Shown piece by piece: positions 1 to 64,000 of a stretch of 64,000 nt of DNA. The position numbers and the translations under genes are program-made. Source of the stretch: Kiritimatiellia bacterium. GTDB taxonomy: Bacteria; Verrucomicrobiota; Kiritimatiellia; RFP12; UBA1067. Position 1 is the stretch's first letter. Each line of letters starts with the position of its first letter. Location of the stretch: assembly GCA_046482825.1 (NCBI GenBank), contig JAWOEI010000092.1, positions 32,169-96,168 on the forward strand, read 5' to 3'. Under the pieces are notes generated by a model, which was given only the letters and a program-made list of their open reading frames with translations, made no database searches and had not been told where the DNA came from.

Positions 1-1882
1 CTTCAAGAGGAAGTTCAAACATTGAATTCTCATTCAGCTCCCTGAAAAGCAGTGCATATCCTCCGTTATTATCAGTGGCCGATGAGACGAAACCGGTCCA
101 GCAGACACCGTCAGGAACCTCTCCGACAGGGATAATGCTACCACCATGCCACCGGGCTCTCTCCTTCTTCCAGGTAGCAACCAGAGCTTGCATCTGATTC
201 ACATAATCATCGGAAAGATTGGAGACTTCGAACCATCCCAACGGTGAAGCCGCCATACATATCGCAAAAAGAGTATCAGCACGATAGAGAGCGGGAGCGA
301 GCGGATCGTTTCTGTATTTCTGCTTATTTCTCTGGTTGTTCAGCAACTCCATACGCAGACGAACCGGATCAACTACCTGGGAGAGTTCCCAGAGATTACG
401 AAGAGTCTTATGGGGCCAGTAACGATGAAAGTCCGTATAGCGGTTCTCCACAAACAGGGTTCCGATATCCGGCAGTCCAAAATAACCCGGTCGGATTTCA
501 GCGGTAACATCAAGATCGAAAACCATGTTTCCTGAAGAACCTTCAAGCATACGGTCAAACATTGCCCGCTGATTGATCAAAGACTGCCTGTCATGGGTTT
601 TCATGGAATCAATCTTAAAGTAACTGACACCCATTTTATAGAAAGACAGAAGATGGTCGGCGTCGCGTTTCCAGTTTTCGGCACTGCCGGATGAATCGGG
701 GCCAAACCAGAGTCCGAAGTGCATATCGTTCTTTTTGGCTGCAGCCACAACCGATTCCAGGCCATTGGGGAACCTTTGAGGATCAGGATCCCAGAAATCG
801 GGATCAGCCGCCCAGTATCCATTCCAGACACCTTTACCCCGGGAAAAAACAGAGTTAGCGGAACGGCCTTTCTGCCAGCCATCATCAATCTGGACAACAT
901 CGACGCCAAGCCTGGCACCGGCGGACACCTCTTTTAACAGGAACTCCTCTTGGATGCGTTTGTCACGGGAACGGTCTCCCCATGTATTGCTGAGAAACAA
1001 CCCGTCACGCCCGGCACGATAGTTCCGCAGACATCGCTGAAAAGAATGAACCGCCCTGGTAAATCCGATCCTGCCTCCGCGATAGCAGACAGCTGCAACA
1101 GAAAAATCGCCGAGGATCGCGGAAACCGTATTACCCCGCGGATTGATTTTAAAATCCACATCCGATTTATTTTGACGGGCATGTGGCAAAGGAGCGAATT
1201 TAATGTAAGCCACACCGCAACCGGTAACAACATCCTCCACGTTGAGCACACACCCACGCACCTCGATCTCAGGTTCATTGTGCATCAGAAGCCATTCACG
1301 CTCAAAACAGAGCTCATCATGCCGATCGGTCTGATCCATCAGCTCAATCTCCGTAACCCGCAGGTGAATCGACTTGAACTTCAATGTATCAGCGCCTGCG
1401 ATCATTTTTGTTCCGGCTGGCATTCTGCCTGCACTCTCGGCCCCGGTCGTCTGCACATTTTCCGCAGTGCTTTCACTTTCAACTTTTCCGGACAACTGCT
1501 GCAGCATAACACCACCCGCCTGCGGATAAATCCACGCTGACAAATGCAAGTCAGTGCCTTTGACAGCGATATCAAGCCGGATACCCTCAGAGCCAACCAC
1601 AGACCTTCGTGCTTTAACGGCACTGATTTCAAATGATTCACCGTTATTGCAGGGCTCCGAATCCTGCGCAAGCACCACATCCGAATCACCCTTGCTTATA
1701 AACGATATTGACTTAATTCCTCCTTCACCCGCGGCCCACGTTCTTTCAAACAAAGCATTGCCGACCTTAAGCCGCTGCTCATTCCAGGAAGCATAACACT
1801 CCTTAAAACGGAATTCACCGGCAACAAGAGAAAAAGGCATAACAGACAGAAAAACAATACAACGAAAAATCATTTTACGCAT
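1..1882 (-). CDS. secreted glycoside hydrolase, clan GH-D (GH36/GH27-like alpha-galactosidase type); C-terminus cut by window edge
   Basis: The minus-strand frame is open from ATG at 1882 to position 1. It is absent from the ORF track only because it runs off the edge. The listed ORFs at 244-1796 are other frames with non-protein-like composition. N-terminus is signal-like (MRKMIFRCIVFLSVMPFSLVAG). Motifs GVDVVQIDDGWQ, FGLWFGPDS and YFKIDSM resemble the melibiase-type barrel core. Confidence 0.6.
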   Translation of the reverse strand, partial: MRKMIFRCIVFLSVMPFSLVAGEFRFKECYASWNEQRLKVGNALFERTWAAGEGGIKSISFISKGDSDVVLAQDSEPCNNGESFEISAVKARRSVVGSEGIRLDIAVKGTDLHLSAWIYPQAGGVMLQQLSGKVESESTAENVQTTGAESAGRMPAGTKMIAGADTLKFKSIHLRVTEIELMDQTDRHDELCFEREWLLMHNEPEIEVRGCVLNVEDVVTGCGVAYIKFAPLPHARQNKSDVDFKINPRGNTVSAILGDFSVAAVCYRGGRIGFTRAVHSFQRCLRNYRAGRDGLFLSNTWGDRSRDKRIQEEFLLKEVSAGARLGVDVVQIDDGWQKGRSANSVFSRGKGVWNGYWAADPDFWDPDPQRFPNGLESVVAAAKKNDMHFGLWFGPDSSGSAENWKRDADHLLSFYKMGVSYFKIDSMKTHDRQSLINQRAMFDRMLEGSSGNMVFDLDVTAEIRPGYFGLPDIGTLFVENRYTDFHRYWPHKTLRNLWELSQVVDPVRLRMELLNNQRNKQKYRNDPLAPALYRADTLFAICMAASPLGWFEVSNLSDDYVNQMQALVATWKKERARWHGGSIIPVGEVPDGVCWTGFVSSATDNNGGYALLFRELNENSMFELPLE

Positions 1883-1956
1883 AACCAAATCCTTTAAACA
1901 GAGGAAACGGGCGAATCGGTTTAACCGCCTTAGCCGATTCATATTTTAGTGAACAT

Positions 1957-1965
1957 TATTATAGC
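1957..1965 (-). promoter_or_regulatory. extended -10 element TGCTATAAT upstream of the GH gene
   Basis: Reverse complement of attatagca. It lies about 75 nt upstream of ATG 1882. The same 9-mer recurs upstream of kduI and rnr. The predicted 5' UTR contains a 7-bp hairpin GAATCGG/CCGATTC. Confidence 0.4.
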
Positions 1966-1992
1966 AGATAGTGATGACTGCTTCCAATACAC

Positions 1993-2026
1993 AAAAAAAC
2001 GGATGCATTAAAGCATCCGTTTTTTT
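1993..2026 (-). terminator. intrinsic (bidirectional) terminator after acpP
   Basis: A7-CGGATGC-loop-GCATCCG-T7, about 20 nt downstream of the acpP stop. Confidence 0.8.
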
Positions 2027-2047
2027 CAATAAAAGCAGCGAAGATCA

Positions 2048-2287
2048 TCAAGCCTCAACGCCTTTTTCATTAAGATATTCGAGAACCTTGCCCACAGAGG
2101 TAAGTTTCTCTGCATCTTCATCAGGAATCTCGGCACCGAACTCCTCTTCAAAAGCCATGATCAGTTCGACTGTGTCCAGAGAATCTGCACCCAGATCGTC
2201 AATGAATGATGCTTCCGGCGTAACCTGCTCAGCATTAACACCCAGCTGCTCGACAATGATTTCCTGTACTTTATCTTCCAATGACAT
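2048..2287 (-). CDS. acpP: acyl carrier protein
   Basis: 79 aa with the [20 protein letters not shown] phosphopantetheine-attachment motif. Sits in the fab cluster. Confidence 0.95.
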
Positions 2288-2339
2288 GTAACTTCTCCTT
2301 TTAGTTTAAAAAAACCACAACAAAAAGCCGCGGTAAATT

Positions 2340-3083
2340 CTACATAACCATGCCGCCGTTTACACTCAGGCACTGACCGGTCACATAGGAAGCCTCGTCA
2401 GAGGCCAGAAATGCAACGGCTTTGGCGATATCCTCAGGCACACCGAAACGGGCCATGGGAATATTTGCAAGCATCTGATCACGGACTTCCTGCGAAAGGG
2501 CATCCGTCATCTTAGATGAAATAAATCCAGGGGCAACTGAATTAACACGCACACCGCGGGCTGCCAGCTCTTTTGCGGTGGATTTTGTCAAAGCGATTAC
2601 CCCGGCTTTAGATGCAGCGTAATTGGCCTGGCCAGCATTGCCGATCAGACCTATTATTGATGCAATATTAACAATTGAACCGGAGCGCTGTTTCATCATA
2701 GGTCGTGCTACAGCGCGGGAAAAGAGGAATGTTCCCTTCAGATTCACACGCAGGACATCATCCCAGTCCTGATCGCTCATCCTCATCAGCAGAGTGTCTT
2801 TCGTGATACCGGCGTTGTTCACCAGAATATCTACTCTTCCAAACTCATCCATAACCGTTTTAATACCCGCGTTAACGGCATCGCTGTCACCTACGTCAAC
2901 AGCGAGGGTCAGAACTTTACGGCCTTTAGCCTCAATCAGGCGGGCACTTTCTTCAAGCCATTCTTTCTGCAGATCGCATAAAACCAGATCTGCACCGCGA
3001 TCAGCGAGATCCACAGCAACAGCCTGACCAATTCCGCGGGCGGCACCAGTAACTACTGCGATTTTTCCTTCAAAACTTCTCAT
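2340..3083 (-). CDS. fabG: 3-oxoacyl-ACP reductase
   Basis: 247-aa SDR with [14 protein letters not shown] and YAASKAG motifs, located between fabD and acpP. Confidence 0.9.
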
Positions 3084-3192
3084 TACAAATTCATCCTTGT
3101 TTCATGTTCACATCCACCGCGCAACGGCGCAAATAATGACTTCCCGAAGCGTATCCGCCGCAATACAGAGGACACAGCCGGAAAAATCAGCT

Positions 3193-4122
3193 TCAGCCGA
3201 CAATTTTTTCACAGCGTTCAAGCGATGCGGCATCCTGCACATTGGCACATTTCAGTGAACGGTCAATGCGGCGCAACAGTCCGGACAACACCTTGCCGGG
3301 ACCGAATTCAATAAAATTCTCTACTCCTGAAGCCTTTGCTGTGAGAATGCAGTCACGCCAGAGGACGGAATCAGTCACCTGGCGTAACATGGCATCCTTA
3401 ACAGAAACGACATCATCGCTATGCACTTTTCCTGTCACATTGGCAAGTACTGGCATCTGCGGTTTGCTGAATTGCACATCTTCTATGACATCAGCCAGTT
3501 TTGTACGGGCCGTCGCCATCAGGGGTGAATGAAATGCGCCTGCAACGTTCAGAACAATTGCTTTCAATCCCATTTCACGGGCGGCTTCCGCAGCCGACTC
3601 AACACCGGACTTCACACCGGAAAGAACAACCTGTGAATCCGAATTTATATTGGCAATGGTGATGCCGTACTCTGAGCAGAGTTCTTCGAGCTGCTCCCCT
3701 GCAGCACCCATGATACTGACCATTCCGCTATCCTGCTCTTCACAGGCTTCCTGCATAAAACGTCCGCGGGCTTCAAGCACCTTCAGGGCGGATTCAAAAT
3801 CAAGCACACCAGCCACATGCAGGGCACTCCACTCACCCAGACTCAATCCTGCGGCCATTTTGAAACTTACGCCGGGATATTTTTTCTGAAATGCCTTATA
3901 TGCCGCAACGCTGACAATGAATATACCCGGCTGGCATATATTAGATTTGGTCATCTCCTCAGCCGGACCTTCAAAACACAGTTTTGCGATATCAAAACCC
4001 AGAACATCATTGGCCGTGGAAAAAAGAGCGGCAATTTCCGGATCTTCAGCAAAATCCCTTCCCATGCCGGGAAACTGCGCTCCCTGACCCGCAAACATAC
4101 ATAACTTATCGCTCATTATCAC
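3193..4122 (-). CDS. fabD: malonyl-CoA:ACP transacylase
   Basis: FAGQGAQFPGMG and GLSLGEWSAL (active-site Ser) motifs; fab cluster context. Confidence 0.9.
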   Translation of the reverse strand: MIMSDKLCMFAGQGAQFPGMGRDFAEDPEIAALFSTANDVLGFDIAKLCFEGPAEEMTKSNICQPGIFIVSVAAYKAFQKKYPGVSFKMAAGLSLGEWSALHVAGVLDFESALKVLEARGRFMQEACEEQDSGMVSIMGAAGEQLEELCSEYGITIANINSDSQVVLSGVKSGVESAAEAAREMGLKAIVLNVAGAFHSPLMATARTKLADVIEDVQFSKPQMPVLANVTGKVHSDDVVSVKDAMLRQVTDSVLWRDCILTAKASGVENFIEFGPGKVLSGLLRRIDRSLKCANVQDAASLERCEKIVG

Positions 4123-4223
4123 GTAATCCTCAAATCATCCTATTACAAAATCAAAATTAACACATCTGAACCGATATTGAATTATCCAGTTTGACAAAAT
4201 TTCCAAAAAAGTCAAATCCAAAA

Positions 4224-5240
4224 TCAGTCGCTCTTACTCGCCTCTACAATGCTGTTTTCAATCCTTTCGGCTAGATTGGCTGACGCAGCCGCCGAACCGG
4301 CAATGACAGCGTGGTAAATAGCTCTGAAGGAGGATGAACCATGGGTGATAATTACTGCGCCGGGCACACCCAGCAAGGGTGCTCCCCCGTATATTTCCGG
4401 ATCCATACGGTGTTTGATAGTTTCCAGAGCGCCCTTGAGAAGCATAGTTCCAAGCACACGTATAGGATGACGGACAAATTCCTTTTTCATCCAGTAACCT
4501 ACCGCATGAGCTACACTCTCAGTTGTTTTGAGAACGACATTGCCGACAAACCCGTCGCATACGGCCACATCCACCTCGCCAAAAAAAAGATCATGCCCCT
4601 CGATATTGCCTTTAAAGTCAACATTTGTCTTTTTTATCAGCTGAAAGGCTTTTTTTGTCATTTCATTGCCTTTGGTATCCTCAGTACCGATACTCAGCAG
4701 TCCCACCTTGGGAACAGCCTGCTTCAAGACCGCTTTTGAATACTCATTTCCCATAATGGCAAATTGAGCAAGCCAGGTTTCATCACAGTCTGTTGTGGCA
4801 CCTGCGTCAAGCAGAAGCAGAGGGCGTTCGGGATTGCGTGTCGGAAGAACAGTTGCGATGGCGGGTCTCAGAACTCCGGGAACACGTCCGAGACAGAAAA
4901 GAGCGGAAGCCGCCACAGCACCGGAATTGCCGGCGGAGACCATTGCATCAGCCTCACCGCTTTTAATCAGCTCCATACATAGATTTATTGAGCATTTTTT
5001 CTTTTTGCGTATAGCGGTAGCCGGTGACTCATCCATATTTATGGTTTCGGGAGCATGGATAATTTTAAGACGATCCATCCGGATTTTTGAATATTTTGCC
5101 AATTCCTTGTGTATAGCCGGTTCATCCCCGACCATATAGATGCATGTAATGTCTTTCAAACGTGACACAGCCTCCACGGCACCATGCACTATTTCATGAG
5201 GAGCATTATCTCCACCCATAATATCAAGAGCTATTCTCAA
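4224..5240 (-). CDS. plsX: phosphate acyltransferase PlsX
   Basis: IALDIMGGDNAP N-terminal motif, immediately downstream of rpmF. The start is trimmed to TTG 5240, which has GGAGAG 6 nt upstream. The ORF track extends to 5291. Confidence 0.85.
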   Translation of the reverse strand: MRIALDIMGGDNAPHEIVHGAVEAVSRLKDITCIYMVGDEPAIHKELAKYSKIRMDRLKIIHAPETINMDESPATAIRKKKKCSINLCMELIKSGEADAMVSAGNSGAVAASALFCLGRVPGVLRPAIATVLPTRNPERPLLLLDAGATTDCDETWLAQFAIMGNEYSKAVLKQAVPKVGLLSIGTEDTKGNEMTKKAFQLIKKTNVDFKGNIEGHDLFFGEVDVAVCDGFVGNVVLKTTESVAHAVGYWMKKEFVRHPIRVLGTMLLKGALETIKHRMDPEIYGGAPLLGVPGAVIITHGSSSFRAIYHAVIAGSAAASANLAERIENSIVEASKSD

Positions 5241-5358
5241 ATTGATCTCTCCGGGTCGGATCCGACACAACCAAAAGGTTTCCGCCAGCAACGGAAACCT
5301 TTATGAAGCTAAAAAAGAGCTCCGCTGACGGGAGCTTTTAAAAGGCTCCACGATTATG

Positions 5359-5538
5359 TTACACCTCAACTGTGAGGACCTGACGTCCTTTGTACATGCC
5401 ACAGCTTTTACAGACCCTGTGGGATTCCTGATCAGCACCGCAGTTGGGGCAGGTCTGAACCTGAGCCAGTGAGGCTTTGATCTGACCCCTGCGAAGATTC
5501 TTACGACGCTTCGATGTTCTCCGTTTTGGTACGGCCAT
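5359..5538 (-). CDS. rpmF: 50S ribosomal protein L32
   Basis: My own translation gives a 59-aa protein, below the ORF-track cutoff: MAVPKRRTSKRRKNLRRGQ...CPNCG...CKSCG. Canonical yceD-rpmF-plsX order. Confidence 0.9.
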   Translation of the reverse strand: MAVPKRRTSKRRKNLRRGQIKASLAQVQTCPNCGADQESHRVCKSCGMYKGRQVLTVEV

Positions 5539-5555
5539 AAGTCTAACTCCTTAAT

Positions 5556-6047
5556 CTAGTACAGCGAATCGAGCGCATCCAGCGCCGACCAGCGCATATC
5601 ACCGCTTTCCGCGTTACAATTGCAGCTGCTTTCATTCAAATTCACCCCGCAGACGCCGCAAAGGCCCTTGCAGGTTTCGCTGCAGCGAGGGTATGCAGGA
5701 AGGTTGAGTATGATAGCTTCCCGAATCGCATCGGTCAAGTCCGGGAATGCATTTTCCTCATTTATTTCAAAAGATTCGATAAAATCAGCTTTTTTTACCT
5801 CAAGATCAAACTTTTTATCGCACCTTGCACAGCGGCAGACAAAGATCTGCGCAAGCGAACCCCTAACTAAAAGTTCACTCCCGAGCGCCTGAATCATAAG
5901 TTTATACACAATTCCGCCTCTGGGCTGGAAAAATTCCTCTTCCTCCATATCCAGCGCATCAGCGGGTATTTCTCCCTCAAATATCTCTCCGTCCTCATCG
6001 AGACGGTTTAAATCAACGATCAAACGCTCCGGTGTTTTCAACGTCAC
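5556..6047 (-). CDS. yceD: DUF177 / YceD-family protein (large-subunit rRNA accumulation protein)
   Basis: 163 aa with CxxC...CxxxC...CxxC clusters, in the conserved position upstream of rpmF. Confidence 0.75.
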   Translation of the reverse strand: MTLKTPERLIVDLNRLDEDGEIFEGEIPADALDMEEEEFFQPRGGIVYKLMIQALGSELLVRGSLAQIFVCRCARCDKKFDLEVKKADFIESFEINEENAFPDLTDAIREAIILNLPAYPRCSETCKGLCGVCGVNLNESSCNCNAESGDMRWSALDALDSLY

Positions 6048-6561
6048 CTCCCGGGCCCGAACTGCCGCCCTCTTTTTCGATAAAGGATTCTATATGCTTT
6101 TTTACCGTATCAGGAACGAAACTGCTCACATCACCGCCGTAACGGACGATCTCGCGTACTGTACTGGCGGTAACATAGCTGTAATTCTCGTTGGGCATCA
6201 TGAAAAGTGTTTCCACTTCAGGTGCCAGCTTACGGTTTGTAAGAGCCATCTGAAACTCATATTCAAAATCGGAATAAACCCTCAGGCCGCGAACCACGAC
6301 ACCTACCCCTCTTCTGCGGCAGTATTCGACCAGCAGAGAATCCAATCTATCCACCTCCACATTTTTCAAACCAGCGTCATCAAGACTTTCAGTTATCATC
6401 CGCATTCGGTCAGAGATATCAAACATACCGCTTTTTTTCATAGACATTCCGGCCACGACAACAATGACACGCTCGAAAAGACTTGAAGAACGTTTAATCA
6501 GATCAAAATGCCCCAGTGTCAATGGATCGAATGTGCCAGGATAAACAGCAACTCTTTTCAT
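6013..6561 (-). CDS. coaD: phosphopantetheine adenylyltransferase
   Basis: The AVYPGTFDPLTLGHFDLI motif is typical of CoaD. A C-terminal tail of about 20 aa overlaps yceD by 35 nt. Confidence 0.9.
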   Translation of the reverse strand: MKRVAVYPGTFDPLTLGHFDLIKRSSSLFERVIVVVAGMSMKKSGMFDISDRMRMITESLDDAGLKNVEVDRLDSLLVEYCRRRGVGVVVRGLRVYSDFEYEFQMALTNRKLAPEVETLFMMPNENYSYVTASTVREIVRYGGDVSSFVPDTVKKHIESFIEKEGGSSGPGGDVENTGAFDR

Positions 6562-7130
6562 TATAAAACCTTTCTTTCAACAGACCTTCTGTAAACTGCT
6601 ACTCGAGTATGACCATACACACGGTCTTTCTGCAAAGTCCATCCGGTTTCCTCATCAGCATCACACCGCACCGGCATCTCCGCCACAAAAAAACCGTTGT
6701 CCGAAACCACCCTGTATTCAGCCAGCAGTTTCATGAGAGGGGAAAATCCCTTTTGCAACGCATCAACATAAGGAGGATCCGCAAATATCACATCCGCCTT
6801 ACGTCCCTTTCCGCCGGTTTTCACCCAGGATTCAACATCCGCCATAACAATTTCGCCACGCCCCGGCATCAAAGCGCCGCAATTCTGCCTCAATATCCGT
6901 AAATGCCTGCTGCTGTTTTCAATCCAGATAATGCTGGCGGCACCACGACTGAACGCCTCCAGCCCCACAGCCCCGGAACCGGCAAACAGATCTATAAACA
7001 CAGTACCGGGAATGACATCCATCAAAATCGAAAAAAGGGCCTCGCGGACACGATCCTGGGTAGGCCGCACCCCGTCACCCCGGGGAACAGCCAGCTTTCT
7101 TCCGCAAAACTCGCCACCTGTAATTCGCAT
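6561..7130 (-). CDS. rsmD: 16S rRNA (guanine966-N2)-methyltransferase RsmD
   Basis: RITGGEFCGRKL, RPTQDRVREALFSIL, LDLFAGSGA-like and DPPY motifs; conserved rsmD-coaD pairing. I prefer ATG 7130 as the start. The ORF track offers GTG 7157. Confidence 0.8.
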   Translation of the reverse strand: MRITGGEFCGRKLAVPRGDGVRPTQDRVREALFSILMDVIPGTVFIDLFAGSGAVGLEAFSRGAASIIWIENSSRHLRILRQNCGALMPGRGEIVMADVESWVKTGGKGRKADVIFADPPYVDALQKGFSPLMKLLAEYRVVSDNGFFVAEMPVRCDADEETGWTLQKDRVYGHTRVAVYRRSVERKVL

Positions 7131-7136
7131 GTGGTA

Positions 7137-7145
7137 ATTGTAGCA
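7137..7145 (-). promoter_or_regulatory. extended -10 TGCTACAAT placed 6 nt before the rsmD ATG (possible leaderless mRNA)
   Basis: Reverse complement of attgtagca. It is preceded by a 2x tandem TTTAACCGT (7156-7173) over the -35 region. Confidence 0.35.
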
Positions 7146-7245
7146 AACGACAAACACGGTTAAAACGGTTAAAACAGACTAACTTTTGATAATGGGGAGG
7201 TTCTGATGACAAAAGAAAAAACCGTGGACTGACTTTCAACAACTG

Positions 7246-7288
7246 AAGCTGCTTTCAGCCGCCTGTCTGCTTGCAACGCACGACAGAC
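7246..7288 (-). repeat. dispersed intergenic motif copy A (AAGCTGCTTTCAGCCGCCTGTC + hairpin)
   Basis: The 22-nt core is identical to copy B and 21/22 to copy C. It is followed by a CTGTC...GACAG-type hairpin and lies upstream of rsmD. Confidence 0.7.
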
Positions 7289-7337
7289 GACCAACCTGCC
7301 CCACTATCTTATCCGCTTTTTTCCGGACGTGATCTGG

Positions 7338-7772
7338 CTACGCATTATGATAGCTGCGGCCTTTATTGATTGTGATAGCGCGAAAAACCTGTTCATAAAG
7401 GAGATAACGGGCCATCTCATGAGTAAAAGTCATCGGTGAGAGAGAAAGCACAAGATCCGCTCGACTCTTAACAGCGGCATCAATCCCGAGCGGCCCGCCT
7501 ACAACAAAAACCAGTTTCCTGTGAACACTCCCTATTTTTTCGGCAAACTCAACTGAGCCCAGACATCTGCCTTCCTCGCTGAGGGCAATGATAAAACCCC
7601 GTTCTCTGGCAAGCATATCGCAAATACGGCGGTTATCTGTATTCCTGCCGCTGTCTTTGATCTCCCGGATTTCAACCTTGGCGTCAAAACGGATACGTTT
7701 GAGCATTTCACCACATAGTGCGGCAAGATGAGGATCTCTGACCTTACCGACTGTTATAAATCTTATTAGCAC
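7338..7772 (-). CDS. rlmH: 23S rRNA (pseudouridine1915-N3)-methyltransferase RlmH
   Basis: 144-aa SPOUT-type protein. The C-terminal MTFTHEMARYLLYEQVFRAITINKGRSYH matches the RlmH signature. Confidence 0.85.
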   Translation of the reverse strand: MLIRFITVGKVRDPHLAALCGEMLKRIRFDAKVEIREIKDSGRNTDNRRICDMLARERGFIIALSEEGRCLGSVEFAEKIGSVHRKLVFVVGGPLGIDAAVKSRADLVLSLSPMTFTHEMARYLLYEQVFRAITINKGRSYHNA

Positions 7773-7873
7773 TGGTCTGTTGCCTTACTTATATCATAAA
7801 GCACTGCTTGAAAGCGGCTTCGGAACACTGCAGCTTTGCTGATATCCGAAGCGGAAGCTCATCCGGGCAACTG

Positions 7874-9070
7874 TTATTCAACGTAGTAGGTTCTGAGCAG
7901 CCGCATAAAATGCTCATCGTTGGCCACATCAAGAATACGCATCTCACGGCGGGCGTTCTCCACTGAATCTGAGGCATGCGCGGCGTTAATCATGATATTA
8001 GTTCCGAACTCACGGCGTATAGATCCTACACGGGCCTTCCGGGGATCAGTTGCCCCCAGTATATCGCGGATCTTGTTCACACCGTCTATACCCTCATAGA
8101 CAATTGCAAGACACTCTTCTGTACCGGGCTTTTCGCGTTCTTCCGGCAGGCATCCGGACGGACGCCTGCCTGTCATAAATTCAACAATGTTCTCAAATTC
8201 GCGTTCTGCAAACAGGGGCGCCAGGTAATTGCACAAATCAGTCAGCTGATCGGCATCCACCGGAAAGCCGAATTCGCGTGAAAGCGCCTGCGATGCCCTG
8301 TCGGCACCGAATATATTAAAAACTTTTTTCAGATTTTCACGCACAGGCCCGTAAAATTCCTCCGCCTGCGCAACTGACATAGCGAATTTTTTAACACCCA
8401 CAATACGCAGGCCGGCACTTGAAAGCAGATCCATGATATTGCCAGCACGCAGCGAGGGCTGGCGCCAGTTATCGGGTTTCAGCATAACAAGAGTCTGCTG
8501 TATGTTCTCCCCTTCGGGAGCATCTGAAGTTCCGTGGACAATACCTGAGTCAGTTTTCAGATACGGGAACCAGATTTTCAATATTTCCTTCACATATTTC
8601 TTTGACCGTCCCACAAGCACACAGGGTTCAAAATACTCAACCTCACCGGTCGCCGGATCACGCACCAGATCACCGTAAGTATCACGCACTGTCTGTCCAC
8701 AACACCAACGCTGATTGATATCACCTGTAACTTCGTAGATTTTACGTATGGCATCTTCTCCCTCGAAAAGCAGCAACATCGAACGGTGCGGCCGTCCGGT
8801 TACAGCATCCACGCTGAACGCCCTGCGCACATAGGATGAAAACAATTCGCATTTCGCAGGATCATTTTTATCATACTGAGCCAGATAACCGGCAAAATCA
8901 TCCACCAGAGCTGTGGAGGCTCCGACCATACGCGCACCGACAAGTTTAAGATCGGTCCGGACCAGATAGCGGGCGATAATACCGCCGGTTCTGGATTTAC
9001 GTATCGAATACGGATTGATAATAACACACGCCAGCTCTCTGGACACTTCCTTCATTCTTTTTTTCCTCAA
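7874..9070 (-). CDS. tandem nucleoside-diphosphate-kinase-like protein (degenerate N-domain + His-containing C-domain)
   Basis: Two NDK-like modules: ACVIINPYSIRKSRTGGIIARYL... and TLVMLKPDNWRQPSLRAGNIMDLL...GSIRREFGTNIMINAAHASDSVENARREM. The start overlaps the cstA stop (ATGA). Confidence 0.6.
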   Translation of the reverse strand: MRKKRMKEVSRELACVIINPYSIRKSRTGGIIARYLVRTDLKLVGARMVGASTALVDDFAGYLAQYDKNDPAKCELFSSYVRRAFSVDAVTGRPHRSMLLLFEGEDAIRKIYEVTGDINQRWCCGQTVRDTYGDLVRDPATGEVEYFEPCVLVGRSKKYVKEILKIWFPYLKTDSGIVHGTSDAPEGENIQQTLVMLKPDNWRQPSLRAGNIMDLLSSAGLRIVGVKKFAMSVAQAEEFYGPVRENLKKVFNIFGADRASQALSREFGFPVDADQLTDLCNYLAPLFAEREFENIVEFMTGRRPSGCLPEEREKPGTEECLAIVYEGIDGVNKIRDILGATDPRKARVGSIRREFGTNIMINAAHASDSVENARREMRILDVANDEHFMRLLRTYYVE

Positions 9071-10782
9071 CTTTTCACAAACGAATCCTTGAGCCTTGCA
9101 GCTCCGAAAACAATAAGCATTACAGACATCAGCATCAGGCAGCCTGAAGTGACAGCCAAAACCCCTCCCTCGGAAAATCCTTTTTCCAGCCAGCTGTCAA
9201 GATTGCTTTTAAACAGCATGACTGTCGCGGTACCGCTGGTAACAAGCATAAACAGCATAGGTAATACGATAAAGCCGGTTTTACGTCCGGTTTTAAGCAA
9301 CCAGAGTGTCGTTCCCAGAAGAGTCAGTGCCGCCAGCAGCTGGTTACAGGAAGCAAAAATCGGCCATATACTCTTTGAACCGCCGCCGACAATGAGAACA
9401 CCGGTGACAAAGACAACAGCGAAAGTCGCAACAAAACGGTTGCTTGCATGTTTTCTGAATCCCGTCAGCGGCACCGACGGACTTTCGTCCTCTGATATCG
9501 AACGCGGCAGGAAAAGTTCCTGCCATGTGAAACGGGCGAGACGGGTGGCGGTATCCAGCGTTGTCATCAGGAAGGCGGCCAGGGCCAAAGAAACAAAAGT
9601 CACACCGATGTCCACAGGCACACCTATTGTTTTTGTAAAACCGGCAACCCCCTTTGCGAAAAGAATCACGTTCTTCTCTTTTGTGATGGCTTCGGCATAA
9701 TCCCCCGAGCTCATCCACGCAACGGCAATAAGAGCAATAAGAGCCAGCACTCCTTCAACCAGCATACCGCCGTACGCGATAGGCTTGAAATGTTTCTCGC
9801 TGGCCACCTGTTTGGAAGTTGTACCGGAGGATACAAGGGCATGAAAACCGGAGCAGGCGCCGCAGGCCACAGTGACAAAAAGCATGGGGAACAGCATTTC
9901 AGAAGATCCGCTGGTTGGTTTTAAAGCCGAGAAACCGGTAAAGGCATCCATTTCAATTGCGGGTGCAGAAAAGAATATTCCTATAATTCCCAGCGCCACC
10001 ATGACATACAAAAGATAGGAATTGAGATAATCGCGAGGCTGTAGCAAAATCCAGACTGGCAGAACCGATGCCACATAGCAGTACAGCAGCAGAAGGGCTG
10101 TCCAAATGTACCTGGCCGTCCCGGAGGAACAGCCCAGCACAGCTGTTAAATCCAGGGGGAAAGTGTTTCCTGCATACACACAACCGAACATCAAGGGCAC
10201 GAAAATCAGTGAGGCCTTCGTCAGATCAACCCCCCGCCTGTAAACAAAAAATCCGAAAACAACCGCCAGAGCAATGAAAAGAAGTGAGGCTGCCGCCACC
10301 TCCGGCTTGGCGATAAAGGCACCTGAAACCAGATTGGCAAAAACTGCGGCAACAAGAATCAAAGCGAACCAGCAGAATGTCAGAAAGAGAATCCGCCCCC
10401 AATAACCCATCAGCGATTCTATAACTGAGCCTATAGAACGGCCCTGATGACGGACTGAAAGAAACAAGGCGGCAAAATCATGCACAGCCCCGATAAAGAC
10501 ACTTCCGATAATAATCCAGAGGGCAACTGCGGCCCATCCGAAATGCGCCGCCATAATCGGACCGACAATAGGCCCCGCACCGGCAATACTGGCAAAATGA
10601 TGACCAAAAAGAACAGCTGGCCGGGCCGGAACATAGTCCACTCCGTCATTTCGAGATACCGCCGGAGTTTTTCGCGAGGTATCAACCCCGAAAAGTTTCT
10701 CCATCAACGAACCATAGAATCTATATGCCGCCAGAAATATAATACAACCGACAGCAAGCAGTGCTGCTCCATTCATAAACAA
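9067..10782 (-). CDS. cstA: carbon starvation protein A (peptide/pyruvate transporter family)
   Basis: 571-aa polytopic protein with the LFGHHFASIAGAGPIVGPI motif. Confidence 0.85.
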   Translation of the reverse strand: MFMNGAALLAVGCIIFLAAYRFYGSLMEKLFGVDTSRKTPAVSRNDGVDYVPARPAVLFGHHFASIAGAGPIVGPIMAAHFGWAAVALWIIIGSVFIGAVHDFAALFLSVRHQGRSIGSVIESLMGYWGRILFLTFCWFALILVAAVFANLVSGAFIAKPEVAAASLLFIALAVVFGFFVYRRGVDLTKASLIFVPLMFGCVYAGNTFPLDLTAVLGCSSGTARYIWTALLLLYCYVASVLPVWILLQPRDYLNSYLLYVMVALGIIGIFFSAPAIEMDAFTGFSALKPTSGSSEMLFPMLFVTVACGACSGFHALVSSGTTSKQVASEKHFKPIAYGGMLVEGVLALIALIAVAWMSSGDYAEAITKEKNVILFAKGVAGFTKTIGVPVDIGVTFVSLALAAFLMTTLDTATRLARFTWQELFLPRSISEDESPSVPLTGFRKHASNRFVATFAVVFVTGVLIVGGGSKSIWPIFASCNQLLAALTLLGTTLWLLKTGRKTGFIVLPMLFMLVTSGTATVMLFKSNLDSWLEKGFSEGGVLAVTSGCLMLMSVMLIVFGAARLKDSFVKS

Positions 10783-10810
10783 ACCTTTTACCTGATTTTG
10801 CCTAATTCCT

Positions 10811-11284
10811 TCAAATTATAGGTTTTATTATCAGGGGTGTCAATCTGAGTTCATCAAGCCAGGCCAATTCTCGAGAACGCATAGTCCGAAATCCCTCTTC
10901 ACTCAAATCTTCAGCATCGGTCAGATGATCGCACCCATGAGCAATATAAAGAGCAAGCTCTTTATCACTCCCCCAGCCCTGCCGCTCGCCCTCATGCACA
11001 GCGCACTGCAGATTTACAAATATTTCCCCGGTCAGTCCCTCCGGCTCCCCGGGAACAGGCTCATAGCGCTGGGTGATAACATCCGTAGATCCTTCAAGCC
11101 CCTGGACAGCCCTGTGAACAGGCTCAATGGTTTCATCATTCATTAAATAGACACTGATTTCATTCCAGGGAATAATACAGCCGCTATCCCGCTGAGCCAT
11201 AGCGGCCAGTTGACGCACAACAGATATTAAAGACTCTTCATCAACGGAATCGGGATAAACAGGATTTTCAATATTAATCTGCAT
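10811..11284 (-). CDS. ybeY: rRNA maturation endoribonuclease YbeY-like
   Basis: 157 aa with STDVITQRY and AHGCDHLTDAED, corresponding to the HGxLHLxGYDH zinc motif. The third His position is Asp here. Confidence 0.65.
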   Translation of the reverse strand: MQINIENPVYPDSVDEESLISVVRQLAAMAQRDSGCIIPWNEISVYLMNDETIEPVHRAVQGLEGSTDVITQRYEPVPGEPEGLTGEIFVNLQCAVHEGERQGWGSDKELALYIAHGCDHLTDAEDLSEEGFRTMRSRELAWLDELRLTPLIIKPII

Positions 11285-11287
11285 AGG

Positions 11288-11544
11288 TTTCTACCACGGA
11301 AAACACGGAAGAGCACGGAAATTAATTATAGAGCAAGTCGACAAATCTCAACTTTGGGAAAAGCACCGAAATTTACGATGATTCCCAATTTCATATCTTT
11401 ATGTTTTATTAATATCTTGTTTATGAAGCACTTATCACACAGCGTCTTTGCGTCTCTGCGCGAAAATAATCTACTGAATCTATGGGATGGCAGTGATTTC
11501 AAATATACCTTCTTCCGTGTTTTCAGTTTTTTCCGTGGTAGAAA
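11288..11544. repeat. AT-rich 257-bp segment bounded by 25-nt inverted repeats (MITE-like) carrying five TTCCGTG/CACGGAA heptamers
   Basis: The left arm is TTTCTACCACGGAAAACACGGAAGA (11288-11312). The right arm (11511-11544) is its reverse complement with a 9-nt insertion. Both ends are flanked by AGG. Confidence 0.5.
11325..11330 (-). promoter_or_regulatory. candidate -10 (TATAAT) for ybeY inside the inverted-repeat segment
   Basis: Minus strand reads TTGCTCTATAAT about 40 nt upstream of ATG 11284. The three UUCCGUG repeats would then lie in the 5' UTR. Confidence 0.3.
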
Positions 11545-11553
11545 AGGAGTTCA

Positions 11554-11576
11554 TTTTTCACGCATTGCGTGAAAAA
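11554..11576. other. perfect 23-nt palindrome TTTTTCACGCA-T-TGCGTGAAAAA abutting the tRNA 3' CCA
   Basis: Seen directly. It could form an 11-bp hairpin on either strand. There is no trailing U-tract beyond the paired A/U ends. Confidence 0.5.
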
Positions 11577-11652
11577 TGGTGGAGCGAAGGAGAATCGAAC
11601 TCCCGACCCCCACGTTGCGAACGTGGTGCTCTACCAATTGAGCTATCGCCCC
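11577..11652 (-). tRNA. tRNA-Ala (anticodon CGC), CCA encoded
   Basis: A 76-nt cloverleaf folded by hand: acceptor GGGGCGA/TCGCTCC with the G3:U70 Ala identity pair, anticodon loop TTCGCAA, and T-loop TTCGATT. Confidence 0.95.
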
Positions 11653-11659
11653 ACAGAAG

Positions 11660-11682
11660 ACGCGCCATTTTTCATGGCGCGT
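11660..11682 (-). other. 9-bp hairpin ACGCGCCAT/ATGGCGCGT between murG and tRNA-Ala
   Basis: Sits 8 nt upstream of the tRNA 5' end. Could be a weak terminator or processing structure. A candidate tRNA promoter TTGATG-17-TTAAAT lies at 11714-11686 (minus). Confidence 0.35.
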
Positions 11683-11763
11683 ATAATTTAACTTAAATCC
11701 ACCTGCGGCATCAACACTTAATTTAAAAGATTCCGCGAATCGGGCGCATCTGCGAATCCAGGT

Positions 11764-12840
11764 TCAGGCCTTTTCCACTTCATCCGCCAGACGTTCAGCA
11801 GCATCCGGAACAGCCAGCACCTTAACTGCCTGCCCCATATGCACAAGCTGAAAGGGATTATTCATTTTAACAAAAAGGTATCGCATCAGAGACCGTGCTG
11901 TCAGTTCACTCTGTATGCCTTCATCGGCACCGCCCGCCTTCACCAGTGAAAACGCGTTATGATGCTGATGGTTGCGCACAGCCGAAGGAAGCGGAACAAG
12001 AAAAGCGGGCTTGCCCAGAAGAGACAGTTCAAAACAGGTAGAGGCTCCTGCTCTCGCTACCACAATATCAGCAGCGGCATACGCTTTTCCCATATCATCA
12101 ATGAATGCGCTCACCTTGGCGGGCACCCCCTCCTTATGATAGAACTCACGAAGCTGCTGCTCGTCAGCTTTGCCGCTCTGATGAATCACAAAAAAATTCT
12201 CTGCCCCGTCTCGTCTGAGCAGGGCGGCGGCCTGAGATGCCAGCTGATTCAACCTGCGGGCACCCTGACTGCCTCCGGTCACAAAAATCACAAAGGCATC
12301 ATCGGGCACATCTTCGAATGGCGTCTGGCCGATCAGATCATTACGGACGGGAAGCCCCGTAAAACAGACTTCGCGTCCCTGCAGCCAGTTCCCGGTTTCC
12401 CTGAAACTGACCGCCGTACACTCTGCAAAACGCGACAGGAAGTCAACCGCTTTGCCAGGCACAGCGTTGGCTTCATGCAGAAAAACCGGTATATGACTCA
12501 TACGGGCCGCCAGCACAGGCGGCAGACTCGTATAACTTCCCATAGCCAGCAGGGCATCAGGTTTTAAATGATTGAAACCACGCAGGCAGCGGGAAAAAGA
12601 GCGCGGAAAAAAAGGCAGACTTTTCAGAGAGAGGCGAGGCGCCCCGGTAGCCATCTTATCGCCGTCCCACCCCTTTGCTGCCGCATTTTCTATATCACGT
12701 CCCGCAAGCCATATCGACACTCTGTGTCCACGTCTGCGCAGCACCCGGGCAACAGCCAGTCCCGGAAAAATATGTCCCCCCGTTCCCCCGCAGGCGACAA
12801 CGTAACATTTTTTCTTATCAGTCATTCCTTCTCCTGACAT
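11764..12840 (-). CDS. murG: UDP-GlcNAc:lipid I N-acetylglucosaminyltransferase MurG
   Basis: The ACGGTGGHIFPGLAV motif; 358 aa. An alternative start at 12825 would remove the overlap with murJ. Confidence 0.9.
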   Translation of the reverse strand: MSGEGMTDKKKCYVVACGGTGGHIFPGLAVARVLRRRGHRVSIWLAGRDIENAAAKGWDGDKMATGAPRLSLKSLPFFPRSFSRCLRGFNHLKPDALLAMGSYTSLPPVLAARMSHIPVFLHEANAVPGKAVDFLSRFAECTAVSFRETGNWLQGREVCFTGLPVRNDLIGQTPFEDVPDDAFVIFVTGGSQGARRLNQLASQAAALLRRDGAENFFVIHQSGKADEQQLREFYHKEGVPAKVSAFIDDMGKAYAAADIVVARAGASTCFELSLLGKPAFLVPLPSAVRNHQHHNAFSLVKAGGADEGIQSELTARSLMRYLFVKMNNPFQLVHMGQAVKVLAVPDAAERLADEVEKA

Positions 12841-14458
12841 GTTTTAACACAACATTCCCGAGATGTGAAAGTTCTTTCGCACAGAAAACAGCCATGAAAC
12901 CGGAGTAAAGCATAATTGCTAAAATAACGGCAGTCAGAACCGAAATCAGACGGCATGCGCCGCAATCGGGCAGAACGGATACAATATAAACATGGAAAAA
13001 GCGGGTTGCAAAGGCCATCAGCCCCGCACATAGAAGAGCTCTCGAAAAAACAGAAACCAGCCGTTTTTCATTGATTGCACAGATACGCCTCCGGAAAATA
13101 AAGTAAAGAACAGAAACACTTACAGTACTGCAGACTACAGTGGAAAGCGCAATTCCCGCATGCTTCCAGCCGACAGGAAAAAATACAACACTGCATATAT
13201 TCAGGGCGACATTCAGAATCAGAACCGACAGCGAAACCTTTGTCGGTGTTTTAATATCCTGCATTCCGTAAAAAGCAGGAACAACGGCCTTGTTGAAACT
13301 GAAAATCAGCAAGCCGGGCAGATATGCGCATAACGCGCGGGATGTGAGAACAGAAGATTCCGCATCAAAAGCGCCGTTGCCGATGCCGTAAACCAGACTC
13401 ATGACGGGCCTGGCAAGGGCCCCCAGTCCAAATGCGCAGGGCAGCATCACCAGGGTCAGGTTCACCAGGGCATCTTCAAGGTCATCAGCCACACGAAACA
13501 ACTCGTCATTAGCCGCATGCCGCGAAAACGCCGGAAGAAGAACCGTCATAAAGGCGGTACCGAAAATACCGAGAGGCAGATATATAAAACGCTCCGCATA
13601 TCCAAGCGCAGCCGGTCCGTAACTGCCAGCCCAATAGGCCAGTATTTTATCTACACAGACGTTTATCTGCAGAATTCCGGCTCCCAGAACAGCCGGTCCC
13701 ATCAAAGTCAGAATCCGTATGACGCCGGTATCATTCAGAATTCCCTTGAAGCTCGGTCTGAAATAGAATCCCTCATGAATAAGAACAGGTATCTGTATCA
13801 GAATCTGCAGCATCCCGGCCACCAGGACAACCCCGCAGAGAATCATCAGCTGACGGCTTTTTTCAACATGTATGAAACTGCATATAATGAGCAGCGCCGC
13901 AATCCAGACGACATTCAGAACAAAAGGGGCAAAAGCCGAAACAGCAAACCGGCCGACAGAGTTGAGCATTCCCGCAACCATTGCCGCCACACATATCAAC
14001 ACCGCATAGGGAAGCAGAAGTCGTATCATAGGAAGGGGAAGAAGCCACTGACTTCCTGTGGGAAGAACAGCCGGAAGCAGGAAAGACACGCCGATACCGG
14101 CAAGCACAACAGCTGAAAGCGTTATCACCAGCAGCCCGATAACATGCATGGCCAGTCTGTTGGCTCTGCTCCGGCCATTCTGCTGCAATTCCCGGTTAAA
14201 AACAGGAACAAAAGCTCCGGCGAGAGCACCCTCACCGAAAAGCCGACGAAAAAGATTAGGCACAAGAAAGGCAATATCAAATGCGGATTTCAATGCGCTT
14301 GTACCAAAAAAGTACGCCATAATCATCTCACGCACAAGGCCGCCGATACGGCTGAGAAGGGTCATCAGGCTTACCACCGAGGCTGATTTCACCAAGCGGG
14401 CTTTATGAGCGCTTACAGACCGGAGTCGTGATCCGGGGTGTTGTTGATCTGTTGACAT
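12818..14458 (-). CDS. murJ: lipid II flippase MurJ (MviN)
   Basis: 546-aa polytopic protein with the LLSRIGGLVREMIMAYFFGTS...AFVPVF N-terminal signature. Confidence 0.85.
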   Translation of the reverse strand: MSTDQQHPGSRLRSVSAHKARLVKSASVVSLMTLLSRIGGLVREMIMAYFFGTSALKSAFDIAFLVPNLFRRLFGEGALAGAFVPVFNRELQQNGRSRANRLAMHVIGLLVITLSAVVLAGIGVSFLLPAVLPTGSQWLLPLPMIRLLLPYAVLICVAAMVAGMLNSVGRFAVSAFAPFVLNVVWIAALLIICSFIHVEKSRQLMILCGVVLVAGMLQILIQIPVLIHEGFYFRPSFKGILNDTGVIRILTLMGPAVLGAGILQINVCVDKILAYWAGSYGPAALGYAERFIYLPLGIFGTAFMTVLLPAFSRHAANDELFRVADDLEDALVNLTLVMLPCAFGLGALARPVMSLVYGIGNGAFDAESSVLTSRALCAYLPGLLIFSFNKAVVPAFYGMQDIKTPTKVSLSVLILNVALNICSVVFFPVGWKHAGIALSTVVCSTVSVSVLYFIFRRRICAINEKRLVSVFSRALLCAGLMAFATRFFHVYIVSVLPDCGACRLISVLTAVILAIMLYSGFMAVFCAKELSHLGNVVLKHVRRRND

Positions 14459-14467
14459 GGATTTCCG

Positions 14468-15652
14468 TCAGCTCCGTTTTTTTGCATCAATCCGGCCTAT
14501 TATCCTGTCTATGGCTTCAATAAAGTTATGCGCACCGGCCATAATTTCAATATCCACCCGCACATAATAGACAGGCACAGCTGTGCGGGTCAGTTTCGGA
14601 AAACGGACCGCATCTTTCTCTGTAGTTATCAGCGCCTCGGCACCCAGTTTATGCGCTTTGTTGATGGCATCGATAATCTCCTGGGCCTGATAGCGGTGAT
14701 GATCGGCATAACGCTCAAAACTGATCAGTTTCGCCCCCAGCTTACGCAGGGAACTTTCAAAACTCTGGGGTACCGCAATACCTGAAAGCGACGCCACCCG
14801 CCTGCCCCTGAGCCAGTCGAGCTGAATTTTTTCGTCAGAATAGACATTGCACAGAAAACGCGGCATATGGCAGCACTCGATGACATCAGCTGACGGATTC
14901 AGCCGGGCTATAGTTTCACGCAGCTCTTCCGATTGTCCGTCTGATTTGCTTATAAATATAAAATCAGCCCGTTTAAGATTTTTCGCCGGTTCCCGCAGCA
15001 CTCCCCGCGGAAGTATATTCCCGTTACCGAAGGGATTCGTTTTATCCACAAGCACAACATCGACATGATGCTTCAGTTTCTGATACTGAAGTCCGTCATC
15101 CAGAATAAGAATATCCCTTTTAAAGCGCTTGATTGCATATTTGCCGCTCTTGACGCGGTTTTTATCCACAAGCACAACAACACCGGGAAGATTACTTGCC
15201 AGCATATAGGGTTCATCACCACCCATTTCGCTATCCAGCAAAATATTATCGCCATCACTGACAACTCGCGGGGGCTGATATTTCTCTTCAAATCTGCGAT
15301 ACCAGGGCAGTTCCTTTTTACGATAACCGCGGCTCAGAATGGCGACACGGCGTCCGCGCTTATGTAGTTCACGGGCAAAAATCTCGACAACAGGTGTTTT
15401 ACCTGTACCGCCAGCGGTCACATTCCCGACACTGATAACCTGGCATCCCAGCGGATAACTGTGCAGGATGCGCTCTTTGTACAGGAAGAGTCGCACCAGA
15501 ACCACATGCTTAAACGCAAGGGAGATCCCTTTCAGAATCCCGAGCAGCATACGTACGGGAAAGGGCTGATTCTGATCCGCGCCGGGAAGCTGGATAATTC
15601 TTACCAGATAACGTTCCAGCCGTTCTGATCTGCTGATTTTTGACTTGGGCAT
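14468..15652 (-). CDS. lpxK: tetraacyldisaccharide 4'-kinase
   Basis: [15 protein letters not shown]-loop and an N-terminal membrane helix; 394 aa. Confidence 0.85.
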
Positions 15653-15731
15653 AAATTAAACTTTTTTTAGCTGAATGGTGCTAAATATTGCTTTATTAAC
15701 GCGAAAAAGTCAAAAAAATAACAACAGCATA

Positions 15732-15760
15732 TTGACAAACAAAAAGCATATATTCATACT
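15732..15760 (+). promoter_or_regulatory. candidate sigma70-type promoter TTGACA-17-CATACT upstream of hemW
   Basis: Consensus -35, 17-nt spacer and CATACT -10, about 100 nt upstream of the hemW start. Confidence 0.4.
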
Positions 15761-15861
15761 GGCTCCGCATTCATCGCAGCGGAATACAGTTTTTACGGCA
15801 TGTCATCACCTGAAACGGTATAATATGCACCGGAAATAAATACAGTTACGGAATTCAGCAG

Positions 15862-16998
15862 GTGATTCCTCATTTGTACATACACATCCCCTTTTGCTCC
15901 AGCAAATGTTTCTACTGCGTTTTTTACTCTGAAACAGGCATCGGCAGAAATGAGGTTTCAGAATATCCGTCTTTACTCGGCAAAGAGCTGACGCTTAATA
16001 CACAGCTCTTCCCGCCCCTGCAGCCGCAGACCATATACATAGGCGGCGGCACCCCGTCTCTTCTGGGAGCTGAGGGTTTTGCAAAACTGACTGAACAGCT
16101 CGAAAAATTCGTAAATCCGAAAACTCTGGAAGAGTGGAGCGTTGAAATCAACCCGTCCAGCGCCAGCGCGGAACTTTTTGAAACAATGCACAGATGCGGA
16201 GTCAGCCGCCTTACCTTCGGCGCCCAGAGCTTCAACAATCCAATTCTTGAAACAGTTAACCGCAATCATAATGCGCAATGCGCTGTCGAGGCTGTAAAAT
16301 CTGCCGCGGAACACGGATTCAGCAACATAGGCATTGACCTGATAGCAGGACTGCCGGGAACCACAGCAAAGAGCTGGCGCAAGGATATGAAAACCGCACT
16401 ATTGCTGAATCCGAAGCATATATCGATTTATGCGCTCACTGTTGAAAAAGGCACACCCCTCGCTGCGATGAACTCAAACGGGCTCCTGCTCCCGTCTGAA
16501 GAAGAGCTGATGGATAGAATCCGGGAAGGAGAAACAATCCTGACCGCAGAGGGTTTCATTCGTTACGAAATATCCAACTATGCACTGCCTGGTTATGAGT
16601 GCAGACACAACCTCGGAATATGGCGCGGCAATGACTACATGGGAATCGGCCCTGCGGCAGCATCACGTATCAAGCTGAAACGGCAGGAAAACATCCCTGA
16701 TTTCAGGCGGTGGCGTAACGCTCTCGGCAGAAATCATCTTCCTCCCCGGCTCAGCGGCATACTCTCTCCTAAAGATGATGCGCTCGAACGGGTTCTTTTC
16801 CGAATGCGTCTGAATGAAGGCTTTTCCGTCACAGACTGTTTAAAGGAGTATCCCCTGCTGAAAACACGTGAACAGAGATGGCAGAAAACACTGGAGCATC
16901 TGGCGGAAAGCAATGCAGTGGAAAAGAATGGAGACAGCTGGCGGCTGACACAACGCGGCCGTGAAGTATGTGATTATGTAATTCGGGAGTTGATATGA
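15862..16998 (+). CDS. hemW: radical SAM heme chaperone HemW (HemN-like, oxygen-independent coproporphyrinogen oxidase family)
   Basis: LYIHIPFCSSKCFYCVF contains the CxxxCxxC radical SAM motif. The 378-aa size is typical of HemW. The GTG start is uncertain. Confidence 0.8.
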   Translation: MIPHLYIHIPFCSSKCFYCVFYSETGIGRNEVSEYPSLLGKELTLNTQLFPPLQPQTIYIGGGTPSLLGAEGFAKLTEQLEKFVNPKTLEEWSVEINPSSASAELFETMHRCGVSRLTFGAQSFNNPILETVNRNHNAQCAVEAVKSAAEHGFSNIGIDLIAGLPGTTAKSWRKDMKTALLLNPKHISIYALTVEKGTPLAAMNSNGLLLPSEEELMDRIREGETILTAEGFIRYEISNYALPGYECRHNLGIWRGNDYMGIGPAAASRIKLKRQENIPDFRRWRNALGRNHLPPRLSGILSPKDDALERVLFRMRLNEGFSVTDCLKEYPLLKTREQRWQKTLEHLAESNAVEKNGDSWRLTQRGREVCDYVIRELI

Positions 16999-17137
16999 AA
17001 CGCGAGTCTGCCATCATACATGATCAACTGCGAAACAGACCTCTGGTGAACACAGGCGCAACTTAATGATGGAATCCTGCCTTCAAAGCAGATATAATAC
17101 GAATAAATTCAATTAAACCTGTAAGTGTTGGAGAAAT

Positions 17138-18040
17138 ATGCATATAGCAGACGAAATTCTGGATCTGAAAAAAAAACGCAACGCCGTAATTCTCGCGCAT
17201 AATTATCAGATAGGCGAAGTCCAGGACATTTCTGATTTCAATGGTGATTCACTTGAACTGGCACGCAAGGCAACGGATATCGACTCAGATGTCATTGTGT
17301 TCTGCGGTGTTCATTTCATGGCCGAAACTGCGGCGATACTGAATCCCGGAAAAACCGTCCTGCTTCCGGATGCAGGTGCCGGGTGTCCAATGGCGGATAT
17401 GATCACCGGCGAGCAGCTACGCAAACTCAAAGCGGAACATCCCGATGCCAAGGTGCTCTGCTATGTTAACAGCACGGCGGAAATCAAGGCTGAAAGCGAC
17501 TGCTGTGTCACATCCTCCAATGCCGTAAAGGTGGCCGGACATTACCCGCCCGACCAGGAAATCATCTTTGTTCCGGATCGACACCTCGGCTCATACACAG
17601 CGGAACAGCTGGGGCGCAAATTCATACTCTGGCCCGGATTCTGTCCCACGCACGCCCGTTTCATGGAGCAGCAGATAAAAACCAGACGCACGGAATATCC
17701 TGAAGCCGTTGTTATGGTTCACCCTGAAAGTCCGAAACCGGTGTGTGATGCGGCCGATAAAGTTCTTTCAACCGGAGGTATGTGCCAGTTCGCTCTGTCA
17801 TCCGATAAGAAAGAGTTTATAGTCGGTACGGAAACCGGCATCATACACAGACTTAAAAAGGAAAATACCGATAAAACCTTTATCCCCCTGCACGACAGAG
17901 CCATTTGCCCGAATATGAAGAAAATCAACCTCGAAAAAATCCTCTGGTCATTGAAGGACATGAAACCTGAAATCCGGGTTCCGGAACCAACAGCTTCAAG
18001 AGCACGCATCGCCATTGAAAAAATGCTGGAACTTTCATGA
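17138..18040 (+). CDS. nadA: quinolinate synthase
   Basis: 300 aa with ILAHNYQ, FCGVHFMAETA and VHPES-type motifs. Confidence 0.9.
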   Translation: MHIADEILDLKKKRNAVILAHNYQIGEVQDISDFNGDSLELARKATDIDSDVIVFCGVHFMAETAAILNPGKTVLLPDAGAGCPMADMITGEQLRKLKAEHPDAKVLCYVNSTAEIKAESDCCVTSSNAVKVAGHYPPDQEIIFVPDRHLGSYTAEQLGRKFILWPGFCPTHARFMEQQIKTRRTEYPEAVVMVHPESPKPVCDAADKVLSTGGMCQFALSSDKKEFIVGTETGIIHRLKKENTDKTFIPLHDRAICPNMKKINLEKILWSLKDMKPEIRVPEPTASRARIAIEKMLELS

Positions 18041-18057
18041 GCTAACCAAGATGCAGA

Positions 18058-18507
18058 ATGAATAAATTTTTTTACATATCGCTCACAGCTGCCGTTCTGC
18101 TTGCTGGCTGTCTGACGAACAGGCAACTGATTGCAGAGCGTATTCAGGAAAAACAGAGTTTCTTCAGTTCCCTGCCTCCGGCAAAACAGGAGCGGCTGAG
18201 AAAAGGGGAAATTCAGACCGGAGATTCCAGAGATGCAGTCTGGATTGTATATGGTGATCCTGATCGTAAATTCACCAGAGTCAGCGGCAGCAGCACCAAT
18301 GAGATATGGTCATATTCCGCCTGTGAATTTGACCGTTTCGACCGGCTGCGTCCTTTATACCATCCTGTCCGTGCCTCCAGCGGACGAACCATCTGGCGCA
18401 GTGACTACATCTGGACTTCTGAAATCGGTTATCAGGTATATGAGTACATGCGTATCGAATTTGAAAACAACCGCATCAAGGGTTATGAAGAGGAAAAACG
18501 GAAGTAA
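18058..18507 (+). CDS. lipoprotein, BamE/SmpA-OmlA-like
   Basis: Lipobox LLAGC; GDSRDAVWIVYGDPD...EIWSY and a C-terminal IEFENNRIKGYE resemble the BamE fold signature. Confidence 0.45.
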   Translation: MNKFFYISLTAAVLLAGCLTNRQLIAERIQEKQSFFSSLPPAKQERLRKGEIQTGDSRDAVWIVYGDPDRKFTRVSGSSTNEIWSYSACEFDRFDRLRPLYHPVRASSGRTIWRSDYIWTSEIGYQVYEYMRIEFENNRIKGYEEEKRK

Positions 18508-18516
18508 GAAGACAAT

Positions 18517-19410
18517 ATGGAGATAAACGAACTTAACAACAAATTCGCAACAGCCGGTCGGATCGCGTTCAGACAGTCAGCACAGGGTACAGCTGAAGCT
18601 GTTCTTGTCAACGGCTACGGTTCCTGTGAAATATCACTTTACGGCGGTCGCATTCTGAACTACCGCCCCATGGGACATACTCCCGCTCTGTTCACAGACA
18701 GCGAAAGCACACACCCGGAAGAAAAACCGATATGCGGGGGCATCCCTCTGTACTGGCCGTGGGTCGGTTCTTCGCCAGCAGAAAAACTTCCGCGGCACGG
18801 CTTTGCCCGCCTGATGCGCTGGGATGTTCTGTCGGCTTCGTGTGACAGCATAACTTCTGAAATCACGCTGGGCTTATCAAAAACAGAGGAATCTCTGAAA
18901 ATGTGGCCTTACAGCTTCGAACTCATACAGAAAATATCCCTCACAGACAATCTTTCCGTTGAAGTCACAACCGTCAACAAAGGCAGTACACCATTTGAAA
19001 TTTCACAATCGATCCACCCCTTCTTCAAACTCCGCGACATCACACAAACAAAGGTCATAGGGCTGGAAAATATTGGATACACCAACCTTTTGACAGGAAA
19101 CAAATCCGTTCAGAACGGCCCCTTTAGCATAGACAAAGAAACATATCTCATATACAGTGCGAAAAATCAGTCCTGCGCTCTGCGTGAAAGCGGAACAGGA
19201 CGAAGCATTCTGATTGCAACAGACGGCGCGGACAAAATGATTGTGTGGAACCCTTGGGATAACAAAACAGAAACACCCGAAGGTTTCCAGAATGATGCAT
19301 ACCGTAAAATGATCGTCGTTGCGCCCGCTCACACAGCCGATGCGCCCGTCACCCTGAAACCAGCGGAAAGCATCACAATTAAAACTGCTATACAGATTAT
19401 GCTTTCATGA
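18517..19410 (+). CDS. D-hexose-6-phosphate mutarotase (aldose 1-epimerase family, YeaD-like)
   Basis: GGIPLYWPWVG and LPRHGFARLMRW motifs; 297 aa. Confidence 0.75.
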   Translation: MEINELNNKFATAGRIAFRQSAQGTAEAVLVNGYGSCEISLYGGRILNYRPMGHTPALFTDSESTHPEEKPICGGIPLYWPWVGSSPAEKLPRHGFARLMRWDVLSASCDSITSEITLGLSKTEESLKMWPYSFELIQKISLTDNLSVEVTTVNKGSTPFEISQSIHPFFKLRDITQTKVIGLENIGYTNLLTGNKSVQNGPFSIDKETYLIYSAKNQSCALRESGTGRSILIATDGADKMIVWNPWDNKTETPEGFQNDAYRKMIVVAPAHTADAPVTLKPAESITIKTAIQIMLS

Positions 19411-19850
19411 AACAGTTAAAACGCTATATTCCGGCTCTGGCCGCCACCCTCCTGATACTCCTGCTTTCACTGGTGAATCCGGAAAAACTGCCTGATGTTT
19501 CGGCCTTGCATTTTGCAGGTGCGGATAAACTCATCCACCTGCTTATGTATGCTACCCTGACTGCCGCCTGGGGGTATGCTCTCCCGAAAGAAAAGCGCAG
19601 TGAAGTCCGCCTTCTTTTCATACTGGTGTTCGTAACCTCACTTTACGGGCTTCTGCTGGAATTCTGTCAGTCTTACTTCACAGCATCACGTTCAATGGAT
19701 AAACTTGATGCTCTGGCAAATCTTACAGGTGCTGTAACAGCGGCAGCTGCAATTTACGTCATTCGTAAATTGCAGCTGTCCGGTTCAGTGCCGTGTGGGG
19801 AGCACTGGCCTACGAAGAACTCAAAAGCCGCAAATCAGAAATCAGAATGA
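19407..19850 (+). CDS. VanZ-like family membrane protein
   Basis: 147 aa with 4 predicted TM helices and a DKLIHLLMYATL motif. Has a 4-nt overlap with the upstream gene. Confidence 0.6.
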   Translation: MKQLKRYIPALAATLLILLLSLVNPEKLPDVSALHFAGADKLIHLLMYATLTAAWGYALPKEKRSEVRLLFILVFVTSLYGLLLEFCQSYFTASRSMDKLDALANLTGAVTAAAAIYVIRKLQLSGSVPCGEHWPTKNSKAANQKSE

Positions 19851-19914
19851 TTACCGTAAAAAATTTTCACTGAATATCAGTTACCGCTGCTTTGCCAGGA
19901 AGAAACGGTTCCAC

Positions 19915-21219
19915 ATGCAGAATACAGATCTATTTTCAGAAAACAACGCCGGCACAACTCCACTGGCTGCCGCGATGCGTCCTGCAACCCTGGATGATAT
20001 TGTCGGACAGCGCCATATTCTGGGAGAAGGCAAGCTTCTGCGCCGTGTAATTGAAGCGGACCGTCTGACCAACCTGATTTTCTACGGACCTCCCGGATGC
20101 GGTAAAACCACCTTGGCTGAAGTCATCGCCCGGGTTACTGAATGTCGTTTTGAACGTTCCAGCGGAGTGCTTTCCAATGTAGCGGCTCTGCGCAAGATAT
20201 GTGAAGAGGCAAGACTGGTACGCAACCGGCAGACCACCGTCCTGTTTATCGATGAAATACACCGCTTCAACAAATCACAGCAGGACACACTGCTCCCCTA
20301 TGTTGAAGACGGCAGTGTTATCCTGATCGGAGCTACAACACACAACCCCAATGTTTTTGTCAACTCACCGCTGACATCCCGCTCGCTGGTATTTGAACTA
20401 CAGCCGCTGGATGAAGATGATATTGTCATTCTGATTAAACGCGCTCTCAGCGATAAAATCCGCGGACTCGGCAATGCAGACGCCGTTATAAACGATGAAG
20501 CTGCCGCTTTCCTGGCAACAATCTGCGATGGAGACGCCCGCCGTGCGCTGACTGCACTTGAGGTTGCAGTACGTTCAACGCCACACTCGGAGGATGGTGT
20601 TGTTCATATTACAACTGATGTAATGCAGGACTGTGTACAGCGCAGGATGGTCCTTTACGACCGCAACGAAGACGGGCATTACGATACTATTTCAGCTTTC
20701 ATTAAATCTGTCCGCGGCTCGGATCCTGATGCTGCCGTGTACTGGCTGGCAAAGATGATAGAAGCGGGGGAAGACCCCCGTTTTATAGCCCGGCGCCTCA
20801 TTATCCTGGCATCCGAAGATATAGGCAATGCGGATCCCCGCGGTCTGACACTCGCAGTTTCCGCCATGCAGGCGGTCTCTTTTATCGGCATGCCGGAAGC
20901 ACGCATAACCCTGGCACAGGCGACAACCTATCTGGCCACATCACCGAAAAGCAACGCCTCATACAAAGCAGTTGATGATGCCTTGCGGGATATCCGTTCA
21001 GGACGTGTAATGGCTGTTCCCGAACACCTCAGGAATATGCATGTCAAATCGTACGGAAAAGATCTGGACAATGCGGAATACAGATATCCGCACGATTTCA
21101 AGGATACAAAAGCGGAACAGGATTACATTCCTGTGAACAGAACCTATTACCGGCCTGTTGAACGCGGTTATGAGGATACCATCAGAAAGCGCATGGAACG
21201 CTTTCGCCGGAAAAAATAA
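19915..21219 (+). CDS. rarA: replication-associated recombination protein A (AAA+ ATPase MgsA/RarA)
   Basis: GPPGCGKTTLA Walker A, LFIDEIHRFNK and the YWLAKMIEAGEDPRFIARRL motif. The start is trimmed to ATG 19915; the ORF track begins at 19795, inside the VanZ gene. Confidence 0.9.
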   Translation: MQNTDLFSENNAGTTPLAAAMRPATLDDIVGQRHILGEGKLLRRVIEADRLTNLIFYGPPGCGKTTLAEVIARVTECRFERSSGVLSNVAALRKICEEARLVRNRQTTVLFIDEIHRFNKSQQDTLLPYVEDGSVILIGATTHNPNVFVNSPLTSRSLVFELQPLDEDDIVILIKRALSDKIRGLGNADAVINDEAAAFLATICDGDARRALTALEVAVRSTPHSEDGVVHITTDVMQDCVQRRMVLYDRNEDGHYDTISAFIKSVRGSDPDAAVYWLAKMIEAGEDPRFIARRLIILASEDIGNADPRGLTLAVSAMQAVSFIGMPEARITLAQATTYLATSPKSNASYKAVDDALRDIRSGRVMAVPEHLRNMHVKSYGKDLDNAEYRYPHDFKDTKAEQDYIPVNRTYYRPVERGYEDTIRKRMERFRRKK

Positions 21220-21248
21220 GTTCCTTAATTTCAAATGCCGCAAACAGT

Positions 21249-22958
21249 TTAAAGTTCCCAGTCGGAATCACAGGCGGTTTTGGAACTTGCAAAACACGAA
21301 ACCAGCTCATCCGAAGCATACAGCTCAGCCATACCCCTATTAACTGAGATTTTCAGATTCTCTTTCCCCCGGTTTCTGAGAATATCCGCCAGAGTAAGCG
21401 CCTTTTCCAGACCGTCGCCGCGTTGAAAGTTCCAGACTTCATCCGGCTGCGCAAGACGCACCGGCCCATCGTAAATCGAATCATCCGGCCAACTCCTGAG
21501 AAGCGATATCACCTCATCCCCGCTGAGATCCGCGGATTGCCCGACACATACAGGATTACGCTCCATTGCCGCTTTCAGAAAAGGATGAGGATCGGTTGAA
21601 ATAAAATCCCTGTAGGAATAAAAAGCCATATCGACGGTCACATTTTCAGATCGCAATTTCTGAAGATACGCGATAATCTCATTACGGCTCATCTCTGCAG
21701 AAAGTGATATTGCAGGTTCTGACTCGTCAACATTCACACGTTCAATATCCGGCAGACGAGGTTTCGTATGACAGAAATCAACGAGGTGTTCAACCAGGTA
21801 ATCCGCGGTCACACAGCTGTCACCGATTTTATGCATCAACTCCCTGCGGTCCTTTTCATCATCAAGGTCAACAGAGTGTGTTTTTATAAATTCCTCAACT
21901 TCATTGAAAACACATTTGCAGGGCGGATATGAAAACGAATACTCCTCAACCGGAATACTTTCCAGCAGTTTATCACGGGTGGGACCGGTCGCCCGGTAAG
22001 CGCTGTCACCTTCAAAATCAAACACCTCTTCCATCGGAAGATAGCGCATTCCTCCACACATTTTATGACGGACGACAAAAGACTTTCTGCAATCACGATT
22101 ATGACGCAGAAAATTACCGAGTATTTCCGGAGTTAAACGGGTCTTTAAATATTTATTCAGTTTTTCAGATAATTTTTCAAAACGATAACGCGGCATGGTT
22201 GCGCGGTCATACAATACATGTATCCAGCCGGTTGAATGCGACACGACATTTACCTGTTCATTTTCCAGAGCTCTACGCGCCTGGCTGGATATCTGTGTTC
22301 CGTTAAACCACATCGATTTAGTCACCAGGCGCCTGTTATTGATAAGCACGCCGTCACGCACATCAACAAAACTCTGCGAATGCAGCGGTGTTGCCATCAT
22401 ATAAATATCTTCAAGCGGAATACGCCCCACCACAAAAAGAGCCGCAACATAAAGTGCAGCAAGCGACACACACTCACCTGCACCGCTTTCAAAACCTTCA
22501 CGATACCGGAAAGCATCCATGGCCTCGACAGTCTCGGTTTTCCAGAAAGGGATAGTATCGCTTGAATACTTATCCAATCCGAAGTGAGTGCGGATATCAA
22601 TGTCAAAATAATAGGCGTCTCCCTGATAACCGAAAAGCGCATTTGAAGAGGATATCAGCTCCGGATCAAGAATATCCTTGAAACGTTCCAGCTGTTCCTT
22701 CTGTGTTGTCAGTCCCCATGTATCCAGATCAAGATTAAACACATAGTTATCCATGATGTACTGCCGCAGACGTCGTATGCGTTTATAGGGACGCATTTTC
22801 TCTATGCCGTCAAACCAGGGGTCTTCCCGCCAACGCCAGATACGGGGCGACATGATATCAGCCAGCACCAGTGAATACATCAGCTCAGGAAAAACAAATA
22901 TCTCCATATCAGAAAGACTGACTGCCGACGACCGCATTTCCCTCTCTCTTAACGTCAT
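21249..22958 (-). CDS. hypothetical protein with transglutaminase-like Cys-His-Asp core (inference)
   Basis: GAGECVSLAALYVAALFVVGRIPLEDIYMMATPLHSQSFVDV resembles the G-x-C...A-x-L...G-I-P...H...D papain-like transglutaminase core (Cys163, His193, Asp199 in ORF numbering). It lies 43 nt downstream of the AsmA-like gene. Confidence 0.4.
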   Translation of the reverse strand: MTLREREMRSSAVSLSDMEIFVFPELMYSLVLADIMSPRIWRWREDPWFDGIEKMRPYKRIRRLRQYIMDNYVFNLDLDTWGLTTQKEQLERFKDILDPELISSSNALFGYQGDAYYFDIDIRTHFGLDKYSSDTIPFWKTETVEAMDAFRYREGFESGAGECVSLAALYVAALFVVGRIPLEDIYMMATPLHSQSFVDVRDGVLINNRRLVTKSMWFNGTQISSQARRALENEQVNVVSHSTGWIHVLYDRATMPRYRFEKLSEKLNKYLKTRLTPEILGNFLRHNRDCRKSFVVRHKMCGGMRYLPMEEVFDFEGDSAYRATGPTRDKLLESIPVEEYSFSYPPCKCVFNEVEEFIKTHSVDLDDEKDRRELMHKIGDSCVTADYLVEHLVDFCHTKPRLPDIERVNVDESEPAISLSAEMSRNEIIAYLQKLRSENVTVDMAFYSYRDFISTDPHPFLKAAMERNPVCVGQSADLSGDEVISLLRSWPDDSIYDGPVRLAQPDEVWNFQRGDGLEKALTLADILRNRGKENLKISVNRGMAELYASDELVSCFASSKTACDSDWEL

Positions 22959-23001
22959 AAAACTCCTTTAAAAATATCAGTACACAACTCTGTAAACAGC
23001 T

Positions 23002-26000
23002 TTATTCAAGTTCCTTCTTCAGTTCTTCCAGAAAATTGCCCACCCCTTTCAAAGCATCGTCTCCCAGAGTGTTTTTAATGAAACCGCCAAAAGCTTTTTC
23101 AAGAGCACCGGTAGCCAGACGGGGATTATCGACGGTGCCGGTGACCGGCACTTTGACAGTAAGGTTTCCGGGCAGGTTCAATCCGGTTTTACGGACAATG
23201 GTATCGCCGAGAGGAATCTCAATCAGATAATCTATCGTTGAATCAAACCCCGCACTGCCGCTGAAAATAACGGGCTGTCCGGAAAAAACCATTGTCATGG
23301 GTTCCAGATAAATACGTTCTTTTCTGATAATAACATGCATGGGAAGATGTTCAACCCTGTAAACGGAAGTCTTCACATTTATCATGGAAAGAAGATTGCG
23401 CATTACAGGTGACAGCGTCATACTCACATTCTCCAGCACAATGTCCGCATCCATATACAGATCTTCATGACCCGTCTTCGGACCGGAAACAAAGCTGTTC
23501 ATCCTGAAACCGGCCGTACCGCGATGCACACGGCTGTCCTGAAACATGGGATTACAGTTTACCAGCAGTTTATCAACCATATCCTGGGTAATCTTAACCT
23601 TTTTCAGCATCTCCAGCTTTTCAGGAAACATCAACGATATTCCCCTGGGAGTGAATTCCAGCACAGGACTGAACTTTAAACGCCCTCCGTTCAGCACCGG
23701 CTGCCAGTCACATTGCAAACTCCTGTTTTTCATTTCCAGCGCGATCTCAGCACCGCCAGCGCTCAGCCCCAGTCCTTTCAGGGATGCCAGATAAGCTGAA
23801 CCTGCAAAAAAACCTTTTTGTGTAAAATCCCCGGTTAAAGGTCCTTTTAATTCAAAAGAACTTTTTCTGCGGCCGCTGAGAGTCCATTCATCAATACCAC
23901 GCACGCGCAGCAAACGATTGACAGCACCGAAATCAATCTCCGTTTCACCGTGCAGATCTGCATTTCTGTCATTCAGAAAATCATTGACACTACCGTCAGC
24001 GGATATGTCTATCAGGGAGGAATCAAACTTTAAAGACCTCACAAGAGCATCACGGCCATTCTCTCTAACAAACAGATGCAAATTCATTTCAGCCTGTTTT
24101 TCATGAAAGCATATCTCTTTGTCGGCAAACACATAGAAATCACTGAGGATTACGTTTACATTCATTTCCGATCCTGAATCATCGCCCTCTGCATCAAGGG
24201 CAATCCCGGCATCTCCGCGCATCCGGTTGCAGGTGTTTGCATCTGATGAAAAAAAGGAACTTAGAACACGCATATCCAGCAATGCATCTGCGTTCCCTTT
24301 AAATTTCACACCCTCTCCGTCTTCGGACAAGCCGACAAACCAATCCGGTATCTCCAGATCAATAAAACCCGAGTTTATTCTGACATCTTTTAAAGAAAGG
24401 CCGCCTTTACCCGCATCATAAACAGCCGATCCCTGAAAAAGCATTTCCGGTTCGCTGATTTTCTGTCCGGCCATGTTGACAACAATATTCTCGCCGACAC
24501 CGTTCACACGCATTTTCGCCACGTTATTAGCGCATTCAACTGCGGAATTCAGAACAACAGCACCATGGCTGTCAAGTGCATTCATATACGCCGGACGCTT
24601 CATCAGAAGGCCGCCAGCTCTGATCAGATCGTTAATCCACACATCGGCATTCATAGAGAAACCACGCAGGACAGGCAAATCCGCTCCATCCTGAACAGGC
24701 ACAAGACGCTTTGCAGCACCATGCAACCGGCTTTGATTCAAGCGAAGATCATATTCCACATCCCTTAAACTGACATCCGACGTATCAGCGGCTTTGCCCA
24801 CACCGTCCACCAGACCTTTGAAAGTGAAACTTCCCTCTTTCACAGAACTTGCTCCTGCACCTGCAGAGGTTACATTTAAACGCGTAAATTTAGCGATGCA
24901 GTCCAGAAAAGAAGAATCACCGGAAGGTCGCGTTGAAAGATTGAAGTTGACAGCTCCCCCTGAAGCAAAACCGCTTTTAAAGACCCCTCCGAAATCCTCG
25001 TAAAACCGCGATAAATCCACGTATCCTTTGACAACTCCCTGCCGTATATTTCCTTTACCGTAAATATCGGCGAAAGAAGCCTGCAAGCGTAACTCTTCGA
25101 TCTCGGAAAGAGCATCATCAGGAACACGCACCTTAAGCAGAAGTGACGTGTCCTGTTTCAGGGAAAGCGGTATTTCCCGATACCGCATGGACAGATCCGA
25201 AGTCTGCAGAGATGTTTCAAAGCGCTTTCCGCCGGAAAAATCCTTTACCATGAATGATCCGCTCAGTGTGCCTCCGGATACATGCAGATCATCATTCACA
25301 GGCAGCAAATCACGGAAATCTCTTACTGTAGCGGCGATATCCATATCAATATCAGCCTCGATATCACCGCTGAGCTTTCGCAATGCGTAAATCTGTTTCA
25401 AAGAACCGCGAAGACTGATCTGCCCCCAGGGTGAAGACAGCTCGCATTTACGAAAAACACAGAGATCATCCTTTATCCCGGCATCCACAAGCAAGGCGAC
25501 ATCACCTGCCGGAGAAAGCTTTCCCCCGGCGCTTTTCACCTGCATCTTTTCGATCAGCAGACCTCCCTCGACATCAAGGGTTTTAATACCGCCTGAACGT
25601 TCCACAGTCACAGCGCCTTCAGCAATACCGGCAGACGGCAACACAGGGAATCCGCCCAATTCAAGTACCGCCGCCAAATCAGCAAGATTTATCTTGTCCA
25701 GCTGAAGTACCACCTTGTCAGCATACTCCGAATCCCCGCCGTTAATCAGAGAGTTTATGCTCTGCAGGCTTGCTGTTAAACCAATCGTCCCCTTCCCGGC
25801 TGCCCCGCTGATATTAAAGCCGAAAGGCTTCCAGAATGAATCAAGAACCAGACGTCCGTGCAAGTTATGGCTTTTCAGAAGCGTCCTGCCATTATACATG
25901 ACCATAAGAGTGCCGTTCTTCAGCAGCAGCGTGCCGCCTATATCCACAGCGGGCATAAAAAAAGCTCTGCCGTCCGATGCATCGGCATTGCCACTCTTTG

Positions 26001-26430
26001 ATTTATCCGTTTTCGCTTCATGAAAATCACAGCTCACCTCCGGAGATTCCAGAACGATCTCCCCCAGCGACAGCTTACCGACAGGAACAAGCGCAAAAAT
26101 ACCCTTTGCGAAAATCACACTTTCAACATCGACACGCAGACCTTCATCGGGAGCACGGTACTCCACACCATGCAGACACAACGGACCGAAGAAACCCGCA
26201 TCCCAATCATGCACCGCAAGCTCCGCCGGAGCGATTACGCTGTTGATTTCAGACAGAAGCCACAGTCTGCCGAAATCAGTAGTCAGCAGAAACGCCAGAA
26301 GAGACGTCAGTAACAGAACCACCCCGACAGAAACAGCGGCAGCACGGAACAACCAGCCAAGGCAACCTCTCTTAACTCCGTCACGCACATCATCGCAATC
26401 ATCATATGTTTCGTTTCCACTGAAATCCAT
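23002..26430 (-). CDS. AsmA/TamB-like large envelope protein
   Basis: 1142 aa with a single N-terminal TM helix (AAAVSVGVVLLLTSLLAFLL), a long beta-rich body, and a C-terminal KVPVTGTVDNPRL motif typical of the AsmA family. Confidence 0.55.
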   Translation of the reverse strand: MDFSGNETYDDCDDVRDGVKRGCLGWLFRAAAVSVGVVLLLTSLLAFLLTTDFGRLWLLSEINSVIAPAELAVHDWDAGFFGPLCLHGVEYRAPDEGLRVDVESVIFAKGIFALVPVGKLSLGEIVLESPEVSCDFHEAKTDKSKSGNADASDGRAFFMPAVDIGGTLLLKNGTLMVMYNGRTLLKSHNLHGRLVLDSFWKPFGFNISGAAGKGTIGLTASLQSINSLINGGDSEYADKVVLQLDKINLADLAAVLELGGFPVLPSAGIAEGAVTVERSGGIKTLDVEGGLLIEKMQVKSAGGKLSPAGDVALLVDAGIKDDLCVFRKCELSSPWGQISLRGSLKQIYALRKLSGDIEADIDMDIAATVRDFRDLLPVNDDLHVSGGTLSGSFMVKDFSGGKRFETSLQTSDLSMRYREIPLSLKQDTSLLLKVRVPDDALSEIEELRLQASFADIYGKGNIRQGVVKGYVDLSRFYEDFGGVFKSGFASGGAVNFNLSTRPSGDSSFLDCIAKFTRLNVTSAGAGASSVKEGSFTFKGLVDGVGKAADTSDVSLRDVEYDLRLNQSRLHGAAKRLVPVQDGADLPVLRGFSMNADVWINDLIRAGGLLMKRPAYMNALDSHGAVVLNSAVECANNVAKMRVNGVGENIVVNMAGQKISEPEMLFQGSAVYDAGKGGLSLKDVRINSGFIDLEIPDWFVGLSEDGEGVKFKGNADALLDMRVLSSFFSSDANTCNRMRGDAGIALDAEGDDSGSEMNVNVILSDFYVFADKEICFHEKQAEMNLHLFVRENGRDALVRSLKFDSSLIDISADGSVNDFLNDRNADLHGETEIDFGAVNRLLRVRGIDEWTLSGRRKSSFELKGPLTGDFTQKGFFAGSAYLASLKGLGLSAGGAEIALEMKNRSLQCDWQPVLNGGRLKFSPVLEFTPRGISLMFPEKLEMLKKVKITQDMVDKLLVNCNPMFQDSRVHRGTAGFRMNSFVSGPKTGHEDLYMDADIVLENVSMTLSPVMRNLLSMINVKTSVYRVEHLPMHVIIRKERIYLEPMTMVFSGQPVIFSGSAGFDSTIDYLIEIPLGDTIVRKTGLNLPGNLTVKVPVTGTVDNPRLATGALEKAFGGFIKNTLGDDALKGVGNFLEELKKELE

Positions 26431-26551
26431 TTACGCTCCCCTGAATCGGTTACAATATATCAAAAATCCGGCATGACGGAAAGATGAGGATTTTTCACTG
26501 CGCCCATATTTCAGCAAACCGATATTCTTTCTTCATTCCAGGCCCCTCATT

Positions 26552-26560
26552 TGCTATAAT
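26552..26560 (+). promoter_or_regulatory. extended -10 TGCTATAAT upstream of kduI
   Basis: About 80 nt upstream of ATG 26643. The same 9-mer occurs at 1957-1965 and 46216-46224. Confidence 0.45.
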
Positions 26561-26642
26561 CAAGCCAGAAATTCGGCATATTCAGTTATTCAAAACAACT
26601 TGGATAAAAAAATTTAAAACTTTTATAGAAGGAATTTTTATT

Positions 26643-27476
26643 ATGCGTACCATAGAAGCTTCTGACCGTAATTCCGTTAAAAGAATGAATACCAGCGAAC
26701 TCAGAGAAAATTTTGTGATCAGCGATCTTTTCATTCCCAGCGAGATCACCACAGTTTATACCAATGTGGATCGCGCCGTAGTAGGCGGTATTGTGCCAGT
26801 CAACACCCCCCTGGAAATGACCGGCGGTCGGGAAATGGCCTGTGATAACTTCTGCGACCGTCGTGAAGCGGGAATAATCAACCTTGGCGCATCAGGTGTA
26901 ATAGAAGTTGACGGAAACTCATTTGAACTTGCACCCCGCGAATGTCTGTACATAGGCAAGGGAAGTAAAAGCATCATATTCACGAGTGCGGACGCATCTG
27001 CACCGGCCCAATTCTATCTTGTTTCTTATCCTGCACATGCGGCCTACCCCACAACCAAAGCAGCTGTATCCGATGCCAATATTATAGAACTGGGTTCCGA
27101 CGCGGAAGCCAACAGACGAACCCTCTATCAATACATCTGCCCAGGTTTCATAAAAAGCTGCCAGCTGGTAATGGGATTCACTGAACTGCATGAAGGCAAT
27201 GTATGGAACACCTTCCCGCCGCACACTCACGACAGGCGCACTGAAGTTTACTGTTATTTTGATCTGACATCAGAAAAAGGTAAAGTTCTGCATCTCATGG
27301 GAGAACCCGACGAAACCCGTCATCTTACGCTTACAGAAAAAGATGTCACCATTTCACCGCCATGGTCCATTCACAGTGGTGTCGGCACATGCAGTTATGC
27401 ATTTGTATGGGGCATGGGCGGCGAAAACCAGGTTTTCAGCGATATGGATCACTGCGATCTTGCGGACTTCCGGTAA
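26643..27476 (+). CDS. kduI: 5-dehydro-4-deoxy-D-glucuronate isomerase (4-deoxy-L-threo-5-hexosulose-uronate ketol-isomerase)
   Basis: Collinear with KduI as I recall it: VGGI.P, RREAGIINLG, CQLVMGFTEL..GNVWNT.P.HTH.RR.EVY.YF, and WSIHSGVGT..Y.F.WGM.GENQVF.DMDH. The start is trimmed from 26484 to ATG 26643. Confidence 0.9.
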   Translation: MRTIEASDRNSVKRMNTSELRENFVISDLFIPSEITTVYTNVDRAVVGGIVPVNTPLEMTGGREMACDNFCDRREAGIINLGASGVIEVDGNSFELAPRECLYIGKGSKSIIFTSADASAPAQFYLVSYPAHAAYPTTKAAVSDANIIELGSDAEANRRTLYQYICPGFIKSCQLVMGFTELHEGNVWNTFPPHTHDRRTEVYCYFDLTSEKGKVLHLMGEPDETRHLTLTEKDVTISPPWSIHSGVGTCSYAFVWGMGGENQVFSDMDHCDLADFR

Positions 27477-27569
27477 AGGCTAAAAGCAATATGAGAGTTA
27501 CGGGTTCTCATTGTGATCGCCGCACAAAAAAACGGTATTCAGTCAACTGTCTCAATAGCGGGAAAAACA

Positions 27570-30500
27570 ATGATTTTTTTTAAGAAAAGACTGGAAATGA
27601 GTCCTTGGCTGCTGATTCGTTTATTCATGCCTGTCACCCTGATTGTACCGCTTGTGAGTTACTGGTTCACATTGTACGAAAAAATTTATCCGGGCACATC
27701 GGCAGCTTTAACAGCGCAGGCAGTCAAGGTCTCCGAGTCAATTTATCTTACAAATCCTGTCTTTTCACTGGTGTCACGTCAGATAGCAGTTATCCCCTGG
27801 GAAACCCTGCCGGTCAGGCTGAACTTCTTTTCCGCTGTCTGCGGAGCAGTCGCTGTTGCGCTTTTTTACATCCTTATCGCCAGAATTACAGCTCTGCTGT
27901 CATGCGAGGATTCAGGAGGTGCCATGCAGGCACTTCCGCCGCAGATACAGAACAACGATTATGATTCCGATATAGAATCCGGTGACGGCGCGGCCGCCAT
28001 GCTTTCTCAGAATGCCACAGACTCAATGCCTGAAGAGGTCCTGCAACACAACCGCCGGACAGCCTACAGTGCAGTTCTCGGAGCTCTCGGAGCCTCTGCT
28101 GTTCTGGCGTTCTGCGGTCCTTTCTGGTTCAGTGCGACACGCCTGTATCCCTGTACCTTTGACATGATGCTGCTCTTTCTGATCATGAATCTGATCATTG
28201 CTTATGATCAGGAGGGGAAGCTGTGGACCCTGCTTTCATCCGTCTTTTTTCTGGCACTATGTTCAGTTGAATCGGCTCTGTTTCTTGTCCTGCTGCCTGT
28301 AGGCATTCTGCTTCTTTACCGATCGATGAAGCTGAGCGAGCAGTTCAGCATGGGACGGGTACTCCTGTGTATTGTCTGTGCCATTACAGGCGGCAGTCTG
28401 GCTCTGCTCATTCTGTGGAATGCAGCTGGATACTGTCAGAATATTACCGTACTGGCACCCCGAGCAATTCTGAGCGTTTTTAAGGAAACAACAGTACGGG
28501 ATGTGTTGTCGTGGCTGCCGCGTTTCGGCTGGAGCCGTATTCTCGTGTTTTTCATTTTTCCTGTAATAACAGCATTTTTTGTTTTCGCCTATTCTTTCCG
28601 CATACGCAAACCATTCCTTTTTATCGTTCAGCTGCTACTTGCGGCACTGCTCATACCCACACTGATCAACTTCAGACTTGCCCCCTGGGGTATAGTGCGT
28701 ATGATATCCGAAATTCCGGTATTGTCCTACGCCATCCTGGCTGGCATAACCGGCATATTGACTGCATCCCTCCATCTAATGAGGGAGATGTACATAGAAC
28801 AGCTGGACGACGAACTGGATTTTTATGAATACAGAGACAATCCCTATGTCTGTCGGATCGGATCTCTGCTGTGCTGGCCCCTTTTTCTGCTTTCACTCTG
28901 CGTACCCTTTTTCAGTTTTAAGGATATTGATCCGAATCAGGGGCGCTTTACAGATGAAATCTCCAGCACCATACATGAGCAAATCAGCAAAAAAACGCTC
29001 ATTCTGGATATGCCCTTTCTGAAAAACGAAATACTTGTCAAGGCCCGCGAAAACGACAGCGATCTCAACCTGTATCAATCAGAAACACTGAAACACGGCA
29101 TAGTATCCGCAAAGTATCTTGAAAGCATAAAGCAGAGTCCGGAGTTTCAGAATTTCAAGTACAGACTCATCAATGCCGCTGAAATCTCAACCTACTCCTT
29201 TATGCGTGAATGGCTGGCACTCGATCCGAAGGCATACACAAAAATAGCCATTTTCAGCTATCCCGGTACAATCCGTAAACTCGGCTATATCGCCGTTCCT
29301 GAAGGTTTCTTCCTCGAACTATTGCCGGCGGACAGAGAGATCGACTCTGACAGGCTGGTTAACAAATTCTTTGAATTTGCCGATTCCATGCACCCTTATA
29401 TGTTCAGTAAATCACAAAACGAAATTAAACTTCTTACAAATCACAGAAATGCATACCGAAAGCAGCTCGCATTCGTCGGCAATGAATTAGCGACACTGCT
29501 GATTGAAAAAAGGCAGTATAAAAAAGCTGCAAAAGTTCTTAAACACTGTTCTTTTCTCTCCCCGAACAATCTCAGCGTTCTACTGAACAGGTATCATCTG
29601 GTAAAAGACCGCGGAATTTATCCTGTCAGTCGTAAGTCCATAGAACTGAAACTTGCGGAATACCCCCCCGACCGCGAGCTGCTGAACACATCTGTGGCTC
29701 AGCTGCAAAATCAGAGCGGCACTCTGGCGAATACGGAAATTTTCGAGTTTGCAAAAAAACGTTTCTGGACAAAATCCAATCTGTTTAAAAATCTATCCGT
29801 AAATCAGATGGCTGTCGATCTAGATCCGCTAGTTGAACTGCGCAATAAAAAACAGCTTCTGTACGGCAGTATAAGCAGAAAAACCGCCGCCAATGAATAC
29901 AAGGAAGCTGAAAGTCAATTGAATATTCTGCTGGATTTTGACGACAGCGACCATTTTGCCCTGATTCACAAAGCCAAGGTCGCCATACTCCGGGAAAACC
30001 TGCCTGAAGCAGGGCTATGGATGGATCTTGCGAAAGAAGCGGGAGTATCACCGGAAAAGCTTCTCTGGCATAAAGCCGCTGTTCTGAAACTGCGGAATAA
30101 AACAGATGAAGCGCTTCGTATGCTCAATGACGTTATCCCCGACCATCCTGGCAATGCCGATTTATGGTCTCTGCTCGCACAGATACTGCTGGAAAATAAA
30201 AATTTCCAGGAGCTGCAGGACAGGGTCTATCCAGCATTGAAAAACACATTATCTAAACACGAAAATTATATGTTCTACGTTGTGAGAGGGTATATTCTTA
30301 AACAACGCGGAGAAAATCAGTTAAATGCAACCCGCAAAGCATTTGTGCGTGCCCTGGAACTTAACCCCGACCTTCCGGAAATTCGCAGGGAATTGCTTGA
30401 GCTGGATATGAAACTCGGCGTTCCTGCTTTTATGGAAGAGGATGCCAAAAACGTTCTGCTGGAGTCACCCGAAAATCCCATGGCCAACAATCTGATGGGA

Positions 30501-30971
30501 CAGGTACGCCTCAGGAGGAATCAACCTGAACTGGCCCGGGATTATTTTGTCAGAAGCCTTAAATCCGAAAAAACAGCAGCAGGCCTGCGCGGTCTGGCTG
30601 AAACTCTGCTTTTAACAAAGGACAGCCGACTCGCCGAATCCTACATCAGTGAGGCCATTAAGCTTGATCCTGATAATATACAGACCCTGCATGTAAAAAC
30701 GAAAATCGCCCTGACCCTGAACAAAACTGGAGAAGCGGAGAAAGCCTTCAGAAAAGTCTATGAAAGCAAACCTGATGACCCAAGCATACGTCTGACAATG
30801 ATACGTCTTCTGATACAGCAGGGGAAACTGGAAGATGCGGCAATGCGTGTTTCAAACATGCTTGAGAAAGAGGACTATCTACCTCGCCCGGTTGTTCGGG
30901 AAGTCAAAAAGCTCGCCCGGATACTTTCACAGGAATTCCAGAATAAAAACCGGAAACAAAATGATTCTTAG
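27570..30971 (+). CDS. polytopic membrane protein (DUF2723/TMEM260-like glycosyltransferase-type N-domain, inference) fused to C-terminal TPR repeats
   Basis: About 12 hydrophobic helices in the first roughly 480 aa, followed by about 650 aa of TPR-like repeats (for example ARDYFVRSLKSEK, AESYISEAIKLDPDN). The start is uncertain: 27513 GTG, 27570 ATG or 27597 ATG. Confidence 0.5.
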   Translation: MIFFKKRLEMSPWLLIRLFMPVTLIVPLVSYWFTLYEKIYPGTSAALTAQAVKVSESIYLTNPVFSLVSRQIAVIPWETLPVRLNFFSAVCGAVAVALFYILIARITALLSCEDSGGAMQALPPQIQNNDYDSDIESGDGAAAMLSQNATDSMPEEVLQHNRRTAYSAVLGALGASAVLAFCGPFWFSATRLYPCTFDMMLLFLIMNLIIAYDQEGKLWTLLSSVFFLALCSVESALFLVLLPVGILLLYRSMKLSEQFSMGRVLLCIVCAITGGSLALLILWNAAGYCQNITVLAPRAILSVFKETTVRDVLSWLPRFGWSRILVFFIFPVITAFFVFAYSFRIRKPFLFIVQLLLAALLIPTLINFRLAPWGIVRMISEIPVLSYAILAGITGILTASLHLMREMYIEQLDDELDFYEYRDNPYVCRIGSLLCWPLFLLSLCVPFFSFKDIDPNQGRFTDEISSTIHEQISKKTLILDMPFLKNEILVKARENDSDLNLYQSETLKHGIVSAKYLESIKQSPEFQNFKYRLINAAEISTYSFMREWLALDPKAYTKIAIFSYPGTIRKLGYIAVPEGFFLELLPADREIDSDRLVNKFFEFADSMHPYMFSKSQNEIKLLTNHRNAYRKQLAFVGNELATLLIEKRQYKKAAKVLKHCSFLSPNNLSVLLNRYHLVKDRGIYPVSRKSIELKLAEYPPDRELLNTSVAQLQNQSGTLANTEIFEFAKKRFWTKSNLFKNLSVNQMAVDLDPLVELRNKKQLLYGSISRKTAANEYKEAESQLNILLDFDDSDHFALIHKAKVAILRENLPEAGLWMDLAKEAGVSPEKLLWHKAAVLKLRNKTDEALRMLNDVIPDHPGNADLWSLLAQILLENKNFQELQDRVYPALKNTLSKHENYMFYVVRGYILKQRGENQLNATRKAFVRALELNPDLPEIRRELLELDMKLGVPAFMEEDAKNVLLESPENPMANNLMGQVRLRRNQPELARDYFVRSLKSEKTAAGLRGLAETLLLTKDSRLAESYISEAIKLDPDNIQTLHVKTKIALTLNKTGEAEKAFRKVYESKPDDPSIRLTMIRLLIQQGKLEDAAMRVSNMLEKEDYLPRPVVREVKKLARILSQEFQNKNRKQNDS

Positions 30972-31890
30972 ATTTTTCGCCTATCTGCAGTATCTGCTGA
31001 TACGAGTCCTTGGATTTCTGTATGAATTAATTCCTCCGTCCAAGGCCTACTCTCTCGGCTCGTGCATAGCACGCCCTTTCTACCGCATTCTGAGGGAAAG
31101 AAGAACTGTCGCAATCGAAAACATACTCAAAGCAGGTATAACTGAAAGCAGAAATGAAGCCGACCGCATTGCCAGCAAAGCTTTTGCTCATCTCGGGGGC
31201 CATATCTGCGAGGCTTTCAAGGTTCCGGAAGTTATCAATAAAGAGAACTGGGAAGATCATATTGTTTTCGAATGTTCTGAAGAATGCCGCAAACTGGTTT
31301 TCGACGAGCGGGAAAAACCTTTTATACTCGTAACAGGACATATAGGAGCCTGGGAAACGGGGATCAGCCTTATGTCTTTCACCCGCCCTGTGATCGCCAT
31401 TGCCCGTAAAATGAACAATCCCTTTGTTCAAAAATTCATGGAAACTCACCATTTCCGCGGCGCTATAACTGTTATAGACAAGAACAAAGGGCTCACTCCC
31501 GATGTCATTCGCAAATGGAAACGGACAGGTGCTGTGCTGGCGGTTATGATGGATCAGCATGCAGGCCGTAAAAACGGCATCCTTATCGATTTCATGGGGC
31601 GTAAAGCACACACACACACATCTCCCGCCCGTCTGCATCTTCGTTCCGGCATACCGGTTGTTGTAGGCGCCGTCATCCGCGAAGGACCCTTGAAATATCG
31701 TGTAATAGGTGGAAACCCCATACGCTTTGAATCCACCGGCAACCGCGAAACCGATATTAAAGAGCTGTTGACCCTCTTCACCCAACGACTGGAAAATTTT
31801 GTACGCCAGTATCCAGAACAGTACCTTTGGGCTCATAAAAGATGGCGTAAGCTCAGACCCCTGAAAAATAAAAGCCGATCAAAAGTATAA
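30961..31890 (+). CDS. lipid A biosynthesis (Kdo)2-lipid IVA acyltransferase family protein (LpxL/HtrB-like)
   Basis: An N-terminal TM helix, the HIGAWE (HX4D/E) acyltransferase motif, and a C-terminal YPEQYLWAHKRW typical of the family. ATG 30961 overlaps the upstream gene by 11 nt. Confidence 0.7.
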   Translation: MILRFFAYLQYLLIRVLGFLYELIPPSKAYSLGSCIARPFYRILRERRTVAIENILKAGITESRNEADRIASKAFAHLGGHICEAFKVPEVINKENWEDHIVFECSEECRKLVFDEREKPFILVTGHIGAWETGISLMSFTRPVIAIARKMNNPFVQKFMETHHFRGAITVIDKNKGLTPDVIRKWKRTGAVLAVMMDQHAGRKNGILIDFMGRKAHTHTSPARLHLRSGIPVVVGAVIREGPLKYRVIGGNPIRFESTGNRETDIKELLTLFTQRLENFVRQYPEQYLWAHKRWRKLRPLKNKSRSKV

Positions 31891-31978
31891 TCCGTCGTGT
31901 GTTCCCGCTTTTTTTCCACTGCTCAGGAACATCTCTCCGGCAAGCACCGTAAAAATCACAGTCGCTTTTACCGGATAC

Positions 31979-32017
31979 AAAAAAACGGCGGGTAAAAGCT
32001 GTATGCTTCTACCCGCC
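31979..32017 (-). terminator. intrinsic terminator GGCGGGTA-N15-TACCCGCC followed by G+T7 (minus strand)
   Basis: An 8-bp GC-rich stem and a 7-U tract. It lies 274 nt downstream of the serine-hydrolase stop. Confidence 0.8.
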
Positions 32018-32138
32018 GCCAGGGAGGACATATATTAATTAATGACGCTCATGGTTTTTACCATGTTGCACTTACACGGGGGAAGTGATGTGCAATTCGT
32101 CACTCTTTTTATTAACAACCTGGGGGAGGTTGTTTGAT
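31979..32138 (-). ncRNA. predicted ~160-nt sRNA with C-rich loops (novel candidate)
   Basis: Bounded by a consensus promoter and a strong intrinsic terminator, with no plausible ORF inside. It has three hairpins plus the terminator. The C-rich motifs are UCCCCCA and UUCCCCC in apical loops and CCUCCC in a single-stranded stretch. Confidence 0.55.
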
Positions 32139-32144
32139 GTGTGC

Positions 32145-32173
32145 ATATTACTATACGCACTAACTGATGTCAA
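32145..32173 (-). promoter_or_regulatory. sigma70-type promoter TTGACA-17-TAATAT with upstream A-tracts
   Basis: -35 at 32173-32168 and -10 at 32150-32145, with an exact 17-nt spacer. An A-rich UP-like stretch occupies about 32180-32205. Confidence 0.55.
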
Positions 32174-32290
32174 CAGAACGCACTCATTTTTTTACTTTTT
32201 TTTTCAGCTGGATGAATTAACAAAGTAAATGCACCACTCTGTGATCGGCGGTGACACATTCAGTCTGTCTAACAATGCCATATACGCACA

Positions 32291-33496
32291 CTACTCCAAC
32301 ACTTTTGCTGCTGCGGTCTGGAATACCATGCGGACAGGTGAATTGTCTCCATTCGGGAAACCTCTGCGTTGAATCATCAGAATGTAAATCGTCTGATTAA
32401 CAGGATCAGCCCAGCTCTGCGTTCCATAAGCCCCGCCATGCCCGAATGTCCCGGGATGCAGCATAGCTGTAATTCCTTGCGGCTCTTTGACTACCTGAAA
32501 TTTAATACCCCAGCTCTGGCCTTCAGTAAAACCGGTCCTGATATCACCGGACTGAGTACGAGTCAGCTCCTTCACAGCTTTTTCAGAGAGGACTCTTCGT
32601 CCTTTCCATACCCCCTTGTTCAGCATCATCTGATAGAAGTGCCACACATCCCCGGCAGTTGAAAAAAGTCCGCCGCCCGGTTTGACAGTCCGTTCCGTAT
32701 CCCACAGATCTCCTTTGATAAAATAGATTTCTGTTTCCGTCAACTCTTGGATTTTATCATTTTTAAGATAGGATTTAGCAATACGTCCAAGCTTCTGTTT
32801 CGACGGAAAAAAGGTCGTTTCTTTCATCTCAAGCGGATCAAAAAGTCGTTTCTGCAGAAATTGATCTAGCGGTTCACCTGCAACCACTTCCACCACACGG
32901 CCGAGCACATGTGTTCCCATAGTGCTGTATTTCCATTGGCTTCCCGGTTCAAACTCCAGGGGTCTCAGGGATGCCATTGCCACCAGTTCAGCCAAAGCAG
33001 TATGAGAACGGGGTTCCTCCACATTCCCGATGCCTGCAGTATGGGTTGCCACATCAAGCAGTGTTATCCTGCGAGCGGGACGTTTGAGGATCATCTTGTT
33101 TCCGGACTTCTGATCCACCATCCAGAGATCACTGAACTCAGGCAGATATTTCTCCAAATCATCATGTATATCCAATTTACCTTCATCAGCAAGCATCATT
33201 GCAGCAGCTCCGACCATAGGCTTGGTCATGGAGGCAATCCAGAAAAGATCATCTTTTTTCATAGCACGTTTTGTGTTCAGGTCTGACAGTCCCATAGCCT
33301 CATGACTGACAACCTTTCCATTCTTTGCCACCAGAGTTACCGCTCCCGCGATTTCACCATCAGCAATAAAAGGTTGAACCGCATTGCGGACAGCAGCGGA
33401 AACTTCAGCCTCTTTAATCTGGCCGTATGACAAAGACAACCACAATACCGCTGTCATTCCTACAGCTGCTGACAAAAGTTTTTTTCCTGTTCTCAT
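32291..33496 (-). CDS. serine hydrolase, beta-lactamase/transpeptidase-like (class C / esterase family)
   Basis: ASMTKPMV contains the SxxK motif; also a later YST and a GHGGAYG box. Signal-like N-terminus MRTGKKLLSAAVGMTAVLWLSLSYG. The start is trimmed to ATG 33496. Confidence 0.7.
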   Translation of the reverse strand: MRTGKKLLSAAVGMTAVLWLSLSYGQIKEAEVSAAVRNAVQPFIADGEIAGAVTLVAKNGKVVSHEAMGLSDLNTKRAMKKDDLFWIASMTKPMVGAAAMMLADEGKLDIHDDLEKYLPEFSDLWMVDQKSGNKMILKRPARRITLLDVATHTAGIGNVEEPRSHTALAELVAMASLRPLEFEPGSQWKYSTMGTHVLGRVVEVVAGEPLDQFLQKRLFDPLEMKETTFFPSKQKLGRIAKSYLKNDKIQELTETEIYFIKGDLWDTERTVKPGGGLFSTAGDVWHFYQMMLNKGVWKGRRVLSEKAVKELTRTQSGDIRTGFTEGQSWGIKFQVVKEPQGITAMLHPGTFGHGGAYGTQSWADPVNQTIYILMIQRRGFPNGDNSPVRMVFQTAAAKVLE

Positions 33497-33946
33497 CTTA
33501 CTTCTCCCTGAACTGCCTGCAGCCGCCAGTCTGTCTGGCTGCGCACAGACGGACACATGACTGACTACGCATGATAATAAAAGATATACGCAGACCTCGC
33601 TTTTATGACTGCATTAGCTCGTGAGTAAATTTATACAGAAATTCTCAACTTTTATCAACGGCTATCTTCCGGAACTAAATTGTAATATTAAATGCGCCAG
33701 GATTTCATTATGCCTGACAGCATTTCAACTCTCTTTCAAATATATTTCTTCTCTGATGCGCAGCTCAGTATCCGGCGCGGATAGTTATCAACCCGCTCTT
33801 AGATCTGCCGAATTTTTTTTTCTTAGTTTCTTATATCGGCAGCCCCGGGAATGGAACGATTAGCCTTGAACAAAACGCCCTATAATCATATCCTGTTGTT
33901 TTTAATTCAAGTATCCCGCAAAAGTTCATAGCGTGTCTGTGTTCTT

Positions 33947-34903
33947 ATGCATTTTGTTTTAAGGGGATACTGCTTTTCTACAGGAAACACAGGAATGAAC
34001 TATATAGCCGTTATACTCAATATATTCATTGCCATTCTGCTGGTACGACTCTTTTCAAAGCCGGACAGAGAAACATTTTTCAACCCTTTTGTGTCTTTCA
34101 CCAACAGCCGCGTCACGCGCCTGGTTGACTTTCTCAAACCGGCCCTGGCTCTTCCTGAAAAAACGACCATGGGAATAATACTTTTATTTGTGTTCCTTTT
34201 CAAAACGCTGTTACTTTCCAAAATGGCACATACCGTAAGTATCAATTTCGGCGAAGTTTTCCGGGTTGTACCGCCTGACAGTATGTCGGAACACATATCA
34301 CTTCTTTATTTCAGCTTTTTGGAAACTATATCCTTCATGCTCAAATTCTGGAGTTTCTATTTTCTGACAATCCTCGTCAAATCTCCCGGGAAAAGCACAA
34401 GAGCCCTACAGGCGCTGGGGTACTACGCAAAACCGTTTTCTCTTCCCCCTTTACGTTTTCAGATATTATTGCTGGTGGTCAGCCATATCGCCCTGGCCTT
34501 CCTGGCGATACAAAGCGGCGAGTTAGTCTCAATATCTGTAAGTACCGGGAGTGTACAAACCATATCTGACCCTGTTACAGGATCGCCTATGATTATCGGT
34601 TTTATCAAAACAGCATGGATAGGTCTGCTCTCTGTATGTGAGGGCATCTCCGTAATGATCAGCGTTCTTTTCACTTTCATAATAGGATCGCTGATTACAA
34701 CTCTTATGCGAAGGATGGACTTCGCTCTTCTCTGTCGGGAGGGTATGGACATGGTACTCGGGCGTTTTTCACGGAGCCAGACTCCCCAGGCGGGACTGGA
34801 TTTCACCCCGTTGATTTTCTTTTTTGTCGCAAGTATCTCATACAACACAGTGAATTTTGCAATATTCTCGCTGGTGAATACAGATTTAACACTGCCGTTT
34901 TAA
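33947..34903 (+). CDS. YggT/Ycf19-like integral membrane protein (extended)
   Basis: Polytopic protein whose N-terminal ILNIFIAILLVRLF....NPFV.F....T.R resembles the YggT repeat. It sits directly upstream of a DUF167/YggU gene, as in yggT-yggU pairs. The start could be 33995. Confidence 0.45.
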   Translation: MHFVLRGYCFSTGNTGMNYIAVILNIFIAILLVRLFSKPDRETFFNPFVSFTNSRVTRLVDFLKPALALPEKTTMGIILLFVFLFKTLLLSKMAHTVSINFGEVFRVVPPDSMSEHISLLYFSFLETISFMLKFWSFYFLTILVKSPGKSTRALQALGYYAKPFSLPPLRFQILLLVVSHIALAFLAIQSGELVSISVSTGSVQTISDPVTGSPMIIGFIKTAWIGLLSVCEGISVMISVLFTFIIGSLITTLMRRMDFALLCREGMDMVLGRFSRSQTPQAGLDFTPLIFFFVASISYNTVNFAIFSLVNTDLTLPF

Positions 34904-35006
34904 TTTATATACAGCACTCCCTTCAGGCATCTCGGGTGAACAGCAGCGAATATTCGAATGAAAGCGTTATATCCGCCCTGATTAAACAAACAGAAGCTTA
35001 CGTAAT

Positions 35007-35315
35007 ATGACAGAACCATTAAAAAAAACCCTGCCGAAATGGATTGCGGAAAAAAACGGAGGTATCATCCTGACAATCCGTGTCACTCCGAGAGCTTCCC
35101 GTTCGGAAATAAGCGGTGCTGAAGAGAATTGGCTCAAAGTACGGCTGAAAGCGCCGCCAGTTGACGGCAAAGCCAACAAAGAGCTGATTACTTTTTTCGC
35201 CAGACTGCTGAAAGTCTCGAAAAGCAGTGTGTCGATATGTTCCGGTGAGAGTTCCAGACTGAAACGAATTCACATCAAAGAGATCGCAGCAGACAGAATA
35301 CTGACCATAATATGA
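35007..35315 (+). CDS. DUF167 (YggU) family protein
   Basis: LTIRVTPRASRSEI...LKVRLKAPPVDGKANKELI.F....L is the family signature; 102 aa. Confidence 0.8.
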   Translation: MTEPLKKTLPKWIAEKNGGIILTIRVTPRASRSEISGAEENWLKVRLKAPPVDGKANKELITFFARLLKVSKSSVSICSGESSRLKRIHIKEIAADRILTII

Positions 35316-37345
35316 AATATTTCATTTTTATAATTTCACTTTTATTTACGGCAAACTCTCTGGTTGCAGACCGCATGGTTTTTGATATGCCGGAAGTGCA
35401 TGAACGTCATCTGGGTCTGCTTAAACTGATGGACTCCGCGCATTCACGCAAAAACTACCATGCAATGGCTGAAATATGTCGTAAAGGCCTTGATCTGCAG
35501 ACATCCGACAGTCTCTGGACCTACAATCTGGCCTGTGCGATGTCGCTTCAGGGAAAGAAAAATGAAGCAATAAAAAAACTGAAAGAGGCATTCATACTGG
35601 GTTTTCATGATCTGGAATATATGAAAACCGACAAAGATCTGCAAAACCTGCATAACACAGGGAAATTCAGCAAGCTGATAGACGAACTCAATGAAACTTC
35701 TGTTTCTGAAAGTTTCACCAACACCGCCGGTCCTCCGGTAAAAGCACTTCCTCCGGGCAGTGACAACACTGTCATACAGACCGCAACCAATACGATATGG
35801 AGTTTCGGCACAGGCCTCTTTCAATCTTTTATATCGATCTCTCCCCGGAATGCCACCAACACGGCGACAGCAGGAGACACGCCTTATCTGCTGTATGTCA
35901 ACCGCGATAACAACAGCGGGAATATTGATTTCAGCGAACAGCCAGGTGTTCTTAAACTGAAATACTGTGATGAAATGAAAGAACGCAAACTGCACATAGG
36001 AGTACCCAACTCACTGTTCGGGGAAAATCTATGCGGCCATTTGATTCCTGTTGTCGGTAATTCGTCTATGGGCTTCATCAACTCACCCTACTGGCGTTCC
36101 CAGCCGCGAGCTCTGTTCAATGATCCAAACGCCTTTAAAAACCAGATTGTGCTGTTTTTCGGCAACCAGCTTTACTGCTATCCGGCATACAGCGACTATC
36201 AGATTGAAACCGGTGATCTGTTTCCGGCAAATACGCCTTACTACGTGGCCGTCAGCGGAAAGGCAAAAACAGAGCATGGATATGTAAAGGCCATCGCCCG
36301 GGCAATCGGGGCTCTCGCGCCGGAAACCCGCGATTATCTCACAGCCAACGGTCTTATCATGCCGACCATACAGCAGATGCTCCGCAACTCTCAGAAAACC
36401 GTGACAGGACACCGCACCTATATGAGCGGCATAGCGCACCCTGCGGTTTTTCAGCCCGATCAGCTCGACATTGACCGCCTTATGCACCTCGCAGGGAATC
36501 TTACAACCAACAATCTTCCACCTATGCTTGCAATCAATGTGGAAGACAAATCCGGTCTGGTTCCGGAACTGGATATGGCGACATGTGTTTATTCTGAAAA
36601 CCTGTTTGACACCCATCTGGCCGTTGCTAAAGTATTCCGCGGTTTCCCATACAGGCGCAAATACGAGGTTGAAGTCCACTGCGATAACCCCGAAGCATCT
36701 ATCCGCTGTGTCCTGCTGCAGGGAACAGCGCGGAAATTTTCGGTGAAGCAAAGCGCTGAAGATCCGGATAAATGGATTGTGGAACTGGCCTATCACCAAC
36801 CCTTCCGGACTGAAATTGCCGGAGGCAGATCAATCATGACTTCCCGGGTTGACATCGGATTCTTTGCTGAAACCGGGCAGGCTGTCTCACTGCCGGCTGT
36901 ACTGAGCATATATTCTGCAGGAAATGAACAGCGAATATATGATGAAGATGAGCATCTGGTCTCCATTGACTACCGTCGCGGCACGATACCCTATACCGAT
37001 CCGCTGATCTTCTATTCCCGCAACTGGAAAGACGAGTTCATTCATGACGATGAAGGCCGCATCATTGGCTGGAACCGTATCCGTCCCCGTAAAAAAGAAC
37101 GTTTCACCGCCTACGGAGACCTGGCGATTGAGTTTGATAACAAAGGACGGGCCATAAAAGCACGACGCATCACATACACAAAGCGATATATGGGCAGTCT
37201 CGGACGCCAGGCAGGGCAAATCCCTTCTCTGGCGCAGGTGGATGACAACATAGAAGTGACCTACACCTATGCATCTGACGAAGATTACATAGGCAGGCCT
37301 GACAAAGAACTTACCCGCAGACTGACACCGCCGACCGATAACTAA
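35312..37345 (+). CDS. secreted hypothetical protein with N-terminal TPR-like module
   Basis: Signal peptide MKYFIFIISLLFTANSLVA, followed by a TPR-like helical segment (WTYNLACAMSLQGKKNEAIKKLKEAF). The remainder is unrecognised. Has a 4-nt ATGA overlap with the DUF167 gene. Confidence 0.5.
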   Translation: MKYFIFIISLLFTANSLVADRMVFDMPEVHERHLGLLKLMDSAHSRKNYHAMAEICRKGLDLQTSDSLWTYNLACAMSLQGKKNEAIKKLKEAFILGFHDLEYMKTDKDLQNLHNTGKFSKLIDELNETSVSESFTNTAGPPVKALPPGSDNTVIQTATNTIWSFGTGLFQSFISISPRNATNTATAGDTPYLLYVNRDNNSGNIDFSEQPGVLKLKYCDEMKERKLHIGVPNSLFGENLCGHLIPVVGNSSMGFINSPYWRSQPRALFNDPNAFKNQIVLFFGNQLYCYPAYSDYQIETGDLFPANTPYYVAVSGKAKTEHGYVKAIARAIGALAPETRDYLTANGLIMPTIQQMLRNSQKTVTGHRTYMSGIAHPAVFQPDQLDIDRLMHLAGNLTTNNLPPMLAINVEDKSGLVPELDMATCVYSENLFDTHLAVAKVFRGFPYRRKYEVEVHCDNPEASIRCVLLQGTARKFSVKQSAEDPDKWIVELAYHQPFRTEIAGGRSIMTSRVDIGFFAETGQAVSLPAVLSIYSAGNEQRIYDEDEHLVSIDYRRGTIPYTDPLIFYSRNWKDEFIHDDEGRIIGWNRIRPRKKERFTAYGDLAIEFDNKGRAIKARRITYTKRYMGSLGRQAGQIPSLAQVDDNIEVTYTYASDEDYIGRPDKELTRRLTPPTDN

Positions 37346-37520
37346 GAGATTCTATCGGACTTACAGCATCCGCTGCAGACACACAGAAAAAATCAACCGG
37401 ATGACAGCACGGGAACCATAGTTTATATCCGATAAACTCACTGTTCCGCCCTGTATCCGGCATTATTCTGATTATTTCCGTAATAATTCCGCAAGCCAGC
37501 AAACCTGCATTAAGCCTAAA

Positions 37521-38276
37521 TTATAAGACAGCCGCTTGGATGATAGCCGCAAACGAATCGGCTTTCAAAGCAGCGCCGCCTATCAATCCGCCATCGATAT
37601 CAGGCTGGCTCAGAAGTTCAGCCGCATTTTCGGGCTTCATGCTTCCGCCATACTGAATGCGGATGGTATTGGCCACATCTCCGGCGGAGATTTCGGCCAA
37701 GGTACGGCGTATGAGGGCGTGCGCCTCCTGCGCCTGAGCCGGAGTTGCGGTGCGACCGGTACCGATAGCCCAGACAGGTTCATAGGCTACAACAACCGAG
37801 GCCAAATCGTCCTCAAGATCAGCCAGACCTTCTTTAATCTGGTTGGTAACAACTGATTCCATACGGCCGCTGTCACGCTCTTCCAGTGTTTCACCGATAC
37901 ATACTATAGGAGTAAGTCCGGCGGCAAGAGCGGCTTTTGTACGTTTATTGACGGTTTCATCCGTCTCACCGAAATACTGGCGGCGTTCACTGTGACCAAT
38001 AATCACATACTTAACCTTGAGATCCTTGAGCATTGCCGCGGAAATCTCACCGGTGAAAGCACCTGACTCCTCCCAGTGCACATTCTGTGCGCCGAGGGCT
38101 ATACAGGAGCCGTCAACCGCAGCCGCAGCATCCTTTAAATCAGTTGCCGGCGGGCAGACCACCACATCAACACCCGAAACCCCTTCAAGCTCAGCTTTAA
38201 TACTATCAATCAGGGAAGTCGTTTCAGAAGCTGTCTTATTCATCTTCCAGTTACCTGCAACAATTTTAGTGCGCAT
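37521..38276 (-). CDS. tpiA: triosephosphate isomerase
   Basis: VAGNWKMN, IIGHSERR and AYEPVWAIGTG motifs. Confidence 0.95.
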   Translation of the reverse strand: MRTKIVAGNWKMNKTASETTSLIDSIKAELEGVSGVDVVVCPPATDLKDAAAAVDGSCIALGAQNVHWEESGAFTGEISAAMLKDLKVKYVIIGHSERRQYFGETDETVNKRTKAALAAGLTPIVCIGETLEERDSGRMESVVTNQIKEGLADLEDDLASVVVAYEPVWAIGTGRTATPAQAQEAHALIRRTLAEISAGDVANTIRIQYGGSMKPENAAELLSQPDIDGGLIGGAALKADSFAAIIQAAVL

Positions 38277-38308
38277 ATCTACAGTTCTCCTTAAAAAAAT
38301 ACCCAGAC

Positions 38309-38337
38309 ATTATGCCGTTTCCGACCTCGAGATGCAA
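38309..38337 (-). promoter_or_regulatory. candidate promoter TTGCAT-17-CATAAT for tpiA
   Basis: -35 at 38337-38332 and -10 at 38314-38309. GGAG lies 10 nt before ATG 38276. Confidence 0.4.
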
Positions 38338-38423
38338 GTCAGAGTTTTAAAATCAGACATAAATATCACTGTTCACGCATAAATCCGGGAGTCAGCTGAC
38401 ATTTTTCGATGTCCGGGAAACAA

Positions 38424-38903
38424 TCATTTATCCTCCTCAAACCGACGGCATATAACTCCCGCCTCTTTCAGGAGTTTTTCCGTCTGTTCAGTGAAGGCAT
38501 AATCTCCTCCGTACACGACCTCTCTGATTCCCGCGTTGATAATCAGCTTGGCGCATGTCAGGCATGGACTGATTGTAACGTAGATAGTGGATCCTTCCAA
38601 ACGGATGCCGTAATACGCTGCCTGACAGATAGCGTTCTGCTCCGCATGCACGCATATGCACTCTTCCAGACTGGATCCCGAGGGAGCCGTCCCCGCACAA
38701 CGGGGGCAGCCGCCAGCGAAACAATTGGTGACTTTGCGCGGGGTGCCGTTATAGCCTGTGGATATTATTCTGTTATCTGACACGACCACCGCCGCCACGC
38801 TTCTGCGCAGACAGTTGCTTCGTGTGGACACAACATGCGCAATACTCATGAAATAGGAATCCCAGCTGGGACGCGGATCCACAATTTTCTTCTGATCAGA
38901 CAT
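38424..38903 (-). CDS. dCMP deaminase (ComEB family)
   Basis: The VHAEQNAI and PCLTCAKLI zinc motifs of the CDA fold; 159 aa. Confidence 0.85.
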   Translation of the reverse strand: MSDQKKIVDPRPSWDSYFMSIAHVVSTRSNCLRRSVAAVVVSDNRIISTGYNGTPRKVTNCFAGGCPRCAGTAPSGSSLEECICVHAEQNAICQAAYYGIRLEGSTIYVTISPCLTCAKLIINAGIREVVYGGDYAFTEQTEKLLKEAGVICRRFEEDK

Positions 38904-39157
38904 AGTAATCTCTCCAGGAGTTGAGTTTCACTTTCTTTTTATCTGCTCCATACTCCATGCCGCACACCCCTGAAGCTGCAGAACGAACCGGAACATCGCC
39001 TGTCAATAATAAAGGCTGAAGAAACGTATTTCAACCGCAAAACTTATTAACATCATTCATTTCGCACTTTAAGCTGAAACCGAAAAGATATAAGATAGCG
39101 GGTGTCATTTAGCAGAGATATCAGCTGATTTCAATGCTGAGCGGGGAGAAACAGAAC

Positions 39158-40447
39158 ATGTCCGAATTCATAATAAAAGGCCGCCGGCCTATCGGGGGAA
39201 ACTACCGTGTTCCCGGCAACAAAAATGCGGCTCTGCCCATGTTGGCGGCTTCATTGCTGACCACCGATCCGGTAATCCTGACCAATGTGCCTTTTATCGC
39301 TGATGTCCTGACCATGCTTGATCTGCTGAAATCTATGGGGGCTGATGTACAGCATGATAAAAACAGCCACACAGTAACAATACAGGCCAAACGCATAAAA
39401 AAGAAGCCTCTGGACAGAAAACTTTGCAGACAGGTAAGATCATCCATACTTTTTGCTGGCCCCCTGCTAACACGGCGTGGATCCGCAAGGATTCACTCGC
39501 CCGGCGGTGATATTATCGGACGGCGCAGACTCGATACACATCTTGAAGGACTGCGGAAACTGGGTGCATCAGTCAGAACACGTTCCGGCGCCTACACTTT
39601 CAGTGTGGAAAAACGCCTGACCGGCACACGCATTATGCTTGATGAAGCCAGCGTCACCGCAACAGAAAACCTTATAATGGCTGCTTCTCTGGCGGAAGGA
39701 ACAACAACACTTTACAACACCGCATGTGAACCGCATGTTCAAAATCTATGCCATATGATCAACAGCATGGGCGGAAAAATCCAAGGCATAGGAACAAACC
39801 TTCTCACAATACAGGGCGTACGCCGGCTCTCAGGCACACAGCAGAGAGTCGGTCCGGACACAATCAACGCGGGCAGCTATATTGTGGCGGCACTGGTTAC
39901 CGGAGGAGACCTTACACTTCAGAACATTGATCCTGCCGATTTCGAGATCCTGGAAAAACCATTCAGGCGTTTCGGAGTACGCTGGCAACTTGACAACGAG
40001 CGGAGGACCATACGCATCCCTCCTGAACAGAGATTGAAAACAAAGTACGATTTCGGAGATGCAATCCCGAAGATAGAGGATGGGCCGTGGCCGATGTTTC
40101 CATCGGATCTCATGAGTGTTCTGATTGTTCTGGCTTCACAGACACGCGGCACAACTCTCTTTTTCGAAAAGATGTTTGAAAGCCGTATGTATTTCGTGGA
40201 CCATCTTATAGGCATGGGAGCACGTATTGTGCAGTGCGACCCCCACAGAATTGTTGTTACAGGGCCGTGTAAACTGCAGGCATCCTGCATGACCAGCCCC
40301 GACATACGAGCTGGCATGGCCCTGCTGATAGCCGCACTCTGCGCCAACGGCACAACGAAAATAATGAATGCCGGCAGCATTGACCGCGGTTACGAAAAAG
40401 TGGAGGAAGAACTGGGCAAACTCGGTGCAAATATCGAGAGAGTCTGA
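39158..40447 (+). CDS. murA: UDP-N-acetylglucosamine 1-carboxyvinyltransferase, Asp-type active site
   Basis: PGNKNAALP, and the PGGDIIGRRRLDTH loop with Asp (GAT 39509-39511) where E. coli has Cys115. The start is ATG 39158 with GGGGAG upstream. Confidence 0.9.
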   Translation: MSEFIIKGRRPIGGNYRVPGNKNAALPMLAASLLTTDPVILTNVPFIADVLTMLDLLKSMGADVQHDKNSHTVTIQAKRIKKKPLDRKLCRQVRSSILFAGPLLTRRGSARIHSPGGDIIGRRRLDTHLEGLRKLGASVRTRSGAYTFSVEKRLTGTRIMLDEASVTATENLIMAASLAEGTTTLYNTACEPHVQNLCHMINSMGGKIQGIGTNLLTIQGVRRLSGTQQRVGPDTINAGSYIVAALVTGGDLTLQNIDPADFEILEKPFRRFGVRWQLDNERRTIRIPPEQRLKTKYDFGDAIPKIEDGPWPMFPSDLMSVLIVLASQTRGTTLFFEKMFESRMYFVDHLIGMGARIVQCDPHRIVVTGPCKLQASCMTSPDIRAGMALLIAALCANGTTKIMNAGSIDRGYEKVEEELGKLGANIERV

Positions 40448-40569
40448 TTTTGTGGAAAGTGGGATGTAGAACGTTATTTATCAGGAATCAGGGGCTCCGC
40501 CTTCGTACACTACAGTGTGGCAACATCTAACATTCTACAAAGCGTAGCGACAACCCTATTTATCGGCAT

Positions 40570-41865
40570 TCAGGAACGCTTGCGCCGGCTACGTCCCTTG
40601 TGACGCCGTTTGCGACGGGAGCTCGAATCCCCCCCGCTTTTATTACTCTGTTTTTTTGTTGATACTTTGTGGAGTGCGCCTTCATACAGCTCGCTCCACT
40701 GGCTGATAACAGAAGGATCCTGAGCTTCAGCTGCAACCACTATCTGCTTGAAAATATAGGCATCGATGAAATTACTGTGGCGCGAAAAACGCTCAGCCCG
40801 TTTTTTTGGCGGCATTTTATCAAAGCGCGGCAGCATGTCCATTGCGGCAACCGCCGAATAGAAAACAGCTTTGGGTATATTCAAAGTGCTGGCGAGCGGC
40901 CGCAGCACATTGCGTGCCGCATGCATACGATTGATTTTTTCGCCGGATGACTCCCGGGAAACTCTGTCCAGCTCTTCAAGGAACAGCGCATAATACAAAA
41001 CCGCAGTCCTGACACCGTTGCTCAGGTCTCCATTATCCTCCCTGGCATCCAGTGCTGCCATATATTTCCAAAGCGGCGAATTTTCGCCGCCGCTCCTGTC
41101 AATATACGCACTTACAGACGGAAGAAGATCCTCAAGCAGTTTGAGTTCCCACATCAGCCTGAATGCTTTTTCGGAAGCATTCACAGTAAATAAACGGTAA
41201 ATCTCTTCGCTGATGCGCGGTGTAGATGCATGAAGAATATCGGAATGATGTATCTGTACAGCCCTGCGGCAGCTCTTCCCGAGTGTAAAATCAAGCTTCG
41301 CAGCAAACCTTACCGCCCTCATCATACGCACAGGATCTTCACGGAATCGCACATTGGGATTTCCTATGCTCCGTATAATTCTTTTCTCCAGATCCTTGAG
41401 TCCCCCCACATAATCGATCACGGCAAAGCTTTTAATATCGTAAAAAAGGCCGTTGACTGTGAAATCCCTGCGGAGAGCATCCTCAGCCGGAGAGCCGAAG
41501 GTATTGTCCTCGCTCTGATAAAGCTCTTTTTTGCCTTTGACCGGTTTCGGGGTGGCTCGGAATGTACTGGTTTCAATCACCTTGCGTCCAAACACAATAT
41601 GAGCCAGGCGGAACCGGCGGCCTATGAGAAAACAGTTACGGAAAAGTCTGCGTATCTGACGCGGCTGCGCATCAGTACTGATATCAAAGTCCTTGGGCTG
41701 GCGCTTCAACAGAAGGTCGCGCACAGCGCCGCCGACAAGATATGCGATGAAATTGTTATTAGCAAGACGGTAAAGCACTTTTACGGCATCAGGATCTATA
41801 TTTGATCGGGAAATACAATGTTTATTCCGCTCTCTAACAACCGGTTTATTTTTTTTGAAAAACAT
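40570..41865 (-). CDS. pcnB: poly(A) polymerase I (nucleotidyltransferase class II)
   Basis: LVGGAVRDLLL...DFDIST and the PAP-discriminating LIGRRFRLAHIVF motif, plus a basic C-terminal tail. Confidence 0.8.
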   Translation of the reverse strand: MFFKKNKPVVRERNKHCISRSNIDPDAVKVLYRLANNNFIAYLVGGAVRDLLLKRQPKDFDISTDAQPRQIRRLFRNCFLIGRRFRLAHIVFGRKVIETSTFRATPKPVKGKKELYQSEDNTFGSPAEDALRRDFTVNGLFYDIKSFAVIDYVGGLKDLEKRIIRSIGNPNVRFREDPVRMMRAVRFAAKLDFTLGKSCRRAVQIHHSDILHASTPRISEEIYRLFTVNASEKAFRLMWELKLLEDLLPSVSAYIDRSGGENSPLWKYMAALDAREDNGDLSNGVRTAVLYYALFLEELDRVSRESSGEKINRMHAARNVLRPLASTLNIPKAVFYSAVAAMDMLPRFDKMPPKKRAERFSRHSNFIDAYIFKQIVVAAEAQDPSVISQWSELYEGALHKVSTKKQSNKSGGDSSSRRKRRHKGRSRRKRS

Positions 41866-42234
41866 ATAAAGTTATACTGATATATACCGCAGAAATAATG
41901 AAATTCAGTTTTCAGCGGGAATACGTTGCCTTTTCACAATAAGCATTTTTTATAGTATCAGAATCTGTGCTTAATAACAAGAAAAGCTATAATTTTTACC
42001 GGTGCAAATTATAATATCAGCTCGGACACATGAAAAAGAAGAAAAAGCATCACACATCGAAGACAAAGGTAAGGGGTTAAAGAAAAGGGCACAGTTCTTT
42101 CCCTTATGCCATGCAGGAGCCCTTTTATACAACCCCTTCTGCGGCACGGGGCAAACATGGTCTGCAACGGCAACCCGGAGAATTTGCGGAACCGCAGTTA
42201 CCGGTTGCGGACAAGATTATTTCTTCAGAACCCC

Positions 42235-43890
42235 TCACTTTTTACGTCTGAAAAAAAGCCGCATGACAACAAAAACCACGAGCAGTGCAGCCGGCACAGC
42301 CAGAATCCAGTCGCCGAAGGTGACATAAGGAGCACTGATTTCAGTTCCGGAGGACAGGTGCACCGGAGCCACCAGGAAACCACTGAAATCCGTATTACGG
42401 CCCTGTGACGTCAATTCCCTGACCCGCCCGACGGCATCCACCACACAGCTGACACCAGAGTTAGCGGATCGTACCAGAGGCACAGCGCATTCAACGGCCC
42501 GGAACACCGACTGATTCAGATGCTGCACAGGCTCTACAGAACCGTTGAACCAGGCATCATTGGTCATCAGTGCCAGCAGATCCGCTCCCGCCCTGACCGA
42601 TAGGCGGCTCAAACCCGGCACGGTATCTTCAAAACAGATCAGAGCCCCCACCTTGACACTGAGATTTTCTCCGCATGGCAAATTCATCAGCGAAGGACCG
42701 TCGCCCGCAGAGCAACTGACACCGGTTGGCGCCAGTTTCTGAAGTACGGGAAAAAACTTATCCAGCGGTATATACTCTCCGAAGGGCACGAGGTGCTGCT
42801 TGCGGTAGCTGCCCAGCACAGAGCCGTCGGCAGCAAACATCCAAGCGGCATTGTAATACATCATGCAATCCGGTGCCGCGGCACTTTTTTCAACCCGCCT
42901 TGTTTCGAGGGTGCCTGCCAACAGAGCGTTGCCAGCTATTTCAGCACCCCTGCGCGCAAAATTCATTGTGCCGGTTTCATCCGGCACTGAACCCAGCAGA
43001 GAAGTCTCCGGCCAGACCACCAAATGCGGTTCTGCCGCAGCAGCGAAACGGGTCTGTTCAATCAGCTCTTTCAACTGCCTGCGCATAGTTTCGTCATTGA
43101 ACACAAATCTGCACGGAGTATTGGGTTGCACCAGAGCAATACGCAGGGCTGGCTGATACCTTTCAACGCTCTGCCACTGTTTTATGCGGTTCATACCCCA
43201 GCTCCAGCAGAGAAGAGCAAACAGGATGGGAACAAAACTCTCACAGGATCTCAGAAAGCGCGCGGCAAGGCTGTTTCTATATGTAACCGTCTCTCTGCGC
43301 AATGCCTTTGTTACTACCGGGAAGGCGGCACGCTCAACGATTGAGGCAATACCTCCGTTAACCATTACCAACACAGCTGAAACCCCGTAAACACCGACTA
43401 CAGATGCAATCTGAATAAGTGCAGTATTATCCACCTGACTTACCCCGAGAAAATTCCAGGCAAAACCGCTGAACAGGCTTGCGCGCATATACTCGGTTCC
43501 CACCCACAGGAGAGGATCCGCCAGACATATCATACCAACACGTTTCAGCGAAGATCCGCTGCCCGCCGTTTTCCAGAGAGAGGCTGAAGCACAGGCAAAC
43601 AGTCCCATGTACAACGCGCAGACAGCTGCAAGGGCCAGCTGCCCCAGTATAACCAGATACCAAGGGCCTCCATTTTTGATGATAGCCGGAAACCAGCTCA
43701 GGGTGAAAACCCAGAAACCCAGACCTGCGAGAAAGCCCCATCTGAAAGCTTCCTTCGGACTGCAATTGCGAATAATAAGCAGAAGAGGAACCAATGCCAG
43801 CCATGCGCTGTCACTTTGAGCGCATGGCGGAAAAGAAGACCACAGCAGAACGGAACTTATGATTAAACCGGCGATTTTAAAAACTAGCAT
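42235..43890 (-). CDS. lnt: apolipoprotein N-acyltransferase
   Basis: Multi-TM N-domain plus a nitrilase-like domain (LVVWPETS, ICFEDT). The start is trimmed to ATG 43890; the ORF track's 44043 would overlap rnr. Confidence 0.85.
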   Translation of the reverse strand: MLVFKIAGLIISSVLLWSSFPPCAQSDSAWLALVPLLLIIRNCSPKEAFRWGFLAGLGFWVFTLSWFPAIIKNGGPWYLVILGQLALAAVCALYMGLFACASASLWKTAGSGSSLKRVGMICLADPLLWVGTEYMRASLFSGFAWNFLGVSQVDNTALIQIASVVGVYGVSAVLVMVNGGIASIVERAAFPVVTKALRRETVTYRNSLAARFLRSCESFVPILFALLCWSWGMNRIKQWQSVERYQPALRIALVQPNTPCRFVFNDETMRRQLKELIEQTRFAAAAEPHLVVWPETSLLGSVPDETGTMNFARRGAEIAGNALLAGTLETRRVEKSAAAPDCMMYYNAAWMFAADGSVLGSYRKQHLVPFGEYIPLDKFFPVLQKLAPTGVSCSAGDGPSLMNLPCGENLSVKVGALICFEDTVPGLSRLSVRAGADLLALMTNDAWFNGSVEPVQHLNQSVFRAVECAVPLVRSANSGVSCVVDAVGRVRELTSQGRNTDFSGFLVAPVHLSSGTEISAPYVTFGDWILAVPAALLVVFVVMRLFFRRKK

Positions 43891-43909
43891 GATTATATTG
43901 CGTATTTCT

Positions 43910-46174
43910 TCATTTTTTCTTCCGGCGTTTTCCGCCACGTGCAGCTTCGCTTCCGGCACCTTTTTCCGCCTTTTTACCGGTCTGTCTGCGAATACCGTAA
44001 CGGTCAGCGGATGTATCGCCTTTTTTTCTGCCGCGTTTCCCACGATTCGGTTTCCGCCCGGCTTCTTCCGGTGTCACTCCTCCGGCAATCCCGAAATCAG
44101 CGCGTCGCTGATTGAAATCCACCCGCACAACATAAACCTTCAGCTGAGTACCGACCTTATAGGTTCTGCCGCCAGCACTCAGAGATTCATTGGCTGAATT
44201 GAATCGCACAAAGTTATTTGAAATCATGGAGATATGAACCATGCCGCCCATTGCGAGAGAGGGAATATCGATAAATACGCCGTAATTTGTGCATTTTGCA
44301 ATCACAGCATCATAGATCTCAGGGTTCTCATCGTCAATCTGCTGTTGCAGATAGCGGAACTTCTTGATTTCTATCAGCTGACGTGATGCGTCATCGGCAA
44401 TTTCTTCACGCTCGGTTGCCAGCCGTGCGACGGCATCCAGATCCTTCTGAGGCATTCTGCCATCGTTTTTTGCCAGGAACGAAGCCAGCTGGCGATGTAG
44501 CACCAGGTCGGGATAACGGCGTATAGGCGATGTGAAATGCGCGTAATATTTCTTCGCAAGACCGAAATGACCGATCTTAGAAGCATCATAGACAGCTCGT
44601 TTCAAACTGCGCAGAACCAGAATATTAGCATGATAAGCCAGTGGATGATTCCGCACTGACTTGAGGAATTTGGCAAGGTTCTTCGGATTAGCCAGATTAC
44701 CCGGCTTAAATCCCAGAACTGCGAGTTTGGCCTGCAGCTCTTCAAGTTTTTCATCATCCGGCGGTTCGTGAAGACGGGCGAGAATCCTGATGCCGCGGGT
44801 CCAGAGTTCTGTGGCCACAGCCTCATTGGCTGCCACCATGCACTCCTCTATCAGCTGATGTGACTCATCATAGGGCCTGATCAAAACATCTTTCAGACGG
44901 GCATCCTTATCCAGGACAATTTCCGCTTCGGGCACTTCCAAATCGAGAGCGGCCATGGAAAAACGCTTTTTGCGAAGCTGAGCGGCCAGTTTCCACACAC
45001 TTTTCAGCAGTGGGGCAGTCTCACGGGGCCAGCTTTCAAGATCTTCCGGCTGCCGTCCCTTTATAATCGCCATGGCCTGTTCGTAATTCAACCGCAGAGC
45101 GGAGCGGATACGCGACTTACAGAAACGCCGGGCTATCATACCGCCGTTTCCGTCAAAAGTCATAAACGCGGAAAAAGCAAGGCGATCCACATCAGGCCGC
45201 AGGGAACAGACACCATTCGACAGCTGTTCCGGAAGCATGGGAATCACTTTGTCCACCAGATAGACAGATGTACCGCGCTCACGGGCCTCGGCATCCAAAG
45301 CAGACTTGGGACGCACAAAATGGGAGACATCGGCAATGTGCACACCAAGCACCCGACGGCCTTTTTCATCGTAATCCAGAGAGATGGCATCGTCAAAATC
45401 CCGCGCTGAGGCAGGATCAATTGTAATAATAAACTTCTTACGCAGATCTTCACGTTTTCCGGGGCGCTTCAGACGCGCGGAAACGTGCTCGGCCTCGTCT
45501 ATCACAGCCGCCGGGAAATCCGTCGGCAGGTCAAACTGACGCATAACCACATCGGTATCCAGCGATGGTTTATCCGCCGGTCCGATTACATCGACGATCT
45601 CACCTTCGGGGGCGACATATTTATTTTCCCAGCCGGTAAAACGAACAACAACTCTGTCCATATCATTTGCACCGTTACGGTCGGGCACATAAAAATCCTT
45701 ACGGTAAACCGGATTCAAAGGAACGACATAAAGAAATTTTCCGGTTGTATGCAGAGTCCCCACGACATCACGCTCAGAACGTTTTACAATTTTAATGACC
45801 TTCCCTTTGAACTCGCCCTGGCTGCGGTAGAGGCGCAAAGTCACACGATCACCGGGAAGGGATGTGCCGAGATCATCCGATTCCACCCACACCCGCTTGC
45901 CGCTGTCCTGATCGATAACAAATCCGGCGCCGTTGCGCACCATGCGCAGCGGACCTGTCAGCAGATCAGCCTGTTTGCCAAGGGTATATACCCGCCCCTT
46001 GCGTATTTCGACAATCTGACCGGATATCACCATTTTGCGCAGGGTTTCATGCAGACGTTTTATCTGTTTGCCGCGCAGGCCGAGAGTTGTACATATCTCT
46101 TTGGCAGTCCAGGTGCTTTCAGGCTCTGATTCAAACAGGTATTGAACCGCTATCATTTCTTTATCGTTTTTCAT
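43910..46174 (-). CDS. rnr: ribonuclease R
   Basis: RNB-domain motifs (DPASARDFDDAISL, HFGL..YYAHFTSPIRRYPDL), a C-terminal S1 domain and a K/R-rich tail. I prefer ATG 46174 (GGGAAAGG upstream) because the predicted -10 lies at 46216-46221. Confidence 0.9.
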   Translation of the reverse strand: MKNDKEMIAVQYLFESEPESTWTAKEICTTLGLRGKQIKRLHETLRKMVISGQIVEIRKGRVYTLGKQADLLTGPLRMVRNGAGFVIDQDSGKRVWVESDDLGTSLPGDRVTLRLYRSQGEFKGKVIKIVKRSERDVVGTLHTTGKFLYVVPLNPVYRKDFYVPDRNGANDMDRVVVRFTGWENKYVAPEGEIVDVIGPADKPSLDTDVVMRQFDLPTDFPAAVIDEAEHVSARLKRPGKREDLRKKFIITIDPASARDFDDAISLDYDEKGRRVLGVHIADVSHFVRPKSALDAEARERGTSVYLVDKVIPMLPEQLSNGVCSLRPDVDRLAFSAFMTFDGNGGMIARRFCKSRIRSALRLNYEQAMAIIKGRQPEDLESWPRETAPLLKSVWKLAAQLRKKRFSMAALDLEVPEAEIVLDKDARLKDVLIRPYDESHQLIEECMVAANEAVATELWTRGIRILARLHEPPDDEKLEELQAKLAVLGFKPGNLANPKNLAKFLKSVRNHPLAYHANILVLRSLKRAVYDASKIGHFGLAKKYYAHFTSPIRRYPDLVLHRQLASFLAKNDGRMPQKDLDAVARLATEREEIADDASRQLIEIKKFRYLQQQIDDENPEIYDAVIAKCTNYGVFIDIPSLAMGGMVHISMISNNFVRFNSANESLSAGGRTYKVGTQLKVYVVRVDFNQRRADFGIAGGVTPEEAGRKPNRGKRGRKKGDTSADRYGIRRQTGKKAEKGAGSEAARGGKRRKKK

Positions 46175-46215
46175 GCTTGCCTTTCCCGTTCGGAACATTT
46201 CTTTGCCTTTGACGA

Positions 46216-46224
46216 ATTATAGCA
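46216..46224 (-). promoter_or_regulatory. extended -10 TGCTATAAT upstream of rnr
   Basis: Reverse complement of attatagca, about 40 nt upstream of ATG 46174. Confidence 0.45.
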
Positions 46225-46274
46225 CAGCACCCACCCGCCGCAACTAAAAGCTTGAAGAATATCCCTTGAAACCA

Positions 46275-46314
46275 AAGCTGCTTTCAGCCGCCTGTCAAGC
46301 AGACGCTGACAGGC
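46275..46314 (-). repeat. dispersed intergenic motif copy B
   Basis: AAGCTGCTTTCAGCCGCCTGTC followed by the 7-bp hairpin CCTGTCA/TGACAGG. Lies upstream of the rnr promoter. Confidence 0.7.
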
Positions 46315-46503
46315 AAACGGCTTATCCCGCCGTCTTGTCCAGCATAGCCAGCCGTAGTCAACGACGGAAGCTTCAGCGAAGGAAAAACCTTGTTCATCAA
46401 AAAAGCGCAGCCGTTATCTTGAGACGTCCAGTTGTATTCTCAACGCCGTAGCTTCAGAAAAAAAACGCTTCGCATTTTAAAATGCCGGAGACCTGAGAAA
46501 ACG

Positions 46504-46537
46504 AAAAAGGCGGATGCCGGAGCATCCGCCTTTTTTT
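46504..46537 (-). terminator. intrinsic (bidirectional) terminator after groEL
   Basis: A5-GGCGGATGC-CGGA-GCATCCGCC-T7, about 30 nt after the groEL stop. A second AT-rich palindrome GCATTTTAAAATGC + T8 follows at about 46455-46485. Confidence 0.8.
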
Positions 46538-46565
46538 CTAATATCTGCTTCGACAAGCGGCAGTA

Positions 46566-48209
46566 TTACATCATACCGCCCATGCCGCCCATTCCGCCCA
46601 TTCCGGGGTCGCCTGCTGGCGCAGGAGCTTCCTTCTCAGGAATTTCCGTAACCATGCACTCGGTTGTGAGCAGCAGACCGGCGATAGACGCGGCATTCTG
46701 CAGAGCAGTGCGCGTAACCTTGGCAGGATCAAGCACACCGGCTTTGATCAGATCGACATACTGGGTTGTCGCAACATTATAACCTGTTGCTGCCTTGCTG
46801 GTCTTGACCTTCTCCACAACCAGAGCGGCTTCCTTACCTGAGTTTTCAACCAGCTGGCGGAGGGGGGCCTCAAGGGCTCTGGTGATGATTTTGACACCTA
46901 TGGCCTCATCACCTTCCGCTTCAACCTTGGCAACTGCATTCTGACAACGCAGCAGAGCAACACCGCCACCGGCGACAATACCTTCTTCAACAGCAGCCCG
47001 CGTAGCGTGCAGAGCATCATCAACTCTGTCCTTTTTCTCTTTCATCTCGGCTTCTGTGGCGGCTCCGACCTTGATTACGGCAACTCCGCCTGCCAGCTTA
47101 GCCAGACGTTCCTGCAGTTTTTCACGGTCATAATCGGAGCTTGTCTCTTCTATCTGTTTCTTGATCAGAGCAACACGCGCCTGGATAGCTTTGGTCTTGC
47201 CGGCACCTTCCACGATGGTTGTATCATCCTTGGTGATAGTAACCTTCTTAGCGGAACCCAGATCGCTCAGTTCAACGTTTTCGAGTTTGATACCCAGATC
47301 CTCACTCAGCATCTTGCCGCCGGTCAGCTCAGCAATATCCTCAAGCATTGCCTTACGGCGATCGCCGAAACCGGGAGCCTTGACAGCAGCAACCTGCAGC
47401 GTACCGCGCAACTTGTTGACAACCAGTGTAGCCAGAGCTTCACCCTCGACATCCTCGGCGATAATCAGCAGAGGCTTGCCTGATTTAGAAACATTCTGCA
47501 ACAGCGGAAGCATATCGTTGAGATTGGATATCTTCTTCTCGAAGATAAGGATATGCGGATTCTCAAGCACACATTCCATATGCTCAGGAGCAGTTACGAA
47601 GTAAGGGGAAAGGTAGCCTTTGTCGAACTGCATACCTTCGACAACATCAAGTGTCGTTTCGAGGGTCTTGGCCTCTTCAACAGTGATGGTTCCGTCCTTA
47701 CCGACCTTATCCATGGCCTCGGCAATGATATCGCCTATCTCTTTTTCCCCGTTGGCTGAGATTGTTGCTACCTGTGCCACTTCGGAAGGATCCTTGACAC
47801 GCTTGGACTGTTTTGCAATAGCAGCCACAACTGCCGCCGCCGCCTTGTCAACACCACGCTTCAGAGCCATGGGATTGGCACCGGCAGTTACATTCTTCAG
47901 ACCTTCGCGGTAGATCGCTTCAGCCAACAGCGTGGCTGTGGTTGTTCCGTCACCTGCGACATCACTTGTCTTGCTGGCGACTTCACGCACCATCTGCGCG
48001 CCCATATTTTCAAAAGGATCGGGCAGCTCAATTTCCTTGGCCACGGAAACACCGTCCTTGGTGATTGCCGGTGAACCGAATTTCTTATCAAGAATAACAT
48101 TACGTCCGCACGGACCGAGTGTCGTCGCCACAGCCCGGCTGAGTTTCTCGATACCAGTCAGAATCTTCTGACGTGCCTCTGCTTCATACATCATCTGCTT
48201 TGCAGCCAT
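46566..48209 (-). CDS. groEL: chaperonin GroEL
   Basis: 547 aa with [12 protein letters not shown] and a C-terminal [10 protein letters not shown] tail. Confidence 0.98.
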
Positions 48210-48303
48210 TTTACATTCTCCAATTTTAGTAGTTAAATTATCTTCAAACTCCGGTTTAATCTTTCAACAGTTCAGACATTTGACCGGATATCTGAGGCAT
48301 CAC

Positions 48304-48591
48304 TCACACAAGAACGCCGAGAAGGTCATCCTCACGTACGAGCTGATACATCACATCGTCAATTTTGACCTCGGTTCCGCCGTACTTCGGAAGAAGAACC
48401 ATATCGCCGACTTCAACGTCAAAAGGTATTTCCTCTCCATCATCATCACGCTTTTTACCGACTGCAATAACTTTGCCTTCCATCGGTTTTTCCTTAGCGG
48501 AATCAGGAATAATAATGCCACCCTTGGTGACATCTTTAGCATCAGCAGGCTCAACCAGAACGCGGTCGCCTAATGGACGAATTTTTGCCAT
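48304..48591 (-). CDS. groES: co-chaperonin GroES
   Basis: 95 aa: [10 protein letters not shown]...[13 protein letters not shown]. Confidence 0.97.
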
Positions 48592-48644
48592 TGTGTATTC
48601 TCCTTTGTTTGTTAACAGTATGTTTAATTGATGAAAATTGTCGG

Positions 48645-48674
48645 AAAAACAGGGCGGTAAAATTATCTCCGCCC
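48645..48674 (-). terminator. intrinsic terminator after dnaK
   Basis: Minus strand reads GGGCGG-N11-CCGCCC-TG-TTTTT, about 75 nt after the dnaK stop. Only about 50 nt separate it from the groES start. Confidence 0.7.
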
Positions 48675-48749
48675 GGAAGATAAAAGCCGACGGACACCCG
48701 TGCCTGCTTTCAGTCTGAAGGCAACACGGCTGAATCCGTCACTGAACGA

Positions 48750-50684
48750 TTATTTCTTATCGTCATCCATCATTTCGTAATCAGCATCTATCACATCATC
48801 ATCGTTCTTCTCCGCCGATGATCCGGAATCGGTTCCAGCGGACTGTCCCGCATCCGCTCCGGAGGCTCCGCCTGCCGCAGCATCCGCTCCGGGCTGCTGT
48901 GAATACATTTCCTGACTGACAGACTCCATTGCCTTGGTAAGAACTTCCTGTTTGGCTTTAATCTCATCAATGCTGCCGCCCTTGAGCGCTTCCTTGAGAT
49001 CGTTCAGAGCTGTTTCAACCGGCGCCTTTTTGTCGGCGGATATCTTTTCCGCGTTATCCTTGAGCAGTTTCTCAACCTGATAGCAAAGATTCTCCGCCTG
49101 ATTACGCGACTCAACCTCCTCGCGACGTCTGGCATCCTCAGCCGCATGGGCTTCCGCATCTTTGCACATCTGATCTATCTCTTCCTTGGAAAGGCCGCTG
49201 GATGCGGTGATAGTGATTTTATGCTCTTTGCCTGTGCCGAGATCCTTGGCATGGACATTAAGAATCCCGTTCGCATCCAGGTCAAAAGACACCTCTATCT
49301 GCGGAACACCGCGCGGTGCAGGCGGAATGCCGTCCAGATGAAAACGTCCTATTGTTTTGTTGTCAGCGGACATCTTGCGCTCACCCTGCAACACATGAAT
49401 CTCAACCGAAGGCTGATTGTCAGCAGCCGTCGAAAAAATCTCGCTCTTCTTGGTGGGTATGGTCGTATTCCGCTCGATCAGCGGAGTCATTATACCGCCG
49501 AGAGTTTCTATTCCGAGGGTCAACGGGGTGACATCAAGAAGCAGAACGTCTTTGACATCGCCTTTGAGAATTCCACCCTGAATCGCTGCGCCTATGGCAA
49601 CTACTTCATCCGGATTGACGCCCTTGTGAGGCGCTTTGCCGAAAAGATCGCCAGCCTTAGCCTGCAGTTTCGGCATACGGGTCTGTCCGCCTACCAGCAC
49701 CACCTCATCCACACTGCTGATTCCCGCATCTTTAAGGCACTCCCTGCAGGGCTGCGCCGTGCGCTCAAGCAGAGATTCTGTAAGCGACTCAAGCTTAGCG
49801 CGGGTCAAGGTCATATTCATGTGCTTAGGCCCGCTACTGTCAGCGGTAATAAAAGGAAGATTGATATCGGAACTGGGAGAGGATGAAAGTTCACATTTGG
49901 CTTTCTCCGCAGCCTCTTTAAGACGCTGGAGGGCCATGGCATCCTTTGAAAGATCAATGCCGCTCTCCTTTTTAAACTCCTCCGTCAGCCAGTTCATCAC
50001 TGCCTGATCAAGGTCATCGCCACCCAGATGGGTATCGCCGTTTGTGGCCTTAACCTCAAAAACGCCGTCACCTATATCCAAAATGGAAACATCAAAAGTG
50101 CCGCCGCCGAAATCATATACGGCAATCTTTTCATCCTTCTTCTTGTCGAGGCCGTAAGCCAGAGAAGCCGCTGTAGGCTCGTTGATGATGCGCAGAACCT
50201 CCAGCCCCGCGATCCGCCCGGCATCCTTCGTAGCCTGACGCTGGGAATCGTTGAAATAGGCCGGCACGGTTATCACCGCTTGCGCTATGGTTTCTCCAAG
50301 ATATGACTCCGCATCGGTTTTAAGTTTCTGCAGAACCATGGCTGCAACTTCCGGCGGGGAGTAAACCTTATCGTCCACCTTGACATGCGCGTCTCCGTTG
50401 GCCGCCCGCACAACTTCATACGGCACCATCGCTATTTCCTGTGACATTTCATCGAACTTACGCCCCATGAAACGCTTGACTGAATATATAGTCTTGTTCG
50501 AATTGGTCACTGCCTGACGTTTAGCAGCCTGTCCCACCAGACGTTCCCCGTCTTTGGAAAAGGCCACAATGGAAGGTGTTGTACGCTGACCTTCCGCATT
50601 CGGTATTACTACAGGCTCACCACCCTCCATAACAGACATACACGAGTTGGTTGTACCTAAATCTATTCCTAAAACTTTTGCCAT
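48750..50684 (-). CDS. dnaK: molecular chaperone DnaK (Hsp70)
   Basis: [14 protein letters not shown]..., [10 protein letters not shown]. The start is trimmed to ATG 50684 (GGAG 10 nt upstream). Confidence 0.98.
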
Positions 50685-50856
50685 TTTAATTCGCTCCAAT
50701 CTGTCCGGTTTTGAATCCACCGAACCACGCCATCAGTTGAGCAGTTAATATACCAAGTGATTATTTTTTATTCGTTTCCTGTTTAAAAGAAATATAAGCT
50801 CTTAAATTGCAATGAGTTAAATGTTTGTTATTTTACAGGGCCGCAAGAGAACACAA

Positions 50857-50915
50857 GTGAGACACAGTGGGACACAGGATGTCTCATGTCCCACATCCAC
50901 AAAAAAAGTGAGACA
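50857..50915. promoter_or_regulatory. cluster of five TGTC(C/T)CAC / GTG(A/G)GACA octamers upstream of dnaK
   Basis: GTGAGACA at 50857, GTGGGACA at 50867, TGTCTCAt at 50880, TGTCCCAC at 50887 and GTGAGACA at 50908. They include direct repeats 10 bp apart and an inverted pair. Confidence 0.4.
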
Positions 50916-51369
50916 TAAACTGTGCACATACTGCTGTGCGGCAGAGAATTTCATCAGGGGGTGCGAACAGTCGGCCGCGACAAGGTCGGACTGCCAGCTT
51001 GTCTGATCAGGCAGCCGCACAGCCTGGTATTTCATAAACTTGCGGCTTCCCGCACGCATGCTCTCAGCATCATGCACCATGCCTTCTGCAAAGCACACTA
51101 GTCAACGGAAACAGGGTGGAAAATGCCGTTTTTTCCTGTCCATAACGCACACAAAAGCATAATATGAGGATTTCCTGTGAGGCATAAAAACTGCTGTAAA
51201 AAACAGGAAGCAGCACCCTTTTTCACATACGTGTCAGCGGAAAGTTGTGCAGAACAAAGCCGGACCAGATGCAGAGCTCACTCAGGCTTCCCCGGCTACA
51301 GGGTTTTAAATTGTGTGTAATAAACTTATAACATTCATTGGTTCACAGTTCCGTATAATACACAGAGAA

Positions 51370-54300
51370 ATGACATTTACAAATTTCATCTTCCGGCAGG
51401 ACGGGATTTTATGTCTGAAGCTATTCTTTTTTCTTACAGCTTTTCTTCCTTCAGTGCTGTTTTCACGGGATGCCGAATCAAACCGGTTGCAAATGAAGCA
51501 CCGCTCTGAATTTGCTGCAATGAATCTTTCTGTGCAGGACGGCGTATTTTCCGTCAGTATCATAAACCCCCGCAACAACTCCGGTGTGGAAATTTCCGTC
51601 AATCAGACCGAAACGCGGTGCCGGATGTTTCCAATGCGTTTTTTCAGCAAAAACACGGCCAAACAGATATCAACCCGTCCCGCACCCGATCCGGAAGGAT
51701 CTCTGCTATGGTTCTCCTTCCGACGCACAGAACGCATGTGGAGTGCTTATATCAACGACAGGGAAATTCTGCGCACGCCTGAACTCTGGACAGGCCCCAT
51801 ACAGATAAAGCATGCGGAAAACTTGATGCCTGCTGACGAAGATATTGATGACTATACCCAGAAGCTGGGGTCATTTCGGTTTGAGGACGATTTTCTCGTA
51901 CCTGCGGGATCGGATTTTCCGCCGGCATGGGAAATCATGAGCGGTATCTGGAACCTGCACTCTGTCACAGGCACTGTCAGCGGCACAGGAGGATACAAAC
52001 TGGCACGGCAGCCTAAACCGGAAAAAAGTCCCAACTTCTATACGCTGCAGGGTGGCGGCACCAATGCGGTTGTTCTGACCGGAGAACCTTTTTACACCCG
52101 CTACCGGCTACGTGCATCCGTTCAGCATAACACAGGCACAAACGGCATTGTCTTTCTTGCCCCTGAAGCAGGCGGCTACACCGCTTTCACAGCGCGCACG
52201 GATCACAGAACCGGAAGACTGGTGCTTGACCTGTGGCAGCAGCCGGAAAATTCCGGAGCTCCCCCGGTCTTCATCGAATCGGTCAGGACAAAACTTCCGG
52301 CTGGGCAATGGCTTCTGCTGGAAATCAAACTTTTTGAAGATACCGTAATATGCATGGCAGACCACATCCCCGTTATACGGCACCGGATGAGTCTGGTACC
52401 GGGCGGCCGCTTAGGTCTGTTTGCCAATATGCCTGCCGATGAATTCACCCGTTTCGATGATATATCCGCGTCCACACACGATGATATGATTTTCTCAAAT
52501 CCCTCGGATATCGATTTTCAGACATTGAAAGGCACGCCTCAGGTCCCGTCCCTCATACGCCGCAACAGGTGCTGGGCCTACTTTTCCCCCGCAATGAATA
52601 AACACCTCTGGCAATACGGGGCGGCTGGCTCCGCCCCGTTGCGTCAGGAAACCATGGCGGTCTCGGTTTCCGACTCGTTCTCATTCGGTCTGACCTGCGG
52701 AGCAGTCAGTAATAACGCCCCTCATTTCAGTTTCCTGTGCAATCAGACCGATAACAGACGCATCTATTCACTTTCATGGATAGACGGAACCAATACAACC
52801 ATGCTGGACTCCTTTGAAACCGGATTCACCAGCAACCGCGTGGAACTTGCCCTGGATGCTCTGACCCCCGATGAAATCAAGGGGTATGCGGACGGCAGAC
52901 TGGTCTGTTTCACACGACCTGAAAAACCGACCGGAGGCATTCAGGGAGTCATGGCAGCAATTACAGACGATTTTTTCTTCACCGCGCCGGAAGTCAGATC
53001 AAAAGACACGACGCCAGTTGAACGTTTTGAAAAAAACCCCCTCTATGTCAACGACGCCTTTATGCGACACTGGGCATCGCCCGAGGGCCAGTGGGTAACC
53101 TTTGAAGACGGCATGACCTGGTTCAAAGGCGATATAACCGGCGCAGTCAAAGTACGTATGCCGGTGGTTGACGGCTCCACCCTGCACCTCTGTGTTCCGG
53201 AGACATCCTCCAACGGGCTATGCCGTGTGGTTGTCTCTAACGGTTTCATCAATCTCTACACAGAGCACAATCCGACCGGGGCTGTACTGAGAGTGAAAGC
53301 GGAACAGATACCCGAAGTCTCCTACAAAAAAACAAAGATACAGCTATTCACCGTGGGACTCGAGGATCATGTTGTCTGGATAAGCGGAGACAAAAATCTC
53401 ATTGCGAAAACCCACCTGAAACACACTCTTCCGGGGCGCCGCCTTCGTCTGGAAGGCATGGAGCTGACAGACCTCAAACACACCCTTGTGAAACGCGACA
53501 ATGTTTTCGACACCCTTTTCACCGAATCTCTGTACAACTGGACCATCAACGGAGGGCGCTGGGAAATAGTGAACCGCTTCTTCTGTGAGCCCACATGGTC
53601 ACATATGAACGGTGAAAATTCCGATTCTCTTGCGGCTCTCTGGTCAAAATACATTTTTGCGGGTGATTTTTCGATTGAGTTCTATGCGGGAATGCGCATG
53701 GGCTGGTATCAACGCCCGGGAGATCTCAATCTGACAGTGATGAGCAAAAACAATCTGACAGCCGACGGCTATACCGCCATTGCGACAGGCTGGGACCCCG
53801 ACCATTCACAGCTCTACTCACGTCTGCTCCGCAACGGCGAGCTGATGGATATCACAACCAGATATCTCGTACCCCGCAGGCGGGAAGGGCTAGCCCGCAA
53901 AGGATATCAGCCTCTGCTGCGGAAAGGGCGTAGCATACACGGAGCCTGGTACGGAATGCAGCTTCGGCGTATAGGCAACAGATTGCAGTATATATACGAC
54001 AACGAAGAAGTTTTCAATGTTATCGACAAAACCCCCCTGCAGAACGGCAGTCTGGGAATATGGACCTATCGCAACTCCATGATGGTTGCCCGTATCAAGA
54101 TCGCTGCGGAATCCATTAAACCCCGTCCTTTCAGTTTCCACTCCATTAAACCGGGGGCAGACCTGTCTCCTCCGGTTTCACAGAGTGCCGACTCCGGTCT
54201 GAGGATAAACAACCGTGTGGTGCAGCCTCTCTCCCCTGAATTCTGGGAGCCTTTCGACACCGTGAGCCATCCAGTGGTGAATTTCCGGAATTTAAAAAGC

Positions 54301-57096
54301 AGCAGACCGGAAATGCACGTGCGGTCACTGCTGGGAGCGGGTACATTTCTGGTTAAATGCAGTCTCCCCCCGGCAATGCCCGACAAGTTGCTTGGCTGGC
54401 GTTTTGAGATGGCGCGACACCCGGAAGCCAAAGTCAATTTTGAATTCACGACTCTAAAAAAGAACAAAAAAAAAGAAAATGTTCCACATGAAGGCTGGAC
54501 TTATATTCTTTCGGGTACCGATGAACGCCGCGGACCTCGAAGAATAGCCGGAACCGCAAAGTCGCTTCCTCCTTCCGATCCGGATGGAGAAAATACAGTA
54601 TGGACACCCGTGGAAATATGGATACCGTCAGAAATCATCCGTGACAATCTGGCTGTTCAAATCGAAGGATTCGGCAACCTGCAGCCCAGTGAAGTACAGC
54701 AAGGTCTCAAAGGAACCCCCCCGCAAAGCTGGTATGCAATCCGCAGCTTTCGTGAAATTCACCGCGGCATACCCGTTGTGACATCACCGCCCGAAAAACG
54801 TGCCCGGGCTGCGGAGCTGGCAAAAAAGATCAACTCCCTTCCTCCGGGAGAACTTCAGATGATGTCTGTTCCCGCGTCACTTGATACAGCCGAACCGGTA
54901 ATCGAGTGGGCTGTACCCGAGCTGGCAGACTTCGGTCTGAAAGCAGTTGAGGATGACACCATACCCGGATCAGTGATCATCAAACCGACGCACCCCTGGC
55001 CGTCACCTCTGCTTCCGCCGAAGAAAGTACTCGCCGATGCCAAACCTACACCATTCGAAGCAGCAGGCAACAACATACGGGTTCTTATTCCACTTGAACA
55101 TCTCAAACCCGGACACATGACAATTACGGCTGAACTATCTGACGGCCGCTACTTTCGTCAGGTAGTTCCCATGAAGATGAACGAAAACACCAATCATCCG
55201 CCGACACTTCTATCACTGGAAATGCCGGAAGGAGGAATCAAAACTTTTGAAAAACGTCCGCAGAATCCGGGACTTCACAAAAACAAAGCGAATGTCTCTT
55301 TTGATTATTCCGACCCGGTACGGGGCGGCACACTGAAAATATCCAATAACGGAAGATCCGCCCGCCTTCGCGGCTACCTGACAAAAAAGATAGATCTGGC
55401 GGCTACACCTGTAGTTCAATTTAGATACAGAGGGGATGCTATGAGCCGCTGTTCTCTCAGTTACGGAGGTACAGGCTTCACTTTCTCAGAGAGTTACAAC
55501 ACAAATATCCGTTACAGCGGAGCAAAAACTGCGACAATGGACAATCAGTGGCACACCTGGATGGGGTTGCCCTTCGACGCCCTCGGAAAACAGCCTCTGC
55601 GCAAACGTAAATCCATCGCACCTTCATACATGCTCTTTGCATCGCGCTCCTCAGTTGACCAAAGCGGCCTGTTCAGCTGTCTGCAGATTGACGACATTGC
55701 AACAGGCCCTGCGACAGGGCCGCACCGCACATTCGCTTTCAAAGCGGATTACATGGATCAGGATGGTGTCGCATCACTTCAATATGCCGTTCTCAGGGGG
55801 CATAAACCATGGGATAACCGCCGACAGCAGGATAAAAACGCGATCAGATGGACAACAGCTGAAAACAGCACTGTAGTGGAACCGCCTCTGGCAAACCTGC
55901 CCGACGGTATTCATCATCTGGTCGTACGGGCAAAGGATAAACGCGGCGCCTGGTCGATTCCGGCGGATATGCCCTTTATTCTGGACAGCAAAGAACCGCA
56001 AATTTCTCATAGAATTGATGTGACAGACGAATACAACGGAAGCTGCCTCAACCTGCACATAGCCGATCCCGTATCCCCGCCTGTAATCAATGATCTGGTT
56101 TTCACCTGTAAAGGAATCAAACTCGACATAGGCCGTGACAACGGTTTCTGCAACATAGGCCACGGCAATGTTTACATACAGCTTGACTGGATATGGACCC
56201 TGCGGAAAATTCTGAGCGATGTAAAAAACGGAACACTGCTGCCTTTGACTGTTTCCGGAGTTACCGACGCCGCCGGCAACAGACTCAGGCCCTACACACT
56301 GGAAATACCTATTGACAAATCATCGGACAATCGCCCTCCCGCATTTGTCGAAAAGAAAAAACCATCCAATGCTTTTATCTGGAATCCTGTACTTTACACA
56401 ACTGAACAGTTCTTTACACATTTTCCCCATCTGAAGACAGAAACAGGGACAACACCGGAAGGAAAAGTTCTGCAGTTCAGCCGGAAAGGGAAGAAAAAAC
56501 CGTATCTGCAGCACAAATTCCCCTCTCCGTACTGGAAGACGGAAGATCACCCTTTCCTGGCGATATCATTCCGTTCACTGACAGAACCGTCTTCTGCAGA
56601 ACCTTACCGTTTAGTACTGCATAATGCCAGCAGACGCAACCGCAAAAAAATCCGCAGTGTCACTCTTAATCTTTCCGATCCGGAACACCGGAAATTTGTT
56701 ACCGGGAAAGTAAGCGCGGAAGCGGGAATATGGAATGATCTTATCATCAACGTACGCGACTTTCTGCGTACTGAAACCAATGATGAAAAGGCTTTCAGAG
56801 TCAGATCCATCAACTGCTGTCTTTCAGCGGACTCCAAGGACTCGATCTCACAGATACGCACTCTGTCTATTCTTGCGCCGTGGACGGACAAAGACACTCT
56901 CAACTATACAGCTTATGATCTTAACGGAATCGCATCACGTCAGTGGCAGGGCGGATATGTGGAGAACAAAGTTGTACCGGCGGCAATCAAGCCGTATGCG
57001 GAAGATCCTCACTGGATGCGCATAAGATTTACGGACGGTGCAGGAAACAAAACGGACAGAGAAATGATACCTCTGCTGCCGGAACTTGTGAAATAA
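51370..57096 (+). CDS. giant secreted protein with multiple concanavalin/LamG (DUF1080-like) modules and C-terminal Ig-like modules (inference)
   Basis: A single open frame of about 1908 aa from ATG 51370; the track's 51313 is GTG. The N-terminus has a hydrophobic stretch (ILCLKLFFFLTAFLPSVLF). There are repeated W..x.G.W / G.LG(L/I).....F..I.I strand signatures, for example GGRLGLFANMPADEFTRFDDI and NGSLGIWTYRNSMMVARIKI. The DGIHHLVVRAKDKRGAWS motif is Ig/Y_Y_Y-like. Confidence 0.6.
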   Translation: MTFTNFIFRQDGILCLKLFFFLTAFLPSVLFSRDAESNRLQMKHRSEFAAMNLSVQDGVFSVSIINPRNNSGVEISVNQTETRCRMFPMRFFSKNTAKQISTRPAPDPEGSLLWFSFRRTERMWSAYINDREILRTPELWTGPIQIKHAENLMPADEDIDDYTQKLGSFRFEDDFLVPAGSDFPPAWEIMSGIWNLHSVTGTVSGTGGYKLARQPKPEKSPNFYTLQGGGTNAVVLTGEPFYTRYRLRASVQHNTGTNGIVFLAPEAGGYTAFTARTDHRTGRLVLDLWQQPENSGAPPVFIESVRTKLPAGQWLLLEIKLFEDTVICMADHIPVIRHRMSLVPGGRLGLFANMPADEFTRFDDISASTHDDMIFSNPSDIDFQTLKGTPQVPSLIRRNRCWAYFSPAMNKHLWQYGAAGSAPLRQETMAVSVSDSFSFGLTCGAVSNNAPHFSFLCNQTDNRRIYSLSWIDGTNTTMLDSFETGFTSNRVELALDALTPDEIKGYADGRLVCFTRPEKPTGGIQGVMAAITDDFFFTAPEVRSKDTTPVERFEKNPLYVNDAFMRHWASPEGQWVTFEDGMTWFKGDITGAVKVRMPVVDGSTLHLCVPETSSNGLCRVVVSNGFINLYTEHNPTGAVLRVKAEQIPEVSYKKTKIQLFTVGLEDHVVWISGDKNLIAKTHLKHTLPGRRLRLEGMELTDLKHTLVKRDNVFDTLFTESLYNWTINGGRWEIVNRFFCEPTWSHMNGENSDSLAALWSKYIFAGDFSIEFYAGMRMGWYQRPGDLNLTVMSKNNLTADGYTAIATGWDPDHSQLYSRLLRNGELMDITTRYLVPRRREGLARKGYQPLLRKGRSIHGAWYGMQLRRIGNRLQYIYDNEEVFNVIDKTPLQNGSLGIWTYRNSMMVARIKIAAESIKPRPFSFHSIKPGADLSPPVSQSADSGLRINNRVVQPLSPEFWEPFDTVSHPVVNFRNLKSSRPEMHVRSLLGAGTFLVKCSLPPAMPDKLLGWRFEMARHPEAKVNFEFTTLKKNKKKENVPHEGWTYILSGTDERRGPRRIAGTAKSLPPSDPDGENTVWTPVEIWIPSEIIRDNLAVQIEGFGNLQPSEVQQGLKGTPPQSWYAIRSFREIHRGIPVVTSPPEKRARAAELAKKINSLPPGELQMMSVPASLDTAEPVIEWAVPELADFGLKAVEDDTIPGSVIIKPTHPWPSPLLPPKKVLADAKPTPFEAAGNNIRVLIPLEHLKPGHMTITAELSDGRYFRQVVPMKMNENTNHPPTLLSLEMPEGGIKTFEKRPQNPGLHKNKANVSFDYSDPVRGGTLKISNNGRSARLRGYLTKKIDLAATPVVQFRYRGDAMSRCSLSYGGTGFTFSESYNTNIRYSGAKTATMDNQWHTWMGLPFDALGKQPLRKRKSIAPSYMLFASRSSVDQSGLFSCLQIDDIATGPATGPHRTFAFKADYMDQDGVASLQYAVLRGHKPWDNRRQQDKNAIRWTTAENSTVVEPPLANLPDGIHHLVVRAKDKRGAWSIPADMPFILDSKEPQISHRIDVTDEYNGSCLNLHIADPVSPPVINDLVFTCKGIKLDIGRDNGFCNIGHGNVYIQLDWIWTLRKILSDVKNGTLLPLTVSGVTDAAGNRLRPYTLEIPIDKSSDNRPPAFVEKKKPSNAFIWNPVLYTTEQFFTHFPHLKTETGTTPEGKVLQFSRKGKKKPYLQHKFPSPYWKTEDHPFLAISFRSLTEPSSAEPYRLVLHNASRRNRKKIRSVTLNLSDPEHRKFVTGKVSAEAGIWNDLIINVRDFLRTETNDEKAFRVRSINCCLSADSKDSISQIRTLSILAPWTDKDTLNYTAYDLNGIASRQWQGGYVENKVVPAAIKPYAEDPHWMRIRFTDGAGNKTDREMIPLLPELVK

Positions 57097-57250
57097 TATG
57101 ACGCTGATAGAGGGCAACAGTTTTCGTCCGCCGATAAATACATTCAGTTGAGAAGAAGCGGACATACAAAATTACCGGCGGCAACATGTCCGCTAAGCAC
57201 CAACATGTTTTTTTTGCCCTTCGGTGAAGGACCTAAATGGAGAACATACA

Positions 57251-57715
57251 ATGACACGAATCAGAATCCCACAGCTTGACGCAAACCTGATCGATGTAAC
57301 CGTTACCGCCTGGAAAACAGCACCGGGTGAACGTGTTGAAAAAGGTGATGCCATAGCAGAGCTGACAACCGACAAAGCCGTCTATGAACTGGAAGCACCA
57401 GAAAGCGGAGAGATACTGCGGATACTTGCACCCGAAAAAAGCGTTGTGCCCACCGGTTACATCGCAGCACTTTCCGGTGTACACGGCGAAAAAGACCCTG
57501 AAGCAGAAGCGGAAAACAACAGTATCATGGCAGAATACCGTGGAACACCCCCCGGGGGGGAAGTTTTAAACAGACGCATACGCAGAGAACGGATACGTGC
57601 CACACCCAAAGCACGTCGTCTAGCTCGCAAAAACGGCATTGACATTGCGGACATCAAAAAGAAAACCGGCGTTGACCTTGTGGACGAAAATGCGGTAAAA
57701 GATTTTATGCAATAA
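57251..57715 (+). CDS. lipoyl-attachment domain + peripheral subunit-binding domain protein lacking an E2 catalytic domain
   Basis: GDAIAELTTDKAVYELEAPESGEIL is a lipoyl-Lys motif and RATPKARRLARKNGIDIADI is a PSBD. The protein ends after about 154 aa. ATG 57251 has GGAGAA upstream. Confidence 0.65.
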   Translation: MTRIRIPQLDANLIDVTVTAWKTAPGERVEKGDAIAELTTDKAVYELEAPESGEILRILAPEKSVVPTGYIAALSGVHGEKDPEAEAENNSIMAEYRGTPPGGEVLNRRIRRERIRATPKARRLARKNGIDIADIKKKTGVDLVDENAVKDFMQ

Positions 57716-57815
57716 CAGAAATTCAAAAACTTGAGGAGATTGAAATGGTTGAAATATTTCACTATCCAACTCTCACTCTTCAAACTGAAATCATTTCAAC
57801 CACTTTAAATCAACT

Positions 57816-58550
57816 ATGAAAACAGCACTTGTAACAGGAGCAGCCAAAGGCATAGGCATGGCTGTATCAAAGGCTCTGGCTGAAGACGGCTTCAGCATTG
57901 CCGTTCACTATCGTTCATCGGCTGATGCCGCAAATCAATGTGTGAAAGCCATCAGAGCATCCGGAGGAAAAGCCGCAGAATTTCAGGCGGATCTCACAGT
58001 TCCCGAACAGGTGACTTCACTGATTAAAAACGTGACAGCCACTCTCGGCACAATTGATACGCTGGTCAGTAATGCCGGTGTCATGCACAGTCAACTGCTC
58101 TCATTCACGCAGTTTGACGACTGGCGAAAAGTAATGTCCGCCAACCTGGACGCGGCTTTTCTGCTGACAAAAGCACTTTCGCGCCCGATGGCAAGAAATA
58201 AAAAAGGACGAATCATATACATCTCCTCAGATGCGGCGCTGATGGGTGATCTGATGCGATGCGCTTACAGCGCATCAAAATCCGGTTTGCTCGGACTGGG
58301 CCGTACCGCTGCAAGAGAACTGGCTCCATCGGGTATTACGGTGAATTCCGTAAGCCCAGGCATCATTGAAACCGATATGATTGCGGATATCACTGAATCC
58401 CGCAAAACAAAACAGCTGGCCGCCATACCCATGAGACGTTTCGGCAGACCTGAAGAAGTTGCCAGCATCGTGCGCTTTCTGGCTTCGGACGAAGCGTCAT
58501 GGATAACCGGACAGACAATCTCCGTTGACGGCGGGATGTGCATGAAATAA
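57816..58550 (+). CDS. short-chain dehydrogenase/reductase (FabG-like)
   Basis: TGAAKGIGMA, NAG and YSASKSG motifs; 244 aa. Confidence 0.8.
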   Translation: MKTALVTGAAKGIGMAVSKALAEDGFSIAVHYRSSADAANQCVKAIRASGGKAAEFQADLTVPEQVTSLIKNVTATLGTIDTLVSNAGVMHSQLLSFTQFDDWRKVMSANLDAAFLLTKALSRPMARNKKGRIIYISSDAALMGDLMRCAYSASKSGLLGLGRTAARELAPSGITVNSVSPGIIETDMIADITESRKTKQLAAIPMRRFGRPEEVASIVRFLASDEASWITGQTISVDGGMCMK

Positions 58551-58678
58551 CAGAGCTGTATCACGCGATCTTCACATGAACAGCATGGAGCATCAATTCT
58601 TCGTCAAGGCTGAGCCGGAACAAGCGGGCTGCGTTCCCGTGCAACAGGGCAGATTGATTTCATTACTGCTGCCAGCAT

Positions 58679-58702
58679 AAAAAACTGACGCGCGGAACGC
58701 GC
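58679..58702 (-). terminator. weak candidate terminator after rnhB
   Basis: Minus strand reads GCGCG-TTC-CGCGC then GTCAG-TTTTTT. An AAATGC/GCATTT hairpin lies just upstream of it. Confidence 0.35.
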
Positions 58703-58725
58703 TGATGTAAAAATGCGCAGCATTT

Positions 58726-59376
58726 TCACTCCCATTCAAAACCCGGCAGGCAATGAATCACATCCTGGACAGGACGGAACGAACGCCGGTGCCAACAGCA
58801 CGCCCCCAGGCTGTGAAGAGCTGAAATATGCCGGCTCGTACCGTATCCCTTGTGTTCAGCGAACCCGTACCCCGGATATTTCTGGTCAAGTTCAACCATG
58901 TAACGGTCACGCAGCACCTTGGCCGCAACAGATGCGGCGGCAATCAGAAAACTTTTTGAATCGCCTTTCACTATGGCTTCCGACTCGCAGGGAAGGCCCT
59001 TGACCGGTAGCCCGTCTATCAAAGCATACTGAGGCTTCAACGGCATATTTTCCAGAGCACGCCGCATGGCGAGGTGAGTTGCACTCAGGATATTCAGATC
59101 ATCAATCTCCTGTGAAGAACACCAGCCTGTGGACAGAGACACATCCTGATTCGCAGCAAGCAGTTTGAAAAAAAACTCACGTTTCGCCACAGTGAGCTTC
59201 TTGGAGTCGGTCAGAGCGGCGAGTTCACCTTTGTAAAGAAATTCCGCCGTGTCAGCGCTCATTGAAACGGCACCGGCGACAACAGGCCCGGCAAGACAAC
59301 CCCGCCCAGCCTCATCAACCCCGGCAAGCACCAATGCAGGAGTCCGGCTCCAGAGCTGTCCTTCGTATGTGAGCAT
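58726..59376 (-). CDS. rnhB: ribonuclease HII
   Basis: LAGVDEAGRGCLAGPVV motif plus DSK and HK.YG motifs. The start is trimmed to ATG 59376, because the longer ORF (59451) would read through repeat copy C. Confidence 0.85.
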   Translation of the reverse strand: MLTYEGQLWSRTPALVLAGVDEAGRGCLAGPVVAGAVSMSADTAEFLYKGELAALTDSKKLTVAKREFFFKLLAANQDVSLSTGWCSSQEIDDLNILSATHLAMRRALENMPLKPQYALIDGLPVKGLPCESEAIVKGDSKSFLIAAASVAAKVLRDRYMVELDQKYPGYGFAEHKGYGTSRHISALHSLGACCWHRRSFRPVQDVIHCLPGFEWE

Positions 59377-59414
59377 AGCAATAAAAAGTATAAGAGAAAC
59401 GTGAAATAAAACCA

Positions 59415-59455
59415 AAGCTGCTTTCAGCCGGCTGTCAGCATGAATACGCACAGGC
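59415..59455 (-). repeat. dispersed intergenic motif copy C
   Basis: AAGCTGCTTTCAGCCGgCTGTC (21/22 identical to A and B) plus an imperfect hairpin. It shares an extended AAACCAAAG 5' flank with copy B and lies 39 nt upstream of the rnhB ATG. Confidence 0.65.
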
Positions 59456-59565
59456 AGGCTGCCAAACTTTGATCATGTCATTTGCACTGTATGCTTGCTG
59501 AAAACAAACTGGCGGCATACGTTTTGTCCGGTATGTCTGCGGCACATCTTTCACAGCTACTGCGC

Positions 59566-59600
59566 AAAAAGGCGGAAGCTCTTAAAACCTCCGCCTCTTT
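59566..59600 (-). terminator. intrinsic (bidirectional) terminator after rplQ
   Basis: A5-GGCGGAAG-loop-CCTCCGCC-TCTTTT. On the minus strand the stem is followed by TTTTTG. Confidence 0.7.
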
Positions 59601-59645
59601 TACTGAATAAACACAAACCGTAACTTTCCGCGTTACAGCCTTTTT

Positions 59646-60059
59646 CTATTCAGCTTTACTCTCAGCCCCTTTTTCAGTTTCCGGCGCTTCGGCAACTGTC
59701 GGAACTTTTTCGACCCACTGAAGGATGCACATTTCCGTGGCATCACCGCGGCGGCGTCCGAGCTTGATGATACGGGTGTAGCCGCCTGCGCGACCTTCCA
59801 TCATCGGGACCACATCATTAAACAGTTTCTGAACCGCCTTGGGCTGCTGCAGACGTGCGGCCGCCAGACGGCGTGAAGCCAGTGTGCCTTTACGGGCCAG
59901 AGTAACAATCTTTTCAGCGTCCCTGCGGGCCTGTTTTGCCTTGGCGAGCGTGGTTTTAATACTGCTCTCAAGAATCAGGTTTGTCACAAGACTGCTCATC
60001 AAAGCCTTGCGATGTGACGTGGAACGTCCGAATTTTTTTACAATTCTTTTATGACGCAT
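59646..60059 (-). CDS. rplQ: 50S ribosomal protein L17
   Basis: MRHKRIVKKFGRSTSHRKALM...; follows rpoA. Confidence 0.95.
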   Translation of the reverse strand: MRHKRIVKKFGRSTSHRKALMSSLVTNLILESSIKTTLAKAKQARRDAEKIVTLARKGTLASRRLAAARLQQPKAVQKLFNDVVPMMEGRAGGYTRIIKLGRRRGDATEMCILQWVEKVPTVAEAPETEKGAESKAE

Positions 60060-60083
60060 CTTCTAAACCTCAAAATCCATTTA

Positions 60084-61076
60084 TTAGTTGTTCTCAAGCA
60101 GGTCAGGATCAAACTTGTATCCCAGATAAAGACCCAGCTCAGTGAGCTTATCCTTGATTTCATTAAGCGACTTCTTACCGAAATTGCGATATTTCAGCAT
60201 ATCGGCCTCTGTCTTCATAGCCAGTTCACCGACCGTAGTGATGTTGGCGTTATTCAGACAGTTAGCAGCGCGGACACTCAACTCGATCTCATTTACGCTC
60301 ATGTTAAGGATACGACGCAGACGCTCACGTTCCTCGTCAACCTTCTTATCGGCTTCATCGAACTCCAGCACCTCATCGGTATAATCAACAAAAACATCCA
60401 GATGATGTCTCAAAACAGCGGCCGCCGTTTTCAGAGCATCGTCAGGAGTTACACGCCCGTCAGTCCAGATGTCGATAATCAGTTTTTCATAATCGATATG
60501 CTGACCGACACGTGTGTTTTCAGCCTGGAAATTCACACGGGAAACAGGCGAAAAGATACTGTCGATCGCTATACGGCCTATCTCCTGTTCTTCTGTCTTA
60601 TTGCCTTCAGCGGCGCAAAAACCGCGACCGGTGCGAATTTCCGCTTCAATATCCAGAACTCCATCGGTATCAAGCGTAGCGATATGCTGACCGGGATTAA
60701 GTACTTCAATTGAATTTTTTTCCTCAAAATCAGCGGCTGTAACCTCACCGGGACCTTTCATTTTAAGATGCAGTCGCAAATCATTGCGGCTGAAACTTTT
60801 GAAAAGAACCCGCTTGAGATTCAAAATAATATCTGTCACATCCTCTTTAACACCCGGCAGTGAGCAGAACTCATGGCTGGCACCGTCGATTTTCACCGAG
60901 GTAATAGCAACGGCTTCTATTGAAGAGAGCAGAACGCGACGGAGAGAATTTCCCAGTGTACGGGCATACCCCACCTCAAATGGCTCAGCCACAAACCGTC
61001 CGTAGGTGGCTGAAGCTGTGCTTTCGTCTTTCTGCACCCGTTTGGGCATTTCAAAGCGACTCAAACGAATCGGCAT
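60084..61076 (-). CDS. rpoA: DNA-directed RNA polymerase subunit alpha
   Basis: 330 aa with the C-terminal domain LSVRAANCLNNANITTVGEL, in the conserved operon position. Confidence 0.97.
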   Translation of the reverse strand: MPIRLSRFEMPKRVQKDESTASATYGRFVAEPFEVGYARTLGNSLRRVLLSSIEAVAITSVKIDGASHEFCSLPGVKEDVTDIILNLKRVLFKSFSRNDLRLHLKMKGPGEVTAADFEEKNSIEVLNPGQHIATLDTDGVLDIEAEIRTGRGFCAAEGNKTEEQEIGRIAIDSIFSPVSRVNFQAENTRVGQHIDYEKLIIDIWTDGRVTPDDALKTAAAVLRHHLDVFVDYTDEVLEFDEADKKVDEERERLRRILNMSVNEIELSVRAANCLNNANITTVGELAMKTEADMLKYRNFGKKSLNEIKDKLTELGLYLGYKFDPDLLENN

Positions 61077-61153
61077 TTTATCATCCTTTCAGACCGTCCC
61101 CCCACCTGTTCTGATATCACAGGCCGGTTACGGTCATCAGCATATATGTATGC

Positions 61154-61783
61154 TTAACGTGAATACAATTCAACAATAGCCTGCTCATCCACGACAGGAG
61201 CAATCTGCTCACGAGTCGGAATACTGATCAGCTCCGCACGAAAGGACTTTTTATCCAGAGTCAGCCAGTCAGGTGTCTGCTGTGTAGTAGCGGCTTCCAG
61301 AGCGCGCGTCGCCAGATCGCGGCTGCGCGGACGATCACGCACCTCAATCACATCACCGACCGTCAAGGTCATAGAAGGAATTGTGGCGGTTCTGCCGTTG
61401 ACAGCAATATGACCGTGAAGCACAAACTGACGTGCGGAGCGACGTGATGACGCAAATCCCAGACGGTAAACTATATTGTCCAGACGGGTTTCAAGCAGCT
61501 GCAACAGGATTTCACCTGTAACGCCCTGACGGCGCAGAGCCTCTTTAAAAAACCGTTTGAACTGGAGTTCCTGCATACCGTACTGCCTGCGCAGGCACTG
61601 CTTCTGACGCAACTGTTCGCCGTACTCCGACATCTTTCTGCCGCGACGCGAACCATGTTGACCGGGAGCTGGCGCCCCCTTCTCGATTGCGCACTTGGAC
61701 ATATAACAGCGCGCACCTTTTAAAAACAGTTTCTGCCCCTCGCGACGGCAAATCCGGCAAGCGGGTCCTGTATATCTACCCAT
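61154..61783 (-). CDS. rpsD: 30S ribosomal protein S4
   Basis: MGRYTGPACRICRREGQKLFLKG...; 209 aa. Confidence 0.97.
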   Translation of the reverse strand: MGRYTGPACRICRREGQKLFLKGARCYMSKCAIEKGAPAPGQHGSRRGRKMSEYGEQLRQKQCLRRQYGMQELQFKRFFKEALRRQGVTGEILLQLLETRLDNIVYRLGFASSRRSARQFVLHGHIAVNGRTATIPSMTLTVGDVIEVRDRPRSRDLATRALEAATTQQTPDWLTLDKKSFRAELISIPTREQIAPVVDEQAIVELYSR

Positions 61784-61784
61784 C

Positions 61785-62504
61785 TTATACTCTCCTGCGT
61801 TTGCGTGGACGACAGCCGTTATGCGGAATCGGTGTGCAGTCCTTGATCATTGTAACATTGATACCGGCCTGCTGGATAGCTCGTACCGCTGATTCACGTC
61901 CGGCACCTGCGCCCTGAATTCTGACTTCACACTCATGCATGCCCTTGGAAACAGCATTGCGGGCGGCATCCTGAGCAACCATAGTCGCGGCAAAAGCGGT
62001 GCTTTTCCGCGACCCTTTAAAACCTGCTTTACCAGCGGAACTCCAAGAGATCACACCCCCGCGGGCGTCTGCAATAGAGACAGCCGTATTGTTAAAAGTT
62101 GAACGGACAAAGGCGATACCAGCCGGTATGGACTTTCCTCTGCCGCGTTTACGCGCGGTTTCGGCAGCTTTATCAGCCTCGGCTTCATTCGCACCCATTA
62201 TTGAGGCAGCTTCACCTCTGGATTTTCCGTCTTTTCTTTCGGCTTTTTCACCATCCCTGCCGTCCTGTTTTTTTTCAGGCCCGGTGTCAGCTCCGGCTTT
62301 TTCGTCACCTTTGCCGTCCTGTTTTTTCTTCGAGCCGGTTTTTGCTCCGGCTGCCTTTTCAGGTTCGGCGGCAGATTCCGCTTCGGCTTCAGCGGCAGGT
62401 GCTTTATCAGCCTTTTTCTTTTTCTCGACCTTTTCTTCCGCAACGGAAGAATCAGCCGTTTTCTTTTCTTTTTCTGCTTCTGCTTTTACAGCTTCATCGC
62501 TCAT
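61785..62504 (-). CDS. rpsK: 30S ribosomal protein S11 with ~100-aa K/E/A-rich N-terminal extension
   Basis: The C-terminal about 125 aa are canonical S11 ([12 protein letters not shown]...[16 protein letters not shown]). I prefer ATG 62504, with GAGG 8 nt upstream. The alternatives are TTG 62537 and internal ATG 62198, which would give a canonical-size protein. Confidence 0.8.
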
Positions 62505-62604
62505 ATTATAGGCCTCAAATTGTTCTGGCGGATACAACCGAAGCTACCGCTAAACAGCAGTAGCCAGCCAGCATATCCTGACCGGTGGTTTCATCTATCC
62601 CTGA

Positions 62605-62988
62605 TCACTTCCTACCCCGTACCGGGCTGTTCCGCGGAGCAGAACGTTTACCGCTTTTACGGGTCCTGGAATTAGTTTTGGTTCTCTGTCCTCTGACAGG
62701 CAACGCTCTTTTATGGCGCAGACCGCGATAGGTGCCAATACTAATCAGACGGCGGATATTCTGGGACGTTTCACGTCTAAGATCACCCTCCACCCTATAG
62801 TGTTCCTGAATAAAACCTACTATCTGTCTCACCTCCTCAGGTGTCAGATCATCGGCTTTTTTGGCGGGATCGATTTTACAGTTATCAATCACATCGCCAG
62901 CTCTTTTTGGTCCAATTCCATGGATATACCTCAGAGAATACTCGACTCTCTTGCGTCCCGGTATATCCACTCCCATCAATCTCGGCAT
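62605..62988 (-). CDS. rpsM: 30S ribosomal protein S13
   Basis: MPRLMGVDIPGRKRVEYSLRYIHGIG...; 127 aa. Confidence 0.97.
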   Translation of the reverse strand: MPRLMGVDIPGRKRVEYSLRYIHGIGPKRAGDVIDNCKIDPAKKADDLTPEEVRQIVGFIQEHYRVEGDLRRETSQNIRRLISIGTYRGLRHKRALPVRGQRTKTNSRTRKSGKRSAPRNSPVRGRK

Positions 62989-63003
62989 TTTTTTATCTCC
63001 AAA

Positions 63004-63117
63004 TTAACCCTGGCGCTGCTTGTGGCGGGGATTAGTACAAATAACACGTACAATACCCTGACGGCGGATCACTCGACACCGTTCACACATGCGCCGCACT
63101 GAACTGCGAACTTTCAT
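63004..63117 (-). CDS. rpmJ: 50S ribosomal protein L36
   Basis: My own translation gives a 37-aa protein, below the track cutoff: [37 protein letters not shown]. Confidence 0.95.
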
Positions 63118-63195
63118 GGTTTACTCCTTATTCGAAAAAGGCTTTGGATTTAACCAAAAGTCCGTCACCTTGTCTATCAAAAAAACTGGAAATTC

Positions 63196-63948
63196 TCATG
63201 CCAGCGTCAGAATTTCCACGCTATCATCGAGCACTGCCACGGTGTGCTCGAAGTGTGCGGACGGTTTCCCGTCACACGTAACTACCGTCCAGTCGTCATC
63301 CAGAACAACAACCCCGGCTTCTCCCAGATTAACCATAGGCTCAATTGCAATGGTCATTCCCGGTTTCAGCACAGGGCCCTTCCCCGACGCGCCATAGTTC
63401 GGAACCTGCGGTTCTTCGTGGAGGTGACGCCCCACGCCGTGACCCACAAACTGACGGACAACCGAGCATCCGGAGGCTTCCGCCACACACTGTACCGTAT
63501 GGGAGATATCCGAAAGCCTTGCACCCGGCCTGACAGCTTCCACAGCCTGTTGAAGTGCCCGTCTGGTTGTCTCAACCAGACGGATTACATCAAAGTCAAC
63601 CGCTCCGACCATTACAGTCAGGGCATTGTCCCCATGAAAGCCGTTATAAAAAACCCCGACGTCCAGGCTTACAATATCACCAGAACATATCTTTCTGTCT
63701 CCCGGTATCCCGTGAATAACCTCATCGTTGATAGATATACACATTGCAGCGGGATAACCGCAATACCCCAGAAAGGATGGTTTTCCTTTCATTTCCGAAA
63801 TCATATCCCGTGCCGTCTGGTCAAGTTCAGCTGTGGTTACCCCCGGTCTGACCAGATCGGCCACTCCATGTAGCACTTCAGCGGACATACGGCAGCTTGT
63901 ACGCATGGCGTTTAAATCAGCCTCGCTCTTTAATGGTATCCTGCTCAT
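63196..63948 (-). CDS. map: type I methionine aminopeptidase
   Basis: 250 aa with HGIP, DVG..Y.G.HGD, FVGHG.G and EP motifs, located between adk and rpmJ. Confidence 0.95.
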   Translation of the reverse strand: MSRIPLKSEADLNAMRTSCRMSAEVLHGVADLVRPGVTTAELDQTARDMISEMKGKPSFLGYCGYPAAMCISINDEVIHGIPGDRKICSGDIVSLDVGVFYNGFHGDNALTVMVGAVDFDVIRLVETTRRALQQAVEAVRPGARLSDISHTVQCVAEASGCSVVRQFVGHGVGRHLHEEPQVPNYGASGKGPVLKPGMTIAIEPMVNLGEAGVVVLDDDWTVVTCDGKPSAHFEHTVAVLDDSVEILTLA

Positions 63949-64000
63949 GCTAAAGCCTCACGAAGCTGTCCGGCAACATCATCAATATCACCAACTCCAT
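63945..64000 (-). CDS. adk: C-terminal end of an upstream gene, probably adenylate kinase (5' part outside window)
   Basis: The frame ...GVGDIDDVAGQLREALA* ends in a TGA that overlaps the map ATG (ATGA). The assignment rests on the conserved secY-adk-map order only. Confidence 0.4.
   Translation of the reverse strand, partial: GVGDIDDVAGQLREALA

Follow-up and report, generated by a model that had tools for sequence, protein, structure and literature searches.

The question raised by this locus is whether a 400-bp gap between two convergent genes holds a gene of its own and, if so, what its product might do. The gap lies in a 64,000-nt stretch of Kiritimatiellia DNA (hereafter the window) and extends from the stop of an LpxL-like gene at 31890 to the stop of a serine-hydrolase gene at 32291, as described in a first-pass annotation made from the letters alone. 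That annotation proposed that the minus strand of the gap encodes an orphan, C-rich regulatory RNA of about 160 nt, equipped with a promoter and a terminator of its own. The LpxL-like gene (30961..31890, plus strand, 309 aa) belongs to the lipid A / lysophospholipid acyltransferase family (Pfam PF03279, E = 2e-34), and its start is overlapped by a TPR / TMEM260-like glycosyltransferase-type gene (27513..30971, plus strand, assigned from domain matches) that is part of the same operon. The serine-hydrolase gene occupies 33556-32291 on the minus strand, the strand of the proposed RNA.

Promoter, terminator and homologs of the RNA gene

The sRNA promoter is a near-consensus sigma-70-type promoter with an A-tract UP-like element. 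A promoter scan of the minus strand placed the -35 hexamer TTGACA at 32168..32173 and, after a 17-nt spacer, the -10 hexamer TAATAT at 32145..32150; this pair matches 10 of 12 consensus positions and is the top promoter-like site within 31000-33800. Two A tracts read from the sequence, A9 (32204-32196) and A7 (32193-32187), lie 5' of the -35 in UP-element position (32187..32204, minus strand), at approximately -49 to -66 relative to the predicted start. Hexamers, spacing and A tracts are all as the first-pass annotation had given them. With the start placed at the A located 7 nt past the -10, the predicted transcript is 160 nt long (31979..32138, minus strand) and ends in an intrinsic terminator (31979..32020, minus strand), which a terminator scan resolved into a hairpin at 32020-31984, whose 16 pairs include 9 G-C and close a 5-nt loop, and a U7 tract at 31985-31979. 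The strong terminator that had been claimed to end at 31979 is therefore present.

A search with nhmmer recovered a homolog in locus L003 (E = 6e-16), beside an LpxL-like gene whose protein is 49% identical to that of the window. Scanning metagenome contigs with a three-anchor DNA pattern returned 73 loci, 36 of which contain full-length copies according to a covariance model (113-193 bits); the window itself scores 128 bits (E = 1e-28). About half of the pattern matches are false, and the covariance model rejects all of those: some fall in a conserved permease-like coding stretch that places the anchors 76 nt apart, and the others are GC-rich chance matches. Eight homologs were found independently of the pattern, through the protein neighbour alone (L003, L156, L158, L160-L163 and a truncated copy in L159); of these, L163 and L160 belong to the MAGs GCA_028686345.1 and GCA_964635695.1, respectively. 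Sources of homologs include the Ga0116170, Ga0075012 and Ga0209066 datasets and Trout Bog hypolimnion. Together, the contig scan and the loci reached via the neighbouring gene yield approximately 45 homologs, all from uncultured Kiritimatiellia (PVC group), a placement given by the neighbouring proteins and by named MAGs. With the exception of L003, the covariance model detected no more distant homologs in 79 loci containing LpxL-like genes from rumen Kiritimatiellae, Lentisphaerae, Victivallales and others, and E. coli genomes contain nothing similar, the window being not of enterobacterial origin. The sRNA is present as a single copy per locus, with no second copy within the window or any locus examined.

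The promoter is conserved throughout this family. TTGACA is invariant in 35/35 unique homolog promoters, the -10 takes the form TAnnAT at a spacing of 17-18 nt in all homologs (again 35/35 unique promoters), and A/T-rich tracts occupy the equivalent position in 36/36. Homolog DNA farther 5' than the promoter and these tracts is unalignable. As hexamers and terminator keep fixed positions in all homologs, the proposal of a unit with its own promoter and its own terminator holds. The label orphan does not, given that the RNA has at least 45 family members and is tightly linked to the downstream LpxL-like gene. An inverted repeat, GTGC-N12-GCAC (32141..32160, minus strand), surrounds the -10 as a candidate repressor operator; 33/35 promoters contain such a repeat, its centre at the 5' edge of the -10 and its arm sequences dependent on the clade. 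An upstream copy of the spacer half-site, GTGCG (32179..32183, minus strand), is a putative part of the same operator. All window-like homologs have GGGTGCG abutting the -35 on its 5' side, and the major clade has the inverted form, CACCCC, in that place. From its sequence, the palindrome over the -10 may be an operator for some regulator. No regulator gene adjoins the sRNA, whose upstream neighbours are metabolic and clade-specific.

That the site holds no independent gene, and is instead read-through 3' UTR of the hydrolase gene or a chance match to consensus, is scarcely credible. The hydrolase gene is on the same strand, 117 nt 5' of the sRNA -35, and the terminator scan found no terminator between the two, so some hydrolase transcripts may read through into the RNA. 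However, the closest homologs of the window's hydrolase (P0002 and P0006, 73-77% identical) are found in other contexts with no similar element downstream; the hydrolase protein of the window itself has no exact database entry. Moreover, the gene upstream of the sRNA differs among the ~45 homologs (PdxA, a CBM48-like protein, PurH-like, PpdK-like and others), and hexamers, RNA and terminator are retained. The scenario in which the region is only the tail of a hydrolase transcript, put forward by the first-pass annotation as a possible refutation, thus fails.

A small protein product was considered and rejected. The first-pass annotation had listed a 9-codon frame as the only one opened by an ATG; this frame is there but is missing from the major clade, and it is not the only one, since the family also conserves the AUG in AUAUAUGUCC, whose frame crosses the terminator without a stop. 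We do not take the latter as coding because it has no Shine-Dalgarno (SD) site. With no conserved reading frame in the family, the description of the transcript as non-coding stands. We also compared the RNA with the 4227 families of Rfam 15 using cmscan, searching 31700-32500 at the gathering score and at E<=10 and four other members at E<=5; none of the five members tested has a match. The search at E<=10 gave only two chance hits, to mir-965 on the terminator and to a human lncRNA (below about E = 1). In agreement with the earlier remark that the sequence was not recognised as SRP, 6S, tmRNA or RNase P RNA, none of those models matched. 6S RNA forms a long irregular duplex with a central bubble from the pairing of its 5' and 3' ends; the consensus fold of the present family is a row of separate hairpins, and its 5' and 3' ends do not pair. 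Full-text searching for sRNAs of this class yielded no relevant paper, and we came across no account of regulatory RNAs in Kiritimatiellia or the wider PVC group. The RNA is a previously uncatalogued family conserved in ~45 uncultured Kiritimatiellia genomes.

Fold, covariation and exposed C-rich motifs

The minimum free energy (MFE) of 32138-31979 is -58.7 kcal/mol, compared to -29.8±3.4 kcal/mol for 200 dinucleotide shuffles, none of which is as good (z = -8.4). The fold consists of a 5' hairpin, a three-way junction with two hairpins, an A/U-rich single strand and the terminator, and the three hairpins that had been folded by eye are identical to those in the MFE structure. The first, P1 (AACAACCU[CCCCC]AGGUUGUU, loop in brackets; 32114..32134, minus strand), carries C-rich motif 1, CCUCCCCCAGG (32129-32119, minus strand). 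P1 is 100% paired among 31 distinct sequences, with compensatory changes in two pairs, and its loop has an unpaired probability of 1.0. The middle two hairpins are both present as described, but a further enclosing stem (GUGACG/CGUCAU) joins them into a three-way junction domain (32041..32104, minus strand). This stem, P2, pairs AGUGACG at 32104-32098 with CGUCAUU at 32047-32041 and shows changes on both sides in five of six pairs, with support within the window-like clade too.

Within the junction, hairpin P2a (UUGCAC-AU-CAC[UUCCCCC]GUG-UAA-GUGCAA; 32066..32095, minus strand) holds C-rich motif 2 in its loop at 32084-32078. All four pairs of its lower stem show compensatory changes, and the loop is kept as (C/U)UCCCCC, again with an unpaired probability of 1.0. 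Hairpin P2b (CAUGGU[AAAA]ACCAUG; 32050..32065, minus strand) has compensatory changes in four of seven pairs within the window-like clade. Its loop is A-rich in the window's clade, and the major clade has a fourth C-rich motif there, UUCCCCCC; the count of three C-rich motifs is thus right for the window, but most members have four, the third loop of the window's clade now being A-rich. Between junction and terminator lies a single-stranded A/U-rich tract that ends with motif 3 (CCUCCC, 32027-32022). This segment (32021..32040, minus strand) is the 5' part of an invariant block, AUAUAUGUCCUCCCUGGCGGCGGGUA, and has unpaired probabilities of 0.92-0.95. For the C5 loop, the UUCCCCC loop and CCUCCCU, the values are 0.95-1.0, such that the exposed C-rich motifs on which the original proposal was built are conserved in the family as well as accessible.

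The stems that had been claimed as real structure are supported by covariation. Both-side changes occur in 20 of 44 base pairs, with 96.1% of cells paired, compared to 9.9±1.7 pairs in shuffled controls (0/500 reach 20) and 3-10 pairs when the partners are slid; the window-like clade alone has such changes in 12 of 45 pairs. Conservation and covariation were thus both found among the relatives, and chance is excluded because this covariation is combined with a z of -8.4. On the sRNA strand, G·U cells number 155 and A·C cells 17, an excess that fixes the strand as that of the sRNA. While the stems drift, the C-rich loops and the single-stranded CCUCCC remain constant, a seed-like pattern. In the metagenome set the invariance of loop 1 and of UCCUCCCUGG is partly forced by the search pattern, and in the pattern-independent set loop 1 is variable, reading CCUUCCCCAGG in L162 and L163. 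The 26-nt block AUAUAUGUCCUCCCUGGCGGCGGGUA is invariant in all 32 sequences of alignment A3 and in 8 full-length pattern-independent homologs, and the truncated L159 copy keeps the part of it that is on the contig. The block takes in the lower terminator stem and is longer than a pairing seed requires, a point that weighs against the pairing model and hints at some additional constraint, for instance a protein site or a role for the opposite strand.

The family thus has a conserved promoter, a U-tailed terminator, a covarying structure with conserved unpaired segments and no conserved frame, all of them features expected of a trans-encoded, base-pairing sRNA. We are highly confident that the flagged site is a real sRNA gene.

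The convergent acyltransferase operon and the proposed action of the RNA

The LpxL-like gene is a conserved neighbour of the sRNA, which it directly adjoins in convergent orientation in 34/37 metagenome loci and in all protein-derived loci that extend beyond the gene. The linkage persists despite a protein identity of only ~50% and no conservation of the other flank, and the TPR-glycosyltransferase gene is syntenic in every locus long enough to show it. As a rule, 1-14 nt separate the LpxL-like stop from the 3' end of the sRNA, or the two overlap; for L160 and L161 the covariance-model match takes in the last 18-19 nt of the annotated gene (confirmed by reading the sequence for L160). On the sRNA strand the family terminator has a mean of 7.9/9 U after the hairpin and a free energy of -23.5 kcal/mol, compared to 0/9 U and -18.3 kcal/mol on the LpxL strand. 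We therefore ruled out a shared bidirectional terminator in the canonical sense, there being no U-tract on the LpxL strand; with that tract absent and the hairpin 5 kcal/mol weaker, the LpxL-like operon has no canonical intrinsic terminator at this point.

An operon mRNA without its own terminator would run into the sRNA gene on the opposite strand, and this raises the possibility that the RNA is a cis-antisense partner of the acyltransferase operon. The two transcripts would be perfectly complementary at their 3' ends. Their duplex, or a collision of converging polymerases, would determine where the operon mRNA ends, how stable it is or how much of it there is; in the other direction, the sRNA could be titrated by the mRNA tail. 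Such a role may coexist with one in trans. Besides the near-constant linkage, the overlap in L160 and L161 and the missing U-tract, this reading draws on the 26-nt invariant block, which could reflect constraint on both strands, and on the precedent of GadY over the 3' end of gadX. However, a purely cis-antisense RNA needs neither conserved accessible C-rich loops, nor a covarying three-way junction, nor a strong regulated promoter, and the G·U pairs show that selection on the fold acts on the sRNA strand alone. The spacing to the LpxL-like stop also varies (88 nt in the window, ~106 nt in L111 and ~277 nt in L156), and in the members L116 and L155 another gene lies downstream. We consider the cis-antisense explanation possible but rather unlikely.

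We favour, by a modest degree of belief, a role in trans: a new conserved, independently transcribed regulatory sRNA of Kiritimatiellia that probably pairs its C-rich tracts with SD regions. We infer the transcription of the sRNA, its action by base pairing and its targets from sequence. In outline, the promoter with its A-tract UP-like element would drive synthesis of a ~160-nt transcript ending at the intrinsic terminator. Its predicted fold would display CCCCC, UUCCCCC and CCUCCC in loops and single strand, with four C-rich tracts in most relatives. These tracts would pair in trans with the G-rich SD regions (GGAG, GGGAG, GGGGA) of several mRNAs, an interaction that would keep translation from starting and in many cases make the mRNA less stable. 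That C-rich seeds act on G-rich SD sites in the manner of RsaE/RoxS is, by analogy with those RNAs, a proposition to which we assign even chances.

Purine-rich SD-like sequences (GGAG, GGGAG and GGGGAG) are found 5' of starts in the window, for example those of the TIM gene and the hydrolase gene. Searches of the window and ~390 kb of family loci for extended complements of the invariant block or of the loops turned up only the sRNA's own antisense strand, and thus no specific target. The TPR-glycosyltransferase and LpxL-like genes lack G-rich start regions, and the neighbouring operon shows no sign of being a translational target. Predicted duplexes between the motifs and 46 start regions are somewhat stronger than those with random windows (median -9.95 vs -8.1 kcal/mol, p = 0.002), although we do not count this comparison as evidence because the starts had been pre-selected by SD-likeness, making it circular.

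The same loops, together with the 26-nt block, could instead bind an RNA-binding protein, which the RNA would titrate or deliver as a sponge or scaffold. Three to four copies of one short motif in hairpin loops, in a number that depends on the clade, are in keeping with this, as are an invariant block that reaches into the terminator stem beyond what a pairing seed needs and a strong promoter that suggests high abundance. On the other hand, no candidate protein gene is conserved beside the RNA, the sRNA strand has no Csr/Rsm GGA motifs and there is no Rfam match, those families included. To our knowledge, no bacterial protein recognises C-rich loops in such a manner. The motifs are moreover the exact complement of the genome's SD-like sequences, for which base pairing is the simpler explanation, and we regard protein binding as distinctly improbable.

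Pairing in trans and the operon linkage could also be combined, in a class-wide Kiritimatiellia regulator that is physically coupled to an envelope-lipid operon and acts both in cis and in trans. On the cis side, the tail of the terminator-less operon mRNA would perfectly complement the 26-nt block, such that mRNA and sRNA would titrate each other. On the trans side, the remaining C-rich loops would throttle SD-dependent translation or dock some protein. We know of no description of a cis/trans architecture of this kind, and think it quite unlikely; if true, it would couple global control of translation to outer-membrane lipid acylation or glycosylation.

Comparison with known regulatory RNAs

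Several consequences follow from the family itself. Its ~45 sequences and 20 covarying pairs, with promoter, terminator and strand all defined, would allow its deposition as a new RNA family and its use in annotating MAGs of digesters, sediments and lakes. The palindrome over the -10 and the near-obligatory coupling to the LpxL-like / TPR-glycosyltransferase operon offer experimental handles in an uncultured lineage, both of them approachable via metatranscriptomes, heterologous reporters and DNA-affinity capture of the regulator.

Two of the rival readings have well-known counterparts. In E. coli, GadY and gadX overlap at the 3' end of gadX, and the present arrangement resembles theirs in that an sRNA gene is convergent with, and abuts or overlaps, the 3' end of a protein gene whose mRNA has no intrinsic terminator of its own there. 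In contrast to that pair, overlap of the transcripts is only a prediction here, with a gap of 88 nt in the window, and the Kiritimatiellia sRNA has conserved accessible loops and a covarying structure for which cis-antisense action has no need. CsrB and RsmZ titrate CsrA through GGA loops. Several copies of one short loop motif, a strong promoter and a terminator are common to these RNAs and the new one, but the latter's loops are CCCCC, UUCCCCC and AAAA rather than GGA, its motif copies number only three to four and it has no Rfam match.

The staphylococcal UCCC-motif sRNAs and the alphaproteobacterial 'cuckoo' RNAs (CcsR, alpha-r14 type, with CCUCCUCCC loops) have anti-SD-like C-rich motifs in successive hairpin loops, and the number of motif-bearing hairpins varies among relatives. 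The Kiritimatiellia family shares with them the repeated C-rich loop motif and the varying number of motif-bearing hairpins. It differs in being single copy per locus, not in tandem arrays, and in lineage and fold, and it has no Rfam match.

RsaE and RoxS (RF01820), which are roughly 100-115 nt long, provide the closest model for the proposed pairing in trans. Like them, the new RNA is a stand-alone sRNA with its own promoter and intrinsic terminator, and it exposes several C-rich tracts in loops and in the single strand that precedes the terminator. A C-rich motif is common to staphylococcal sRNAs, and the C-rich tracts of RsaE/RoxS pair with G-rich or SD sequences (PMC6158497); binding of SD sequences by RsaE and RoxS has been described (PMC5419742, PMC6158497). 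Their promoter is under ResDE/SrrAB and has a Rex operator (PMC5419742, PMC6158497), a regulator site for which the candidate counterpart in Kiritimatiellia is the palindrome over the -10. In contrast, the two families have no sequence or covariance-model similarity, and RsaE/RoxS belong to Firmicutes (Bacillales) whereas the new sRNA comes from Gram-negative PVC bacteria. The Kiritimatiellia RNA is also longer, contains a three-way junction and adds both a 26-nt block that reaches into the terminator and a near-obligatory linkage to a convergent LpxL-like gene. The design with multiple C-rich loops appears to have been invented independently of Firmicutes and Alphaproteobacteria, which bears on how frequently anti-Shine-Dalgarno sRNAs originate.

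A predicted sRNA unit and its relatives

The predicted sRNA (minus strand, 32138-31979) lies in the 400-bp gap, confirmed here, between two convergent genes, an LpxL-like acyltransferase gene (+ strand, stop at 31890; PF03279 match) and a gene for a class-C beta-lactamase-fold serine hydrolase (- strand, stop at 32291; PF00144 match). When the minus strand of 32400-31800 was read, every sequence element that the first-pass annotation had described there was present. A consensus scan of 31000-33800 located the proposed promoter, TTGACA (32173) and TAATAT (32145) separated by 17 nt on the minus strand, as the top promoter-like site of that interval (10 of 12 consensus positions), with the A9 and A7 tracts upstream at 32204-32187. 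The scan likewise recovered the terminator at 32020-31984, a 16-pair hairpin with nine G-C pairs that precedes a T-run. The 160-nt RNA has a predicted folding energy of -58.7 kcal/mol, compared with -29.8±3.4 in shuffles (z = -8.4), and its computed fold reproduces the hairpins with C-rich loops and the unpaired CCUCCC that had been drawn by eye. Its parts are P1, a hairpin whose loop is CCCCC, then a three-way junction (P2) that bears P2a (UUCCCCC loop) and P2b (A-rich loop), and a single strand of ~20 nt with CCUCCC at its end, ahead of the terminator; every C-rich tract has an unpaired probability of at least 0.95.

At gathering score, the 4227 models of Rfam 15 matched a tRNA gene alone in the 64-kb window (11580-11652, - strand) and nothing at the sRNA, in agreement with the earlier remark that it is not recognisable as SRP, 6S, tmRNA or RNase P RNA. 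At E ≤ 10, 31700-32500 gave two chance matches and nothing else, and four other members of the sRNA family described below had no Rfam match at E ≤ 5. Nothing resembling the sRNA was found in E. coli genomes.

No homologs were obtained through synteny with the hydrolase, whose nearest relatives are 73-77% identical, the named ones being Verrucomicrobia or Planctomycetota MAG proteins. An nhmmer search over 82 loci identified one clear homolog (L003, E = 6e-16), directly after, and convergent with, the LpxL-like gene; it has in common with the window the promoter hexamers, the C-rich loops and a 26-nt block, AUAUAUGUCCUCCCUGGCGGCGGGUA, and the stem differences between the two are compensatory changes. 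Scanning metagenome contigs with the pattern CTCCCCCAGG-N(20-50)-CCCC-N(30-60)-TCCTCCCTGG yielded 73 loci. The full unit is present in 38 loci (metagenome loci, L003 and the window) as 32 distinct sequences, from which we built a covariance model, R1. This model scored the window sRNA at 128 bits and found 36 full-length copies (113-193 bits) in the 73 scan loci, where it otherwise matched only the terminator's mirror image; it detected no homolog in 79 other GTDB loci with more distant LpxL-like genes and no second copy in the window. Pattern matches in L083, L089, L102, L103, L107, L114, L118, L126, L128 and L131 were rejected as a conserved protein-coding stretch, apparently of an ABC-transporter permease (...ILPQA...KDSSL...), in which the anchors have a spacing of exactly 76 nt and which is unrelated to the sRNA.

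As a pattern-independent set, we fetched loci through closer LpxL-like proteins, leaving the DNA pattern unused. The LpxL-like protein shares no more than 49% identity with its relatives in GTDB genomes, which belong to Kiritimatiellae- or Lentisphaerae-labelled MAGs, while those in a large protein collection reach 71%, the named ones being 'Kiritimatiellia/Kiritimatiellae bacterium'. These protein relationships assign the window to the genome of an uncultured member of the Kiritimatiellia (PVC group), with a G+C content of about 48-50%. The sRNA is present in the protein-derived loci L156, L158 and L160-L163. L163 belongs to NCBI assembly GCA_028686345.1, in which the LpxL-like protein carries the NCBI label Kiritimatiellae bacterium. 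Some two dozen datasets contributed the loci of the family, about 45 in total. Several metagenome contigs are interrupted at the sRNA gene or within it: L159 cuts the copy at its end, L157 stops before the site, 11 nt after the LpxL-like gene, and L143 begins at the sRNA 3' end. Such breaks are what one would expect if co-occurring strains had near-identical copies that acted as an inter-genome repeat in assembly.

Covariation, strand and loop variation

Compensatory changes in the stems, proposed earlier as a check, were found among the relatives. RNAalifold on alignment A3 (32 sequences) gave 44 pairs, with 96.1% of cells paired and both-side changes in 20 of the 44, compared with 9.9±1.7 in shuffles, none of 500 reaching 20; sliding the partners by 1-3 columns lowered the count to 3-10. 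Covariation is mostly in stem P2 (5/6 pairs) and the lower stem of P2a (4/4), and the lower nine pairs of the terminator do not vary. G·U cells outnumber A·C cells by 155 to 17 on the sRNA strand, and U follows the terminator hairpin at 7.9 of 9 positions there vs 0 of 9 on the other strand. This G·U excess and the one-strand U-tract indicate that the folded, and by prediction transcribed, strand is the window's minus strand. The observation is real and the original sRNA reading holds; read-through or a chance match is essentially excluded. From these comparisons we conclude that the locus is a member of a new family of predicted sRNAs, of a multi-C-rich-motif type matching no Rfam family.

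The major clade (e.g. L084) carries a fourth C-rich loop, UUCCCCCC, on P2b, in place of which the window-like clade (the window, L111, L143, L147, L156, L158 and L160-L163) has an A-rich loop. The window-like clade alone (8 sequences) recovers the window's MFE fold, with 12 of 45 pairs doubly changed, P2b included. Invariance of the loops in the metagenome set has to be read with the scan pattern in mind, which imposed CTCCCCCAGG, CCCC and TCCTCCCTGG; in eight pattern-independent sequences, loop 2 (that of P2a) and the entire 26-nt block do not vary. Loop 1 (that of P1) reads CCUUCCCCAGG instead of CCUCCCCCAGG in L162 (6901-7066) and L163 (6899-7065), so that a C-to-U change is tolerated in the first C-rich motif; members of this type are undetectable by the pattern scan.

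The promoter and the LpxL-like operon

All 35 unique upstream regions contain TTGACA, TAnnAT 17-18 nt later and A/T tracts upstream, and beyond about -65 the homologs have no alignable sequence. In 33 of the 35 promoters, the -10 hexamer has an inverted repeat centred on its upstream edge. The major clade has GGGGTG/CACCCC arms of up to 8 bp, L109 and L139 have GGAGC/GCTCC, and the window-like clade has GTGC(A)TA/TATGCAC, represented in the window by GTGC...GCAC at 32160-32141. An extra half-site immediately precedes the -35 hexamer (32179-32183 in the window; same positions in L084-L163). Repeat and half-site form a candidate operator, and the -10 palindrome resembles either an operator that co-evolves with its regulator or a DNA hairpin under selection; no conserved regulator gene was found among the neighbours. 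In L162, a gene with a faint DDE_Tnp_1 (transposase) match (8535-10019) lies ~1.5 kb upstream of the sRNA.

In 34 of 37 metagenome loci, and in all protein-derived loci that extend past the LpxL-like gene, the sRNA and this gene converge. The distance between the sRNA and the LpxL-like stop is usually 2-14 nt in the metagenome set and 1-14 nt over the family. L116 and L155 have a different gene downstream, and the L143 contig ends at the sRNA. Larger gaps also occur, of 88 nt in the window, about 106 nt in L111 and about 277 nt in L156, and in L160 (read in sequence) and L161 (from annotated coordinates) the LpxL-like coding region ends 18-19 nt inside the R1 match. A TPR/TMEM260-like gene precedes the LpxL-like gene and overlaps its start. 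In the window operon (27513-31890, +), the overlap is 136 nt if the longest LpxL ORF (from 30835) is taken, and the recorded gene call is 309 aa with a start near 30961. The overlap is 4 nt (ATGA) in L156, L162 and L163, which suggests translational coupling. The upstream neighbour of the sRNA is the hydrolase in the window and, elsewhere, PdxA with a CBM48-like protein, or PurH-like, PpdK-like and other genes; across the family, this flank is a predicted rearrangement-prone junction.

On the LpxL strand the terminator hairpin is ~5 kcal/mol weaker and has no U-tract, and a canonical bidirectional terminator was therefore rejected. The operon has no predicted intrinsic terminator of its own at the sRNA junction, and since the U-tract is missing on its strand, its mRNA probably runs antisense into the sRNA gene. 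Inside that gene, the + strand at 32084-32104 has a terminator-like hairpin followed by CTTTTTATT, which mirrors the 5' side of P2 and the A-rich linker. This hairpin is confined to the window-like clade and could halt transcripts reading through from the operon. Conservation of the convergent coupling and invariance of the 26-nt block lend some weight to a cis-antisense relation with the operon mRNA, possible though rather improbable, which is compatible with base-pairing in trans. They would also fit a protein-binding RNA, which we consider unlikely.

A putative base-pairing function

The family has the traits of base-pairing sRNAs, namely covarying stems, short unpaired C-rich tracts that are conserved and repeated, a 5'-terminal hairpin, and an A/U-rich single strand beside a terminator with a long U-tail. 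Shine-Dalgarno (SD)-like purine-rich sequences before starts in the window (GGAG, GGGAG, GGGGAG) are complementary to the C-rich tracts. We infer, with about even confidence, that the sRNA acts by pairing of these tracts with SD sequences. Targets were not identified: neither the window nor ~390 kb of family loci contained an extended complement, the start regions of the neighbouring operon are not G-rich, and a mild energy shift of start regions toward sRNA pairing came from a circular test.

A full-text literature search on Kiritimatiellia sRNAs found no paper, and the family thus comes from a lineage in which we found no described sRNA. We regard the discovery as solid and depositable; its general interest is moderate and would increase if coupling with the envelope-lipid operon proved functional. 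The C-rich tracts would pair with G-rich or SD sequences in the manner of RoxS/RsaE, in which up to four C-rich regions do so and whose promoter is under ResDE/SrrAB and Rex control (PMC6158497, PMC5419742). RoxS and RsaE are the closest functional precedents for the Kiritimatiellia sRNA.
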